In this document: one piece after another, positions 1 to 40,442 of the stretch
How the letters are laid out: each line of letters starts with the position of its first letter
Position numbering within the stretch: position 1 is the stretch's first letter
Source of the DNA: a virus
Taxonomy: Duplodnaviria > Caudoviricetes
Direction: 5' to 3' (one strand)
Length of the DNA: 40,442 nt
IMG/VR virus record: IMGVR_UViG_3300020045_012400
Coordinates: 1-40,442 of that record
Program-made: the position numbers and the translations under genes
The notes under the pieces: model-generated
What the model was told of the DNA's origin: nothing
Database searches by the model: none
What the model saw: the letters and a program-made list of their open reading frames with translations, nothing else

Positions 1-121
1 GGATGACGACCTAAGCGATGAAGCTATAAATGCGATTTACAGAGAAATTTCAATGACAGCAAATAAAAAATAGGATTTACAAATGGCCGTCGAAATAACC
101 ACCAAATTCATTATTAAAACA
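1..121. repeat. Terminal direct repeat, identical to 40322-40442 (circular assembly overlap)
   Basis: Exact 121-bp identity between the window ends; ORF 39939..40394 runs through it. Confidence 0.95.
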
Positions 122-331
122 TTCGGCACTAAATCTGCAAAAGAAATTGAAAAAATCATCGAAGCTGCGCTTTGGTCCTCATCCGAAATAAGGGATGTAA
201 TCATGCTAGAGTTTGACACCGATCTTCCGGAAATTGAAAAAACAATTTCAGAAAAAACGATGGAGAGATTGAATGAATTAACAGAAAAAGACTTTAAAGA
301 AAACCCCTACCGACCTAAACGACAGACTTAG
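83..331 (+). CDS. Hypothetical protein (82 aa)
   Basis: ATG with an upstream AGGA; follows the 151-aa ORF across the circular junction. Confidence 0.7.
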   Translation: MAVEITTKFIIKTFGTKSAKEIEKIIEAALWSSSEIRDVIMLEFDTDLPEIEKTISEKTMERLNELTEKDFKENPYRPKRQT

Positions 332-497
332 GTGGCTTCCCCATTTGAGACTTGGTTAACCGCCGGATGCCAACAGAGTCGCTACGCATTCTTCCAATGG
401 GATTCTTGTGTCCCGTCCCGTAATGGTCACCCATCCCGAACTTAGCCTCTTTCCCATGCGGACCGCGCAACGGCTTAACCCCTTTTATCTTCGCCAC
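315..497 (-). CDS. Small basic protein with MGxxYGxxxxxPxG motif
   Basis: Probable GTG start at 497 (ATG at 509 is an alternative), overlapping the end of the upstream gene; last gene of the portal operon. Confidence 0.6.
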   Translation of the reverse strand: MAKIKGVKPLRGPHGKEAKFGMGDHYGTGHKNPIGRMRSDSVGIRRLTKSQMGKPPKSVV

Positions 498-726
498 GGA
501 ATATCTCATTAGGTGAGAAACACTTTGACGACTGAGGAATGGGGCCAGAATCCAGACCAGAGGCCTTAAACAACCCAGTAGGTTGTGCCACAGCAGATCC
601 ATAATCATTGCCCATGGAGAGGACGCCGCTATGAGCTTGATCCTTGGTGGGCGCCACGAAAGACCACGGGCGAACCCCATTAGCCTTTTGCTTTACCTCT
701 GTGCGATCTTTCAGTATTTTCTTCAT
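475..726 (-). CDS. Small protein with MGxxYGxxxxxPxG motif
   Basis: GAGG RBS and ATG; shares a motif with the downstream ORF. Confidence 0.7.
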   Translation of the reverse strand: MKKILKDRTEVKQKANGVRPWSFVAPTKDQAHSGVLSMGNDYGSAVAQPTGLFKASGLDSGPIPQSSKCFSPNEIFRGEDKRG

Positions 727-804
727 AACGCCTCAAAGTGGGAATCAACGGGTGTTGAATTTCTCTTCAAAAGAGTTTAAGGCATCCCGTTGATCGCCCA
801 AAAA

Positions 805-1032
805 TTAATATCTGTAGCCAGGTTTCGCGGCATGACCACGAACTTTAGCGTTCCCAGCCATTTGCTGAGACTTGATCGCCTCAGACGTATCTTCATAGCG
901 AGACAAAGCCCCTACGCCGTCTGCTGAACTATCAACTTTGACTTTATGTGGACCATCTGGGAATACAGAGCCCTTAGAAGCGGCACCGACCCAGCTTGAA
1001 TGGTCATTTATCTTACGCCCTGCCATATACAC
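805..1032 (-). CDS. Small hypothetical, possibly virion-associated, protein
   Basis: GAGAGGTG RBS; directly downstream of the portal gene. Confidence 0.7.
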   Translation of the reverse strand: MYMAGRKINDHSSWVGAASKGSVFPDGPHKVKVDSSADGVGALSRYEDTSEAIKSQQMAGNAKVRGHAAKPGYRY

Positions 1033-1095
1033 CTCTCATATAGCTTTTGGTTATCACCTATTATATCCCTGTGCTCATATTGCTCAAGGAATTGT

Positions 1096-3225
1096 TTACA
1101 TCCCCAGCTGCGACTGGGAACCCTGACGCTGCCCTTGCGGCTCCATCATGCCGTTCATAAGCTTAGAGACGAATTCGTTAGATGCTGCGTCTTGGTGGGC
1201 ATCTCTTTTCGCCACATCTTCCTCGTTGCGTTCCTGATAATTGAACGATTCTATGTCGGCGGCCTTCAAGGCAGTCTCTACTTCTCCATATTTAGCAATG
1301 ACATCCATCATCTTCTCAATCGCTTCCATCTTGGACTTAGTCGCTAAAGCTCGGTTTTTACTTACCTCGCTGATTCTTTCCTCCAGAAGGCCAATATTCG
1401 ATTCAAAACGGCCATACCTTTCTTTCGCAGCTGCGATATTATTGGCTGCTTTGGACATGAGCTCACGGAGTTTCGCTTCTTCGAACGCATGTTGGATATT
1501 CTGCGCTTCACTCTGGACCGCTGCCGCTTGCTGCTCTTGATTTTGTAAGAACTCGATGGCATCGGCTTTTCCTTGGATGTTGAGGTTCTTGATAATCATG
1601 GAAGGAGGGAACACTTCACGCCCAAACGATGCATTAATATCCATCAGAGCCTGTGCTTGCATATTCTGCTGAGTTGGCGTCAATACACCCTCCTCGGCAA
1701 GAACCTGGAACTTAGCAAACACCTTGGAATAGAAATGCGGGGACGGCTCTTCTCCTATCAGCAACTGCACCTTCTCAGCACTCCAATTGTTGAGTACAAT
1801 CTGCAGAAGTCTCTCGCCAAGCGTCTTTAGCGAGAAGTCCCACTGATCAAAATACTTCTGCAAGACCATCAAATTGGCGGCTTGCTTGAGCATAGTAGTG
1901 AGAGATGATGCTTGCTTATCATTCTGAGCGGACCAGTTCTCAAGGTCTACGCCAGATGTACCAAATATCAGAGACCGCAGCTGATCAGCAAGTGCCATGT
2001 CCGACTCCGGAACAGACGAGGGTATAATCTTTTCAACATCTGTGAGTTCGTATCCTTCATTAACAATGATATCCCAGCCCTGACCAGACTTCTTGAGATT
2101 GTCTTCGTTGGCTACTGCTCCGACTTTTCTTTTCCATCCTGCATTGATAGTGGCTTCACTGATGTCATGATTAATGATAATCCGACGATTAAGTAAATAA
2201 TTGGAATCGCGCATTGTACGCACAAGACCACGACATCTAAGGTCGTAGTAATTGATATGGGGCTCGTAGTTCCAGAAGATGGGCACGAAAGGACAGTCAT
2301 CAAAGCCAAGAGGATTATCACCCTGAAACATAAGTTGATCATTCAACACCACAGCAAGTTTCCAACACGGCACATCAACGGTCACCTCTTCCATATCAGG
2401 GATAGAGTATAGGATCATCTCCAGATTTCCATCTCCACCAGCATAATCGAAGAATTGGTTACGCGATCGAGAGTATAGGCGCTTCTTTTTTCTCTTCCAC
2501 TTGTACCATACATAAGAGAGCACCATCAAGTCGTTGCGTGCCATGTTGTAGTTTTCTGGAAGGAAATAGAACGAGCCGTAACGCTGAGGAGTGCCCGACA
2601 TAGGCGCAATATTTTGCAGCTTGCCCGGGAACCTATCCTCTGCCTCTTTCTTGGATATGTACTCTTGACACCAAACAAACTGCGCGTCAGACATGTCGTA
2701 GTTACGGAAATACGGGTCCACGAGGAATGAGTTGTATTCCCAGATTTTTAGCTTGAGAGACCCCTGCGCTTGATCATCTCCACTAAAGTCCAAGTATGGC
2801 TGAGCAAGCACCATCCCAGTGATACACGCCTGCTCGCACGCTCTGGAAAATTGCTCATGAATTCCTTCCTTATTACACACATGCGTCATGATTTTGGTGT
2901 ACTGGTCGGTGGTGTTGGGGTCTGCGCCTTCGGTAGGGACGTAGGTTAGCCCCTTACGATGCTGACGCTGGTAGCCCGTGACCATATTGACAGGCTGCTG
3001 GAGTAGGTTGAAGTAAAAATTTTGATATGACGATGACGGTGTGAAGTTGAAGTAGCGATTAATGAAAGTTTGCGAGCCAGCGTAAAACAGAGAGTCAATA
3101 TTCGACTGATTCCACCTCGCCTGCTCGATAGGCTGGAACTTGCTGTATAAATTATCTAACCACTGTCTAACGTTTCCTTGATTGGGTTCTAGCGAATTGT
3201 TCCAGGGAGGGTTATAAAATGACAT
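1096..3225 (-). CDS. Portal protein (P22-like, about 709 aa)
   Basis: Position after terL, size, an N-terminal FNLLQQPVNMVTGYQRQ segment typical of P22-like portals, and a C-terminal Q/A-rich coiled coil. GGAG RBS before the ATG at 3225. Confidence 0.85.
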   Translation of the reverse strand: MSFYNPPWNNSLEPNQGNVRQWLDNLYSKFQPIEQARWNQSNIDSLFYAGSQTFINRYFNFTPSSSYQNFYFNLLQQPVNMVTGYQRQHRKGLTYVPTEGADPNTTDQYTKIMTHVCNKEGIHEQFSRACEQACITGMVLAQPYLDFSGDDQAQGSLKLKIWEYNSFLVDPYFRNYDMSDAQFVWCQEYISKKEAEDRFPGKLQNIAPMSGTPQRYGSFYFLPENYNMARNDLMVLSYVWYKWKRKKKRLYSRSRNQFFDYAGGDGNLEMILYSIPDMEEVTVDVPCWKLAVVLNDQLMFQGDNPLGFDDCPFVPIFWNYEPHINYYDLRCRGLVRTMRDSNYLLNRRIIINHDISEATINAGWKRKVGAVANEDNLKKSGQGWDIIVNEGYELTDVEKIIPSSVPESDMALADQLRSLIFGTSGVDLENWSAQNDKQASSLTTMLKQAANLMVLQKYFDQWDFSLKTLGERLLQIVLNNWSAEKVQLLIGEEPSPHFYSKVFAKFQVLAEEGVLTPTQQNMQAQALMDINASFGREVFPPSMIIKNLNIQGKADAIEFLQNQEQQAAAVQSEAQNIQHAFEEAKLRELMSKAANNIAAAKERYGRFESNIGLLEERISEVSKNRALATKSKMEAIEKMMDVIAKYGEVETALKAADIESFNYQERNEEDVAKRDAHQDAASNEFVSKLMNGMMEPQGQRQGSQSQLGM

Positions 3226-3269
3226 AATACTCCGATGTGTGATCCCACAGAGTACCACTAAACTTTTTA

Positions 3270-3581
3270 TTATCGCAAGCTACCTGAACGCGTTGACTCT
3301 TCATGAGAGATCTCCTCCCAATCAAACTCACATCCCTCCACGGCTTTTAAAGGATTATCTATGTTCCATCGGGAAATCATAAGAGAAATCTTTTCCCTAA
3401 TAACTTCCTTGTTAAACTTTTGCTTCTTCCTTATGGGCACAGATTTGCTACATGGCTGAACTAGGCATTTGTCGTTAACGCATGTAAGTTTCGGAAGCCA
3501 AGTGCGATCGCTTAAATACATTATGAATTTTGGTGTTTTTTTGCACCATGGGCATGGTGCTATGGCAAGAACCTCTCTCAT
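3270..3581 (-). CDS. Zn-binding hypothetical protein (CPWC...CxxxxC)
   Basis: Cys motifs; start overlaps the terL stop (ATGA). Confidence 0.65.
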   Translation of the reverse strand: MREVLAIAPCPWCKKTPKFIMYLSDRTWLPKLTCVNDKCLVQPCSKSVPIRKKQKFNKEVIREKISLMISRWNIDNPLKAVEGCEFDWEEISHEESTRSGSLR

Positions 3582-4888
3582 CGGAATGTTGATCCCCCCC
3601 AGTTATGTTGCTGGCGTAATTGTTGCTCCTGGCTGCGATTGTATGCGTCCTGGTCAAAAGAACTAACTTTGTGAGTATAAAAACAGTAACGTCCAGCGTC
3701 GATGCTGTGATCGTTTTTCTTGACTGGCTCGTCATATCCCCTTTCAGCCTGTTTAGGATCCCATACGTATCCTTCTATCTCTCGAATAAGGTTTGTACAC
3801 TCTTCGCAGATGAGAAGAGCCCCACGTTGCAGTTCAGATGTCATATATTCTAAGCCATTAGCCACATCATTATTGGCGTCTACAACATGAATGCCACGCT
3901 TGCGTAGCTCCAATTTAAATGCCGCAGCACTTGGATCAACATAGACACTCTTAACCGCATATGGTTCTAAAAAGTTCTGCACATCATCAGCATATTCGCT
4001 GTTCGTCTTCTGGCGCCCCATCTTCTTAGAGTCCCATACATATTCTTTTTCAAACCATCTCTTCCTTCCGCCTTGAATTGATCGTCCCGTATTTACTCCC
4101 ATGAGCTCGCATGAAAAAGAATTGATTGTGCCATAATCTATCCCAGCCACCCAATACTCAGCACAAGCGGGCGGTCTCTTAACCACATGTAGCTTCCTGT
4201 CGAAGAAGTCAAACACAGCCCCCTCGGCCAGACACCATAGCCCTAGAATGTTCCTCTTGTAGAACAGCCCGCTAGATGAGGCCCTCACCCTGGCTTTGTA
4301 TGACTCGTCTAGATAGGGGTTATCGTCTAGAACAAAGTGCACAGAATAATAGTCAGGATCGCCAGCCTCGGCTTTGTCTATCCATTGCTTGAGCTTGTGT
4401 GAAGGGTGAGACGGGTTCATTGAAGCATAGCCCTGCGAGTAAGGATAACTCAGCCGTGTGTCTATCATATCTATGACAGATTCGGGATAGAGTGTCATCT
4501 CGTCGCAGTAGACACGACTAAAGGTCTTCCCTTGGATAAGGCCTATACTTCCCTCGTCCTTGGCGCCGATAGTGTTTATCGTCTTATCTAGATATAAAAG
4601 CTCACGTTTGGCTGGTTTCCATGTCAAATGTGGCCTAAATATGGCTAAAGGATCGGGGTAGTTGCCACCAGAAGGCTCTAGAAGCAATCTTATGGCGTTA
4701 TCATATATAGTCTCAGAAGTCTTGCCAATCATCCATATCTGAGAATCAGGGCATTTTACAAGAGAGTTCATGAAGGCAAATAGGGTGCCGACAGTCTTTC
4801 CACTCCTCACACTTCCATGAGCGAGGTTCCACTTGGCTTTGCAGTTCTGGATAAACTCAAGTTGTTTTGGAGAGACGATTTGTGTCAT
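3578..4888 (-). CDS. terL: Terminase large subunit (PBSX-like)
   Basis: Walker A GSVRSGKT, Walker B VYCDEM, SMNP coupling motif, nuclease motifs GIDYG, YVDPSA and NDHSIDAGRY. Confidence 0.95.
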   Translation of the reverse strand: MTQIVSPKQLEFIQNCKAKWNLAHGSVRSGKTVGTLFAFMNSLVKCPDSQIWMIGKTSETIYDNAIRLLLEPSGGNYPDPLAIFRPHLTWKPAKRELLYLDKTINTIGAKDEGSIGLIQGKTFSRVYCDEMTLYPESVIDMIDTRLSYPYSQGYASMNPSHPSHKLKQWIDKAEAGDPDYYSVHFVLDDNPYLDESYKARVRASSSGLFYKRNILGLWCLAEGAVFDFFDRKLHVVKRPPACAEYWVAGIDYGTINSFSCELMGVNTGRSIQGGRKRWFEKEYVWDSKKMGRQKTNSEYADDVQNFLEPYAVKSVYVDPSAAAFKLELRKRGIHVVDANNDVANGLEYMTSELQRGALLICEECTNLIREIEGYVWDPKQAERGYDEPVKKNDHSIDAGRYCFYTHKVSSFDQDAYNRSQEQQLRQQHNWGGSTFR

Positions 4889-4919
4889 ACTTTTTGTATC
4901 TTATTAAACATCAGGACTT

Positions 4920-5330
4920 ATGCGCAACCGAGCAAAATGCAAACTGTGTCTTTCGATAATCGAAAGCTTTCACGACCACGACTATGTGTCTTGCAAGTGT
5001 GGGGAGATATCTATAGATGGAGGCCAAAGCTTGTTAAGGGCAGCCGCTAAAGACTTCCGGAACTTTCTTAGGGTCGACGATGACGGAAACGAAATCATCG
5101 TCAAAGTTGTAGACGATAAGACAGAGAGCGAAAAGAACACTGAGAACAAAGATGATGAGGATCCAGTTAAGCCAACTCGCAAAGAATTGCTGGAGGAGTT
5201 GAAGGGTATGGTCGAAAACATCGAGAAACTTCCCACTCATGCTCTTTCACTCCCTATCACACACTATGATTTTGTCTCAGCTTTGATGCTCTTGTCAGCC
5301 ATCTTCTTGTCTGAGGACGATAAGACTTGA
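4920..5330 (+). CDS. Zn-ribbon hypothetical protein
   Basis: CKLC...CKCGEISIDGG motif and AGGA RBS; lies antisense between terS and terL. Confidence 0.75.
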   Translation: MRNRAKCKLCLSIIESFHDHDYVSCKCGEISIDGGQSLLRAAAKDFRNFLRVDDDGNEIIVKVVDDKTESEKNTENKDDEDPVKPTRKELLEELKGMVENIEKLPTHALSLPITHYDFVSALMLLSAIFLSEDDKT

Positions 5331-5767
5331 TCAGCAAACCTTTCCATATTCTGACGAGCAGCATCTGCCTTCTCTTTATCTGAGTCTGCTTGAGTGTTCG
5401 CCTTAATGGTCGCCATCTCTATTTCATGTTCTTTTAGTTCTTTGAAATAAACAGCAAGAAATCTGTTTCCATAGCTTGAATGTAGATTCTTATTCTTCAT
5501 CAATCTTTTACCCATCCACTTCCTTGCTTTCTCATAATAGCCAAGAAAGCATTCTCTTCTACAAAGAGCCTCAAAGTGCCTAGGATCAATTCCTTTTATC
5601 TCTGAATACCACTCCGACAGGTGCACGACATCAGAGTCTGGATTATCGTCTTCTTTTGACATCCATTCGAGAAGCTCTTTTCCTAGAACATGAGCGTCGT
5701 CATCTGTGAAATGAGCTGGGGGCCGTCCGTGGCCAACACCAAACTTGTTTCCCTTTGGAGGAGCCAT
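5264..5767 (-). CDS. terS: Terminase small subunit
   Basis: MAPPKGNKF...GRP N-terminus typical of small terminases; upstream of terL. Confidence 0.75.
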   Translation of the reverse strand: MAPPKGNKFGVGHGRPPAHFTDDDAHVLGKELLEWMSKEDDNPDSDVVHLSEWYSEIKGIDPRHFEALCRRECFLGYYEKARKWMGKRLMKNKNLHSSYGNRFLAVYFKELKEHEIEMATIKANTQADSDKEKADAARQNMERFADQVLSSSDKKMADKSIKAETKS

Positions 5768-5884
5768 ATAGTAAATCCTTTTTTATTTTCACATTTTACA
5801 CCATCTAGAAAAAAAAGAAATGTTTATCGTTGCGTTAAATAAGATGAAATGCAATCATGATAGCATGATCGTCAAAACGACGAG

Positions 5885-6280
5885 ATGAAAACAAAAGGAA
5901 AGCAAATGAGAACACCAGAACGCGAGAGAAGAGTGAAGCAATTGCTTGAGGGTAATGTTTATTGCCTACAAAATGAGATCGTCGAGTTTTTTCTTAAAGG
6001 GGAAGAAATTGACTACAGCGATATCCGGCATGTTTATTATACACCGGAAGGAAGTGAAGCCGACGAGCTGGAGGCGCATGAGATTTTTCAGTGGTTTTCT
6101 ATTTCTGAGTGGTTGGCTGGTTATTTAGACGTTCTTGAATATCCTGTTTTAATTTCTGAAACTTACGGGAATTGGATGGGGAGGAAGACGTGGGGACAGG
6201 CATTGGATAGGGATAAGATCTGGGATGAAGTTCTAGAGAAAATCGATTCTAATTATCTTAAGGCCATAGGAGAGGGATAA
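5885..6280 (+). CDS. Hypothetical phage protein
   Basis: Clean 131-aa ORF, translationally coupled to the next gene. Confidence 0.75.
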   Translation: MKTKGKQMRTPERERRVKQLLEGNVYCLQNEIVEFFLKGEEIDYSDIRHVYYTPEGSEADELEAHEIFQWFSISEWLAGYLDVLEYPVLISETYGNWMGRKTWGQALDRDKIWDEVLEKIDSNYLKAIGEG

Positions 6281-6417
6281 TGATAACGCATTCTGTAATC
6301 GTGCGCCTCACAAAAGAAGAGCGCAAGGCTCTTAAAACCTACTGCGCTGAGAAAGAAACATCCGCTCAGACTATTATCAGAGATTACATTCGCTCTCTAG
6401 TTCTTTCTTCAAAATAG
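6280..6417 (+). CDS. Ribbon-helix-helix (CopG/Arc-like) DNA-binding protein, 45 aa; not in the ORF track
   Basis: Manual translation MITHSVIVRLTKEERKALKTYCAEKETSAQTIIRDYIRSLVLSSK; GGAGAGG RBS; TAATG stop/start overlap. Confidence 0.75.
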   Translation: MITHSVIVRLTKEERKALKTYCAEKETSAQTIIRDYIRSLVLSSK

Positions 6418-6452
6418 CGCTCATTCAGGGGGTACAGAAACGGCCCCCTTCT

Positions 6453-6791
6453 TTATTGTTTTGGCTTTTTCCACGCATAAGGCGTTCCCTCTTCCCAAGT
6501 TTCACCTTCCCAGTGAATTTCGTGGTTTACAGGATAATAATAACCACCAGTTTGAATTGTAGGAATCACGTTAAATTGTTTTTCCTCCTCATATCTGTCA
6601 CCATCAGCTGACTGAATCCTAACCAGATATTTCCCATCTTGTAAGGGCAATGAAATTGGGATCTCTCTATTTCGTCTTTCTGCAGGCCAATCACAGGTGC
6701 TTACCCAATCCGTCCAGTCGCATGAGCATTTGGATTTTCCTTCATGCTCGGGATCGCTTAATTTCACGTCACAGCAGCAATACATTCCCAT
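6453..6791 (-). CDS. Hypothetical Cys/Trp-rich protein
   Basis: ATG at 6791 just after the stop of 6793..6990, with a GGAG RBS. Confidence 0.6.
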   Translation of the reverse strand: MGMYCCCDVKLSDPEHEGKSKCSCDWTDWVSTCDWPAERRNREIPISLPLQDGKYLVRIQSADGDRYEEEKQFNVIPTIQTGGYYYPVNHEIHWEGETWEEGTPYAWKKPKQ

Positions 6792-6792
6792 T

Positions 6793-6990
6793 TCAATCTC
6801 CCGGGGGAGACGGAAAAAGTCCCCAATGCGTGATGTTTTCAGGCCATTCCTTGTCGATTGGATCATAGAAAATGAGATCTTCCAGTGGCTCCCAGCTTTC
6901 CAACCAGCCTGCATATACTTCGTTCCCGTCCGTGAACAGGATGTTATCGCAGATTCGGGGCTTACGCTCGTCGAGCTTAATCCACTTCAT
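6793..6990 (-). CDS. DUF551-like phage protein
   Basis: MKWIKLDERKP...ITHWGLFPSPP signature. Confidence 0.75.
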   Translation of the reverse strand: MKWIKLDERKPRICDNILFTDGNEVYAGWLESWEPLEDLIFYDPIDKEWPENITHWGLFPSPPGD

Positions 6991-7181
6991 TTCCCCCTCC
7001 CTCTTTTAAATTCTCTCGACAGGCTCGGGCTGATACTACTAAGCCTTTTCCTTTCTAGATTAGATTGGAAATTCTTGCATGTCTTACAAATGTCTAGATA
7101 CTTCTCTTTAGCCGCGGAGAAGGAGAAGTCCCAGAAGTTTTTTTGTTCAGAGCAATTTGTACAGGTTTTCATAATTCCCAA
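6987..7181 (-). CDS. Small Zn-finger protein
   Basis: CTNC...CKTC; coupled to the downstream gene. Confidence 0.6.
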   Translation of the reverse strand: MGIMKTCTNCSEQKNFWDFSFSAAKEKYLDICKTCKNFQSNLERKRLSSISPSLSREFKRGRGK

Positions 7182-7241
7182 AACCTTTAAGTTGGTGGTG
7201 GTACTTTCCCAACGTCTGATAATCTTTCTTATGTGGAGGGT

Positions 7242-7559
7242 TCAAATCTCGCCCATCACTTCGTTTGCATAGGAGGAGTCGCATTTTAGCTTCCGCATCA
7301 AATAAGGAATTGACACGCCTCCAAATTTTAGCACTGCTGATTTTGCTTTTTTCGTCATATCTTTGTCATAATCGTACTCAATTTCTTTAGAATCGGCCTC
7401 GAGTGCTAATTTTTCAGAAATATGCGCAGGCTTTTTTAGCAGTCTCTTTTCTCTGTCTCTCCCCGGCTCGCTAGCCCACATCTGCATAATTAGGTATCTT
7501 TGAAGGTCGTGCATGTCTCTTCCTGTTGCGTCCTTGTGCATATCGCTGTCAACGTGCAC
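7242..7559 (-). CDS. Hypothetical protein with a C-terminal FtsK-gamma-like winged helix
   Basis: VSIPYLMRKLKCDSSYANEVM resembles the FtsK gamma SxSxLQRxLxIGYxRA pattern; start uncertain. Confidence 0.45.
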   Translation of the reverse strand: MHVDSDMHKDATGRDMHDLQRYLIMQMWASEPGRDREKRLLKKPAHISEKLALEADSKEIEYDYDKDMTKKAKSAVLKFGGVSIPYLMRKLKCDSSYANEVMGEI

Positions 7560-7596
7560 AAAAATAGGCGTTTTTTGTACATATCTCTGTTTTTTA

Positions 7597-7624
7597 TTGA
7601 CAGTAAATTAGCATTTATTATACT
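7597..7624 (+). promoter_or_regulatory. Sigma70-type promoter
   Basis: TTGACA-16 nt-TATACT with an AT-rich upstream tract. Confidence 0.6.
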
Positions 7625-7745
7625 CACGGAGCCGCCGGACGGCTTCGCGAACAGCGGAGACCCCCGGACGCCCCGTGCGTTCTCTCACTTTCTCTCGCAT
7701 TATATTTCTCCTCGAATTAAGATTCCATCAAATCCGGGGGTGCTC

Positions 7746-7955
7746 ATGATTTGTGTCCGCTGCAATACAGAGAGGCATGATTGGGAGATGAGTTGGAATG
7801 GTGCCAAGGGAGGAATAAGGCAGCCTTGCAAAGAATGTAAGAAAAAATATAATTTAACTTCACAGCGATTCATCATGAAATTGTCGAGGGTCGGTGAGAA
7901 TAGAAGAGTTCTTAGAAAGCCGTTCAGCTTCGGAAAAAACATTCCTCCTCACTGA
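7746..7955 (+). CDS. Small Zn-finger protein
   Basis: CVRC...CKEC; GGGGGTG RBS before the ATG at 7746. Confidence 0.6.
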   Translation: MICVRCNTERHDWEMSWNGAKGGIRQPCKECKKKYNLTSQRFIMKLSRVGENRRVLRKPFSFGKNIPPH

Positions 7956-8208
7956 GGAAGAGGTGAGTCACCTCGTGGCTTATATTCGCAAATTCTCGTT
8001 TATTGAAGTATTGGATTTCTCAGCTCAGATAGCAAATCTGCACGATATCACAAAAGACGCTATGCACAATCCAGAAAAGGGCGTCGAGACAGTTACAGGG
8101 CTCCTGGCGTTTATCCGAATGATTGAGAGTATTAAGGATAGTAGAGAACTGTTCAGGGAGATATTGAATGCCCCGGATTTCACTCCACCCACTCCATCCG
8201 ACAAATGA
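7894..8208 (+). CDS. Hypothetical protein
   Basis: GTG start after GAGG; 104 aa. Confidence 0.55.
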   Translation: MRIEEFLESRSASEKTFLLTEEEVSHLVAYIRKFSFIEVLDFSAQIANLHDITKDAMHNPEKGVETVTGLLAFIRMIESIKDSRELFREILNAPDFTPPTPSDK

Positions 8209-8371
8209 TCTGAGTTCTATCGTGCCCCTCACCGAAGTCTTTTCTAGCATCGGCAACGAGGGCTCTTAAAGTTTCATCTTGATGGGTCATGTTCACTGGA
8301 CAGTCGTAGGCCATGTGTTTCTTGCTCATGCGCTTTTCTTCATTAGAAACTTTAATTGTGATTTCATTCAT
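8180..8371 (-). CDS. Hypothetical protein
   Basis: 63-aa ORF within the leftward early operon. Confidence 0.55.
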   Translation of the reverse strand: MNEITIKVSNEEKRMSKKHMAYDCPVNMTHQDETLRALVADARKDFGEGHDRTQIICRMEWVE

Positions 8372-8521
8372 AGAAAGGATGCCACGGTTACTATTATTTC
8401 AAATGCCAAGAGTATTGCGCCTGCATATATCAAAATGCTCATTTCCCTGCTGCGGGGTTAAGTTGGATCAACGAGCAATCTCCAAGAGTTTGCCCCAGGA
8501 AGGTAGCGATACAGCATAAAA

Positions 8522-8638
8522 TCACTTCTTCTTTTTCATGGGCATGTCACACGCTTTGTCGCGCTTCACGTCCTGTTTCACTAATTTGTCCATCTTTTTA
8601 CCAATGGACTTCTTCGCCGACTTAATTGCCTTATCCAT
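8522..8638 (-). CDS. Lys-rich micro-protein (38 aa); not in the ORF track
   Basis: Manual translation MDKAIKSAKKSIGKKMDKLVKQDVKRDKACDMPMKKKK. Confidence 0.5.
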   Translation of the reverse strand: MDKAIKSAKKSIGKKMDKLVKQDVKRDKACDMPMKKKK

Positions 8639-8892
8639 AATTACTTCTTGATTGGTGGTTTTGGAGAAGGTTTTGATGGTTTTCCAGGTGCCATATATGC
8701 TCTTTGGTTGTTTTTGCTAGTAAATGTTTTCTTAAAATGGTTGTATTCGGGGGCATTGGGATGCCTTATGTTCTGGCGATACAATGTCTCAATTCTAGGC
8801 ATATATCATCAAATTTTGAATACGATTGGTAGAATTTACTTTTGGTGAGTTTTTAATCAAGGTGAATTTTTTATGACGGGCGAGAATCGCCG

Positions 8893-9141
8893 TCACGACT
8901 CGTTGGCTTTGTGCGGTAGCACAGAGACAACAGCTTGAAGAGGACAAACGCCCCTTTGATCGGAGTCACCTTTGTGTTCTCTGTAAAACTTCAATATTAC
9001 GTTCATTTGGGAACTGTCGGAATATATTTGGGCGCACTGGGGACAGACGGAAGCAATCCCCTTACCCCATACTCCGTTGCACATCAGCGTTACTTCTTTT
9101 TCTTCGCACTCAACATCATCGCAGTACAGGCATCTAATCAT
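8893..9141 (-). CDS. YgiT/MqsA-type Zn-finger protein
   Basis: CLYC...VCPQCAQIY spacing. Confidence 0.65.
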   Translation of the reverse strand: MIRCLYCDDVECEEKEVTLMCNGVWGKGIASVCPQCAQIYSDSSQMNVILKFYREHKGDSDQRGVCPLQAVVSVLPHKANES

Positions 9142-9550
9142 CTTCTATCTCCTGTACTACGATTATCGTTTTAGGCTCTCCAGAAGAATAGTATTTCTGA
9201 GTCTCTCCAGCCACAATAATATTATCATCGAGTAAAACCGTCCCAATGAGGCAATCGGCGGCAAACTTTTCGAGATTGGAGCGATCTTTTTTACCCTTGT
9301 GCCATACCCGGAATTCTGAAGCGATAAGGGCGCGCTTTTTTTTTGTAAAAGATTTGGGAATTGGCATCTCGAAAAAAAAATCAACGCGTACCGCTCTTTC
9401 AATGAGAGGTCGTCCATTATTTTGGCCTTTGAGCTGGCATTGAGCATAGAATTTTGCCTTAGCATGCGTGGAATATGCGTACTTGCCGTAGCCCTTGTGC
9501 GCCGACCAAGATACCGGCTCTCCTTTAATCTCGTAGACATATTGATTCAA
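9134..9550 (-). CDS. rusA: RusA-family Holliday junction resolvase
   Basis: KKDRSNLEKFAADCL...LDDNII matches the RusA DxDNxxK...DD motif; FEMPIPKS. Confidence 0.85.
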   Translation of the reverse strand: MNQYVYEIKGEPVSWSAHKGYGKYAYSTHAKAKFYAQCQLKGQNNGRPLIERAVRVDFFFEMPIPKSFTKKKRALIASEFRVWHKGKKDRSNLEKFAADCLIGTVLLDDNIIVAGETQKYYSSGEPKTIIVVQEIEDD

Positions 9551-10299
9551 TTCTCTCCAACATGAGTGAGGGTTTTTTGGTTTTCTTTTATCATTAAGCG
9601 AACGGGAGTCTTTCCGATAGAAAGAGCTAAACCTTCCACCTTGTCCCTTGCAAGGAGGTAAATGTCTTTGTAAAACATCGCCAATTGCATCCCCGACTTC
9701 AGCGTTGTGGCGACGATCACGTCCGCAATTTGTAAAGCGCTTAGAGTAAATACATCTATAACATCGCGCATGTTTGGAAATTCCTGTTGCAAAAGATCCA
9801 AATTAACCAGGCTCTTATTTTCCATATTCGAAATGCTCATGTAGTATTTATCCGCATTTTTAGATCCCTGCGATTTGGCATATTCTATAAAGTCCTTTAT
9901 CGCATCCGTTCCTAGCCTTCTCTCTATTTTCCCCGCCTCTCTTCTTGAAATCCACTCTACATTTTGTCTCTGAATGGCCAGTTTCATTAACTGCTTTCTC
10001 ATTTCGAAAAACTGACGGGTTATCTTCATCTTGAACTTTCTTACCTTCTCGTTATTTGTCAAAAGAGTTGTAAGATAAGTGGCCTGCGGCTCGTTAAGCA
10101 TCAAATCCTCGATTGGACGCCCTTTTTTCTTCTTTATTTTTTGCATCGCGGGTGTAATAAATCCGAAGGTTTCAAATTCAGATTTATATTTATGCACCAG
10201 CTTCAAAATCACCCTATGCTCCACTTCAAACCCCTTAGACATCTCCCAGGTGCTTATCCTTGGCTCATCTTGCTGAATAACCACCAGACTCCTTTCCAT
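9547..10299 (-). CDS. rha: Rha-family phage regulatory protein
   Basis: ISTWEMSKGFEVEH...LNEPQATYLTTLL...KFKMKITRQFFEM. Confidence 0.8.
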   Translation of the reverse strand: MERSLVVIQQDEPRISTWEMSKGFEVEHRVILKLVHKYKSEFETFGFITPAMQKIKKKKGRPIEDLMLNEPQATYLTTLLTNNEKVRKFKMKITRQFFEMRKQLMKLAIQRQNVEWISRREAGKIERRLGTDAIKDFIEYAKSQGSKNADKYYMSISNMENKSLVNLDLLQQEFPNMRDVIDVFTLSALQIADVIVATTLKSGMQLAMFYKDIYLLARDKVEGLALSIGKTPVRLMIKENQKTLTHVGEN

Positions 10300-10346
10300 A
10301 ACCCCCCCTTTAATGCGCCTTATCACATTAAACAAAAGTATATGTA

Positions 10347-10625
10347 TTAAGTCAAATTTTTATTAGCGATATTACAAGGAACTGTTCCTTCTTGCGGCTC
10401 CTCTGGTTTAAGGGGGAGAGGCATCCAATGCGTTATGTCTCCCCTTTTTCCCATTTGGCCATCATCGTCGCTAAGAAAAAACTCCTCTTTTCCACATATC
10501 CAGCGCCGCGCCACCCTTATCCCGCCTTCGTGATAAGCTAAAACAGCTTCTGAACATGGATTTTTCCCTTTTCCACGATTTTTTATTTCGGGAAGTCTAT
10601 CTTTCACGCTTACCCACTCCATCAA
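10347..10625 (-). CDS. DUF551-like phage protein
   Basis: MEWVSVKDRLP...ITHWMPLP signature. Confidence 0.85.
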   Translation of the reverse strand: MMEWVSVKDRLPEIKNRGKGKNPCSEAVLAYHEGGIRVARRWICGKEEFFLSDDDGQMGKRGDITHWMPLPLKPEEPQEGTVPCNIANKNLT

Positions 10626-10630
10626 GACCG

Positions 10631-10873
10631 CTATAAAGTTATAGACTTTTTATCTATTCTTCTAGTACGTCCATTAATTATTGTATACCCCCAATATGTG
10701 ATTGGAACTTCACCTTTGGTTAGTCGATGGATCTTCCAGGCGTAGGAATGCCCAGGGCGACATTGCCCGTGAGCCCACTTGTGCACAGAAGACCAAGAAC
10801 ACTTGAGCAGTCGAGAAAAATCAGCCGGTCTTAAGTTTTTGTCTTTTAAGTAGGTTTCTAGTAGATTTGCCAT
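10631..10873 (-). CDS. Cro/XRE-like HTH regulator
   Basis: LRPADFSRLLKCSWSSVHKWAHGQCRP...LTKGEV; AAGGGTG RBS; first gene of the leftward operon. Confidence 0.8.
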   Translation of the reverse strand: MANLLETYLKDKNLRPADFSRLLKCSWSSVHKWAHGQCRPGHSYAWKIHRLTKGEVPITYWGYTIINGRTRRIDKKSITL

Positions 10874-11151
10874 TTTCACACCCTTTTTGCTATGTAATAT
10901 GATGAAAATATACGGGATTATAAAGAAGTTGTCAAGAAAGAAGGTGGGTGATCTCACGCCTTTGCCTAAGATGAATGATAGAGATCAGCTATACTTTTGT
11001 TTTTACGGTGAGAAGGATTTGTCTATGGAAAAGAGGAAAGTGTTGCGGAAAAAGAAAAGATCGTGGTATAGTAAGGGCATATCGAAAGAAGCAAGCTCTC
11101 TGGTGACTCGGACGAAAGAAACGAGCAGATCGTAGCGAAGGTTGAGTAGAT

Positions 11152-11430
11152 ATGGAAAGCAAAGGAAACCATATGGGAATTATCAAGGGAAAAATGTACG
11201 ACATTAACGAAGTTATAGACCTAAAGATCATTGAAGCAGGGCAGAATGTAGTTAACTTTTGCCCTGAAACATCTGTCACCACCTTCATTCATAGATTTAT
11301 GATTGCACTCGCGATCAAAGCGCTTGAATCGGCTCCATCGGAAAAAGAAGCAGAGCGCCTTTGTAAGGACGCTTTGAGAGAAGCGAAAAGACTTTGGAAA
11401 GATGCCGATACAGTTAAAGCACAAAAGTGA
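11152..11430 (+). CDS. Hypothetical protein
   Basis: ORF at the head of the rightward early operon. Confidence 0.6.
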   Translation: MESKGNHMGIIKGKMYDINEVIDLKIIEAGQNVVNFCPETSVTTFIHRFMIALAIKALESAPSEKEAERLCKDALREAKRLWKDADTVKAQK

Positions 11431-11642
11431 ACGAAAAACCCCCAGCTTGACCCTGGGGGAAATCATGGAAACAAAGGAAACCTTATGAAACAGTTTGATT
11501 CTGGCACCGGGATAAAAATATCTCAACACAAAAATGATGAGATGCTCCACAAGCTGCTTGAAAGCTTACGCAAAGCCTGTGAAGCGATGATCGACACTAT
11601 TGATGCCTATCAACAAGTCACTCAGAAGAATGGAGGCAAATA

Positions 11643-11900
11643 ATGCTAGACCATCTATTAGAAGAGCCTATTGAGTGTTTTAAAACATCAGTATGGAATA
11701 AGGATTGGCTGATGAAGGAGTTTGAGGCGTGTGTGGTAAGCCCAACCGTTGGTGCCGCATGGGCGATTGACGAAATGGAAGCTGGAGTTCCAATTAGCGC
11801 GATCCTGGACAATATTTGGGAAGGCTATGAGAAATGGGCTGAAGATTATCTACTTAACGAACAAACGTCATTCTATGAGGGTTGCGATGAAGGATATTAG
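11643..11900 (+). CDS. Acidic hypothetical protein
   Basis: GGAGG RBS. Confidence 0.7.
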   Translation: MLDHLLEEPIECFKTSVWNKDWLMKEFEACVVSPTVGAAWAIDEMEAGVPISAILDNIWEGYEKWAEDYLLNEQTSFYEGCDEGY

Positions 11901-12087
11901 CATTAGCATCACGTATGCAAGAGACGACGAGCATGACAATCTGACGCAGATTCATGAAGCTCAGACTAGATTTGTCCCTCATGGCATTCATGTTATGGAC
12001 ATTACTTTTGAGAAAGAATGGTTGCCAACTAGAACTAAAGTTACATTTAAGGGAGTGGAGAATGAGCTTACAATCAGAACAGATTAA
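11887..12087 (+). CDS. Hypothetical protein
   Basis: GAGG RBS; overlaps both neighbours. Confidence 0.55.
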   Translation: MKDISISITYARDDEHDNLTQIHEAQTRFVPHGIHVMDITFEKEWLPTRTKVTFKGVENELTIRTD

Positions 12088-12649
12088 TGAATTAATGGGG
12101 GCGTTGGCTAAGGCTCAGGGAGAGATGAGCCATGCGGTTAAGGATAGTACCAATCCGCACTTCAAGTCGAGATATGCCGACCTAGCCTCAGTGTGGCAGG
12201 CTTGCCGAGATCCTTTGGCCAAGAACGGTCTTGCCGTCACCCAGACACTGGACTTTGCAGGAGAAAGACAGGTTCTTGTGACTACGCTTGGCCACAGCTC
12301 TGGTCAATGGCTTAAGTCCATGATGGCTCTACCCATCCAAAAGCCAGGAGCCCAGGAGTTGGGTTCGTGCCTTAGTTATTGCAGAAGGTACGCTCTGGCC
12401 TCGATGGTTGGTGTATATCAAGACGACGATGATGCTGAAGTGGCTACTAAGCGGGAAGCTCCAAAAGGACCCAAGATCACTAGCAGACAGCTTGAAGAGA
12501 TTCATGAGTGGCTACTCGAATTCCCAGACAGCGCTAAGGCTCTTTGTGAGAAATTTGGGATTCAGGAAATTGCAGAGCTGGAACAAAAAGACTTTGCGTT
12601 TGTAATTAGTGTGTTTGAGAAAAGAAAGAAAGTTAAGGAAAAGACATGA
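12062..12649 (+). CDS. erf: ERF-family ssDNA annealing protein
   Basis: NPHFKSRYADL, HSSGQW and GSCLSYCRRYAL...DDDAE motifs. Confidence 0.92.
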   Translation: MSLQSEQINELMGALAKAQGEMSHAVKDSTNPHFKSRYADLASVWQACRDPLAKNGLAVTQTLDFAGERQVLVTTLGHSSGQWLKSMMALPIQKPGAQELGSCLSYCRRYALASMVGVYQDDDDAEVATKREAPKGPKITSRQLEEIHEWLLEFPDSAKALCEKFGIQEIAELEQKDFAFVISVFEKRKKVKEKT

Positions 12650-12897
12650 ACGAAATATTCACAATAGAACTTAATCTTGATGATGATTTTAGCAAATCGA
12701 CGGCCTATCACGTGGACGATTTTGAGTCCACAATGAGAAGAAATATTCAACATGCGGAACAAGATGAAGAAACCAGTAGATGGGTCTTGATTGGGCTTGC
12801 CCCTTCTTTATCGCAGGCGTGTGACGAATGCGAACAATTACGACTATGGTTGTGCAGAAGAAACAACCGGGAACCAAAATCACTAGGATTAGAATGA
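12646..12897 (+). CDS. Hypothetical protein
   Basis: ATGA-coupled on both sides. Confidence 0.65.
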   Translation: MNEIFTIELNLDDDFSKSTAYHVDDFESTMRRNIQHAEQDEETSRWVLIGLAPSLSQACDECEQLRLWLCRRNNREPKSLGLE

Positions 12898-13748
12898 TGA
12901 AACTCGAAATAGGATCACAGGAATGGCTTGACGCCAGACGCAATTTAATCACCGCCACCGACGCCGGAATAATCTTAGGCTTAAGCCCCTGGAAAACTTC
13001 ACTGCAACTTTACAGTGATAAAATAAATGGGACAGTGACTGAGCAGAATGACGCGATGCGCCGAGGCCTTGAACTCGAACCTGAAGCCCGGGTTGCCTTT
13101 GAGCAAATGACGGGACACTTTGTGCGCCCCGAATTCCGCATCCATCCCGTCTTTGAGTGGATGGCCGCTAGCTTCGATGGAATCAATGATGAGGGGGTGG
13201 TTGTCGAGATTAAGGCCCCCGGGGAGAAGGATCATCATTTGGCATTACTTGGCGAAGTCCCGGCTAAGTATGTAGCACAACTGCAACATCAGATGTTTGT
13301 TGCTAATGTTGACGAATGCTTTTACCTCAGTTATCGCCCTGGGACGGCCAGAGATTGCGCATTAATAAAAGTTTTGGCTGATAAGGAATTTCAGGCAAAT
13401 ATGATTGAGAAGGAAAAAGCATTCTGGGATAGCTTGCAGGCTAGGATTCCGCCAGAGCCCATTGGCAAAGACATTCAGGTTCGAGAAGATAGGGCGTGGC
13501 TTATGAAAGAGGAAGAGCTTTTTAGGCTCAATGTGATGATGGACGAGTTTGAGGAGAAGCGCGAGGAGATCAGAAAATCAATGATCGAGATGTGTGATGG
13601 GCGCATCACTCAGGGGTATCGACTTAAGTTCACCCCAGTAATCCGGAAAGGGAACATCGATTACTCCAAGATTGAGGCCTTGAAGGACTTGGACCTTGAG
13701 GTCTACCGGAAGCCGGGGACGAGTTCGTGGAGGGTAGACACCGTATGA
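12894..13748 (+). CDS. YqaJ/lambda-type exonuclease (viral recombinase partner)
   Basis: GSQEWLDARR, RGLELEPEAR, ASFDG, EIKAP and QLQHQM motifs. Confidence 0.92.
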   Translation: MMKLEIGSQEWLDARRNLITATDAGIILGLSPWKTSLQLYSDKINGTVTEQNDAMRRGLELEPEARVAFEQMTGHFVRPEFRIHPVFEWMAASFDGINDEGVVVEIKAPGEKDHHLALLGEVPAKYVAQLQHQMFVANVDECFYLSYRPGTARDCALIKVLADKEFQANMIEKEKAFWDSLQARIPPEPIGKDIQVREDRAWLMKEEELFRLNVMMDEFEEKREEIRKSMIEMCDGRITQGYRLKFTPVIRKGNIDYSKIEALKDLDLEVYRKPGTSSWRVDTV

Positions 13749-13978
13749 AAACAACAAACGACGAAAAACTAATCCAAGAGTGTTTGGACTTTCAAGTCAT
13801 GCTCATAGACTTGATCGAAAATAACAACATCAACAGAACCGTGGCCATCAATTCTATGATGGCCCTATCTCTTTCAAGCATCTGGCAAGCTGTTGATACG
13901 CCAGAAGAGCTTAGGAAAGGGGTGATTTACTTGCTTGAAGGCTTTATCGACAAGAAATGTAAGGAGGAAGATGTGTAA
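13745..13978 (+). CDS. Hypothetical protein
   Basis: ATGA coupling to the exonuclease gene. Confidence 0.65.
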   Translation: MKTTNDEKLIQECLDFQVMLIDLIENNNINRTVAINSMMALSLSSIWQAVDTPEELRKGVIYLLEGFIDKKCKEEDV

Positions 13979-14219
13979 ATGTTCAAAAGGGGCGACGTGC
14001 CCCGTATTCGTGAAGACCCTTGAGGGTGAATATATCCGCGTGGAGCTTATTGATAAGCTTTGGGTGGCTGACGAGGGAGAAATATTTTGTGTCACCGCCA
14101 CGATGTTAAAGACGGAAAACGGGGATTTGTACCACGATCTTTTCTCTTCTGAGAACTTTGAGACGGCCATGGCTTGGCTGGATTCTCTAGCCAAAAAGCT
14201 GAATGGGGTTGCCGATTAA
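13971..14219 (+). CDS. Hypothetical protein
   Basis: AGGAGG RBS. Confidence 0.65.
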   Translation: MCKCSKGATCPVFVKTLEGEYIRVELIDKLWVADEGEIFCVTATMLKTENGDLYHDLFSSENFETAMAWLDSLAKKLNGVAD

Positions 14220-14427
14220 GAGCCAGAAGTTTAGGCTAGTCAGAATTGTTTTTAACTCGACCTTAAATAAAGATGCCCCTGCGCAAACAAGGGCAATACT
14301 AAGAAAGATTCAAACATTCTAATCTTGGACGGTCAGAATGGGCAATATCTTACTCAGAATTGTCAATTAAAGCGAAGTAAAATACAAGCTTTATAGTGCG
14401 CAGGGGGTCTCAAACAGGAGATCCCGG

Positions 14428-15231
14428 ATGAAAGAATACAATCTAGAGCAATCTGTCAGTTTCAATATCTCGATCTACCGCATGATGAAACCGTCTCAAA
14501 AACGGATCGCCAGCGCATTTACCGTCATGTACCATGCAAATAGGTGTGGAAATCAAAAAGAAAGTTATTGGGGAAGGGAAAAAATTGCACGCCACGCCAA
14601 GTGCTCCGTTGGATCTGTATCAAGATTTTTAAATGAATACAAAGAATTAATTTTTGAGGAAGTCAAACAGAGAAAAGGGAAGGGACTTGATGGGAAGGTA
14701 AAATATTCCTCTAATCGATACAAATTCAACCACCACTTCTTCACTCTTCTATGGTTCTTGAAAAAGAGAGGGTATATCAAATACTGGCATATACAAGGCG
14801 ATAAATTATATCATCAAGTGTGTGAGGATGAGCACCTTACACTCAATAATATTGGTTATGATTTCGAGGTTGTGAACAGGCAATGCGCACACGATTCTCG
14901 CTTAAAAACGCACACTAGGGTTTTAGGGGATTCTTCGAATCCATTTAGAGGAATGGTACCTACAAAACCGATCGATGTACCAGACTTCCGTCATCATTTA
15001 AAGAAAACGGCCTCGGAGGTAATAAAGGTTCCTGGGCTAACAGAACAATATAAGGCGCGGTTGGATAGATTTGGCAGTATTTTCCTTATGCAGGAGATCA
15101 ACAATGACTACGACTATAGTATGAAGTATGGTAAACCTCCCCGCTTTCCGGATAGGTGGGTGGAATCGCGTCTTAAGGAACAAATGAAGTATCAATATAA
15201 AATTATAATTGGATCAAAAAATGAACGATGA
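14428..15231 (+). CDS. Putative replication initiator (winged HTH)
   Basis: SYWGREKIARHAKCSVGSVSRFL...SSNRY resembles phage O-like initiators; AGGAG RBS. Confidence 0.65.
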   Translation: MKEYNLEQSVSFNISIYRMMKPSQKRIASAFTVMYHANRCGNQKESYWGREKIARHAKCSVGSVSRFLNEYKELIFEEVKQRKGKGLDGKVKYSSNRYKFNHHFFTLLWFLKKRGYIKYWHIQGDKLYHQVCEDEHLTLNNIGYDFEVVNRQCAHDSRLKTHTRVLGDSSNPFRGMVPTKPIDVPDFRHHLKKTASEVIKVPGLTEQYKARLDRFGSIFLMQEINNDYDYSMKYGKPPRFPDRWVESRLKEQMKYQYKIIIGSKNER

Positions 15232-15466
15232 TGAAACTGCTGCTCGTGTTGAATCTCTAACCAAAGAGATAGTGAATGTTTTTGTAGAAAAATGTGGCGA
15301 TGAAGGCGTCCTTTTCCCCACTTTGTCACTTCTACTCTCAAAAATGTGTGCCCGCAGTTTGAACCCTAAGGAATTTAAGGGTTTTTTGGCAGATTTTGAA
15401 AATGCATATCGAGAACTAAGAAAAGAGAATAACCACTTGAAAAGGCCAACGATCAATGAATCTTGA
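15221..15466 (+). CDS. Hypothetical protein
   Basis: Overlapping operon arrangement. Confidence 0.6.
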   Translation: MNDDETAARVESLTKEIVNVFVEKCGDEGVLFPTLSLLLSKMCARSLNPKEFKGFLADFENAYRELRKENNHLKRPTINES

Positions 15467-15707
15467 CATAGACCCTTACCTAATCGAAAGCTGGGAAGAA
15501 TACGCTTTAAAGTGTATTCCTGAAGGCCAATGCTGGAGGCTTAGGAAAGCCTTGTCTGACTTCATTTGGCTTGAGTCTAGGCCGTTCCAAAGAGAACTGG
15601 ATGCCTATTGCCGAAAGCGTCAGGGAGACTGGATGCGCGAAGACCTCGATGAGCAGATCAAACGTAAAAAGCCAAGACCCCCAAATGTTAAAAGAAAATT
15701 CGTGTAG
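15456..15707 (+). CDS. Hypothetical protein
   Basis: Overlapping operon arrangement. Confidence 0.6.
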   Translation: MNLDIDPYLIESWEEYALKCIPEGQCWRLRKALSDFIWLESRPFQRELDAYCRKRQGDWMREDLDEQIKRKKPRPPNVKRKFV

Positions 15708-15858
15708 CCATAGGGGAAATGTTAACATCGGATATTTGTAAAATTATTTGTAAGATACGAGTAAGACTCCATAAACTTAACTTTGATGAAAATTTATTTG
15801 AACTTTACAGGAAAGCACTTTTCCTCTATACTCCGTAACATATTTCTTCGGGATTGTC

Positions 15859-16110
15859 ATGAGCAAGTACTACACAGAAGAAGATGGTCAGACCTGTAAA
15901 TGGGAAGCATGCATATTCTGCAAAAGGAAGTGGCTTGTGTCGAGTCTAGAGCTTGAGCTGTGCCCTAACTGTTTGATAGCGATCAGGGCGAATCCTACCG
16001 ACTATGAAGGTGTCAAGCTTGATCAGTTCTTGAAATTTGGTGATTTTAGTGATACTAACCTTGCTGAAGCTGTGCGAATGTTGCACGATAAGGTCAAGTC
16101 ATATGAATGA
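15859..16110 (+). CDS. Zn-finger hypothetical protein
   Basis: CIFC...CPNC. Confidence 0.6.
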   Translation: MSKYYTEEDGQTCKWEACIFCKRKWLVSSLELELCPNCLIAIRANPTDYEGVKLDQFLKFGDFSDTNLAEAVRMLHDKVKSYE

Positions 16111-16342
16111 AAAGACAACGCTTGCCGTGGGACTGACAGCAGCCTCTTTAATGCTTGTGGTAGTTATGTATGCCCTTCACGCGAGCATCAGGCATTCGCA
16201 GGAAGAGAAGCTACAGCTTTCCTCTTGCGGCCGCGAAGATGCCCAAGAGGAGCATTCCGACGATGAAGAGGGCAAAAAATCCGAGCAGGACTGGGTGCAG
16301 CATGGCAGACCTCACGTTGAATTTACTCTGAGTCATGAATAA
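16103..16342 (+). CDS. Membrane-anchored hypothetical protein
   Basis: N-terminal hydrophobic helix and acidic tail. Confidence 0.55.
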   Translation: MNEKTTLAVGLTAASLMLVVVMYALHASIRHSQEEKLQLSSCGREDAQEEHSDDEEGKKSEQDWVQHGRPHVEFTLSHE

Positions 16343-16474
16343 TACAATTATGTTTATTAAGTTTTACAAGTTGTGGGTGTTTATGAGGGGGTACGCTGTG
16401 GCCATTGCCATAGCTGTATTCCTGATTTTTCTGATGCGCGAAAATATTTTTTTCTAATGAAACAAAGGGCACAA

Positions 16475-16753
16475 ATGTCTAACAATAAAATATTACTTTA
16501 CTTCACCTCCGCGGTAATCCTTACCTCCTGCTTTCTCACTGGAATTGCTGTGGGATGGGAAGACCACCCTGACATTGCGGGTGTCGATCACCTGTTCGAT
16601 ATTCATGTGGATTATGATCGGATGGTTGAGGATGCCAAAGCGGACAAAGCTCGATCTGAAAATAATGACAGAATTCAGAAGGAATGGGCAAAAGACCTGT
16701 CTTGGTCTGACGATCGAGGAACGTGCCAATATACCCCTGATAGAGACAAGTAA
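16475..16753 (+). CDS. Signal-peptide or membrane hypothetical protein
   Basis: KILLYFTSAVILTSCFLTGIAVG hydrophobic N-terminus. Confidence 0.6.
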   Translation: MSNNKILLYFTSAVILTSCFLTGIAVGWEDHPDIAGVDHLFDIHVDYDRMVEDAKADKARSENNDRIQKEWAKDLSWSDDRGTCQYTPDRDK

Positions 16754-16907
16754 ATGAGAGAGCGCCCAATAGACAAAGTGTTTGACGTGATGGGGATCAT
16801 TGGGATTCTTCTGTGCCTGTATCTCTTGCTATCTGCGTGGCTGAGAAACTCAGAAGGGGATGAGTCGGAGGATTCGGCACAAACGAAGGCGCTTATAAAA
16901 ACCTGGA

Positions 16908-17171
16908 ATGAAGGGGGTTGATTTGTTTTATTTACTAGCTATCAGTGCATGCATGGGGCATTGCGCCCTCGAATCTTGTCCCCCTCTTTACCACTGTGAA
17001 GAGTTTCAGATGGGAGAGTGTGAGTGGAAGCAGGTTGTGGCCTACCTTGTAGCGTGGGATGAAATTTATGAAAACGTCCCAGACATGGTTGATCAGTTGT
17101 GGATTCGCCGATATGGGATACCTTACCCCGAGTGGAGAGCGGATGTATTGGAGTATTATGGTGTGTATTAG
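16908..17171 (+). CDS. Small exported protein, paralog A
   Basis: Signal-like N-terminus; WDEIYE...VDQLW...YPEWR motif. Confidence 0.65.
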   Translation: MKGVDLFYLLAISACMGHCALESCPPLYHCEEFQMGECEWKQVVAYLVAWDEIYENVPDMVDQLWIRRYGIPYPEWRADVLEYYGVY

Positions 17172-17370
17172 GAATTTAGCGTTTCTAGGGGCATTCCTTG
17201 GCCTAATGGCGATAGGCCAGTGTGAGGAGCTTATCTACTTCGAAGAGCCCTCATTTGAGGAGTATGTGGAGTTTTGGGATCACGTCTACGAACGCACGCC
17301 GGATGAGGTTGACGAGCTTTGGTTCAAGCTACACAGTATGAGTTATCCGGAATGGCGATTGACTCTTTAA
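17158..17370 (+). CDS. Small exported protein, paralog B
   Basis: GGAG RBS; WDHVYE...VDELW...YPEWR motif. Confidence 0.65.
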   Translation: MVCIRNLAFLGAFLGLMAIGQCEELIYFEEPSFEEYVEFWDHVYERTPDEVDELWFKLHSMSYPEWRLTL

Positions 17371-18041
17371 CTAATCCCGTAAAGCCTAAAATCCCCAGTA
17401 TTTATGTTTCCTGTCGTAAAGAAAAGTTTTACAGCGTTCACAACTGATGTTGTTGGTTGATAACCACCGCTCCATGTGATTGTCCCTAAGCCAGCATAAA
17501 ATCCTGAGGACTGACCCCACCATCTTTTGTTTAGGTTGGTGGTAGACAGTTGTGTAAGGTATATGCTCCCATTGCATGAAGCGCCATTATCCTGATAAGT
17601 ATGCACCAATGCATGTCCAGTCGCTGTAGACGCAGAAACTCCTCCGGTATCTGTCATGATTCCACACATACTGTTATATGAAGTTGTGATATAGGTTGAT
17701 CCGCCGTCAGTGGACATTTGTAAAACTAAAAAAGTGTTATTGTCTATGTTGTCTACGTTTTGAAAGAGAATGGCATAGGTACTATATGTGGAATTAATAC
17801 CAGATGTGAATGACACGGATGCAGAATTTGATGCAGATTGCAGAGATATGAGTGTCCATGCTCCGGAAGATGCTGTTTGATAAGTTGGCGCACTCCCAGA
17901 TCCGTTACTTGTAAGTACTTGACCAGAAGTTCCAGCCGCCGTCGATGTAACTACCCCGCTTGCCGCTGAATATAGCACTCCGTTTGTCGTTAGGGAGGTT
18001 TGGTAGAGATCCCCGCTTGTATTTTTTCCTGCGCTGCCCAT
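17367..18041 (-). CDS. Tail fibre or receptor-binding-like protein
   Basis: GTSGQVLTSNG...APTYQ fibre motif and a C-terminal beta-rich domain ending GDFRLYG. Confidence 0.7.
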   Translation of the reverse strand: MGSAGKNTSGDLYQTSLTTNGVLYSAASGVVTSTAAGTSGQVLTSNGSGSAPTYQTASSGAWTLISLQSASNSASVSFTSGINSTYSTYAILFQNVDNIDNNTFLVLQMSTDGGSTYITTSYNSMCGIMTDTGGVSASTATGHALVHTYQDNGASCNGSIYLTQLSTTNLNKRWWGQSSGFYAGLGTITWSGGYQPTTSVVNAVKLFFTTGNINTGDFRLYGIS

Positions 18042-18048
18042 AGTTCCC

Positions 18049-18939
18049 TTATATTAGTGATGCTAAGTTTGTTTCTGTGGTGACGTTATGGCCTGCGCCT
18101 CCTAGAAATGAGATAAACGCATAGTACATTTGGCCTGCGCCTGTGAGGGTATTAGCGTTGCTGCTGTTTACCGAGCAATGTACTACGGTGACAATTGCGC
18201 TAGCTCCAATAGTGATTGCGCTTGCCGTTCCGCTAGTGAAGTCAGAATGTTTAAGTATAGTTGATCCACTTCCGTTGAGAGTCATATTGAGTGTGTTCGG
18301 CATGTTGAACGAGCAATAAGATGTAGTAAGAGAGGCTGTGTCGGCAGTAGAAAATCCGGCATTTAATCGGCAATGGTGGAGTGTGCATGCTGCCGACCCA
18401 GAGAACGCGCTAATTGTGGTGGAGTTTGAGCCGTTCGAAAGGAAGCAATAGAAGGCATTAAGCGTTCCTGCTGTGAACGTACAGAGCGTAATGCCTGTGG
18501 TTCCCAAGGCGATATGGCATCGGTACATCCATAGAAACGAGCTTCCCGCGCTGTTGGAAATCGCAGTATTGTTTGTTGCGTCGATGAAGCAATCAATGAG
18601 ATATAGGACAGGTGAATTAGCTCCTGACATTACGATAACATTATCAGAATTCGTAACTAGGCGAACATTAGAGATAGTGCTTGTTCCTGTTCCTGAAACT
18701 GTAATTTTCCCTGTAATGGAAGGAACGTTGGCCGCTCCACTCCCCTCACCTGCGATATTAACGCCAGCGGTTAGTGTTATGTTCTCGGTGACAGAATCCC
18801 TTAAGAGGATCGTGTCCCCTGCGCTTGCCACGGCATTTGCGGCTGCTAAAGTAGTGTGAGTGCCGTTCGCCGCATTTGTGGAGACTATGAATTTATATGG
18901 GCCATAGTTGTTGGTGCTTAAACCTTTGGTAAACGTCAA
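18049..18939 (-). CDS. Beta-helix (pectin-lyase-like) tail spike-like protein
   Basis: GTHTTLAAA...AGDTILLR...TENIT motif; T/S/A/G-rich; TTG start overlapping the upstream stop. Confidence 0.65.
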   Translation of the reverse strand: MTFTKGLSTNNYGPYKFIVSTNAANGTHTTLAAANAVASAGDTILLRDSVTENITLTAGVNIAGEGSGAANVPSITGKITVSGTGTSTISNVRLVTNSDNVIVMSGANSPVLYLIDCFIDATNNTAISNSAGSSFLWMYRCHIALGTTGITLCTFTAGTLNAFYCFLSNGSNSTTISAFSGSAACTLHHCRLNAGFSTADTASLTTSYCSFNMPNTLNMTLNGSGSTILKHSDFTSGTASAITIGASAIVTVVHCSVNSSNANTLTGAGQMYYAFISFLGGAGHNVTTETNLASLI

Positions 18940-19517
18940 GCTCTCACCTCATCCTTCATGCGTTCCGTTCTGTCTTTATAGTCCGATTGAGCAAAAACCA
19001 GACCCGCAAAATCTTCGTCGGATGTTGGAAGAGTTTCCATACCACGAGCGACTAGTCTAGGTTCCCACTCGTTGCGCAACCTTTCCATGCAGCGCTCATA
19101 CTTATGGGAAAGAACCCAAGCCATTTTAGAGTGACACTCAGCATCGGGATCTTCCACGCCAGTCAGTTTCATCATGCGTTTTTGTGTGGGGGAGACGCGG
19201 AATACCTCTCTGCCGTCTACAGAAACAATTAATTCCTTATCTTTGCCGCGTGGCAATTCTACGGGAGCATGTCGAAAGACGGCCTCGGCCAGAATGAATT
19301 TATCCGCTGGAGCAGACGCAATGCCGTTCTCTCTGAGGACATTATTCCACGACTTCTTGCGTTGATCGCAGCATACGTCGCATGGGTGATCTACGCACCA
19401 GCGCAATCGGCGCACCATATCAGCGTCAAAAATCTCAGACGGAATGTCGTTTTGAATGACTTTCTTTTGAAGGCCTGTGAGTGTTAGGATTTCCTTTCCA
19501 TCTATTGATATTTTCAT
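18936..19517 (-). CDS. Hypothetical protein with an internal duplication (possible fibre chaperone)
   Basis: Two similar halves; lies between two spike-like genes. Confidence 0.7.
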   Translation of the reverse strand: MKISIDGKEILTLTGLQKKVIQNDIPSEIFDADMVRRLRWCVDHPCDVCCDQRKKSWNNVLRENGIASAPADKFILAEAVFRHAPVELPRGKDKELIVSVDGREVFRVSPTQKRMMKLTGVEDPDAECHSKMAWVLSHKYERCMERLRNEWEPRLVARGMETLPTSDEDFAGLVFAQSDYKDRTERMKDEVRA

Positions 19518-19526
19518 TTTCCCTCG

Positions 19527-20867
19527 CTAGCACTCAAGTTTTGCAGAAATAAACGTTCCTGGGGTGGCGGCTCCGTAAATGTCATCTGTGTCGCCCGCTT
19601 CTCCCGTTGCGACAATAGCCAGTGTCTGCGTGTCCGCTGCATCCATATCTACTAACACGCTGATGGGACACCCGAAATTGGTAGCCGCGGCTGTACGTCC
19701 TACCTGAAATAAATAGCTCCTGTTGGATGTGACCAGAGTACACCCAAGCAGTGACGCTATAGTACATCCCACCAAGAGCGTATACCCTGTAAATTGATAT
19801 CTTCCTGTAACCGGAGCTGTGAATGTGCCACTCGTAACGAAGTTGCTATTCTGATCAAACACTTCTGTAAGGGCATCCGTACCTAGGGTGTAGGACGCAG
19901 CGTTCCCCGTTTTATTCAATGCAGAGGACGCTAGGTACGCTAAAAATGCTGGCTGCGTGGACGACTGTGCAATACCGTATTTGAAATAAGCTGGGGTCTG
20001 CGTGGTCGTGTTAATCGTTGTAGAGTTAGTAAATGTACAATCAGTTAAGTTGATAGTGCCAGCTCCAGTTATGGCATTAGCATTACTAGAGCCTATTTGA
20101 CAGGAGGTAACGGCTGCAGTTGAGCCAATAGATATCGCGGCTGCCGTTCCTGTAGAATATCCATCAAAAGTTGTCGATTGTGCGCCACTTCCTCCCATTG
20201 TCAGTGCCGTGGTATTACCAAACGCTGAATAAGAACAAAATGCGGAGCTTAATACAGCTGTACCGGAGGATGTGATGGGATTTGCAAAAAAAGTATGTTT
20301 CAGAAGAGTAGTTCCCGCGCTACATGTGCTCGCTGTTACCGAAACACCCGAATTGGTCATATAGCAATTGTGGAAATTCAGCGTGCCAGCCGAAGAATGA
20401 GAAAAATAAGCGATTCCGGTCGTTCCCAAATCCCCTGCGCTGTTAAAAATGTTTATTTGTGCGCTTGCAGACGATGTGCTAAAGGTGATCCCAGTGTTAT
20501 TGGTGCAGCTGAGATAGCAATTATCTAGGTTAAGGATTGAAGCTGCGGATCCTGTCACTGCAATGACGGCCGCAGAATTGGTAACGAGCCTTATTCCCGA
20601 GATGGTACTTGTGCCAGCTCCGGTCATTGTGAGAGTGCCAGTGATAGAAGGAGTGTTAAGCGTGCCGCCGTCCCAGGAGGCGATGTTCACACCAGGAGTA
20701 ATTGTGACATTCTCCGTGACCGAATCGCGCAGAAAAATAGTTTGACCCGACGTAGCTGCTGACATCGCCGAGGCCAAGGTTACGTGCGTGCCGTTAGCTG
20801 CGTTGGTAGATACTATAAGGTCAGCTTCGCCGTAACGATTGGTTCCTATCGCATGTGTAAATGACAT
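19527..20867 (-). CDS. Beta-helix tail spike-like protein with a C-terminal C1q-like domain
   Basis: N-terminus paralogous to 18049..18939; PAFLAY...FDQNSNF...GTFTAPVTGRYQF C1q-like motif. Confidence 0.7.
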   Translation of the reverse strand: MSFTHAIGTNRYGEADLIVSTNAANGTHVTLASAMSAATSGQTIFLRDSVTENVTITPGVNIASWDGGTLNTPSITGTLTMTGAGTSTISGIRLVTNSAAVIAVTGSAASILNLDNCYLSCTNNTGITFSTSSASAQINIFNSAGDLGTTGIAYFSHSSAGTLNFHNCYMTNSGVSVTASTCSAGTTLLKHTFFANPITSSGTAVLSSAFCSYSAFGNTTALTMGGSGAQSTTFDGYSTGTAAAISIGSTAAVTSCQIGSSNANAITGAGTINLTDCTFTNSTTINTTTQTPAYFKYGIAQSSTQPAFLAYLASSALNKTGNAASYTLGTDALTEVFDQNSNFVTSGTFTAPVTGRYQFTGYTLLVGCTIASLLGCTLVTSNRSYLFQVGRTAAATNFGCPISVLVDMDAADTQTLAIVATGEAGDTDDIYGAATPGTFISAKLEC

Positions 20868-20877
20868 GTATCCCCTA

Positions 20878-21540
20878 TTAAGCTATTACCCATGTTCCAA
20901 CTACCGAAGTGGCGTACCAAAAGCCGTCACTTGCTCTAAATCTAAGAGAGATAGAGTCGCCGATCGCCGTGCTTGTCGCTGTGCCTGCTGCTGCACTTAA
21001 AAGCGTGCCAACTCTGATTTTTTGCGCTCCCACTGACTGAATCACCAATGCGCTTGCCGACGTGCAAACATATTCGATGAGATCTCCGTCAATCAGGCCA
21101 GCGGAAGCTGGCATCGTGCGCGTAAATGCCCCAGTAACAAATTCGCCGGTGTTTATCTCGCTAGTCGCAGACGCTGAGGCATCCGCATAGGCGGGGGATT
21201 TTATGTATACGAAGTTGCTGGTTCCGTAGGATTTTGACCCAGATGAGCCGTGGAGATTGACCAATCCCGCAGCATTCGGAAATACAGGATTTGTTCCTGA
21301 CTGCGTGCCGAATGAGTCGACGCCTGTACTGCCACCCGCTAGATCTATAGTGATGTTTGGGTTGGAATACCCAATGGTCAGAGTTCCGAGCGGTGATGTA
21401 ATGCTCCCAACTGAAATAGCAGGAGATCCCCCCGTTCCAACTGGAAGTTGCCCAGCAGTTGTCACCTGAGCAACAACGGGTTGAACCCCTCGGAAGTCAT
21501 AGTTATTGCAATAGACCGTTTCGTTGTCAAATCCGCTCAT
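20878..21540 (-). CDS. Virion structural or tail protein
   Basis: G/S/T-rich; within the structural operon. Confidence 0.65.
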   Translation of the reverse strand: MSGFDNETVYCNNYDFRGVQPVVAQVTTAGQLPVGTGGSPAISVGSITSPLGTLTIGYSNPNITIDLAGGSTGVDSFGTQSGTNPVFPNAAGLVNLHGSSGSKSYGTSNFVYIKSPAYADASASATSEINTGEFVTGAFTRTMPASAGLIDGDLIEYVCTSASALVIQSVGAQKIRVGTLLSAAAGTATSTAIGDSISLRFRASDGFWYATSVVGTWVIA

Positions 21541-22118
21541 TATACCACCACATAAGTTCCGACAGCATTATAACTGATAGTTTCACCTGCCACCCCGGTA
21601 GCTCTCACGATTATGTTATTATCACTAGCGATGAATGAAATTAACGACCCCATGATTGCGGTGTCCTCATCTGCATCAATATCAGGCGTGGATATGATTG
21701 TTGCCGCTGCTCCGTCCGTCCGGGCCGACCCATCTATAGTATATCCCACCCCCTGACCTACAGCCGCGCCTGCCGTATCTCTTCCAGCCACAAGAAAATT
21801 GAACCTGTAGACGGCTGTGGATGCGCCTAAAGAAAATGTGATGATATCGGCCGTTACAGCTCCCACCGTGGAGGCGGTTCCGGTCATTCGATTGGTAAGC
21901 TCGACGTAAAGGACGTTCCCGTTGTTCGGATTGGCATCCGTCCGAATTCCGTTATCGTTATTCTGGGTGGTGTCGGAGCCTAGGACTTGGAGAATGTTTA
22001 GAGCTGGAATCGCCGTTCCCGGCGATGTCGTACTATTATCTCTAACGTCGGTGGTAAATGAAGTAGGGACGGCTGGAGGGACGGGGCCAGAGGACATGTC
22101 TTTAAATATCTGACTCAC
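21540..22118 (-). CDS. Virion structural or tail protein
   Basis: GTG start with GAGG RBS; composition; synteny. Confidence 0.65.
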   Translation of the reverse strand: MSQIFKDMSSGPVPPAVPTSFTTDVRDNSTTSPGTAIPALNILQVLGSDTTQNNDNGIRTDANPNNGNVLYVELTNRMTGTASTVGAVTADIITFSLGASTAVYRFNFLVAGRDTAGAAVGQGVGYTIDGSARTDGAAATIISTPDIDADEDTAIMGSLISFIASDNNIIVRATGVAGETISYNAVGTYVVV

Positions 22119-22121
22119 TAT

Positions 22122-22454
22122 TTACCTCGCATAAATTACAGAAATTCTCATGCTTCCTGACGTTCCAACGGCGGCATTCGTGAGGAACTGGGTTCCTATA
22201 TCTATGGTGTAATTGTCGGCTTGGCCATGATTTGCTCTTAAATCCAGAACAAAAGCCTGACCAGCGGAGAACGTTTTCCACACATTAGTGCCGTCGACAG
22301 AGATAGGAACCGCTACATTCGTCTGATTGTCAAACACAATCACAACCGGATTCTGGGTTAGAGCGTCCCCAATTGTTTTATATGTTCCATCAAACGTTGT
22401 AGAGGCTCGCGCCCTTTCCGTATCAAATCCCACTCGAATCGATTGGTTTCCCAT
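22122..22454 (-). CDS. Virion structural protein
   Basis: GAGGAAGG RBS; beta-rich, 110 aa. Confidence 0.65.
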   Translation of the reverse strand: MGNQSIRVGFDTERARASTTFDGTYKTIGDALTQNPVVIVFDNQTNVAVPISVDGTNVWKTFSAGQAFVLDLRANHGQADNYTIDIGTQFLTNAAVGTSGSMRISVIYAR

Positions 22455-22473
22455 CCCTTCCTCTGTCTAATAA

Positions 22474-22683
22474 TTATTCTTCTTGCACCACAACTTCCGC
22501 TTCTTCTTTCTGTTTTTGATTCTGAAGGTGCATTTTTTCTACTTGCATAACTTGAGCCATGAACTCGTTCAATGCCTCTTTTACATCCCTCGTAGGAGCA
22601 TCAAAATCACAAATCAGAACAAAGCTTCTTTCGCCAATCACATGATCTAGTCTAGCTGCTGTCTTTACCATTTTTACTATCAC
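22474..22683 (-). CDS. Hypothetical protein
   Basis: Short ORF within the operon. Confidence 0.55.
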   Translation of the reverse strand: MIVKMVKTAARLDHVIGERSFVLICDFDAPTRDVKEALNEFMAQVMQVEKMHLQNQKQKEEAEVVVQEE

Positions 22684-22750
22684 CCTGTTTGTTTAACCAA
22701 CTCCCTAAGAATGGCAGGGGCGACAAATTATGTCACCCCTTTTTCAAGAT

Positions 22751-25159
22751 TTAAGTTTGACGGAAGATGATGTACGCAAAGCTAGAAACGTCTGCTGTCT
22801 GGGTCGAGGCGGGAGTTCCGAGGATCAAACTAGTTACAGTAAAGCTCGCGGCTGCGCTTATTGTATAGCTAAGCTCGCCCATTGTTACAGATCCGTTTGC
22901 CGCTGTACGGCTCAGGAATATCCTGTCGTTTGCCGCTATATTTGTATTGGCGATAGTTACTGTTCCCAGAACCAGAGTGCTAGTTCCAATAAAGTCGGTT
23001 ACCGCACCGCCATTCATGGAGATCTTAGTCGCTACAGATGTCAATGCAAAGTCTGTAGAGACGTTTACCCCACCCGACCCTGAGTTGATATTGACAGCAG
23101 TTGCACCAGTCGTGTTACCTATAGTGATGGTCTTAGCCGCCGCGTCCGCGCCGATATTAATTGCACCCGTTCCTGTAACGAGACCAAAACTTCCATTGGT
23201 TGTTGTCCAAGCACACGCACCTGAGCCGGAATTCACGTTTACCGCAGTTGCACCAGTAATATTACCGATGGTAATAGTTTTGGCCGCAGCATCTGCCCCG
23301 AGGTTAATCGCCCCGGTTCCCGTTACTAGTCCAAATGTGCCGTTTGTGGTCGTCCAAGCACAAGCACCTGAGCCGGAGTTGACGTTGACTGCCGTAGCTC
23401 CAGTGATATTTCCGATGGTGATTGTTTTTGCGGCTGCATCTGCCCCGACATTGATAGCCCCTGTCCCAGTTACAACCCCGAAAGAACCGTTCGTTGTTGT
23501 CCACGCGCAAGCGCCACTTCCAGAGTTTACGTTGACGGCTGTAGCTCCAGTGATGTTACCGATTGTGACCGTATGTGCAACGGCATTAGTGCCGATGTTT
23601 AGGGCACCAGTTCCACAGTCAACAACCACAGACGTTGCGCCCGTGCCATTGCCGATAGTGATGGTTTTTGCTGCCGCGTCCGCACCAATATTGATAGCGC
23701 CCGTTCCCGTTACGACACCAAAGCTTCCATTGGTTGTTGTCCAAGCGCATGCGCCAGAACCAGAGTTTACGTTGACGGCCGTAGCTCCTGTGATGTTACC
23801 GATTGTAATTGTCTTAGCTGCTGCATCCGTGCCGACGTTAATCGCTCCTGTGCCCGTGACGAATGCCAGCGTAGCGTTCGTGGTGGTGTAGGTACTGCCT
23901 CCACTTCCGGTATTAATGTTGACCGCCGTAGCCCCGGTGATGTTACCGATGGTAATGGTTTTCGCTGCCGCATCCACACCTACTTGGAGAGCTCCAGTAC
24001 CAGACCTCAGCGCGAGGGTAGAGTTAGTGGTGGTCCAGATCGATCCGCCTGTTCCCGCATTTACGTTGACGGCTGTGGCTCCAGTCACATTACCGATAGT
24101 GATAGTTTTTGCAACGGCTACGCCCAAATCAATAGCGCCAGTTCCAGAATCAATTACGACGGATGTCGCTCCCGTTTGGTTACCGATTACGATCGGCTGT
24201 GCAATGGCGTTAGCGCCGACTGAGCATCCAGCTGTACCACCATTCAGCACAACTTGTGTTGCGCCTGTCGAGTTACCGATGGTGATTACACGCGCTGCTG
24301 CGCCTGTTCCGATGTTCATATTCTGCGCAACTGCATCATTACCGATTCCGATAACCCCTGCGGATGAGTTCAACTCCAGAACGCCAGCTGAGTCTATTAA
24401 TACGGTGTCAGCAGAGTTAAGGATGATGTCGCCGGTGGTAGTTGTCGTGACGGTAAAGTGGCCAGTGCCAGTATTTACCGCTACAGCAGTGGCGCCCGTT
24501 ACGTTACCAATTGTAATGACCCGCGCGCCAGCTCCTGTGCCGATGTTTACAGCACCAGTAGACGCATCGGATGCAAGGTTAAGCGCTGTTGCACCTGTGG
24601 TGATAGTAGCACTAGCACTACCAGAGATTAGTCCAGAAAACGTGCCTGTAGTCCCCGCAACGGCAGCAAAAGTTCCGTTTGCAGCTAGCGTGCCCCCGAT
24701 AGCAGGAGGGGAAGCAAAAACGGCTGCCAGGTTAGAAGGTTGCACACAGAAGGCTGTGACGCCTGGAGTTGTTGCGGTTCCGGCAACAGCCTCTGCATCG
24801 GTGGCCAGCTGAGTGATCCCCGTAACTGCTGTTTGAGCAATCGGCGCCCCGGCAATAGCGGTAGCGTCCACATAAGTTTTTACAGTGAGGGATGTGGGCA
24901 CAGTAGTGTCATCAGCGCCAGCAAAGGTGTCCGTCTCAAAAGTTTTTACAATCCCAGCGGTCGTTGTAGTAGCAAGGGCGTTCCCCCCCGATACCCACGT
25001 TGATCCGTTGTAGACGTACTCAGCAGCTGGAGTTACGCTTTTATCAAAATATTGTTGACCCAGTTGCCCTCGGAAGCTTGCCGGTGGCGCTCCGTTTCCA
25101 CTTAACGCTGGAGGTGGCACGCTAACCAAACCACCAACGCCATATACTTGACTAGACAT
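22751..25159 (-). CDS. Long repetitive fibre protein (about 802 aa)
   Basis: GGAGG RBS at the 25159 start; tandem TITIGNxTGAT repeats; G/A/T-rich. Confidence 0.8.
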   Translation of the reverse strand: MSSQVYGVGGLVSVPPPALSGNGAPPASFRGQLGQQYFDKSVTPAAEYVYNGSTWVSGGNALATTTTAGIVKTFETDTFAGADDTTVPTSLTVKTYVDATAIAGAPIAQTAVTGITQLATDAEAVAGTATTPGVTAFCVQPSNLAAVFASPPAIGGTLAANGTFAAVAGTTGTFSGLISGSASATITTGATALNLASDASTGAVNIGTGAGARVITIGNVTGATAVAVNTGTGHFTVTTTTTGDIILNSADTVLIDSAGVLELNSSAGVIGIGNDAVAQNMNIGTGAAARVITIGNSTGATQVVLNGGTAGCSVGANAIAQPIVIGNQTGATSVVIDSGTGAIDLGVAVAKTITIGNVTGATAVNVNAGTGGSIWTTTNSTLALRSGTGALQVGVDAAAKTITIGNITGATAVNINTGSGGSTYTTTNATLAFVTGTGAINVGTDAAAKTITIGNITGATAVNVNSGSGACAWTTTNGSFGVVTGTGAINIGADAAAKTITIGNGTGATSVVVDCGTGALNIGTNAVAHTVTIGNITGATAVNVNSGSGACAWTTTNGSFGVVTGTGAINVGADAAAKTITIGNITGATAVNVNSGSGACAWTTTNGTFGLVTGTGAINLGADAAAKTITIGNITGATAVNVNSGSGACAWTTTNGSFGLVTGTGAINIGADAAAKTITIGNTTGATAVNINSGSGGVNVSTDFALTSVATKISMNGGAVTDFIGTSTLVLGTVTIANTNIAANDRIFLSRTAANGSVTMGELSYTISAAASFTVTSLILGTPASTQTADVSSFAYIIFRQT
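23085..24560 (-). repeat. Intragenic tandem repeats (about 49-aa and 31-aa units); boundaries approximate
   Basis: Recurrent KTITIGNITGATAVNVNSGSGACAWTTTNGSFGxVTGTGAINxGADAAA. Confidence 0.85.
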
Positions 25160-25242
25160 GTTTCCCTCCAAGGAAATTGTTTAATTTACACTCAGTGTGG
25201 AGTATCATCATCATTTGTTCAACTACCTATGAATAACCATTT

Positions 25243-25485
25243 ATGGTGAATGCAATGACAAACGAGGAACCCGACTTTTTGACAATTAAAGAATTTGCTT
25301 TGATGATTAGGGTTCACCCGAACACTGTCAGGCGATCCATTCAGAAAGGCAGGATAAGCGCTTTTAGGATCGGGGAGGGTGCTCACTCGGGATTTAGGAT
25401 ACCGCGGGCAGAGGTTAATAGGCTTTCAGTGGTAGATTTGGAAAAGATCGTGAAGAAGCTGATAGACGAGAGAATGAAAGAATAA
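25243..25485 (+). CDS. Excisionase/MerR-like HTH protein
   Basis: FLTIKEFALMIRVHPNTVRRSIQKGRISAFRIG...FRIPRAEV. Confidence 0.85.
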   Translation: MVNAMTNEEPDFLTIKEFALMIRVHPNTVRRSIQKGRISAFRIGEGAHSGFRIPRAEVNRLSVVDLEKIVKKLIDERMKE

Positions 25486-25543
25486 GTGTGTATTGTGCTA
25501 TATCCTGGGCTATGGTATGTTGCTTGGAAAAAATGAGGGAAAT

Positions 25544-25867
25544 ATGAATCTTTCGGAAATTGCTTCTTGTATATCCGCATTCGTCGCAATAGCCATATTT
25601 TGGCATAACGTCCGTGATAAGCGATTCACGGATCTTAAAGACTCCATTAAGGAAGTTAAAGACGAAATTAAGGATCTGAGAGGCGAGTTTAAAGAGATCA
25701 GAGTAGAAATCGTTGATATTCGAGAGCGACTGATGGCTTTAGAGGTTGCTACAATTTTTATAAATATCAAAAGCGATTCGGGCGATACTCCTAATTCTCG
25801 CAGTGAAGCGATGAAGAAGGTTTGGTCAAAGAGAAATGCCGATCGTTTAGAGAAGAAGGGGGAATAG
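25544..25867 (+). CDS. Membrane-anchored coiled-coil protein
   Basis: N-terminal TM helix followed by heptads (LKDSIKEVKDEIKDLRGEFKEIR); GAGG RBS. Confidence 0.7.
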   Translation: MNLSEIASCISAFVAIAIFWHNVRDKRFTDLKDSIKEVKDEIKDLRGEFKEIRVEIVDIRERLMALEVATIFINIKSDSGDTPNSRSEAMKKVWSKRNADRLEKKGE

Positions 25868-25962
25868 AAAATGATTGTACTTTTTCTATGTGCTGTCTGG
25901 TTTTGGATAATCGGATATGGAATTTATTTGGGGTATACAGAAAAAAGAGACTTTTAGCTAGT

Positions 25963-27234
25963 TCATCTCTTTATTTTAAACTTATTTTTTGATTTATCTT
26001 CCTTTTCTTGTAATTTTTCTTGAAATTCATCCAATTCCTTATGAACTATTGTTGGATTGTCTGCGGCGGCGGCTCCCAATACTCTGGCGTAGTGACGTCT
26101 TAACTCTGGGGAATGAATCATTCTCCAGCCTATTTTTGCCGATTGATATCCCGTTAGGATCGCTCCGGCCCCCATTGTACTACCATACGCAACCCCCGCA
26201 GGAATTCCTATACCGAACACATGCGACAACGCCTCGGGCTTTCCTTTCATAAACTTTCCCAATACATTACTGATAAAGTTTGATTGTTGAATGGCTCCAT
26301 GCGCCTGGTCGGCCGACTGCTGTAACTGCCACCATTGCGGGTTGTTTGTGCCATATTGTCTCATCGTGTCTCGTGTGGCATGGGAAATTTCTTGAGCCAG
26401 CTCGCGCGCTCTCGCCTTCGATGCCCGATCAGGAAGTTCGAACAGATTTCGTTGCAGTTCCTCATTGAACGATCTTTTTTGCGCCACAAGCGTTCGCATA
26501 CTCATTTGACCATTTTGAACTAGATTTCTAAAATTTTCAATTTGGTTAAGTACAAACCTTTCGGAAGGCGCGACATTTGCAGGCGGGCGCCCTTGTAATA
26601 TTCGGTTTTCTAAATTATTTAATCGAGTCATGAAGTTATTGGCATTTACCGTGGCATTTTGTGGCAACGCTCTAGCGGCATCTTGGTAAAGATTTTGACT
26701 TATGTTTTTGGCACTCGTGGGATTCAAAAGGGACAAAGCCAGCATCGTGCCTTTTTTTGCCATATCCCCTTTCTCTTTATCGCCCGACCACAACTCCACG
26801 CCTTTACCCACCGTATTCGCCCCAACTGCAATGCCCAAAGATCGCATTGGAGAAAAAGCATATCTTCCCATTCGAAATGCCCGTCCTGGCAGAAATAACG
26901 CCGCTGTGTCCTTTCCTATATCTTGCGCATACTCTTCTAATTTGTTTCTCGGCTTTAAAAATGGAACCTCTTTATTTATCGTACCTTCATGCTGCTCTGT
27001 GGTAGGGAGTAGTTTTCCGATCGCTGTCTGTTCATAGGGTACGGTTTCCTGGCCAAAACCATGCTTGGTGATCGGGTCTGCTAAAAGATCGTTGATAGTT
27101 TTGGCATAGTCGCCAGCGAAACCCGCCGCTTCCGTTAACGCGCCTTTGACTGCCTGCATAGGAACTCTATACAAACTTTCTGCACCATATGTTGATTCTT
27201 GCGGCTCTGCGTTCTTTATAATTTTAAATGCCAT
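25963..27234 (-). CDS. Putative internal virion / DNA ejection protein
   Basis: Third of three helical, A/G/Q-rich genes after the tail genes (P22 gp7/gp20/gp16-like synteny). Confidence 0.6.
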   Translation of the reverse strand: MAFKIIKNAEPQESTYGAESLYRVPMQAVKGALTEAAGFAGDYAKTINDLLADPITKHGFGQETVPYEQTAIGKLLPTTEQHEGTINKEVPFLKPRNKLEEYAQDIGKDTAALFLPGRAFRMGRYAFSPMRSLGIAVGANTVGKGVELWSGDKEKGDMAKKGTMLALSLLNPTSAKNISQNLYQDAARALPQNATVNANNFMTRLNNLENRILQGRPPANVAPSERFVLNQIENFRNLVQNGQMSMRTLVAQKRSFNEELQRNLFELPDRASKARARELAQEISHATRDTMRQYGTNNPQWWQLQQSADQAHGAIQQSNFISNVLGKFMKGKPEALSHVFGIGIPAGVAYGSTMGAGAILTGYQSAKIGWRMIHSPELRRHYARVLGAAAADNPTIVHKELDEFQEKLQEKEDKSKNKFKIKR

Positions 27235-27237
27235 AAA

Positions 27238-28326
27238 TCATACCTGAACCCATGTTCGTCCGTCACTTTTGAATGTCTGGCCCGTCTCTGGATCTTCAAT
27301 CGTCACACCCGGATAAATTGAAGCATTAAATTCATCCAGTTCTGTAAATGGAAACTCATTAGGTCTAATAAATGCCTTTCGCATGTTGGCTTCATCTTTA
27401 GCATGTTCCTTTGCATATAAAGAGTTCGCTTTGCTTAAAGATATGTTATTGTCATATCTGTCCATTATATCCAGGACGCCCTGATCGTGCATTTGAGTTA
27501 ATTTATTCATTATCCTCAAATCTCGTAACACCCTATTTCTTCCATCAGCCGTGTTTAACAATGAAGGTAGTTTCTTTAAATACTGTGCAGCTTCAAAGTT
27601 TGAAACCTTACCACCATATGTTTTTTGGGCGCCTTGTATTTCATCTACAACTAATTTGGTAAACTCCTGTGCTTCTGGAGAAAGTTGCGATTGCGCAATA
27701 GGGTTCAGTTCTCCATTTTTCGTGAACAATGCCGTCATGGCAGATGGAGGAAATTTATTTTCGAACTGAGGGGATGTTAATTCCTTTAACCGATCAAACC
27801 GCAATCCCGTATCTTTGGATGTTGCCAATTCACCTTGCATTTCAAGTATTTTTGGTTCCATCGCCTGTTCACGCGCAAAACTCTGTTTAGATTGCTGTGT
27901 CGCCTCTGCCGTTGCGATCCTTGATAGGTCATGTTCGCCTATGGCCGCATATTTTTTTGCTTTTCCGAAAGGATCTTCCGATGTGCGTTGTGTTGGTCCT
28001 TGCCGGGTCGCCATTAGAATTTTGTCGAAATTTTGCCAAACACTGTCCAAATCTTCAGATGTAAGTTCGGAACCCTTTGCATTTTCAAATTGCGGAAGCA
28101 TTTCTAGAAATTTACTTCTTTTATCTTCTTCAGAGAGCTGAGTGGATTGTCGGGATGGATTCTCGATTTCACGAATGGCGTCCATTCTTTGTTTCATTTT
28201 CGACTTTTCTGCGGCCATTTTTTGGGCAAATTCCGCGGCTTGACTCATGCCCGTCGCAAAACCACCACCGATTGCTCCCCCTATCCTTTCCCCAAATCCA
28301 GGAACTTTTGGCAAGATATTGACCAT
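27238..28326 (-). CDS. Putative internal virion / DNA ejection protein
   Basis: Gly-rich N-terminus (GFGERIGGAIGGGF); synteny. Confidence 0.6.
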   Translation of the reverse strand: MVNILPKVPGFGERIGGAIGGGFATGMSQAAEFAQKMAAEKSKMKQRMDAIREIENPSRQSTQLSEEDKRSKFLEMLPQFENAKGSELTSEDLDSVWQNFDKILMATRQGPTQRTSEDPFGKAKKYAAIGEHDLSRIATAEATQQSKQSFAREQAMEPKILEMQGELATSKDTGLRFDRLKELTSPQFENKFPPSAMTALFTKNGELNPIAQSQLSPEAQEFTKLVVDEIQGAQKTYGGKVSNFEAAQYLKKLPSLLNTADGRNRVLRDLRIMNKLTQMHDQGVLDIMDRYDNNISLSKANSLYAKEHAKDEANMRKAFIRPNEFPFTELDEFNASIYPGVTIEDPETGQTFKSDGRTWVQV

Positions 28327-28327
28327 A

Positions 28328-28879
28328 TTAAACCCCAAACATTTTTGTGAATGCCTTTCCGCCCAGCGCTCCACCAAATCCTTGCGCCGCTCCTCCCCCG
28401 ATTCCCATCGCTAGTTGCTGCCAGAATGGTATGGGCTTTTCTGTGAGGAATTGCTCGTAAGGTCGTTGACCAAGCAATTGTCCACTCATGCCCATTAGAT
28501 CTTGGAGTGCCTGCCTTTGAAGCCCCATACGCTGAGACTGCAGTTGTTGTGCAAAGTCACTCGTAGCCTGGTTCATGGTATTCTGAAAACCCGAGGAGTT
28601 TCTAGCTCCCATCCCCATACCACTAAACCTAGACGCCAGATTCCCCTGCATCCCTGCAAACTGCTGCATTGCGGGTGCTTCCAGTTGCTCGAATTGCGAC
28701 TGATCGCCCCCCGCAAGCTTACCTAAGAAAGAATCGGGCCCCAATTGGCCAAACATGCTTTGGAACAACTGCATCTGCTCTGGAGTAAACTGCTGCATTT
28801 GCCCAGTTTGATAGCCCTTTGGAATTTTATTTCCGCTCATTCCAAGGCCAGATCTTGGTGCTCCCATAGAAAAAGACAT
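28328..28879 (-). CDS. Putative DNA ejection (pilot) protein
   Basis: G/Q/M-rich with a hydrophobic Gly-rich C-terminus; GAGGTG RBS. Confidence 0.65.
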   Translation of the reverse strand: MSFSMGAPRSGLGMSGNKIPKGYQTGQMQQFTPEQMQLFQSMFGQLGPDSFLGKLAGGDQSQFEQLEAPAMQQFAGMQGNLASRFSGMGMGARNSSGFQNTMNQATSDFAQQLQSQRMGLQRQALQDLMGMSGQLLGQRPYEQFLTEKPIPFWQQLAMGIGGGAAQGFGGALGGKAFTKMFGV

Positions 28880-28939
28880 AAGTCACCTCTTTTCTTTAGA
28901 GGTTATCATTGTCAAGGTATTTATTAAAATGATTGTGAA

Positions 28940-29410
28940 TTAGGGGTTAGATAGCCATTGAAGAACTATGCGCCCTGACGTCAATGCGGGCGCTCCCGCA
29001 CCAAGCACAAAAACGATCTGGGTTGCCGACACGTAGAAACTGATTAAGCCTGCCATAGCCACAGACGTCCCAAAGGGAAGTCCAAACGAGCTGGTTCCAT
29101 CAGTATAACTTCCGTAGCAGCACGTAAACTGATTTGAGTCCGTTATGGTAATTCCATGGGTTATAGCAGTCGTGGCTGTGAAGGTAAAAACCTGACGCAA
29201 GGTTTGTTGCTTTTGGTTATTTGATAGATAGAACGCCTCGCCAGTAACCGCAGGTTTCTGAGTAGGGTATATCCCGATGGTTCTATCATTTACGGCGCCA
29301 GCAACATCAATATAGCTCTTTGAAAGCTGTACAGCGAGTTCCTGCGGGTCTTGAGGGAAGCTTCTAGATGTTCGAAGATAAGCAACCTGATTTGTAATAT
29401 TTGCAGACAT
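28940..29410 (-). CDS. Tail-associated structural protein
   Basis: TAATG coupling to the tail hub gene. Confidence 0.65.
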   Translation of the reverse strand: MSANITNQVAYLRTSRSFPQDPQELAVQLSKSYIDVAGAVNDRTIGIYPTQKPAVTGEAFYLSNNQKQQTLRQVFTFTATTAITHGITITDSNQFTCCYGSYTDGTSSFGLPFGTSVAMAGLISFYVSATQIVFVLGAGAPALTSGRIVLQWLSNP

Positions 29411-32403
29411 TACGCCAAAACTCCCGATGGCGACACATCCAGCACCATCGCATGCAACTCGATCTCGGTAAACTGATTGCTAAATGCCGTATCCCTCATT
29501 TGGGCATCTGATAGAGTGAAACCAACTTGCACCGTGTCACCCAGCAGGGACGTATTCATTCTATGCCATATCTGTTGCTGCTGGGAGCCCGTGACCATAT
29601 TCAGGTTAATATTGGCTGCCGTTAGTCCAAGGTTGGTAGATTCTGGGCACGTGTAGAGAATATCGGTGTAAATCAATGCGTTGTTGGTCACATTGTTCTC
29701 AGGGACGATGGGACCTTCGTTATATGGTGAATCGCCGTTTTGGCTGAGGTAGATTTGCAGTTCAACTTGTCCCAGAGGAGTAGTAGTAAATAGGTACTGC
29801 TGCGCACCTATTCTGGTCTTTCTGCCCATCCCCCAACTTACAGGAAATTGCTTAGTTTGGATAAGGGGTTTGTACATTCTTTTAATCAATCCGCCGCCTA
29901 AATATGTTCCGGAAGCAGGGGGCGGGTTCAATACAAACTCATTGGCCCAAGTGGTAATAAGAGGTGGTTTAGATACGGAAAAGATTTTTCCATTAACGCC
30001 TGCCGCCGATGTTCCAAGGACCCCGCTAATTACGATGTAATCTCCATCATTTAAACAGTGATTGGGTGAGTAGATTTGAGGAGGCGTGGCCACGCCCCCA
30101 GATGTATACGCCCCGAAAGCAATCGAATTTACTTGGATAGTAATGGTAGTGGCAGTGACAGCAGAGACCGTATATGTATTTCCATTCAACTGCGTCATTC
30201 CGGCGACACCAGAAATAGTTACAGACTGACCGACGATGAACGTATTTGCAGCCGTCAGAACACACGGATTGGCCTGTGTCACTCCTGTAATAGTAGCTGC
30301 AAAGGATAAGTTAGTTATCGCTAGAGAGTTTCCTTCGGTAGTGCCGTCCTCTCGAAACAAGACAAATCCTTGTTGGTTACCCGCAATTACCTCGGGCTGA
30401 AATAAAGTGGTAGATCCTGAATTCCATGGTTCATTCCACTCTGACCAAGTCGGAAAGGTTAGCCCTATATTGGACCACGTATATCCACTCTGCTTTCTAA
30501 ACTGTCCATACGTTGTATAGCATTCATCAAAGATACCCCACGATGAATCTCGATAGTTGTATAGGAAGGTCCTATTAGGATACTTGTATGTATATTGATT
30601 GGACGGATAAGTAAAATAGATCCACTCGCTTACATAATCACGCTGCGCACTCACGCGCTGCGGACCGTTGTCTGCCAAATTTAGCTCAAAAACCTGGTCC
30701 GGGTTTTCTAAGTCCACACGTTGTGCACCTACCTGTGTAGTAAGCACTATGCCACGAGAGCCTAATGTGACAGCCCCATTCCCAAGGTTTACAGCAGAAA
30801 ACGTACTACTCGCTCCAAGCTCGGAATCAATAATAAATGCATTGAATGGGACGATATCATTGCCTGTATATACTAATCTAGCCTGCTGCGTAGTAAATCC
30901 AAGAATGAGCACATCTTCATTAGACGTTACAGTTAATATTGGCTCTTGAGTGCCGAGACTTATAAACCCGCCATATCCAGATACATCTTGAAAATACGCC
31001 GTTGCCGTTGCCGTTTGATTTGTGGGGATATTTACTGCAGTAAATGTTGTAGAGGTACTGAGGACGGCCGCTGCGTCGGCTGCGGCAAATGACGCGGTGT
31101 AGTAAGGCGTTCCATTCTGACTATAGATTACTGTGTCTTGCAGGTAGACCTGAGAGTCCGCCGTAGACGTCTGCACAACAGGTCCAAAGAATAACAGTCT
31201 ATCCTTGAATGGAACGATGAGCCTCGCTCCTACCAAGTAATATTGAAGTTTAGGAAGATCAGCTATACTGAAATTACTATTCGATAAAGGCGGCGCAAAG
31301 TTTACCCACCCTTTTCTACCATCTAATACAGGGGTGGTTGCATTTCCGTCGGTAGGGTCTCCATCATACCATCTTAAGCAATCCTTAGTAGTATCAGCTC
31401 TACTGGTGAGATACTGGGCAATACCTCCGCCTCCCACTGTCGCTATAGTCGCATTAGGAAATTCAACCGTCACCTTATCCACACTCACGACAGCGGTGAC
31501 ATAACCGGTTTGGAGGTTTATTCCGGTGGTAGCGCTTACTTCGTTTATGAATAAAAAATCCCCTACAACCAACCCATGCGCTGTGATAGTTAAGTCCGCA
31601 AACGCAGGAGTGCCAGCAACTATATTGTCTACAGTCGTTATCGCCTTATATTGCATCCCCACGGCAGCAGTAGTGAAAGGGATGTCTATCCCATTCGTCG
31701 CCCACAGGGCCCCCTGATAATTAGTAGTCCAGAATTGCTGATAGTCCTGTCCATTCCATGTGGTGGGTGTGATGTTTGTTTTCTGTGTGTATCCAACATA
31801 CGTGGCTGTGGCTGGATTTTTGTAGAAACTTACATCATATATATTGTATGGAGTAGTACTAAGAATGTTGTATGAATACTTAGTGTCAAAACCCAAAGTG
31901 CCTGGAAATGGTGAAGACGAAAGAGAAAGGTCTTCTAATCCCATTACTGGGAGATCTGGATAGTAATTGAACCTCGCAGACGCAGTAAGACCGGCCTCTG
32001 CAACTATCGTGAAAGAACCTGTCGCATAGTTTATAGTCCCTGCATTTGGCCCAGCCAGATTGCCGTCCATAGCCGGATCTGTATAGACATTCGCTCCTCT
32101 AGTTATAGTGACCGACCCCGGCACTATGTTCCCATTGGTTTGTAGAGAAAATCCCGTGAGTAAGTTTCCAACTCCAGCAGCACTAAGCGTGATAGTAGTT
32201 GAGCCGGAATTGTACGACGTTACCGTACTGTTGAAATGTCGCTTTAGACGGTTTAATAGGGAAGTTCCGCGCTTACGCTTGATACGCCCTCGCCACTGGT
32301 ATGCGTTAAGGAGTGTAGGAAATGAATCATTGTCAATGACAAAGGGTTCTCTGTCAGTTTTTAGACCTTTATTGACTGGGCCGACAAGGATTTTCTCGCC
32401 CAT
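29410..32403 (-). CDS. Tail hub/nozzle protein (P22 gp10 / T7 gp12-like, 997 aa)
   Basis: Size, synteny after the adaptor gene, beta-rich sequence, GRIKRKRG N-terminal motif and inserted FCCH-like domains. Confidence 0.65.
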   Translation of the reverse strand: MGEKILVGPVNKGLKTDREPFVIDNDSFPTLLNAYQWRGRIKRKRGTSLLNRLKRHFNSTVTSYNSGSTTITLSAAGVGNLLTGFSLQTNGNIVPGSVTITRGANVYTDPAMDGNLAGPNAGTINYATGSFTIVAEAGLTASARFNYYPDLPVMGLEDLSLSSSPFPGTLGFDTKYSYNILSTTPYNIYDVSFYKNPATATYVGYTQKTNITPTTWNGQDYQQFWTTNYQGALWATNGIDIPFTTAAVGMQYKAITTVDNIVAGTPAFADLTITAHGLVVGDFLFINEVSATTGINLQTGYVTAVVSVDKVTVEFPNATIATVGGGGIAQYLTSRADTTKDCLRWYDGDPTDGNATTPVLDGRKGWVNFAPPLSNSNFSIADLPKLQYYLVGARLIVPFKDRLLFFGPVVQTSTADSQVYLQDTVIYSQNGTPYYTASFAAADAAAVLSTSTTFTAVNIPTNQTATATAYFQDVSGYGGFISLGTQEPILTVTSNEDVLILGFTTQQARLVYTGNDIVPFNAFIIDSELGASSTFSAVNLGNGAVTLGSRGIVLTTQVGAQRVDLENPDQVFELNLADNGPQRVSAQRDYVSEWIYFTYPSNQYTYKYPNRTFLYNYRDSSWGIFDECYTTYGQFRKQSGYTWSNIGLTFPTWSEWNEPWNSGSTTLFQPEVIAGNQQGFVLFREDGTTEGNSLAITNLSFAATITGVTQANPCVLTAANTFIVGQSVTISGVAGMTQLNGNTYTVSAVTATTITIQVNSIAFGAYTSGGVATPPQIYSPNHCLNDGDYIVISGVLGTSAAGVNGKIFSVSKPPLITTWANEFVLNPPPASGTYLGGGLIKRMYKPLIQTKQFPVSWGMGRKTRIGAQQYLFTTTPLGQVELQIYLSQNGDSPYNEGPIVPENNVTNNALIYTDILYTCPESTNLGLTAANINLNMVTGSQQQQIWHRMNTSLLGDTVQVGFTLSDAQMRDTAFSNQFTEIELHAMVLDVSPSGVLA

Positions 32404-32404
32404 A

Positions 32405-33040
32405 TTAGATCACCATAAATCCTACCACCAATCCAGCGGCACTAAAACTACTTTTTGTAAAAACCAAATTAGCGGTTCCTTTAGTAACCTGAGCTATTGT
32501 CGGTGTTGCAGCAGAAGAGACGCCCACCTCGAAGAATACAAAGTAGTTTGTATGAGGAAGAGCATTCGCAAATGTAATGGTGATAGTATTCCCCGCATCT
32601 CCTACCGTAGATTGCACGATAGTTGTGACGTTTACAAACAATGTGTTTTGCTCCGTGGCCGTTGGGGCGGCTGAAGTGTATAATGTCGCAGGAAACCCCG
32701 CTGATACAGTCGTAAAGCGTCCCATACATTTTACACCCGGCGCATAACCGACAACTTGACTTCCCGAAGACGCCCTAAATGCCAGATAGTTCTCTAAAAA
32801 TGTCGTCCCCGTCCCAAACGTTTTAGGATATATCTGCGTCTGACTAGCTGACAGAGATGGATCCGTCTGAGTACTGGTAAATGTCACGTGGTTATGCGTT
32901 CCACTATTGGATGCATCGAAAGTTGCATGGTCTACTGCAATGATAGCCTTAATATTATCATTGTTGGTCTTCATGTTAGGCTGATCAGTAGACGGGTTGT
33001 TGTTTGCTGCTGGAATGCCTGTCGTATAGCTAATGGTCAT
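32405..33040 (-). CDS. Virion structural protein
   Basis: ATGA coupling; T/S/A-rich. Confidence 0.7.
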   Translation of the reverse strand: MTISYTTGIPAANNNPSTDQPNMKTNNDNIKAIIAVDHATFDASNSGTHNHVTFTSTQTDPSLSASQTQIYPKTFGTGTTFLENYLAFRASSGSQVVGYAPGVKCMGRFTTVSAGFPATLYTSAAPTATEQNTLFVNVTTIVQSTVGDAGNTITITFANALPHTNYFVFFEVGVSSAATPTIAQVTKGTANLVFTKSSFSAAGLVVGFMVI

Positions 33041-34188
33041 GTTCCACCTTGTCCACTATTTATTAATGATGGTCCTTGTAAATCGCTAAAGATTGTAGGA
33101 GTGCGTGTAGATGTAAACTGCCGCTGACTTCGCTTCCATACAAGTGTTTCTTGCTCTTTGAATAGGGGCTCGTAGAACATGAATTGTTCTACGTCACCTG
33201 TGTCTGCCATGATCTTTCTAGCAGCACCTCGCGCTATATACTCCGCCATGTATCCAAATGAAATTGCAGACCCTGTACTCAAAAATGCCGCTGGCGTCAG
33301 ATACGCCTCTAGCTCCACGAGATACGAGATATCAGGTGGTGGGCGCACTGTGATAACATTATTTTCAAAAAGGATTGATCTGGGAAGACCCTGCTGGAAG
33401 AAGTAGCACTGCGCCTGGATGTCATTACCATCCGGGATGATCACAGGGAACGTTACATTAGCAACGCCGGTATTGTAGTTTATCGTGTTGGCAGTAGTAC
33501 TATAACTGGCTAATGCAGAATTGCCCAAAGGCGCATTTCCTGGCGACATTAACAGACCGTACAAGTCTCCACCTGTACCCGTAGATAGAAACTGCCCACT
33601 ATCCGCTACTACTATCTTCTGACCTTTTGCATCTACCGCCGTAAAATATACCGCTGAATACACACTAGTAGTGGGAATAGTCGTCTGAAATGATGCGGTA
33701 AATATAGGATCGGTATTCGATCCGTAGGCGATTATTCCAGACATATCTATATGTCCAGGAATGGCGGGGAAAAATGGTAGTGTGATTTCGTAGGGACCAG
33801 CTGTTCCATCGCCAGTAATGGCTGGATTAAGAGATTGTATGTAGCTTGGCCATAAATTTTGAAATGCACCGCGCTGAGTAAAAAATGGAACCTGGATACC
33901 ATTGACGTATGCAGAATTGGTAAATCCCTGATACACGGGGAACATCCCAATAGCTTGGTTTCCAGGTTCGGTCTGCACATTATACAACGGCATGTTGTAT
34001 CTATCTATGCCAGGGATGGTCTGGAATTGATACCGCGTCTTTAGATCAAACAGCTGTATACGAGCGTCCACATCCATCAACCAGAATCTATTGATATAGT
34101 CGATGATGAGGTTATCGGAAATCTGCGTATTCGACGGCGTCTTTATGATGCGCCGGACGTACGTGATAATGTCGGATAGAAGGTTAAT
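33037..34188 (-). CDS. Head-tail adaptor-like protein (383 aa), probable ATT start
   Basis: The frame is open for 36 codons upstream of the track start. GAGGTG lies 4 nt before ATT. The N-terminus (I/M)NLLSDIITYVRRII...LIIDYIN resembles adaptor proteins. Confidence 0.7.
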   Translation of the reverse strand: MNLLSDIITYVRRIIKTPSNTQISDNLIIDYINRFWLMDVDARIQLFDLKTRYQFQTIPGIDRYNMPLYNVQTEPGNQAIGMFPVYQGFTNSAYVNGIQVPFFTQRGAFQNLWPSYIQSLNPAITGDGTAGPYEITLPFFPAIPGHIDMSGIIAYGSNTDPIFTASFQTTIPTTSVYSAVYFTAVDAKGQKIVVADSGQFLSTGTGGDLYGLLMSPGNAPLGNSALASYSTTANTINYNTGVANVTFPVIIPDGNDIQAQCYFFQQGLPRSILFENNVITVRPPPDISYLVELEAYLTPAAFLSTGSAISFGYMAEYIARGAARKIMADTGDVEQFMFYEPLFKEQETLVWKRSQRQFTSTRTPTIFSDLQGPSLINSGQGGT

Positions 34189-34197
34189 ATATCACCT

Positions 34198-34380
34198 CTA
34201 TTTATGCATTTTCTTGAGCGTTTCAGCCAAGCGAGCTCTCTTAGCAAGCTTAGGGTCTTTGGAGTGCTCAGCCTTCTTTAGTTTCGCGGCTGGGATCTTC
34301 TCCCCTTCCTTAACATGCAAAGACTTCCTTAGTGCTCCGGGGTGCTTTATCGCGCCTTTGATCCAATCTTTCGTTGCCAT
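34198..34380 (-). CDS. Small basic phage protein
   Basis: WIKGAIKHPGALRKSL...KRARLAETLKKM; GGAGG RBS. Confidence 0.8.
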   Translation of the reverse strand: MATKDWIKGAIKHPGALRKSLHVKEGEKIPAAKLKKAEHSKDPKLAKRARLAETLKKMHK

Positions 34381-34382
34381 AA

Positions 34383-34967
34383 CTAAAATCCTCCAGACAT
34401 AAACACTGACTTCCTAGCTGCTACTGGATGAGCATCTAGCCTTTGAATAGTAGTATCTACTGCCATAGAACCATAATACACATTGCCGCCCTCTGACGAA
34501 GTAGGACGATCTTCCATCTTCAGTCTATGGTAGATGCATTTCTTGAGTTGCTCTGCTACATAACGCGGAGCCCATACAGGCTTATTAGTAGGGATCTCCC
34601 ACCATTCCGCTGCTACTCCACCAAACGGCCGCGTCCACATGTCAATCGTCTCGCCAATGATCTCTTTGTTTTCAGCAATAAAGTTTACATACTCTTTACT
34701 GAATTCCCACTCTTTGCGGAACTTCTCATTAAACTTGTCACGTCCGGAAATCGTTCTTTTTGGCTTAAGATAAACACCGTTCGCCTTTTCTATCTCTTTT
34801 GCAGACATCTTGGTCTGCATTTCGGTCTCTTCTTTAGGGGCGGCGTTCATGCGGTCCACAGTCAAAGACTGCACATTCTGATCAAACGCTTTGAACTGCT
34901 CTTCCGCTTTGTCCAACTCTTTCTGCGCGGAAGTGGATGAAGCGGTGGCTTTTTTCATTTCTGACAT
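34383..34967 (-). CDS. Hypothetical head-module protein
   Basis: 194-aa ORF in the structural operon. Confidence 0.75.
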   Translation of the reverse strand: MSEMKKATASSTSAQKELDKAEEQFKAFDQNVQSLTVDRMNAAPKEETEMQTKMSAKEIEKANGVYLKPKRTISGRDKFNEKFRKEWEFSKEYVNFIAENKEIIGETIDMWTRPFGGVAAEWWEIPTNKPVWAPRYVAEQLKKCIYHRLKMEDRPTSSEGGNVYYGSMAVDTTIQRLDAHPVAARKSVFMSGGF

Positions 34968-35038
34968 AGACAGTCCCAGGTAAAATTTAATCTTTATCTA
35001 TTTATATGCCTAACCTCAAAGAAATTCAATATTCCTTT

Positions 35039-35461
35039 TTACTGAGGCGACACATTTATGAAGCTCCCTAGAATGGAAGTAGCAATGTTCGTGCGTCCAG
35101 ACGCATTGATTCTTCCGCTGTTCTGATCTCCAATGGCCACAATCTGAGGTTTACTCCCCGTTGCTGGTGCAGACACAAAGGCTGAAACATTTATAGACGG
35201 GATGTTTAGAGTAACCTGGGTTGTTGAAGGGAGGGATATGACCAGGGCAGATTGACCATTCAGAGCCTCCGCTCTACAAATGGGAGGAATATTTAAACGG
35301 ATCAACTGACCCACTACGTAGTTATGGGCGACCGATGTGGTAACAGTAGTGGTCTGTCCCATAGAAATAGCCGTGATATTAAACCTGCTTGGATTATAGA
35401 AGTCCGGTTCAATAGTTGGATTGTTCTCAGGTGCTATTGGGCCGATAACAAAGTTAGTCAT
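35039..35461 (-). CDS. Structural protein with an FCCH-like beta domain
   Basis: ITAISMGQTTTVTTSVAHNYVVGQLIRL motif; GGAG RBS. Confidence 0.7.
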   Translation of the reverse strand: MTNFVIGPIAPENNPTIEPDFYNPSRFNITAISMGQTTTVTTSVAHNYVVGQLIRLNIPPICRAEALNGQSALVISLPSTTQVTLNIPSINVSAFVSAPATGSKPQIVAIGDQNSGRINASGRTNIATSILGSFINVSPQ

Positions 35462-35470
35462 GCATACTCC

Positions 35471-35494
35471 AAAAAAGGGGGCTCGAGAGCCCCC
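35471..35494 (-). terminator. Rho-independent terminator
   Basis: GGGGGCTC-TC-GAGCCCCC hairpin followed by TTTTTT, immediately after the 35501 stop. Confidence 0.85.
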
Positions 35495-35500
35495 AATTAC

Positions 35501-36616
35501 TTATGTAAGAGAAATGTCGTGAGACATAGCTCTCCAGTACAGAACCTCAGCATTGGCTCCGACTAAAACCGCAGTGGATGCGGTTACGCAAGTTCCAGCT
35601 CCAATAATGAAACCAGCGCTTGTGTTGTTAACGAATGCACCGCTAATCGCAGGTCCATTAATAGTGTTAGAACCATTAACAGATGGAGGAGGATACAATG
35701 CAGAGCCGCTAGAAATAGCAACACCACCACTATTCACATCCCCTACAGCAACCAACTGAGCAAACGATCTTCCACCAGTAGACGCAACAGTCAAGTTTGT
35801 ATTGAATGCTGTATATCCTGTGGAGTTGATATTGATAACAACAGTCACCGAGTCTGTAACTGAAGTTACATATCCATAGATCGGAGACCCTGGAAGTGCA
35901 GTGTTTGGAAGAGAGTTGAGCTCAATACTTCCCCATGCAGCAGGAATTCTAAACGCCACCTCTTGTCCTACAACCAAATTATGCGGAGTAGTAGTAACTA
36001 CACTCGTAGTACTACCCATCGTGATTGCTTCAATCACTGATTCGCCAGGTGAATAAAGGAAGGGATACAACACTTTTTTTACAGTGGCATTTCTTCCGTT
36101 AATAACTGGTGTTCCTGATAAAGCGGTATAGTTTGATCCGGTCCCTGGCCATACAACAGAGAAGTGGTCCGCATCATCGACGGCGCTAATTCTAAAAGGT
36201 GCGCCGCAAATTTGTGGCATACCAGTTGTAGTAGACTGGAACAGGTTTTCAAATATAACGATATCACCCACAGCGTAGCCGTGAGCAGTAACGTTGAATA
36301 CGATGGGGTTAGCGGCTGTTGCACCAATGATGGTTTTTACAGCACCATATTGCAACGCAAGACCTGCAGAGAATGTGCTAATACCATTCGTAATGACACT
36401 ATCCGATTTATAGGTAGTAGACCTTACTTGGGTAATAGCAAATCCTTGTCCCATATTCACATCCCACTGAGCAGACAGAACGCGAGCATCTGTAAATGCA
36501 GCGGATGCGGTATAGTTGATAAGTTCCACATAGTCTGGAACAAACGGAAGGTTAATAACCTTAGCCGCTCCAGTTGATGTGAACTTACCTTTTGCCATTT
36601 TATTATATTCAGTCAT
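35501..36616 (-). CDS. Capsid decoration/cement-like protein with two FCCH-like domains
   Basis: Directly follows the capsid gene and precedes the terminator, implying high expression; LPFVPDYVELIN N-terminal motif. Confidence 0.65.
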   Translation of the reverse strand: MTEYNKMAKGKFTSTGAAKVINLPFVPDYVELINYTASAAFTDARVLSAQWDVNMGQGFAITQVRSTTYKSDSVITNGISTFSAGLALQYGAVKTIIGATAANPIVFNVTAHGYAVGDIVIFENLFQSTTTGMPQICGAPFRISAVDDADHFSVVWPGTGSNYTALSGTPVINGRNATVKKVLYPFLYSPGESVIEAITMGSTTSVVTTTPHNLVVGQEVAFRIPAAWGSIELNSLPNTALPGSPIYGYVTSVTDSVTVVININSTGYTAFNTNLTVASTGGRSFAQLVAVGDVNSGGVAISSGSALYPPPSVNGSNTINGPAISGAFVNNTSAGFIIGAGTCVTASTAVLVGANAEVLYWRAMSHDISLT

Positions 36617-36626
36617 AGATCACCTC

Positions 36627-38984
36627 TTATGGGCCAGCAGCAGAATTTAATCTGGTGCAAAGCAGGTTTCTAATGGCTGTGTCTTGTGTGATGGCTTGCG
36701 CTTGCGCAAACTTCACGGCTAAAGTGGCGTTCTGTGCGAGCATTCCAGAATAGTATGGATCACGATAAATCAGGTTCATGGAATATCCATCCTGATTGAT
36801 GTGAGTGACCGCTTGCTTACCCACAACTGTGTTGTAGTAAACATCGGACGTATTCATGGACGCCGCTCTTGCAACAGGCGCTTCTGAGCTAGTCAGAATG
36901 CGAATGTTGTATACAGATCCATACTCCGATGGTAATGCAGATGCATTAGTTGGGTAGTTCCACTGGCTCAAGAAACCGGAACCACTCAATCCATCAAAGT
37001 CGGTCTGTAACTCTGTAGAAGACAGCATGAAGTATGCTGAACGTACAGGGCCTGTACCAAATCTATCCATACCTTCGATACCGCTCATAAATTTATAAGC
37101 GTTATTTGTATCGAGTGTAGACGCTACTAAGCTGAAATCGGTGATTCCAAGGTTAGTTGGGTTGTCACCGTTCGAACCGCCGCCTGCATAGATCTGCGAT
37201 GCTGCAGAAATGATGTAGTCACGGAGGATAAGCATTCTGTTACTTTTGTGACCACTCTCGTGGCGGGGAAACCTCTTCGGATCTCCCTCAGCACATTTAT
37301 TTATTCGTGCTGTTCAGACTATCGCATCCCTTTCGGGCCAACTCACTTAGTCGTTCACGGTCTCTTTCGAGTTCCGCCTTGTGATCCTGTCGGACTTCCA
37401 AGTCAATTAGAGCCGGTTTATCGAGGACATTATCTCTATCCTCGGCTTGGCGCATCGCCACGGCCAGTCTTTCGCTGACCCAAGCTAACACCATTTCACA
37501 CCAAGCTAAGAGGGCGTGTTATGCATTTAATTTTCTCATTTGTTGGTACATTTCCTCACGAAAATCTAAAGTTTCCTTGGGAATTCCCCCACGACAATGT
37601 TTTACTGAACCATAATTTTCACAAAAATTAAGCAAAGTAAAAACCTGTCCTCTTTTAAAGCGTATATAGTCAAGGATTCGGTGCATAAATCTTATGCATT
37701 CATCCTTGCTCGAAATAGACATTTTATAGGCATATCCCTTTTGCGTGCATGTAGCCTTAGGAATGCAAAAACTACCGAGAGACAAGTTCTCCCTTATATA
37801 ATTTAGACAAGCCGCGGGCACCATAGTCAGCTGCACCATTGGATTATATCTCGCATTAATACTCCCGGAATGAGCCTTTTCTTTTTTTACAGAAAACGAT
37901 CCTTCCGTATCCATAATTCCTGCAAAATACGCCCAAAACTTTGGACACATACTAATTGATGTTGACTGCTGAACAAGAGTATCATTGGCCATCAGAATTT
38001 CTCTATTCAAAGATTGCATTCCAAGAGCATATCTTTCACCATCTCTTTGAGTGAAATTTTCTGCCTTGAGTCTATCCTTTATAAAGTTTGTCATTAATTC
38101 CGCTTGTCTCTTTTTCAACACCAAGTATTTACCAAATCTTTCGATCGCTGCCAAGCATCCAGTCAGACCCCTTACAGACCACACATAAAGAACTTTATGA
38201 TGCGTCTTTTGAGCCTTTTTAATTCTCAAAGAGCCGCCAAAATTCTCATGCAGTAATTCAGACATCCCCTTAAATGCATTACTCAGCTGCAAGCATGGAT
38301 AGTATTTGCCATGAGCCTTCATAATTGAAAAACTCCCATCACCATCCAAAATCCCTGCAACATATGCCATGTCTATCCCTTCTTTCATAGTGAACTCCTT
38401 TACAGGAATTCTACCATGGTGTACTATTTACGCACAAATGATATATTTATGCTGCAACTTGCTCTGTACCCTCTTGATCCTGCAGTATGACCTGTTCATT
38501 TATGATACAGCCAGTACCGAAGAATGCCATTTGAGCATCAATTATCTTTCTGTTACTTATATGACCCAGTTGCATGGCGGAACAGGTTCTTCGACCCATT
38601 CTCATGATCTTCTTTCTATTCATCATGTTCAGACTATTGCATCCCTTTCAGGTTTTCTCGCTTAGTCGTTCACGCTGCTTTCGCTTGCGCCTCGTCAGCC
38701 CATCGGCTTTCCGAGTCAATCAGAGAAAATTTACCCGCGACATAACATTTATCGCGCTGTGGCACCTGGGCCGCAGGATCAATCCCTGAATTCCCCAACT
38801 GCACAATTGGTGGCACAAGGGCTCTAGGTCTCATAAAACGGCAAGTAGTACCGCCATTAGGAGGCATAGAAATTTTATCACAGACCAAAATGTAATTCAT
38901 GGTCGGTGTGGGAACATATAACATCGCAGGAGCTAAGCTCTGCAAAATCATCGGTCCCAAATTACCTGTAGTTGTAATTGACAT
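36627..38984 (-). CDS. Major capsid protein (N4-gp56-like), spliced: join(38751-38984, 38468-38545, 37438-37491, 36627-37232), 323 aa
   Basis: Exons join in frame: ...QVPQRD|IIDAQ...QDQEG|VLAWVSERLAVAMRQAED|LILRD... Capsid-like motifs MPPNGGTTCRF and SEYGSVYNIRILTS; lies after the scaffold gene. Confidence 0.88.
37233..37437 (-). ncRNA. Group I intron 3 (205 nt)
   Basis: Upstream exon ends in U; P1 CGAGGAU/GUCCUCG; P7 GACUA/UAGUC; P3 GGCUC/GAGUU; ends in G; removal restores the frame. Confidence 0.92.
37519..38388 (-). CDS. Double-motif LAGLIDADG homing endonuclease
   Basis: AYVAGILDGDGS and AYFAGIMDTEGS motifs; AAGGAG RBS. Confidence 0.93.
   Translation of the reverse strand: MKEGIDMAYVAGILDGDGSFSIMKAHGKYYPCLQLSNAFKGMSELLHENFGGSLRIKKAQKTHHKVLYVWSVRGLTGCLAAIERFGKYLVLKKRQAELMTNFIKDRLKAENFTQRDGERYALGMQSLNREILMANDTLVQQSTSISMCPKFWAYFAGIMDTEGSFSVKKEKAHSGSINARYNPMVQLTMVPAACLNYIRENLSLGSFCIPKATCTQKGYAYKMSISSKDECIRFMHRILDYIRFKRGQVFTLLNFCENYGSVKHCRGGIPKETLDFREEMYQQMRKLNA
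38392..38437 (-). promoter_or_regulatory. Internal promoter and RBS-sequestering hairpin of the endonuclease gene
   Basis: TTGTGC-18-TAGAAT with an extended -10 TG; hairpin GAAUUCCU-GUAA-AGGAGUUC covers the Shine-Dalgarno sequence. Confidence 0.7.
38546..38750 (-). ncRNA. Group I intron 1 (205 nt)
   Basis: P1 CGCGAU/GUCGCG with U-G at the splice site; P10 GUUAU/AUAAU; P7 GACUA/UAGUC; P3 UUUUCUC/GAGAAAA; ends in G. Confidence 0.92.
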
Positions 38985-39194
38985 GATTACCTAAATTGTC
39001 AATTAATATGACATGCAGCTCCGTGGACGAAAGGAACGAATTCCTAAGCGTACTACGTCCGTTTGCTAACACATCTGACGGAAGTTGCGAATCTTCCTTA
39101 CGCGATGCCTATGACGCTAGACGAGCGATTTGAGGGCGCCACTAGCTACATGTGCCCTCGTGAAATTAGTTGTACCAAATAAAAGCTTTAATTG

Positions 39195-39863
39195 TCAAAT
39201 CCTCAACTTGCTCTTCAACTCCTGCATCTTAGCATAAGCATTCTTCTGGCCTGATGGACTGAAATCTCCAGCCGCCGCATAAGGAGCAGCCCCAACGCCA
39301 GATGGCTGGTAATAGGGAGAGCGTCTGTTTGAGTCGATCTTGTCCTGTATAGACGGCTGAGGCTCTGGCTTTTTATGCAACGACTGCCTCTTGATAGCGT
39401 GATAGACGAGCTTTTGCCTATCAAACCCTTCAGGCATTTCGAGGATGGTCTCGGCTTCTTCTGGGTACTTATCGGCGAATGCTTGAGCATGGGACATTAC
39501 CTCCTGAAAGTCAGGGTTGTTCTTCATCCACATGTTTCTTCTTTCTTCCGTTAACGCCCTTTGCACTTCTTGGCGAACATCCTGCTTAGCTTCGGCTTGT
39601 ACTTTTGGAATAACGCGGTTAAGCGTTTTTTGAAGCCTCTTCTTGTCGATGTAAGGTTCCGCGTCATCATCGTCATCCTCATCTTGTTGGGGTTTGGTTG
39701 ACTTCTCTAGTGCCGCAATCCTTTCCTCAGCTTGCTGCCTGGCCAATCGCTCCTGTTCAAGTTGCCGTTCGTAGTGCTTTCGCTGCTTGACGAGATTACT
39801 CTCGACATCGTTTGCTTTCTGCGTTTCAGTTAGTATTTGAGTTTCGTGAGATGGGGCTGTCAT
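39195..39863 (-). CDS. Capsid scaffolding protein
   Basis: Charged coiled coil with an acidic tract, immediately upstream of the capsid gene; AAGGA RBS at ATG 39863. Confidence 0.75.
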   Translation of the reverse strand: MTAPSHETQILTETQKANDVESNLVKQRKHYERQLEQERLARQQAEERIAALEKSTKPQQDEDDDDDAEPYIDKKRLQKTLNRVIPKVQAEAKQDVRQEVQRALTEERRNMWMKNNPDFQEVMSHAQAFADKYPEEAETILEMPEGFDRQKLVYHAIKRQSLHKKPEPQPSIQDKIDSNRRSPYYQPSGVGAAPYAAAGDFSPSGQKNAYAKMQELKSKLRI

Positions 39864-39938
39864 AATATCCTTTGTCTTGACGCCGACAAGCGATTTGTTT
39901 AACGTTATTAGATAATAAATTTTATTTGCTGGCAAGCT

Positions 39939-40394
39939 ATGAAAATAAACAGACTCGACGCCCACGATAGACTCACGCACTTCACCAAACAGGGATTTGA
40001 TATAGGTGAATGCTGCCAGGACCTGATAAATCAGAGACCCTATGGCGAACATCCATTCTACATCTTTGCGCATGCACGAACAGAAGAAGATGGTGCCACG
40101 AAAAGACTGATATGGCAGCCGAGACTTACAAAGCCAAAACCACAAACGAACTCAATGCTTTTCAAAGCTTATCCAGGAACAGATGTCATTAAGGTAATCT
40201 GGATGATTCCTGCAAGAGAATTGTGGGGCCAGTTTGGCAAAGGGCTGCTTACAGAAAATAAGATCGTAGCCGATAGTATCCATGACTTTCAGTTTAATCG
40301 AGAAAAGCTTGAAAAAGCAGAGGATGACGACCTAAGCGATGAAGCTATAAATGCGATTTACAGAGAAATTTCAATGACAGCAAATAAAAAATAG
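39939..40394 (+). CDS. Hypothetical protein (151 aa)
   Basis: Clean ORF divergent from the scaffold gene. Confidence 0.75.
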   Translation: MKINRLDAHDRLTHFTKQGFDIGECCQDLINQRPYGEHPFYIFAHARTEEDGATKRLIWQPRLTKPKPQTNSMLFKAYPGTDVIKVIWMIPARELWGQFGKGLLTENKIVADSIHDFQFNREKLEKAEDDDLSDEAINAIYREISMTANKK

Positions 40395-40442
40395 GATTTA
40401 CAAATGGCCGTCGAAATAACCACCAAATTCATTATTAAAACA
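40322..40442. repeat. Terminal direct repeat copy (circular overlap)
   Basis: Identical to 1-121. Confidence 0.95.

Follow-up and report, generated by a model that had tools for sequence, protein, structure and literature searches.

A core-less group I-like intron with its own homing endonuclease in a phage capsid gene, probably spliced by the ribozyme of a neighbouring intron

The window (the whole stretch of DNA that was analysed, 40,442 nt) is a complete phage genome of ~40 kb with direct terminal repeats, for which no match was found among cultured phages and whose ten matches in genome collections all lie in bins of unrelated taxa. Its minus strand encodes a major capsid protein, the relatives of which carry the name N4-gp56 family major capsid protein. 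Comparison with solved structures gave no match. Alignment to the intronless homologue P0035 (first 140 residues) reveals that the gene is broken at coding nt 234, 312 and 366. Deleting 38750-38546, 38467-37492 and 37437-37233 yields a stop-free protein of 323 aa, collinear with intronless homologues. The original prediction, that excision of 38467-37492 rejoins capsid exons 2 and 3 in frame, is thus borne out, and all of its coordinates are correct. The locus is organised as follows.

38751-38984, minus strand: major capsid exon 1, 78 codons (in-frame removal and homologue alignment)
38546-38750, minus strand: intron 1, a complete ORF-less group I intron of 205 nt at coding nt 234 (family alignment and covariance model)
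38468-38545, minus strand: exon 2, 78 nt, the final 8 nt of which form P1 with the guide, the last base being the splice-site U (guide pairing)
37492-38467, minus strand: core-less satellite insert, 976 nt, at coding nt 312, with a terminal G (splice parse and covariance model)
about 38437-38408, minus strand: weak promoter-like site (by eye; missing from the consensus scan)
38395-38400, minus strand: Shine-Dalgarno-like AAGGAG ahead of the endonuclease (by inspection)
37519-38388, minus strand: ORF of 289 aa for a homing endonuclease with two LAGLIDADG motifs, placed inside the P1 loop, its stop codon forming part of the guide (ORF and Pfam)
37516-37521, minus strand: P10 half of the guide, pairing with nt 1-6 of exon 3 (pairing and family comparison)
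37508-37515, minus strand: P1 half of the guide, with the G at 37515 pairing with the splice-site U (pairing and folding)
37497-37506, minus strand: tether strand inside the 16-nt tail (complementarity)
37438-37491, minus strand: exon 3, 54 nt (in-frame removal)
37445-37454, minus strand: tether target in exon 3, abutting the P1 strand of intron 3 at 37444-37438 (complementarity)
37233-37437, minus strand: intron 3, a complete ORF-less group I intron of 205 nt at coding nt 366, and the predicted helper ribozyme (family alignment, covariance model and tail pairing)
36627-37232, minus strand: major capsid exon 4 (in-frame removal and homologues)

The three interruptions are not of the same kind. 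Introns 1 and 3 score 193 and 208 bits, respectively, under a covariance model built from 31 complete introns of the capsid gene family (both are in the training set), and both display covarying P1, P3, P4, P5, P6, P7, P8 and P9, helix names that we assigned from what we take to be the usual group I architecture. When the structure assigned by hand is laid over the 31-intron alignment, 97% of 1319 cells are paired (vs 37-39% when it is slid), two-sided changes occur at 32 of 43 pairs among those tested in P1 and P3-P9, and P7 has a bulge and an invariant G-C. Rfam, at its gathering and E-value thresholds, detects none of the three inserts. Since it misses even introns 1 and 3, it is no valid test for the 976-nt insert, for which the family model was used instead, and since these two introns are clear group I yet missed by Rfam 15, the subfamily is invisible to standard annotation. 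A covariance-model search of 37492-38467 had been expected to return no core, and this is what the family model gives: the insert reaches ≤2.8 bits with filters off, and genome-wide only two cores are seen, the next best place scoring 12 bits. Elsewhere in the capsid gene family, a divergent second group I subtype is found (nt 270 intron of locus L045, nt 296 intron of L479).

Although the insert is devoid of a core, it has the boundaries of a group I intron. As stated in the original prediction, the 5' exon ends in U and the insert ends in G (at 37492). The guide (37521-37508) is a 14-nt complement of the ligated exon 2-exon 3 junction. Of its base pairs, 8 involve exon 2, the one at the splice site being U-G, and 6 involve exon 3; the looping out of the ORF that had been proposed fits this layout. 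This guide pattern is unique in the window, where 0.02 chance matches are expected at ≤1 mismatch, and the 8-bp P1 has an ensemble probability of 0.98; since P10 crosses P1 and is invisible to nested folding, its computed probability of 0 is uninformative. Of the hallmarks of an autonomous group I intron, the insert has P1 including its splice-site U-G, a G at the 3' end and P10 pairing to the downstream exon, whereas an internal P3-P9 core with a P7 G-binding site is absent; the lack of a P7-like pair, reported for the 79 nt ahead of the ORF, holds for the whole insert, in which there are two GACUA and zero UAGUC. Judged by sequence, the insert is therefore an element that behaves like a group I intron yet fails membership on the core. 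A 16-nt tail (37507-37492) runs from the guide to the end of the insert; its length and the lack of room for a core are as described before, whereas its role as a mere spacer is not, because the tail is a tether (see below).

Two repeated elements lie in the insert. A GCAGC-RUAA-like motif (38455-38447, minus strand in the window) recurs in satellite loops as well as in the peripheral loops of complete introns, and in one endonuclease group it overlaps, in seven out of seven members, a -35 box 17 nt ahead of TATAAT. A 6-nt repeat at 38452 and 37524 brackets the endonuclease cassette in the window, and if this cassette were deleted, 48 nt would remain, as many as in the short core-less insert (mini) of L481.

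The insert is not an isolated accident. We gathered at least 528 loci (some scans being limited to the best 80 of 222 and the best 120 of about 530 matches), of which 440 have a capsid anchor and were parsed by spliced alignment; the other 88, without such an anchor, were taken as chance matches to the site-264 pattern and left out. Full parses were obtained for 99 of 148 distinct interrupted or partial loci. Among the matches listed, core-less inserts occupy four capsid sites (nt 264, 275, 312 and 342), and every one in the parsed family introduces a frame shift or a stop. Most measure about 29-93 nt, and in the short relatives of 29-50 nt there is nothing besides loop, guide and tail. At site 312, the matches listed include 14 distinct copies of 946-987 nt with an endonuclease, one of 325 nt and no complete intron. 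Misassembly or a recent lethal deletion is ruled out by these 14 diverged endonuclease-bearing copies. At nt 264, L137 has a complete 712-nt intron with the same P1 guide as the core-less minis of that site, which makes it, on the basis of this guide, a candidate ancestor of these minis.

A strict association with complete introns emerges when 99 interrupted and 106 intronless distinct genes are compared. A core-less insert is present in 70 genes, all 70 of which have a complete intron downstream, and 19 genes have a core in that downstream region with the satellite absent; without the loci found solely by insert-specific patterns, the figures are 59 (satellite and core) and 19 (core alone). 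Fisher's test gives p 3e-34 for this link, a value that overstates independence because the genes in these family counts are kin and not independent samples. Four apparent exceptions were dismissed: L350 and L308 are truncated mis-parses rather than satellites lacking a partner, L282 is a fragment of a core intron, and in L479 a divergent core is present. Four inserts gathered later all have a downstream core. Seen from the other side, cores are preceded by a satellite at nt 290 (19/19), 296 (3/3), 303 (10/10), 350 (6/6) and 366 (28/29), and less often at 360 (7/12), 432 (2/11) and 489 (0/6). This near two-way link may reflect block inheritance, homing saturation or mutual dependence.

The endonuclease itself appears to be maintained. 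The ORF in the insert matches Pfam LAGLIDADG_1 (PF00961) with 40 bits in two stretches, and it has the two motifs with their acidic residues, which are kept in 14 of the 14 long site-312 copies. The ORFs are intact in all 14 (about 290 aa), and dN/dS is 0.08-0.25 in 30 of 42 within-clade pairs, the other 12 being saturated; by this measure, the endonucleases are under purifying selection. A promoter consensus scan returned five sites (4.4 expected), and the endonuclease promoter was not among them. The 14 proteins fall into two groups that are about 31-33% identical, with partner introns at sites 360/366 for the group of the window and 350/360/366 for the other. Their closest relatives outside site 312 reside in the P1 loop of complete nt 369 introns (L033, L055), which have the same promoter-ORF-guide layout as the long site-312 copies. 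Such comparisons suggest that the long form arose via core loss or via endonuclease invasion of a mini, and the 93-nt insert of L405, in which both ends of a long copy are kept, looks like the product of an ORF deletion from a long copy. In many complete introns of the family (L278, L317, L339, L469 and others), LAGLIDADG ORFs are encoded on the opposite strand. On the capsid tree (built from downstream capsid DNA, 97 rows, with 44 of 94 forks weak), the 17 carriers require 17 changes, no fewer than shuffles, a scatter that fits repeated lateral gain as far as such a weak tree can tell. Purifying selection and scattered carriers both fit homing, with the same caveat for the capsid tree; the endonuclease likely spreads the insert at the DNA level.

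The guide evolves with the exons that it recognises. Covariation between guide and exons, which the original prediction had proposed to look for in related phages, is found at P10, alongside a splice-site U-G shared by all 75 family copies. At P10 position +3 of site 312 (n=27), the pair is G-C in 16, A-U in 10 and C-G in one, and the pair types (three at site 312, four at site 264) track synonymous exon changes. These features have a direct bearing on two scenarios in which the insert is never spliced out properly. In the first, which we regard as very improbable, there is no splicing and the capsid is made as two pieces, with translation restarting at the ATG that closes the insert in frame (37494-37492). 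Phage Aeh1 is said to offer a precedent, its mobE endonuclease gene splitting nrdA with repair at the protein level; what it shares with our insert is an endonuclease gene inside an essential gene and no ribozyme of its own, the difference being that level of repair. In 24 of 27 site-312 inserts, the last triplet is indeed an ATG or TTG in the frame of exon 3, but a non-start triplet closes the other three copies and, at site 264, 31 of 38, so that a start of their own, expected in all members of an Aeh1 nrdA-type system, is seen in only 24/27 and 7/38. In addition, the same triplets are found at the 3' end of complete introns of the family, and two-piece synthesis leaves the invariant U-G, P1/P10 covariation and the tether unexplained. 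In the second scenario, the least probable of those considered, the insert is a dead remnant or allows exon skipping only (by its P1 and the 3' splice site of intron 3), the phage being defective or its capsid lacking exon 3. Skipping reportedly occurs in a three-intron gene of phage Twort and may well arise here as a side product, but the protein frame of exon 3 is conserved, P10 covaries with the start of exon 3 and purifying selection acts on the endonuclease in copies that have diverged from each other. Inspection also led us to discard ribosomal hopping, as matched take-off/landing codons are missing and an ORF lies in the insert.

If the insert is spliced, which ribozyme does it? The answer seems to be written in the tail. 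In the window, 37506-37497 are complementary over 10 nt to 37454-37445 in exon 3 (-15.4 kcal/mol, shuffle p 0.003). We could extend this test to 75 of 91 core-less calls, the 16 without a complete trusted partner parse being left out, and found that the first 11 nt of the tail name the partner site among about 13 candidates in 68/75 satellites, with seven tails pointing to a wrong site; 59 beat shuffles at p 0.05 and 16 fail. The gap between the end of the tether and the P1 of the partner is 0-1 nt in 65/75. At site 312, tail sequence varies with whether the partner sits at 350, 360 or 366, which it predicts in 6/6, 2/2 and 16/19 copies, respectively. Site-264 tails span up to 168 nt to their partner. 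For the four inserts gathered later, the partner site was predicted exactly in three, and the true site of the fourth ranked second. In a nested ensemble, competition from alternative pairings offered by exon 3 and the guide lowers the tether probability of the window to 0.42, whereas the 26 remaining site-312 copies reach 0.77-1.00. Some site-264 minis with distant partners (96-168 nt; L077, L083, L089, L133, L444) have two-part tails, one segment of which matches the exon ahead of the partner P1 and the other the exon right after the mini. In L479, the sole core downstream of the site-264 mini is of the divergent subtype, and the tail is of the 290 type.

This pattern weighs against the possibility that group I removal is due to intron 1, to an intron released earlier or to whichever core can act in trans, the tail merely aiding folding, which we consider unlikely, though less so than the scenarios above. 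Engineered excision works in trans (PMC2532722, PMC4094466), and the nt 207 intron of relatives appears to act downstream, at nt 243. An upstream core (site 207 or 234) is moreover present in all 12 fully parsed endonuclease-bearing copies, so that co-occurrence alone leaves room for a role of that core there. However, the downstream intron fits the tail better than the upstream intron in 40/42 and it is the P1 of the downstream partner that the tail abuts. The site of intron 1 (234) is filled in 4/27 site-312 carriers, and four short carriers for which the gene start is covered are without any upstream core. The original prediction, that the insert borrows the core of intron 1 or intron 3, therefore holds for the borrowing, which agrees with recurrence, covariation and a downstream intron that is always present, and has to be narrowed for the donor, intron 3 being favoured over intron 1 because the tail tracks the downstream partner.

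Since the insert has a guide and a tail and no core of its own, it is likely removed by the ribozyme of a neighbour, and excision in cis by the catalytic core of intron 3 is, in our opinion, the probable route. From the anatomy, complementarity, covariation and co-occurrence that are seen in these sequences, we infer the chemistry, its order, cis action and homing as follows: (i) P1 would form between the guide and exon 2, with the entire ORF in its loop, (ii) the tail would pair with exon 3 up to the P1 of intron 3, and because it pairs right up to this helix, two P1 helices from one junction would lie beside the core, (iii) the satellite P1 would dock in the intron 3 core and be cleaved by guanosine, (iv) P10 and the tether would bring the terminal G of the satellite to the G-binding site, leading to exon 2-exon 3 ligation, and (v) intron 3 would splice itself out last. 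Homing would be viable only if a matching partner intron is present or copied along. Could a protein instead remove the insert via its guide helices, either a host enzyme or the LAGLIDADG protein as a splicing factor? LAGLIDADG maturases occur in organelles, and a protein may aid folding, but the ORF is absent in 15/27 site-312 copies, and the strict link to a downstream ribozyme together with the U-G/terminal G signature point to group I catalysis, which makes removal by a protein very doubtful. Three public runs contain 5-9% of words, their contigs being short and mostly from relatives, and one RNA run has short contigs of relatives alone, none across the exon 2-exon 3 junction, which is uninformative either way.

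Much smaller inserts exist at other sites of the capsid gene. At nt 243, a frameshifting insert of 1, 2 or 4 nt, after U and ending in G, is found in 10/99 parsed genes (L038, L043, L052, L143, L394, L403, L405, L410, L412, L415), all 10 of which, and no others, have a complete nt 207 intron. The guide of that intron matches the same hexamer ahead of both sites and covaries with the exon past 243, and the nt 243 insert looks like a micro-intron naturally excised by an upstream ribozyme. Four of these genes (L038, of which L531 is the same, L043, L052 and L405) have a single extra G at 243 and lack one G after U at nt 285, giving a stop if read as written, and their synonymous changes keep the original frame. 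It is possible that one G is moved by the ribozyme from 243 to 285, which would amount to insertion editing. A single case at coding nt 21 (L153) consists of a 2-nt frameshifting insert, NG after U, 41 nt ahead of a complete intron.

Group I introns are usually described as cis-acting, self-contained ribozymes, and to our knowledge the excision of a separate segment by a group I core is restricted to engineered versions. Taken together, our observations make a good case for group I introns that form a natural, non-autonomous class: they would home with their own endonuclease and outsource splicing via a tether re-tuned to the position of the partner, so that a single core would serve several introns of an mRNA in the manner of a minimal RNA spliceosome. 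In the capsid gene family, the continuum would extend to inserts of 1-4 nt, recognised by the guide of a neighbour, and possibly to single-G transfer, a form of mRNA editing by a ribozyme. A separation of catalyst and substrate has long been proposed for the origin of the spliceosome (from group II introns), and this widespread natural case would, if true, capture catalyst and substrate parting in evolution. The insert would be a parasite of a parasite, because its endonuclease could carry it only to genes that have a suitable helper. The tether rule (exon pairing up to the P1 of the helper) would provide a naturally occurring blueprint for programmable RNA excision; moreover, it accounts for capsid genes that annotation would label broken.

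How does this compare with known systems? In the openly accessible articles that we searched, we found no report of a natural core-less intron spliced by a neighbouring ribozyme, and core-less introns are not mentioned in the accessible portions of PMC11814242 and PMC6247863. This is apparently a dependent yet mobile type of intron, using a chemistry so far seen in engineered ribozymes only. Group I introns of phages that harbour a homing endonuclease gene in one of their loops are described in PMC3984707, PMC11878797 (Bastillevirinae) and PMC7886860 (capsid gene of crAss-like phages). They share with the insert the U-G of P1, P10, the terminal G, the loop endonuclease and the presence of several introns per essential gene, whereas the insert is without the P3-P9 core and is instead tethered to exon sequence that adjoins another intron. 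Via P1 and P10, engineered ribozymes excise an internal segment bounded by U and G, which can be as short as one G (PMC2532722), and intron removal in trans by an engineered group I ribozyme has been reported in vitro and in E. coli (PMC4094466). Such trans excision-splicing ribozymes and spliceozymes (PMC2532722, PMC4094466, PMC6155759) likewise remove a U/G-bounded segment outside themselves, but they are artificial, act in trans and carry the guide on the ribozyme, whereas the insert is natural, has its own guide and is tethered in cis. The small degenerate introns of fungal rDNA, such as PaSSU of Phialophora (56-81 nt), resemble the insert in missing most core helices while keeping P1, P10 and pairing with the 3' exon. 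They reportedly keep P7 and self-splice alone, with no partner intron or endonuclease described in the accessible text (PMC3160393), and the retained P7 pairing is absent from the insert. Collaborative homing, as far as the accessible text of PMC3984707 goes, resembles the insert in that endonuclease and intron functions are split between elements, yet what is shared there is DNA cutting, whereas what the insert would borrow from its neighbour is RNA catalysis.

What the first reader, a model, noticed from the sequence alone, without database searches (positions are those of the whole stretch)
36627..38984. Major capsid gene split by three intervening sequences with 78-nt and 54-nt micro-exons, all phase 0
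Seen in sequence: four exons give a 323-aa capsid protein that the ORF track shows only as fragments, and exon 2 is missing from the track. All three insertions fall between codons within a 44-codon stretch. Established: phage group I introns are best known from DNA-metabolism genes. Inference: capsid output depends on three splicing events, which could act as a timing gate. Because all junctions are phase 0, skipping exon 2 and/or 3 would give in-frame shortened isoforms.
Basis: partly seen in the sequence, partly recalled or inferred. Interest (0 to 1): 0.75.

Follow-up and report, generated by a model that had tools for sequence, protein, structure and literature searches.

The report
Coreless mobile intron borrows neighbour's ribozyme
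A phage's capsid gene is split by three inserts: two are complete group I (self-splicing-type) introns, but the middle one has a DNA-cutting gene and splice-site guides with no catalytic RNA core, and it is predicted to base-pair right beside the next intron, whose RNA enzyme likely cuts out both, so one intron likely supplies mobility and the other catalysis.

Summary
The four exons are real: joined, they give a 323-aa N4-gp56-type capsid protein, 88-90% identical to 21 uninterrupted homologues with no gap across the junctions. Introns 1 and 3 (205 nt each) are ordinary group I introns. Intron 2 (976 nt) is not. It has a LAGLIDADG gene, P1, P10 and a terminal G but no catalytic core. A 10-nt segment after its guide is predicted to pair with exon 3 right next to intron 3's P1.

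Relatives hold 98 distinct coreless inserts (30-989 nt) at three sites. None was seen without an intron start downstream, and the tether's target follows that neighbour across eight sites. Read-through of unspliced inserts ends in Ala-Ala-stop (83/98), as in other cored introns (75/82) but not the neighbours (6/89), which fits the coreless intron being spliced first.

Best model (0.8): intron 3's ribozyme removes both introns, and intron 2's nuclease moves the cassette. Splicing was not observed. Exon-skipped isoforms are unlikely to be functional. This scan reported short coreless mini-introns before on other DNA; its look-ups returned no nuclease-bearing form.

The parts
38751..38984 (-). 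Capsid exon 1 (codons 1-78)
38546..38750 (-). Intron 1, 205 nt, complete group I core, no ORF; guide at 38746-38736; read-through ends in Ala-Ala-stop at 38670
   Evidence: 165.6 bits
38468..38545 (-). Exon 2, 78 nt (codons 79-104); its last 8 nt are the 5' strand of intron 2's P1
37492..38467 (-). Intron 2, 976 nt, coreless: U at the 5' splice site, terminal G at 37492, guide near its 3' end, nuclease gene in the P1 loop
   Evidence: no core; anatomy
38447..38467 (-). Six in-frame codons ending Ala-Ala, then stop: predicted ssrA-like degron on the unspliced product
38392..38437 (-). Promoter-like -35/-10 pair (38437-38408) and a hairpin over the ribosome-binding site (38411-38392) ahead of the nuclease gene
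   Evidence: loose pattern found in 24 of 25 long (over 300 nt) site-104 inserts; hairpin; the site is not listed by the generic scan
37519..38388 (-). LAGLIDADG homing-endonuclease ORF, 289 aa, two motifs
   Evidence: PF00961 E 7.9e-10; 47% identical to the P1-loop ORF of a cored intron at codon 123 in L033
37508..37521 (-). Intron 2 guide: 37521-37516 pairs with the start of exon 3 (P10, 6 bp); 37515-37508 pairs with the end of exon 2 (P1, 8 bp, U-G at the splice site)
37497..37506 (-). Tether strand, one base after P1; predicted to pair with exon 3 at 37454-37445
   Evidence: -14.6 kcal/mol, 0 of 200 shuffles as good
37438..37491 (-). Exon 3, 54 nt (codons 105-122): P10 target, internal hairpin (about 37480-37462), tether target (37454-37445), then intron 3's P1 strand (37444-37438)
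37233..37437 (-). Intron 3, 205 nt, complete group I core, no ORF, no Ala-Ala-stop: the proposed helper ribozyme
   Evidence: 179.3 bits
36627..37232 (-). Capsid exon 4 (codons 123-323 and stop)

Best explanation
The middle insert is an intron with splice-site guides and a LAGLIDADG nuclease gene but no catalytic core, and it is likely spliced out by the ribozyme of intron 3, to which it is predicted to be tethered by base-pairing with the 54-nt exon between them.

Shown in sequence: P1 with U-G, P10, terminal G, no core, the tether complementarity, the neighbour, the Ala-Ala-stop.

Inferred steps: (1) The tether sets the base of intron 2's P1 one base from the base of intron 3's P1, so both helices hang from one hinge in front of intron 3's core. 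(2) The core docks intron 2's P1, cuts with free guanosine, binds intron 2's terminal G and joins exon 2 to exon 3 by P10. (3) Intron 3 then splices itself; intron 1 is independent. (4) Until then ribosomes stop six codons into intron 2 and the fragment carries a ClpXP-type tag. (5) The nuclease cuts intron-free alleles, and repair copies the whole cassette, helper included.
For: No core in I2.

Dependence: in 91 loci fetched by capsid similarity alone, 26 of 26 with a coreless insert have a cored intron at codons 89-145, against 6 of 65 without one (near-duplicates not removed). Over all loci the next insert is a complete cored intron in 90 of 98; the other 8 are cut by the edge of the stretch analysed and show the start of one.

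Tether: the best tail-exon duplex ends within 2 nt of the neighbour's P1 in 81 of 98. Its target follows the neighbour across eight sites, and the matching site scores best in 10 of 13 groups. Own exon beats same-site exons of other loci in 88 of 92, and 0 of 5000 permutations reach the observed pairing in the 41-row group. P1 and P10 show compensatory pairs at synonymous positions.

Exon 3 folds a hairpin where this intron is present (-7.3 kcal/mol, 30 distinct sequences) but hardly where it is absent (-1.8, 46).

Order: Ala-Ala-stop in 83 of 98 coreless inserts (0 in the other two frames), 75 of 82 other cored introns from codon 60 on, 6 of 89 helpers; at site 144, 8 of 8 non-helpers and 0 of 2 helpers.

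Mobility: helpers of nuclease-bearing coreless introns have a long ORF in 0 of 21, helpers of ORF-less ones in 38 of 66. Exon divergence tracks the cassette in the pairs that differ by it or share it. Coreless inserts are scattered over the capsid tree.

Precedent for the chemistry: engineered group I ribozymes excise non-catalytic segments using P1, P9.0 and P10 (PMC4094466 passages).
Against: No splicing was observed: the only RNA run gave no joint.

No P9.0-like pairing between intron 2's 3' end and the helper was identified. Nothing shown prevents intron 3 from splicing first and orphaning intron 2.

Folded without exon 2, the window's junction prefers another structure in which the tether strand pairs with the guide; the tether forms when P1 is present.

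In 17 of 98 rows the best duplex was not within 2 nt of the neighbour's P1, and in 3 of 13 groups (88->98.2, 88->120, 88->122) another site's window scored better. Six helpers keep Ala-Ala-stop and 7 non-helpers lack it.

Partly by construction: the patterns required a guide near the 3' end or a short insert, the aligner rewarded U and G ends, and the P1 search required U-G. Rows are related, so the counts are not independent events. The long-ORF call for helpers is a crude rule.
Confidence: 0.8

Rival explanations
1. Intron 2 is removed by group I chemistry, but by any core acting in trans (intron 1, or excised introns); the tether only compacts the RNA.
For: P1, P10 and the terminal G are all within intron 2 and its exons; spliceozymes work in trans (PMC4094466 passages).
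Against: The tether targets the bases next to the downstream intron's P1 and moves with it; many loci have no upstream intron; only the downstream neighbours lost Ala-Ala-stop.
Confidence: 0.08
2. Intron 2 is a minimal self-splicing ribozyme like the 63-75-nt fungal PaSSU introns, using exon sequence as scaffold.
For: PaSSU keeps P1, P10 and a middle-to-3'-exon pairing and was reported to splice in vitro (PMC3160393).
Against: PaSSU is drawn with a P7 and ends in U. The shortest inserts here (30 nt) are fully used by guide, tether and a short tail, leaving no room for P7. Self-sufficiency does not predict 26 of 26 co-occurrence.
Confidence: 0.04
3. A host or phage protein nuclease and ligase, or ribosomal hopping, removes or bypasses the insert.
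For: The inserts are non-catalytic, and 30-60 nt is the size of a known translational bypass (T4 gene 60, recalled).
Against: Matching take-off and landing codons in 0 of 84 phase-0 rows; in-frame and stop-free 0 of 98; full bulge-helix-bulge 0 of 98. No RNA ligase or splicing nuclease among the 30 window ORFs scanned.
Confidence: 0.04
4. Introns 2 and 3 leave as one unit (exon 3 skipped), or the gene makes useful shortened isoforms.
For: All skips are in frame; skipping occurs in Twort orf142 and Coxiella 23S rRNA (PMC10136302 passages); intron 2's P1 with intron 3's terminal G would give it.
Against: Exon 3 is gap-free in 68 of 68 homologues and starts the long helix; intron 2's P10 fits exon 3 (6 bp), not exon 4 (1 bp); many relatives have phase-2 neighbours, where skipping shifts the frame.
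Confidence: 0.04

Closest known systems
Phage group I introns in structural genes: LittleE capsid intron (PMC3706429, passages read); Twort orf142, three introns and a skipped 23-nt exon (Landthaler and Shub 1999, seen only as cited in PMC10136302 passages)
   Same: Several U...G introns in a phage gene, micro-exons; introns 1 and 3 here are of this kind
   Different: The Twort introns are described as self-splicing group I introns; here the middle intron has no core and pairs next to its neighbour's P1
Engineered trans-excision-splicing ribozymes and spliceozymes (PMC4094466, passages read)
   Same: A group I core removes a non-catalytic segment and joins its flanks
   Different: Engineered, in trans, with the guide on the ribozyme; here natural, in cis, the guide is on the removed segment and the core then removes itself
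Small degenerate rDNA introns of Phialophora (PaSSU, 63-75 nt; PMC3160393, parts 1-2 of 3 read)
   Same: Tiny; P1, P10 and a middle-to-3'-exon pairing
   Different: Reported as self-splicing with a P7 and a terminal U, no neighbour and no ORF; here a terminal G, no P7 found, a constant cored neighbour and a nuclease-bearing form
[quoted passage not shown]
   Same: One partner gives mobility, the other splicing
   Different: Here the nuclease gene sits inside the coding sequence, in its own coreless intron, and would depend on the partner's ribozyme to be removed
ssrA/tmRNA degradation tag (C-terminal Ala-Ala is the key ClpX signal; PMC11317155, passages read)
   Same: C-terminal Leu/Ile-Ala-Ala on a truncated product
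   Different: Hard-coded in the intron's first codons rather than added by tmRNA; degradation not tested

Membership tests
Group I intron (introns 1 and 3) | Catalytic core P3-P9 with P7 | tested here: met
   165.6 and 179.3 bits on a model from relatives; P7 motifs. Rfam gave no hit
Group I intron (introns 1 and 3) | U-G in P1, P10, terminal G | tested here: met
Group I intron (introns 1 and 3) | Guanosine-dependent self-splicing | not testable with these tools
   no informative RNA
Group I intron (intron 2) | Catalytic core P3-P9 with P7 | tested here: not met
   6.7 bits at best; 0 bits in 60 of 60 distinct site-104 inserts
Group I intron (intron 2) | U-G in P1, P10, terminal G | tested here: met
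   P1 8 bp, P10 6 bp; compensatory pairs in P10 at site 104 and in P1 at sites 88 and 91
PaSSU-type minimal self-splicing intron | Own P7-like G-binding helix | tested here: inconclusive
   no room in 30-nt members; no PaSSU model was searched
PaSSU-type minimal self-splicing intron | Terminal U | tested here: not met
   terminal G in 98 of 98, partly by construction
Bulge-helix-bulge intron | BHB motif at both junctions | tested here: not met
   0 of 98
Translational bypass | Matching take-off and landing codons | tested here: not met
   0 of 84 phase-0 rows
LAGLIDADG homing endonuclease | Two LAGLIDADG motifs in an intact ORF | tested here: met
   PF00961, two stretches, 40 bits over cut-off 23.1; 288-296 aa in 22 site-104 ORFs
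LAGLIDADG homing endonuclease | Cuts the intron-free allele near codon 104 | not testable with these tools
   only an indirect co-conversion pattern
N4-gp56 / HK97-fold major capsid protein | Family profile and fold | tested here: met
   on uninterrupted homologue P0088 (89% identical): TIGR04387 80.7 bits over cut-off 60; model pLDDT 90.7; N4 capsid E 2.5e-20, HK97 E 2e-10
ssrA-like degron | C-terminal Ala-Ala selected at protein level | tested here: met
   83 of 98 in frame, 0 in other frames; mixed Ala codons and all three stops
ssrA-like degron | Degradation by ClpXP | not testable with these tools
   host unknown

The most novel reading that the evidence does not exclude
A natural class of non-autonomous introns exists in which one group I ribozyme splices two introns in a fixed order by swapping two P1 helices on a shared hinge. 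This window shows the mobile form: the coreless intron carries the homing nuclease, the ORF-less neighbour carries the catalyst, and the pair spreads as one cassette, with intron-coded degrons clearing unspliced capsid fragments.
Probability: 0.65. Interest if true: 0.92.

Novelty: categorically new. Interest (0 to 1): 0.85.

Why it matters
If true, it is a natural case of a ribozyme removing an intron other than itself: introns reduced to splice signals with catalysis supplied from outside, the step that separates self-splicing introns from spliceosome-like systems. It is testable with one short transcript. It also shows a new selfish partnership (nuclease in one intron, ribozyme in the next). 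It predicts that 30-nt guide-plus-tether cassettes could direct a group I core to chosen sites. The Ala-Ala-stop pattern suggests how introns are tolerated in a highly expressed, assembly-sensitive gene. Such inserts would be annotated as frameshifts or pseudogenes, and Rfam missed even the two complete introns here.

Tried and rejected
Rfam: 0 hits at gathering score in the window, 2 chance hits at E up to 10 in the region.

First aligner allowed only phase 0 and mis-parsed several loci; replaced. It still splits some introns near codons 69-81 and invents small inserts at contig edges. Six of 104 coreless rows were dropped for lacking the upstream exon.

Three loose pattern scans gave 360 loci, of which 4 encoded the capsid. 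The nuclease scan gave 2 loci.

RNA: one run held 0.06 of the words and gave short pieces and no joint; uninformative.

Single-sequence fold failed (pLDDT 33). phmmer of one sequence on the PDB found nothing; the profile did. No relative among 50,697 GenBank phages.

Two separate nuclease invasions at site 104: two groups about 33% alike, but one clade is not rejected (p-AU 0.41), so not claimed.

The generic promoter scan does not list the nuclease promoter. Host not assigned: the genome hits lie in assembled bins of unrelated phyla. No other intron core in the window.

Literature: ten searches showed no paper, by title or abstract start, on a natural coreless intron spliced by a neighbour or on intron-coded ssrA-like tags. 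The library lacks most subscription papers, and no supplements were read.

Full report
Setting. The window looks like a whole circular phage genome: it has a 121-nt terminal repeat, and portal, terminase and recombination genes among the 30 ORFs scanned. No relative lies among 50,697 GenBank phages; the host is not known.

Observation. The joined 323-aa protein is 88-90% identical to 21 of 21 uninterrupted homologues, with no gap across the junctions. An uninterrupted homologue passes the N4-gp56 capsid profile, folds with pLDDT 90.7 from a 68-row alignment and matches the N4 and HK97 capsids.

Introns 1 and 3 are ordinary. Each is 205 nt with P1, P10, the P7 motifs and a terminal G. Rfam misses them, but a model built from ten introns of relatives scores them at 165.6 and 179.3 bits and finds nothing else in the window above 9.9.

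Intron 2 has no core. It holds 79 nt of leader, a 289-aa LAGLIDADG ORF and 27 nt after the ORF's stop. Its best score is 6.7 bits. Its guide sits at the 3' end: six bases pair with the start of exon 3 and the next eight with the end of exon 2, with U-G at the splice site. One base later, ten bases are complementary to exon 3 positions -17 to -8, which abut intron 3's P1 at -7 to -1. Five bases later comes the terminal G.

It belongs to a family. I mapped inserts in 222 capsid-bearing stretches out of 591 held. At three sites (after codon 88, inside codon 92, after codon 104) every distinct insert lacks a core: 29 of 29, 16 of 16 and 60 of 60. Full-length inserts at the other well-mapped sites have one; fragments from mis-splits and contig edges score low. 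After merging rows with the same 3' end and dropping 6 of 104 that lacked the upstream exon, 98 remain, from 30 to 989 nt. Part of this set came from patterns that favour coreless inserts, so the fair test is the 91 loci fetched by capsid similarity alone. There, 26 of 26 loci with a coreless insert have a cored intron at codons 89-145, against 6 of 65 without (near-duplicates included). Over all 98, the next insert is a complete cored intron in 90, and the other 8 are cut by the edge of the stretch and show an intron start. On a FastTree tree of 130 capsid genes the inserts are scattered; the nuclease-bearing form needs 9 changes for 13 rows (one row, L568, mislabelled).

The tether tracks the neighbour. 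The best duplex between the insert's tail and the whole intervening exon ends within 2 nt of the neighbour's P1 in 81 of 98 rows. The neighbour sits at eight different sites, 21 to 168 nt away, and the tail pairs best with the window beside its own neighbour's site in 10 of 13 groups. Within a site pair, a tail fits its own exon better than other loci's in 88 of 92 rows (mean -12.1 against -8.7 kcal/mol); 0 of 5000 permutations match the 41-row group; in 85 of 98 rows at most 2 of 200 shuffles pair as well. Synonymous codons of exon 3 form a hairpin where the insert is present (-7.3, 30 sequences) but hardly where the region is intron-free (-1.8, 46). Against this: 17 rows have their best duplex elsewhere, rows are related, and without exon 2 the window's junction folds another way.

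A degron marks the order. Read in the capsid frame, unspliced coreless inserts end in Ala-Ala-stop in 83 of 98 rows and in 0 of 98 in each other frame, with mixed Ala codons and all three stops. Of 19 site-88 inserts under 50 nt, 18 have a length of 2 modulo 3, which sends read-through into an exon frame ending in Ala-Ala-stop or Val-Ala-stop. C-terminal Ala-Ala is the key ClpX signal of the ssrA tag (PMC11317155 passages). Cored introns from codon 60 on carry it in 75 of 82 cases, those before codon 60 in 0 of 25, and those directly behind a coreless insert in 6 of 89. At site 144, 8 of 8 non-helpers have it and 0 of 2 helpers. In the window, introns 1 and 2 have it and intron 3 does not. My inference: ribosomes stop at the coreless intron until it is gone, and the helper leaves soon after. 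Most helper sites have few non-helper controls, so site history is not excluded outside site 144.

Division of labour. Helpers of nuclease-bearing coreless introns have a long ORF in 0 of 21 cases, helpers of ORF-less ones in 38 of 66; at site 104 alone it is 0 of 21 against 10 of 25 (crude ORF rule). L031 has the window's three introns and differs from intron-free L037 by 0-2 bases per 60 in 10 of 16 blocks, but by 5, 11, 17 and 5 over codons 61-140 (and 6 and 15 at 161-200). The window differs from L031 and L081 by 4-7 per 60 over codons 81-120 and by 3-25 elsewhere (3 of 11 pairs compared are cited, the rest are mosaic or distant). This fits homing with co-conversion of the whole cassette, but it is indirect.

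Mechanism. Shown: guide, terminal G, missing core, complementarity, co-occurrence, codon pattern. Inferred: the tether places the bases of the two P1 helices at one junction in front of intron 3's core; the core splices intron 2 and then itself. By established group I chemistry (PMC3984707 passages) the core needs a P1 with U-G, a terminal G and P10, all of which intron 2 supplies, and engineered cores do excise foreign segments (PMC4094466 passages). Not shown: any splicing, a P9.0 equivalent, or what stops intron 3 from leaving first. Confidence 0.8. Bypass, in-frame read-through and bulge-helix-bulge splicing fail their tests.

Skips are in frame, but exons 2 and 3 are gap-free in 68 of 68 homologues and encode core strands and the start of the long helix. 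Guides pair poorly with the wrong exon, and phase 0 is the commonest phase. Skipped products may arise as errors, as in Twort orf142 (PMC10136302 passages), but are unlikely to be functional.

Novelty. Capsid introns and three-intron phage genes are known (PMC3706429 passages; PMC11878797 passages, added nothing on coreless introns). Intron 2 fails the defining test of a group I intron, yet appears to work through group I chemistry. Ten searches of an open-licence library showed no natural precedent; subscription papers and supplements were not seen. Earlier AI notes of this scan describe short coreless mini-introns in other genomes, one mentions the destruction tag and three report RNA support. 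I reached the reading before that look-up, could not check their RNA claims, and count them as leads only. Look-ups for a nuclease-bearing coreless intron returned none. Interest 0.85.

Noticed in passing
Capsid introns across loci: Ordinary cored introns from codon 60 onward also encode Ala-Ala-stop in the capsid frame (75 of 82), while those before codon 60 never do (0 of 25): a general degron safeguard with a length threshold.
   Followed up: partly
L466, L557, L584, insert after codon 104 (313-325 nt): Coreless inserts that carry a 74-aa ORF with a hydrophobic N-terminus in place of the nuclease; function unknown.
   Followed up: no
L529, L567, L568, insert after codon 104 (397-419 nt): Remnants of the nuclease gene; many shorter inserts keep its last codons, showing decay towards the 30-nt form.
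   Followed up: partly
L012, L467, L472, L483, L588: Genes with two coreless inserts, each with its own downstream cored intron.
   Followed up: partly
L488, L517: Coreless insert whose next cored intron is 168 nt away; a 5-base stretch of the tail matches the exon beside that intron's P1, with a compensatory change, although the best overall duplex lies elsewhere.
   Followed up: partly
L033, L055 (codon 123), L045 (codon 90): Cored introns with a related LAGLIDADG gene ahead of the core, 34-47% identical to the window's; possible donors or relatives of the nuclease.
   Followed up: partly
Cored introns at codons 92-163 in many loci: LAGLIDADG-like ORFs on the opposite strand, often with a stop-free sense frame; earlier notes of the scan describe this.
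   Followed up: no
All capsid loci: At least 35 cored insertion sites in one 320-codon gene; 28 of 78 full-length loci fetched by similarity alone carry at least one insert.
   Followed up: partly
window 1-121 and 40322-40442: 121-nt terminal repeat: the contig is likely a complete circular genome.
   Followed up: yes
window 39021-39163: Structured-looking stretch between the upstream 39195-ending ORF and the capsid start; no Rfam match.
   Followed up: no
window 22730-25171: The 806-aa minus-strand ORF is overlapped by two long plus-strand open frames (314 and 298 aa).
   Followed up: no
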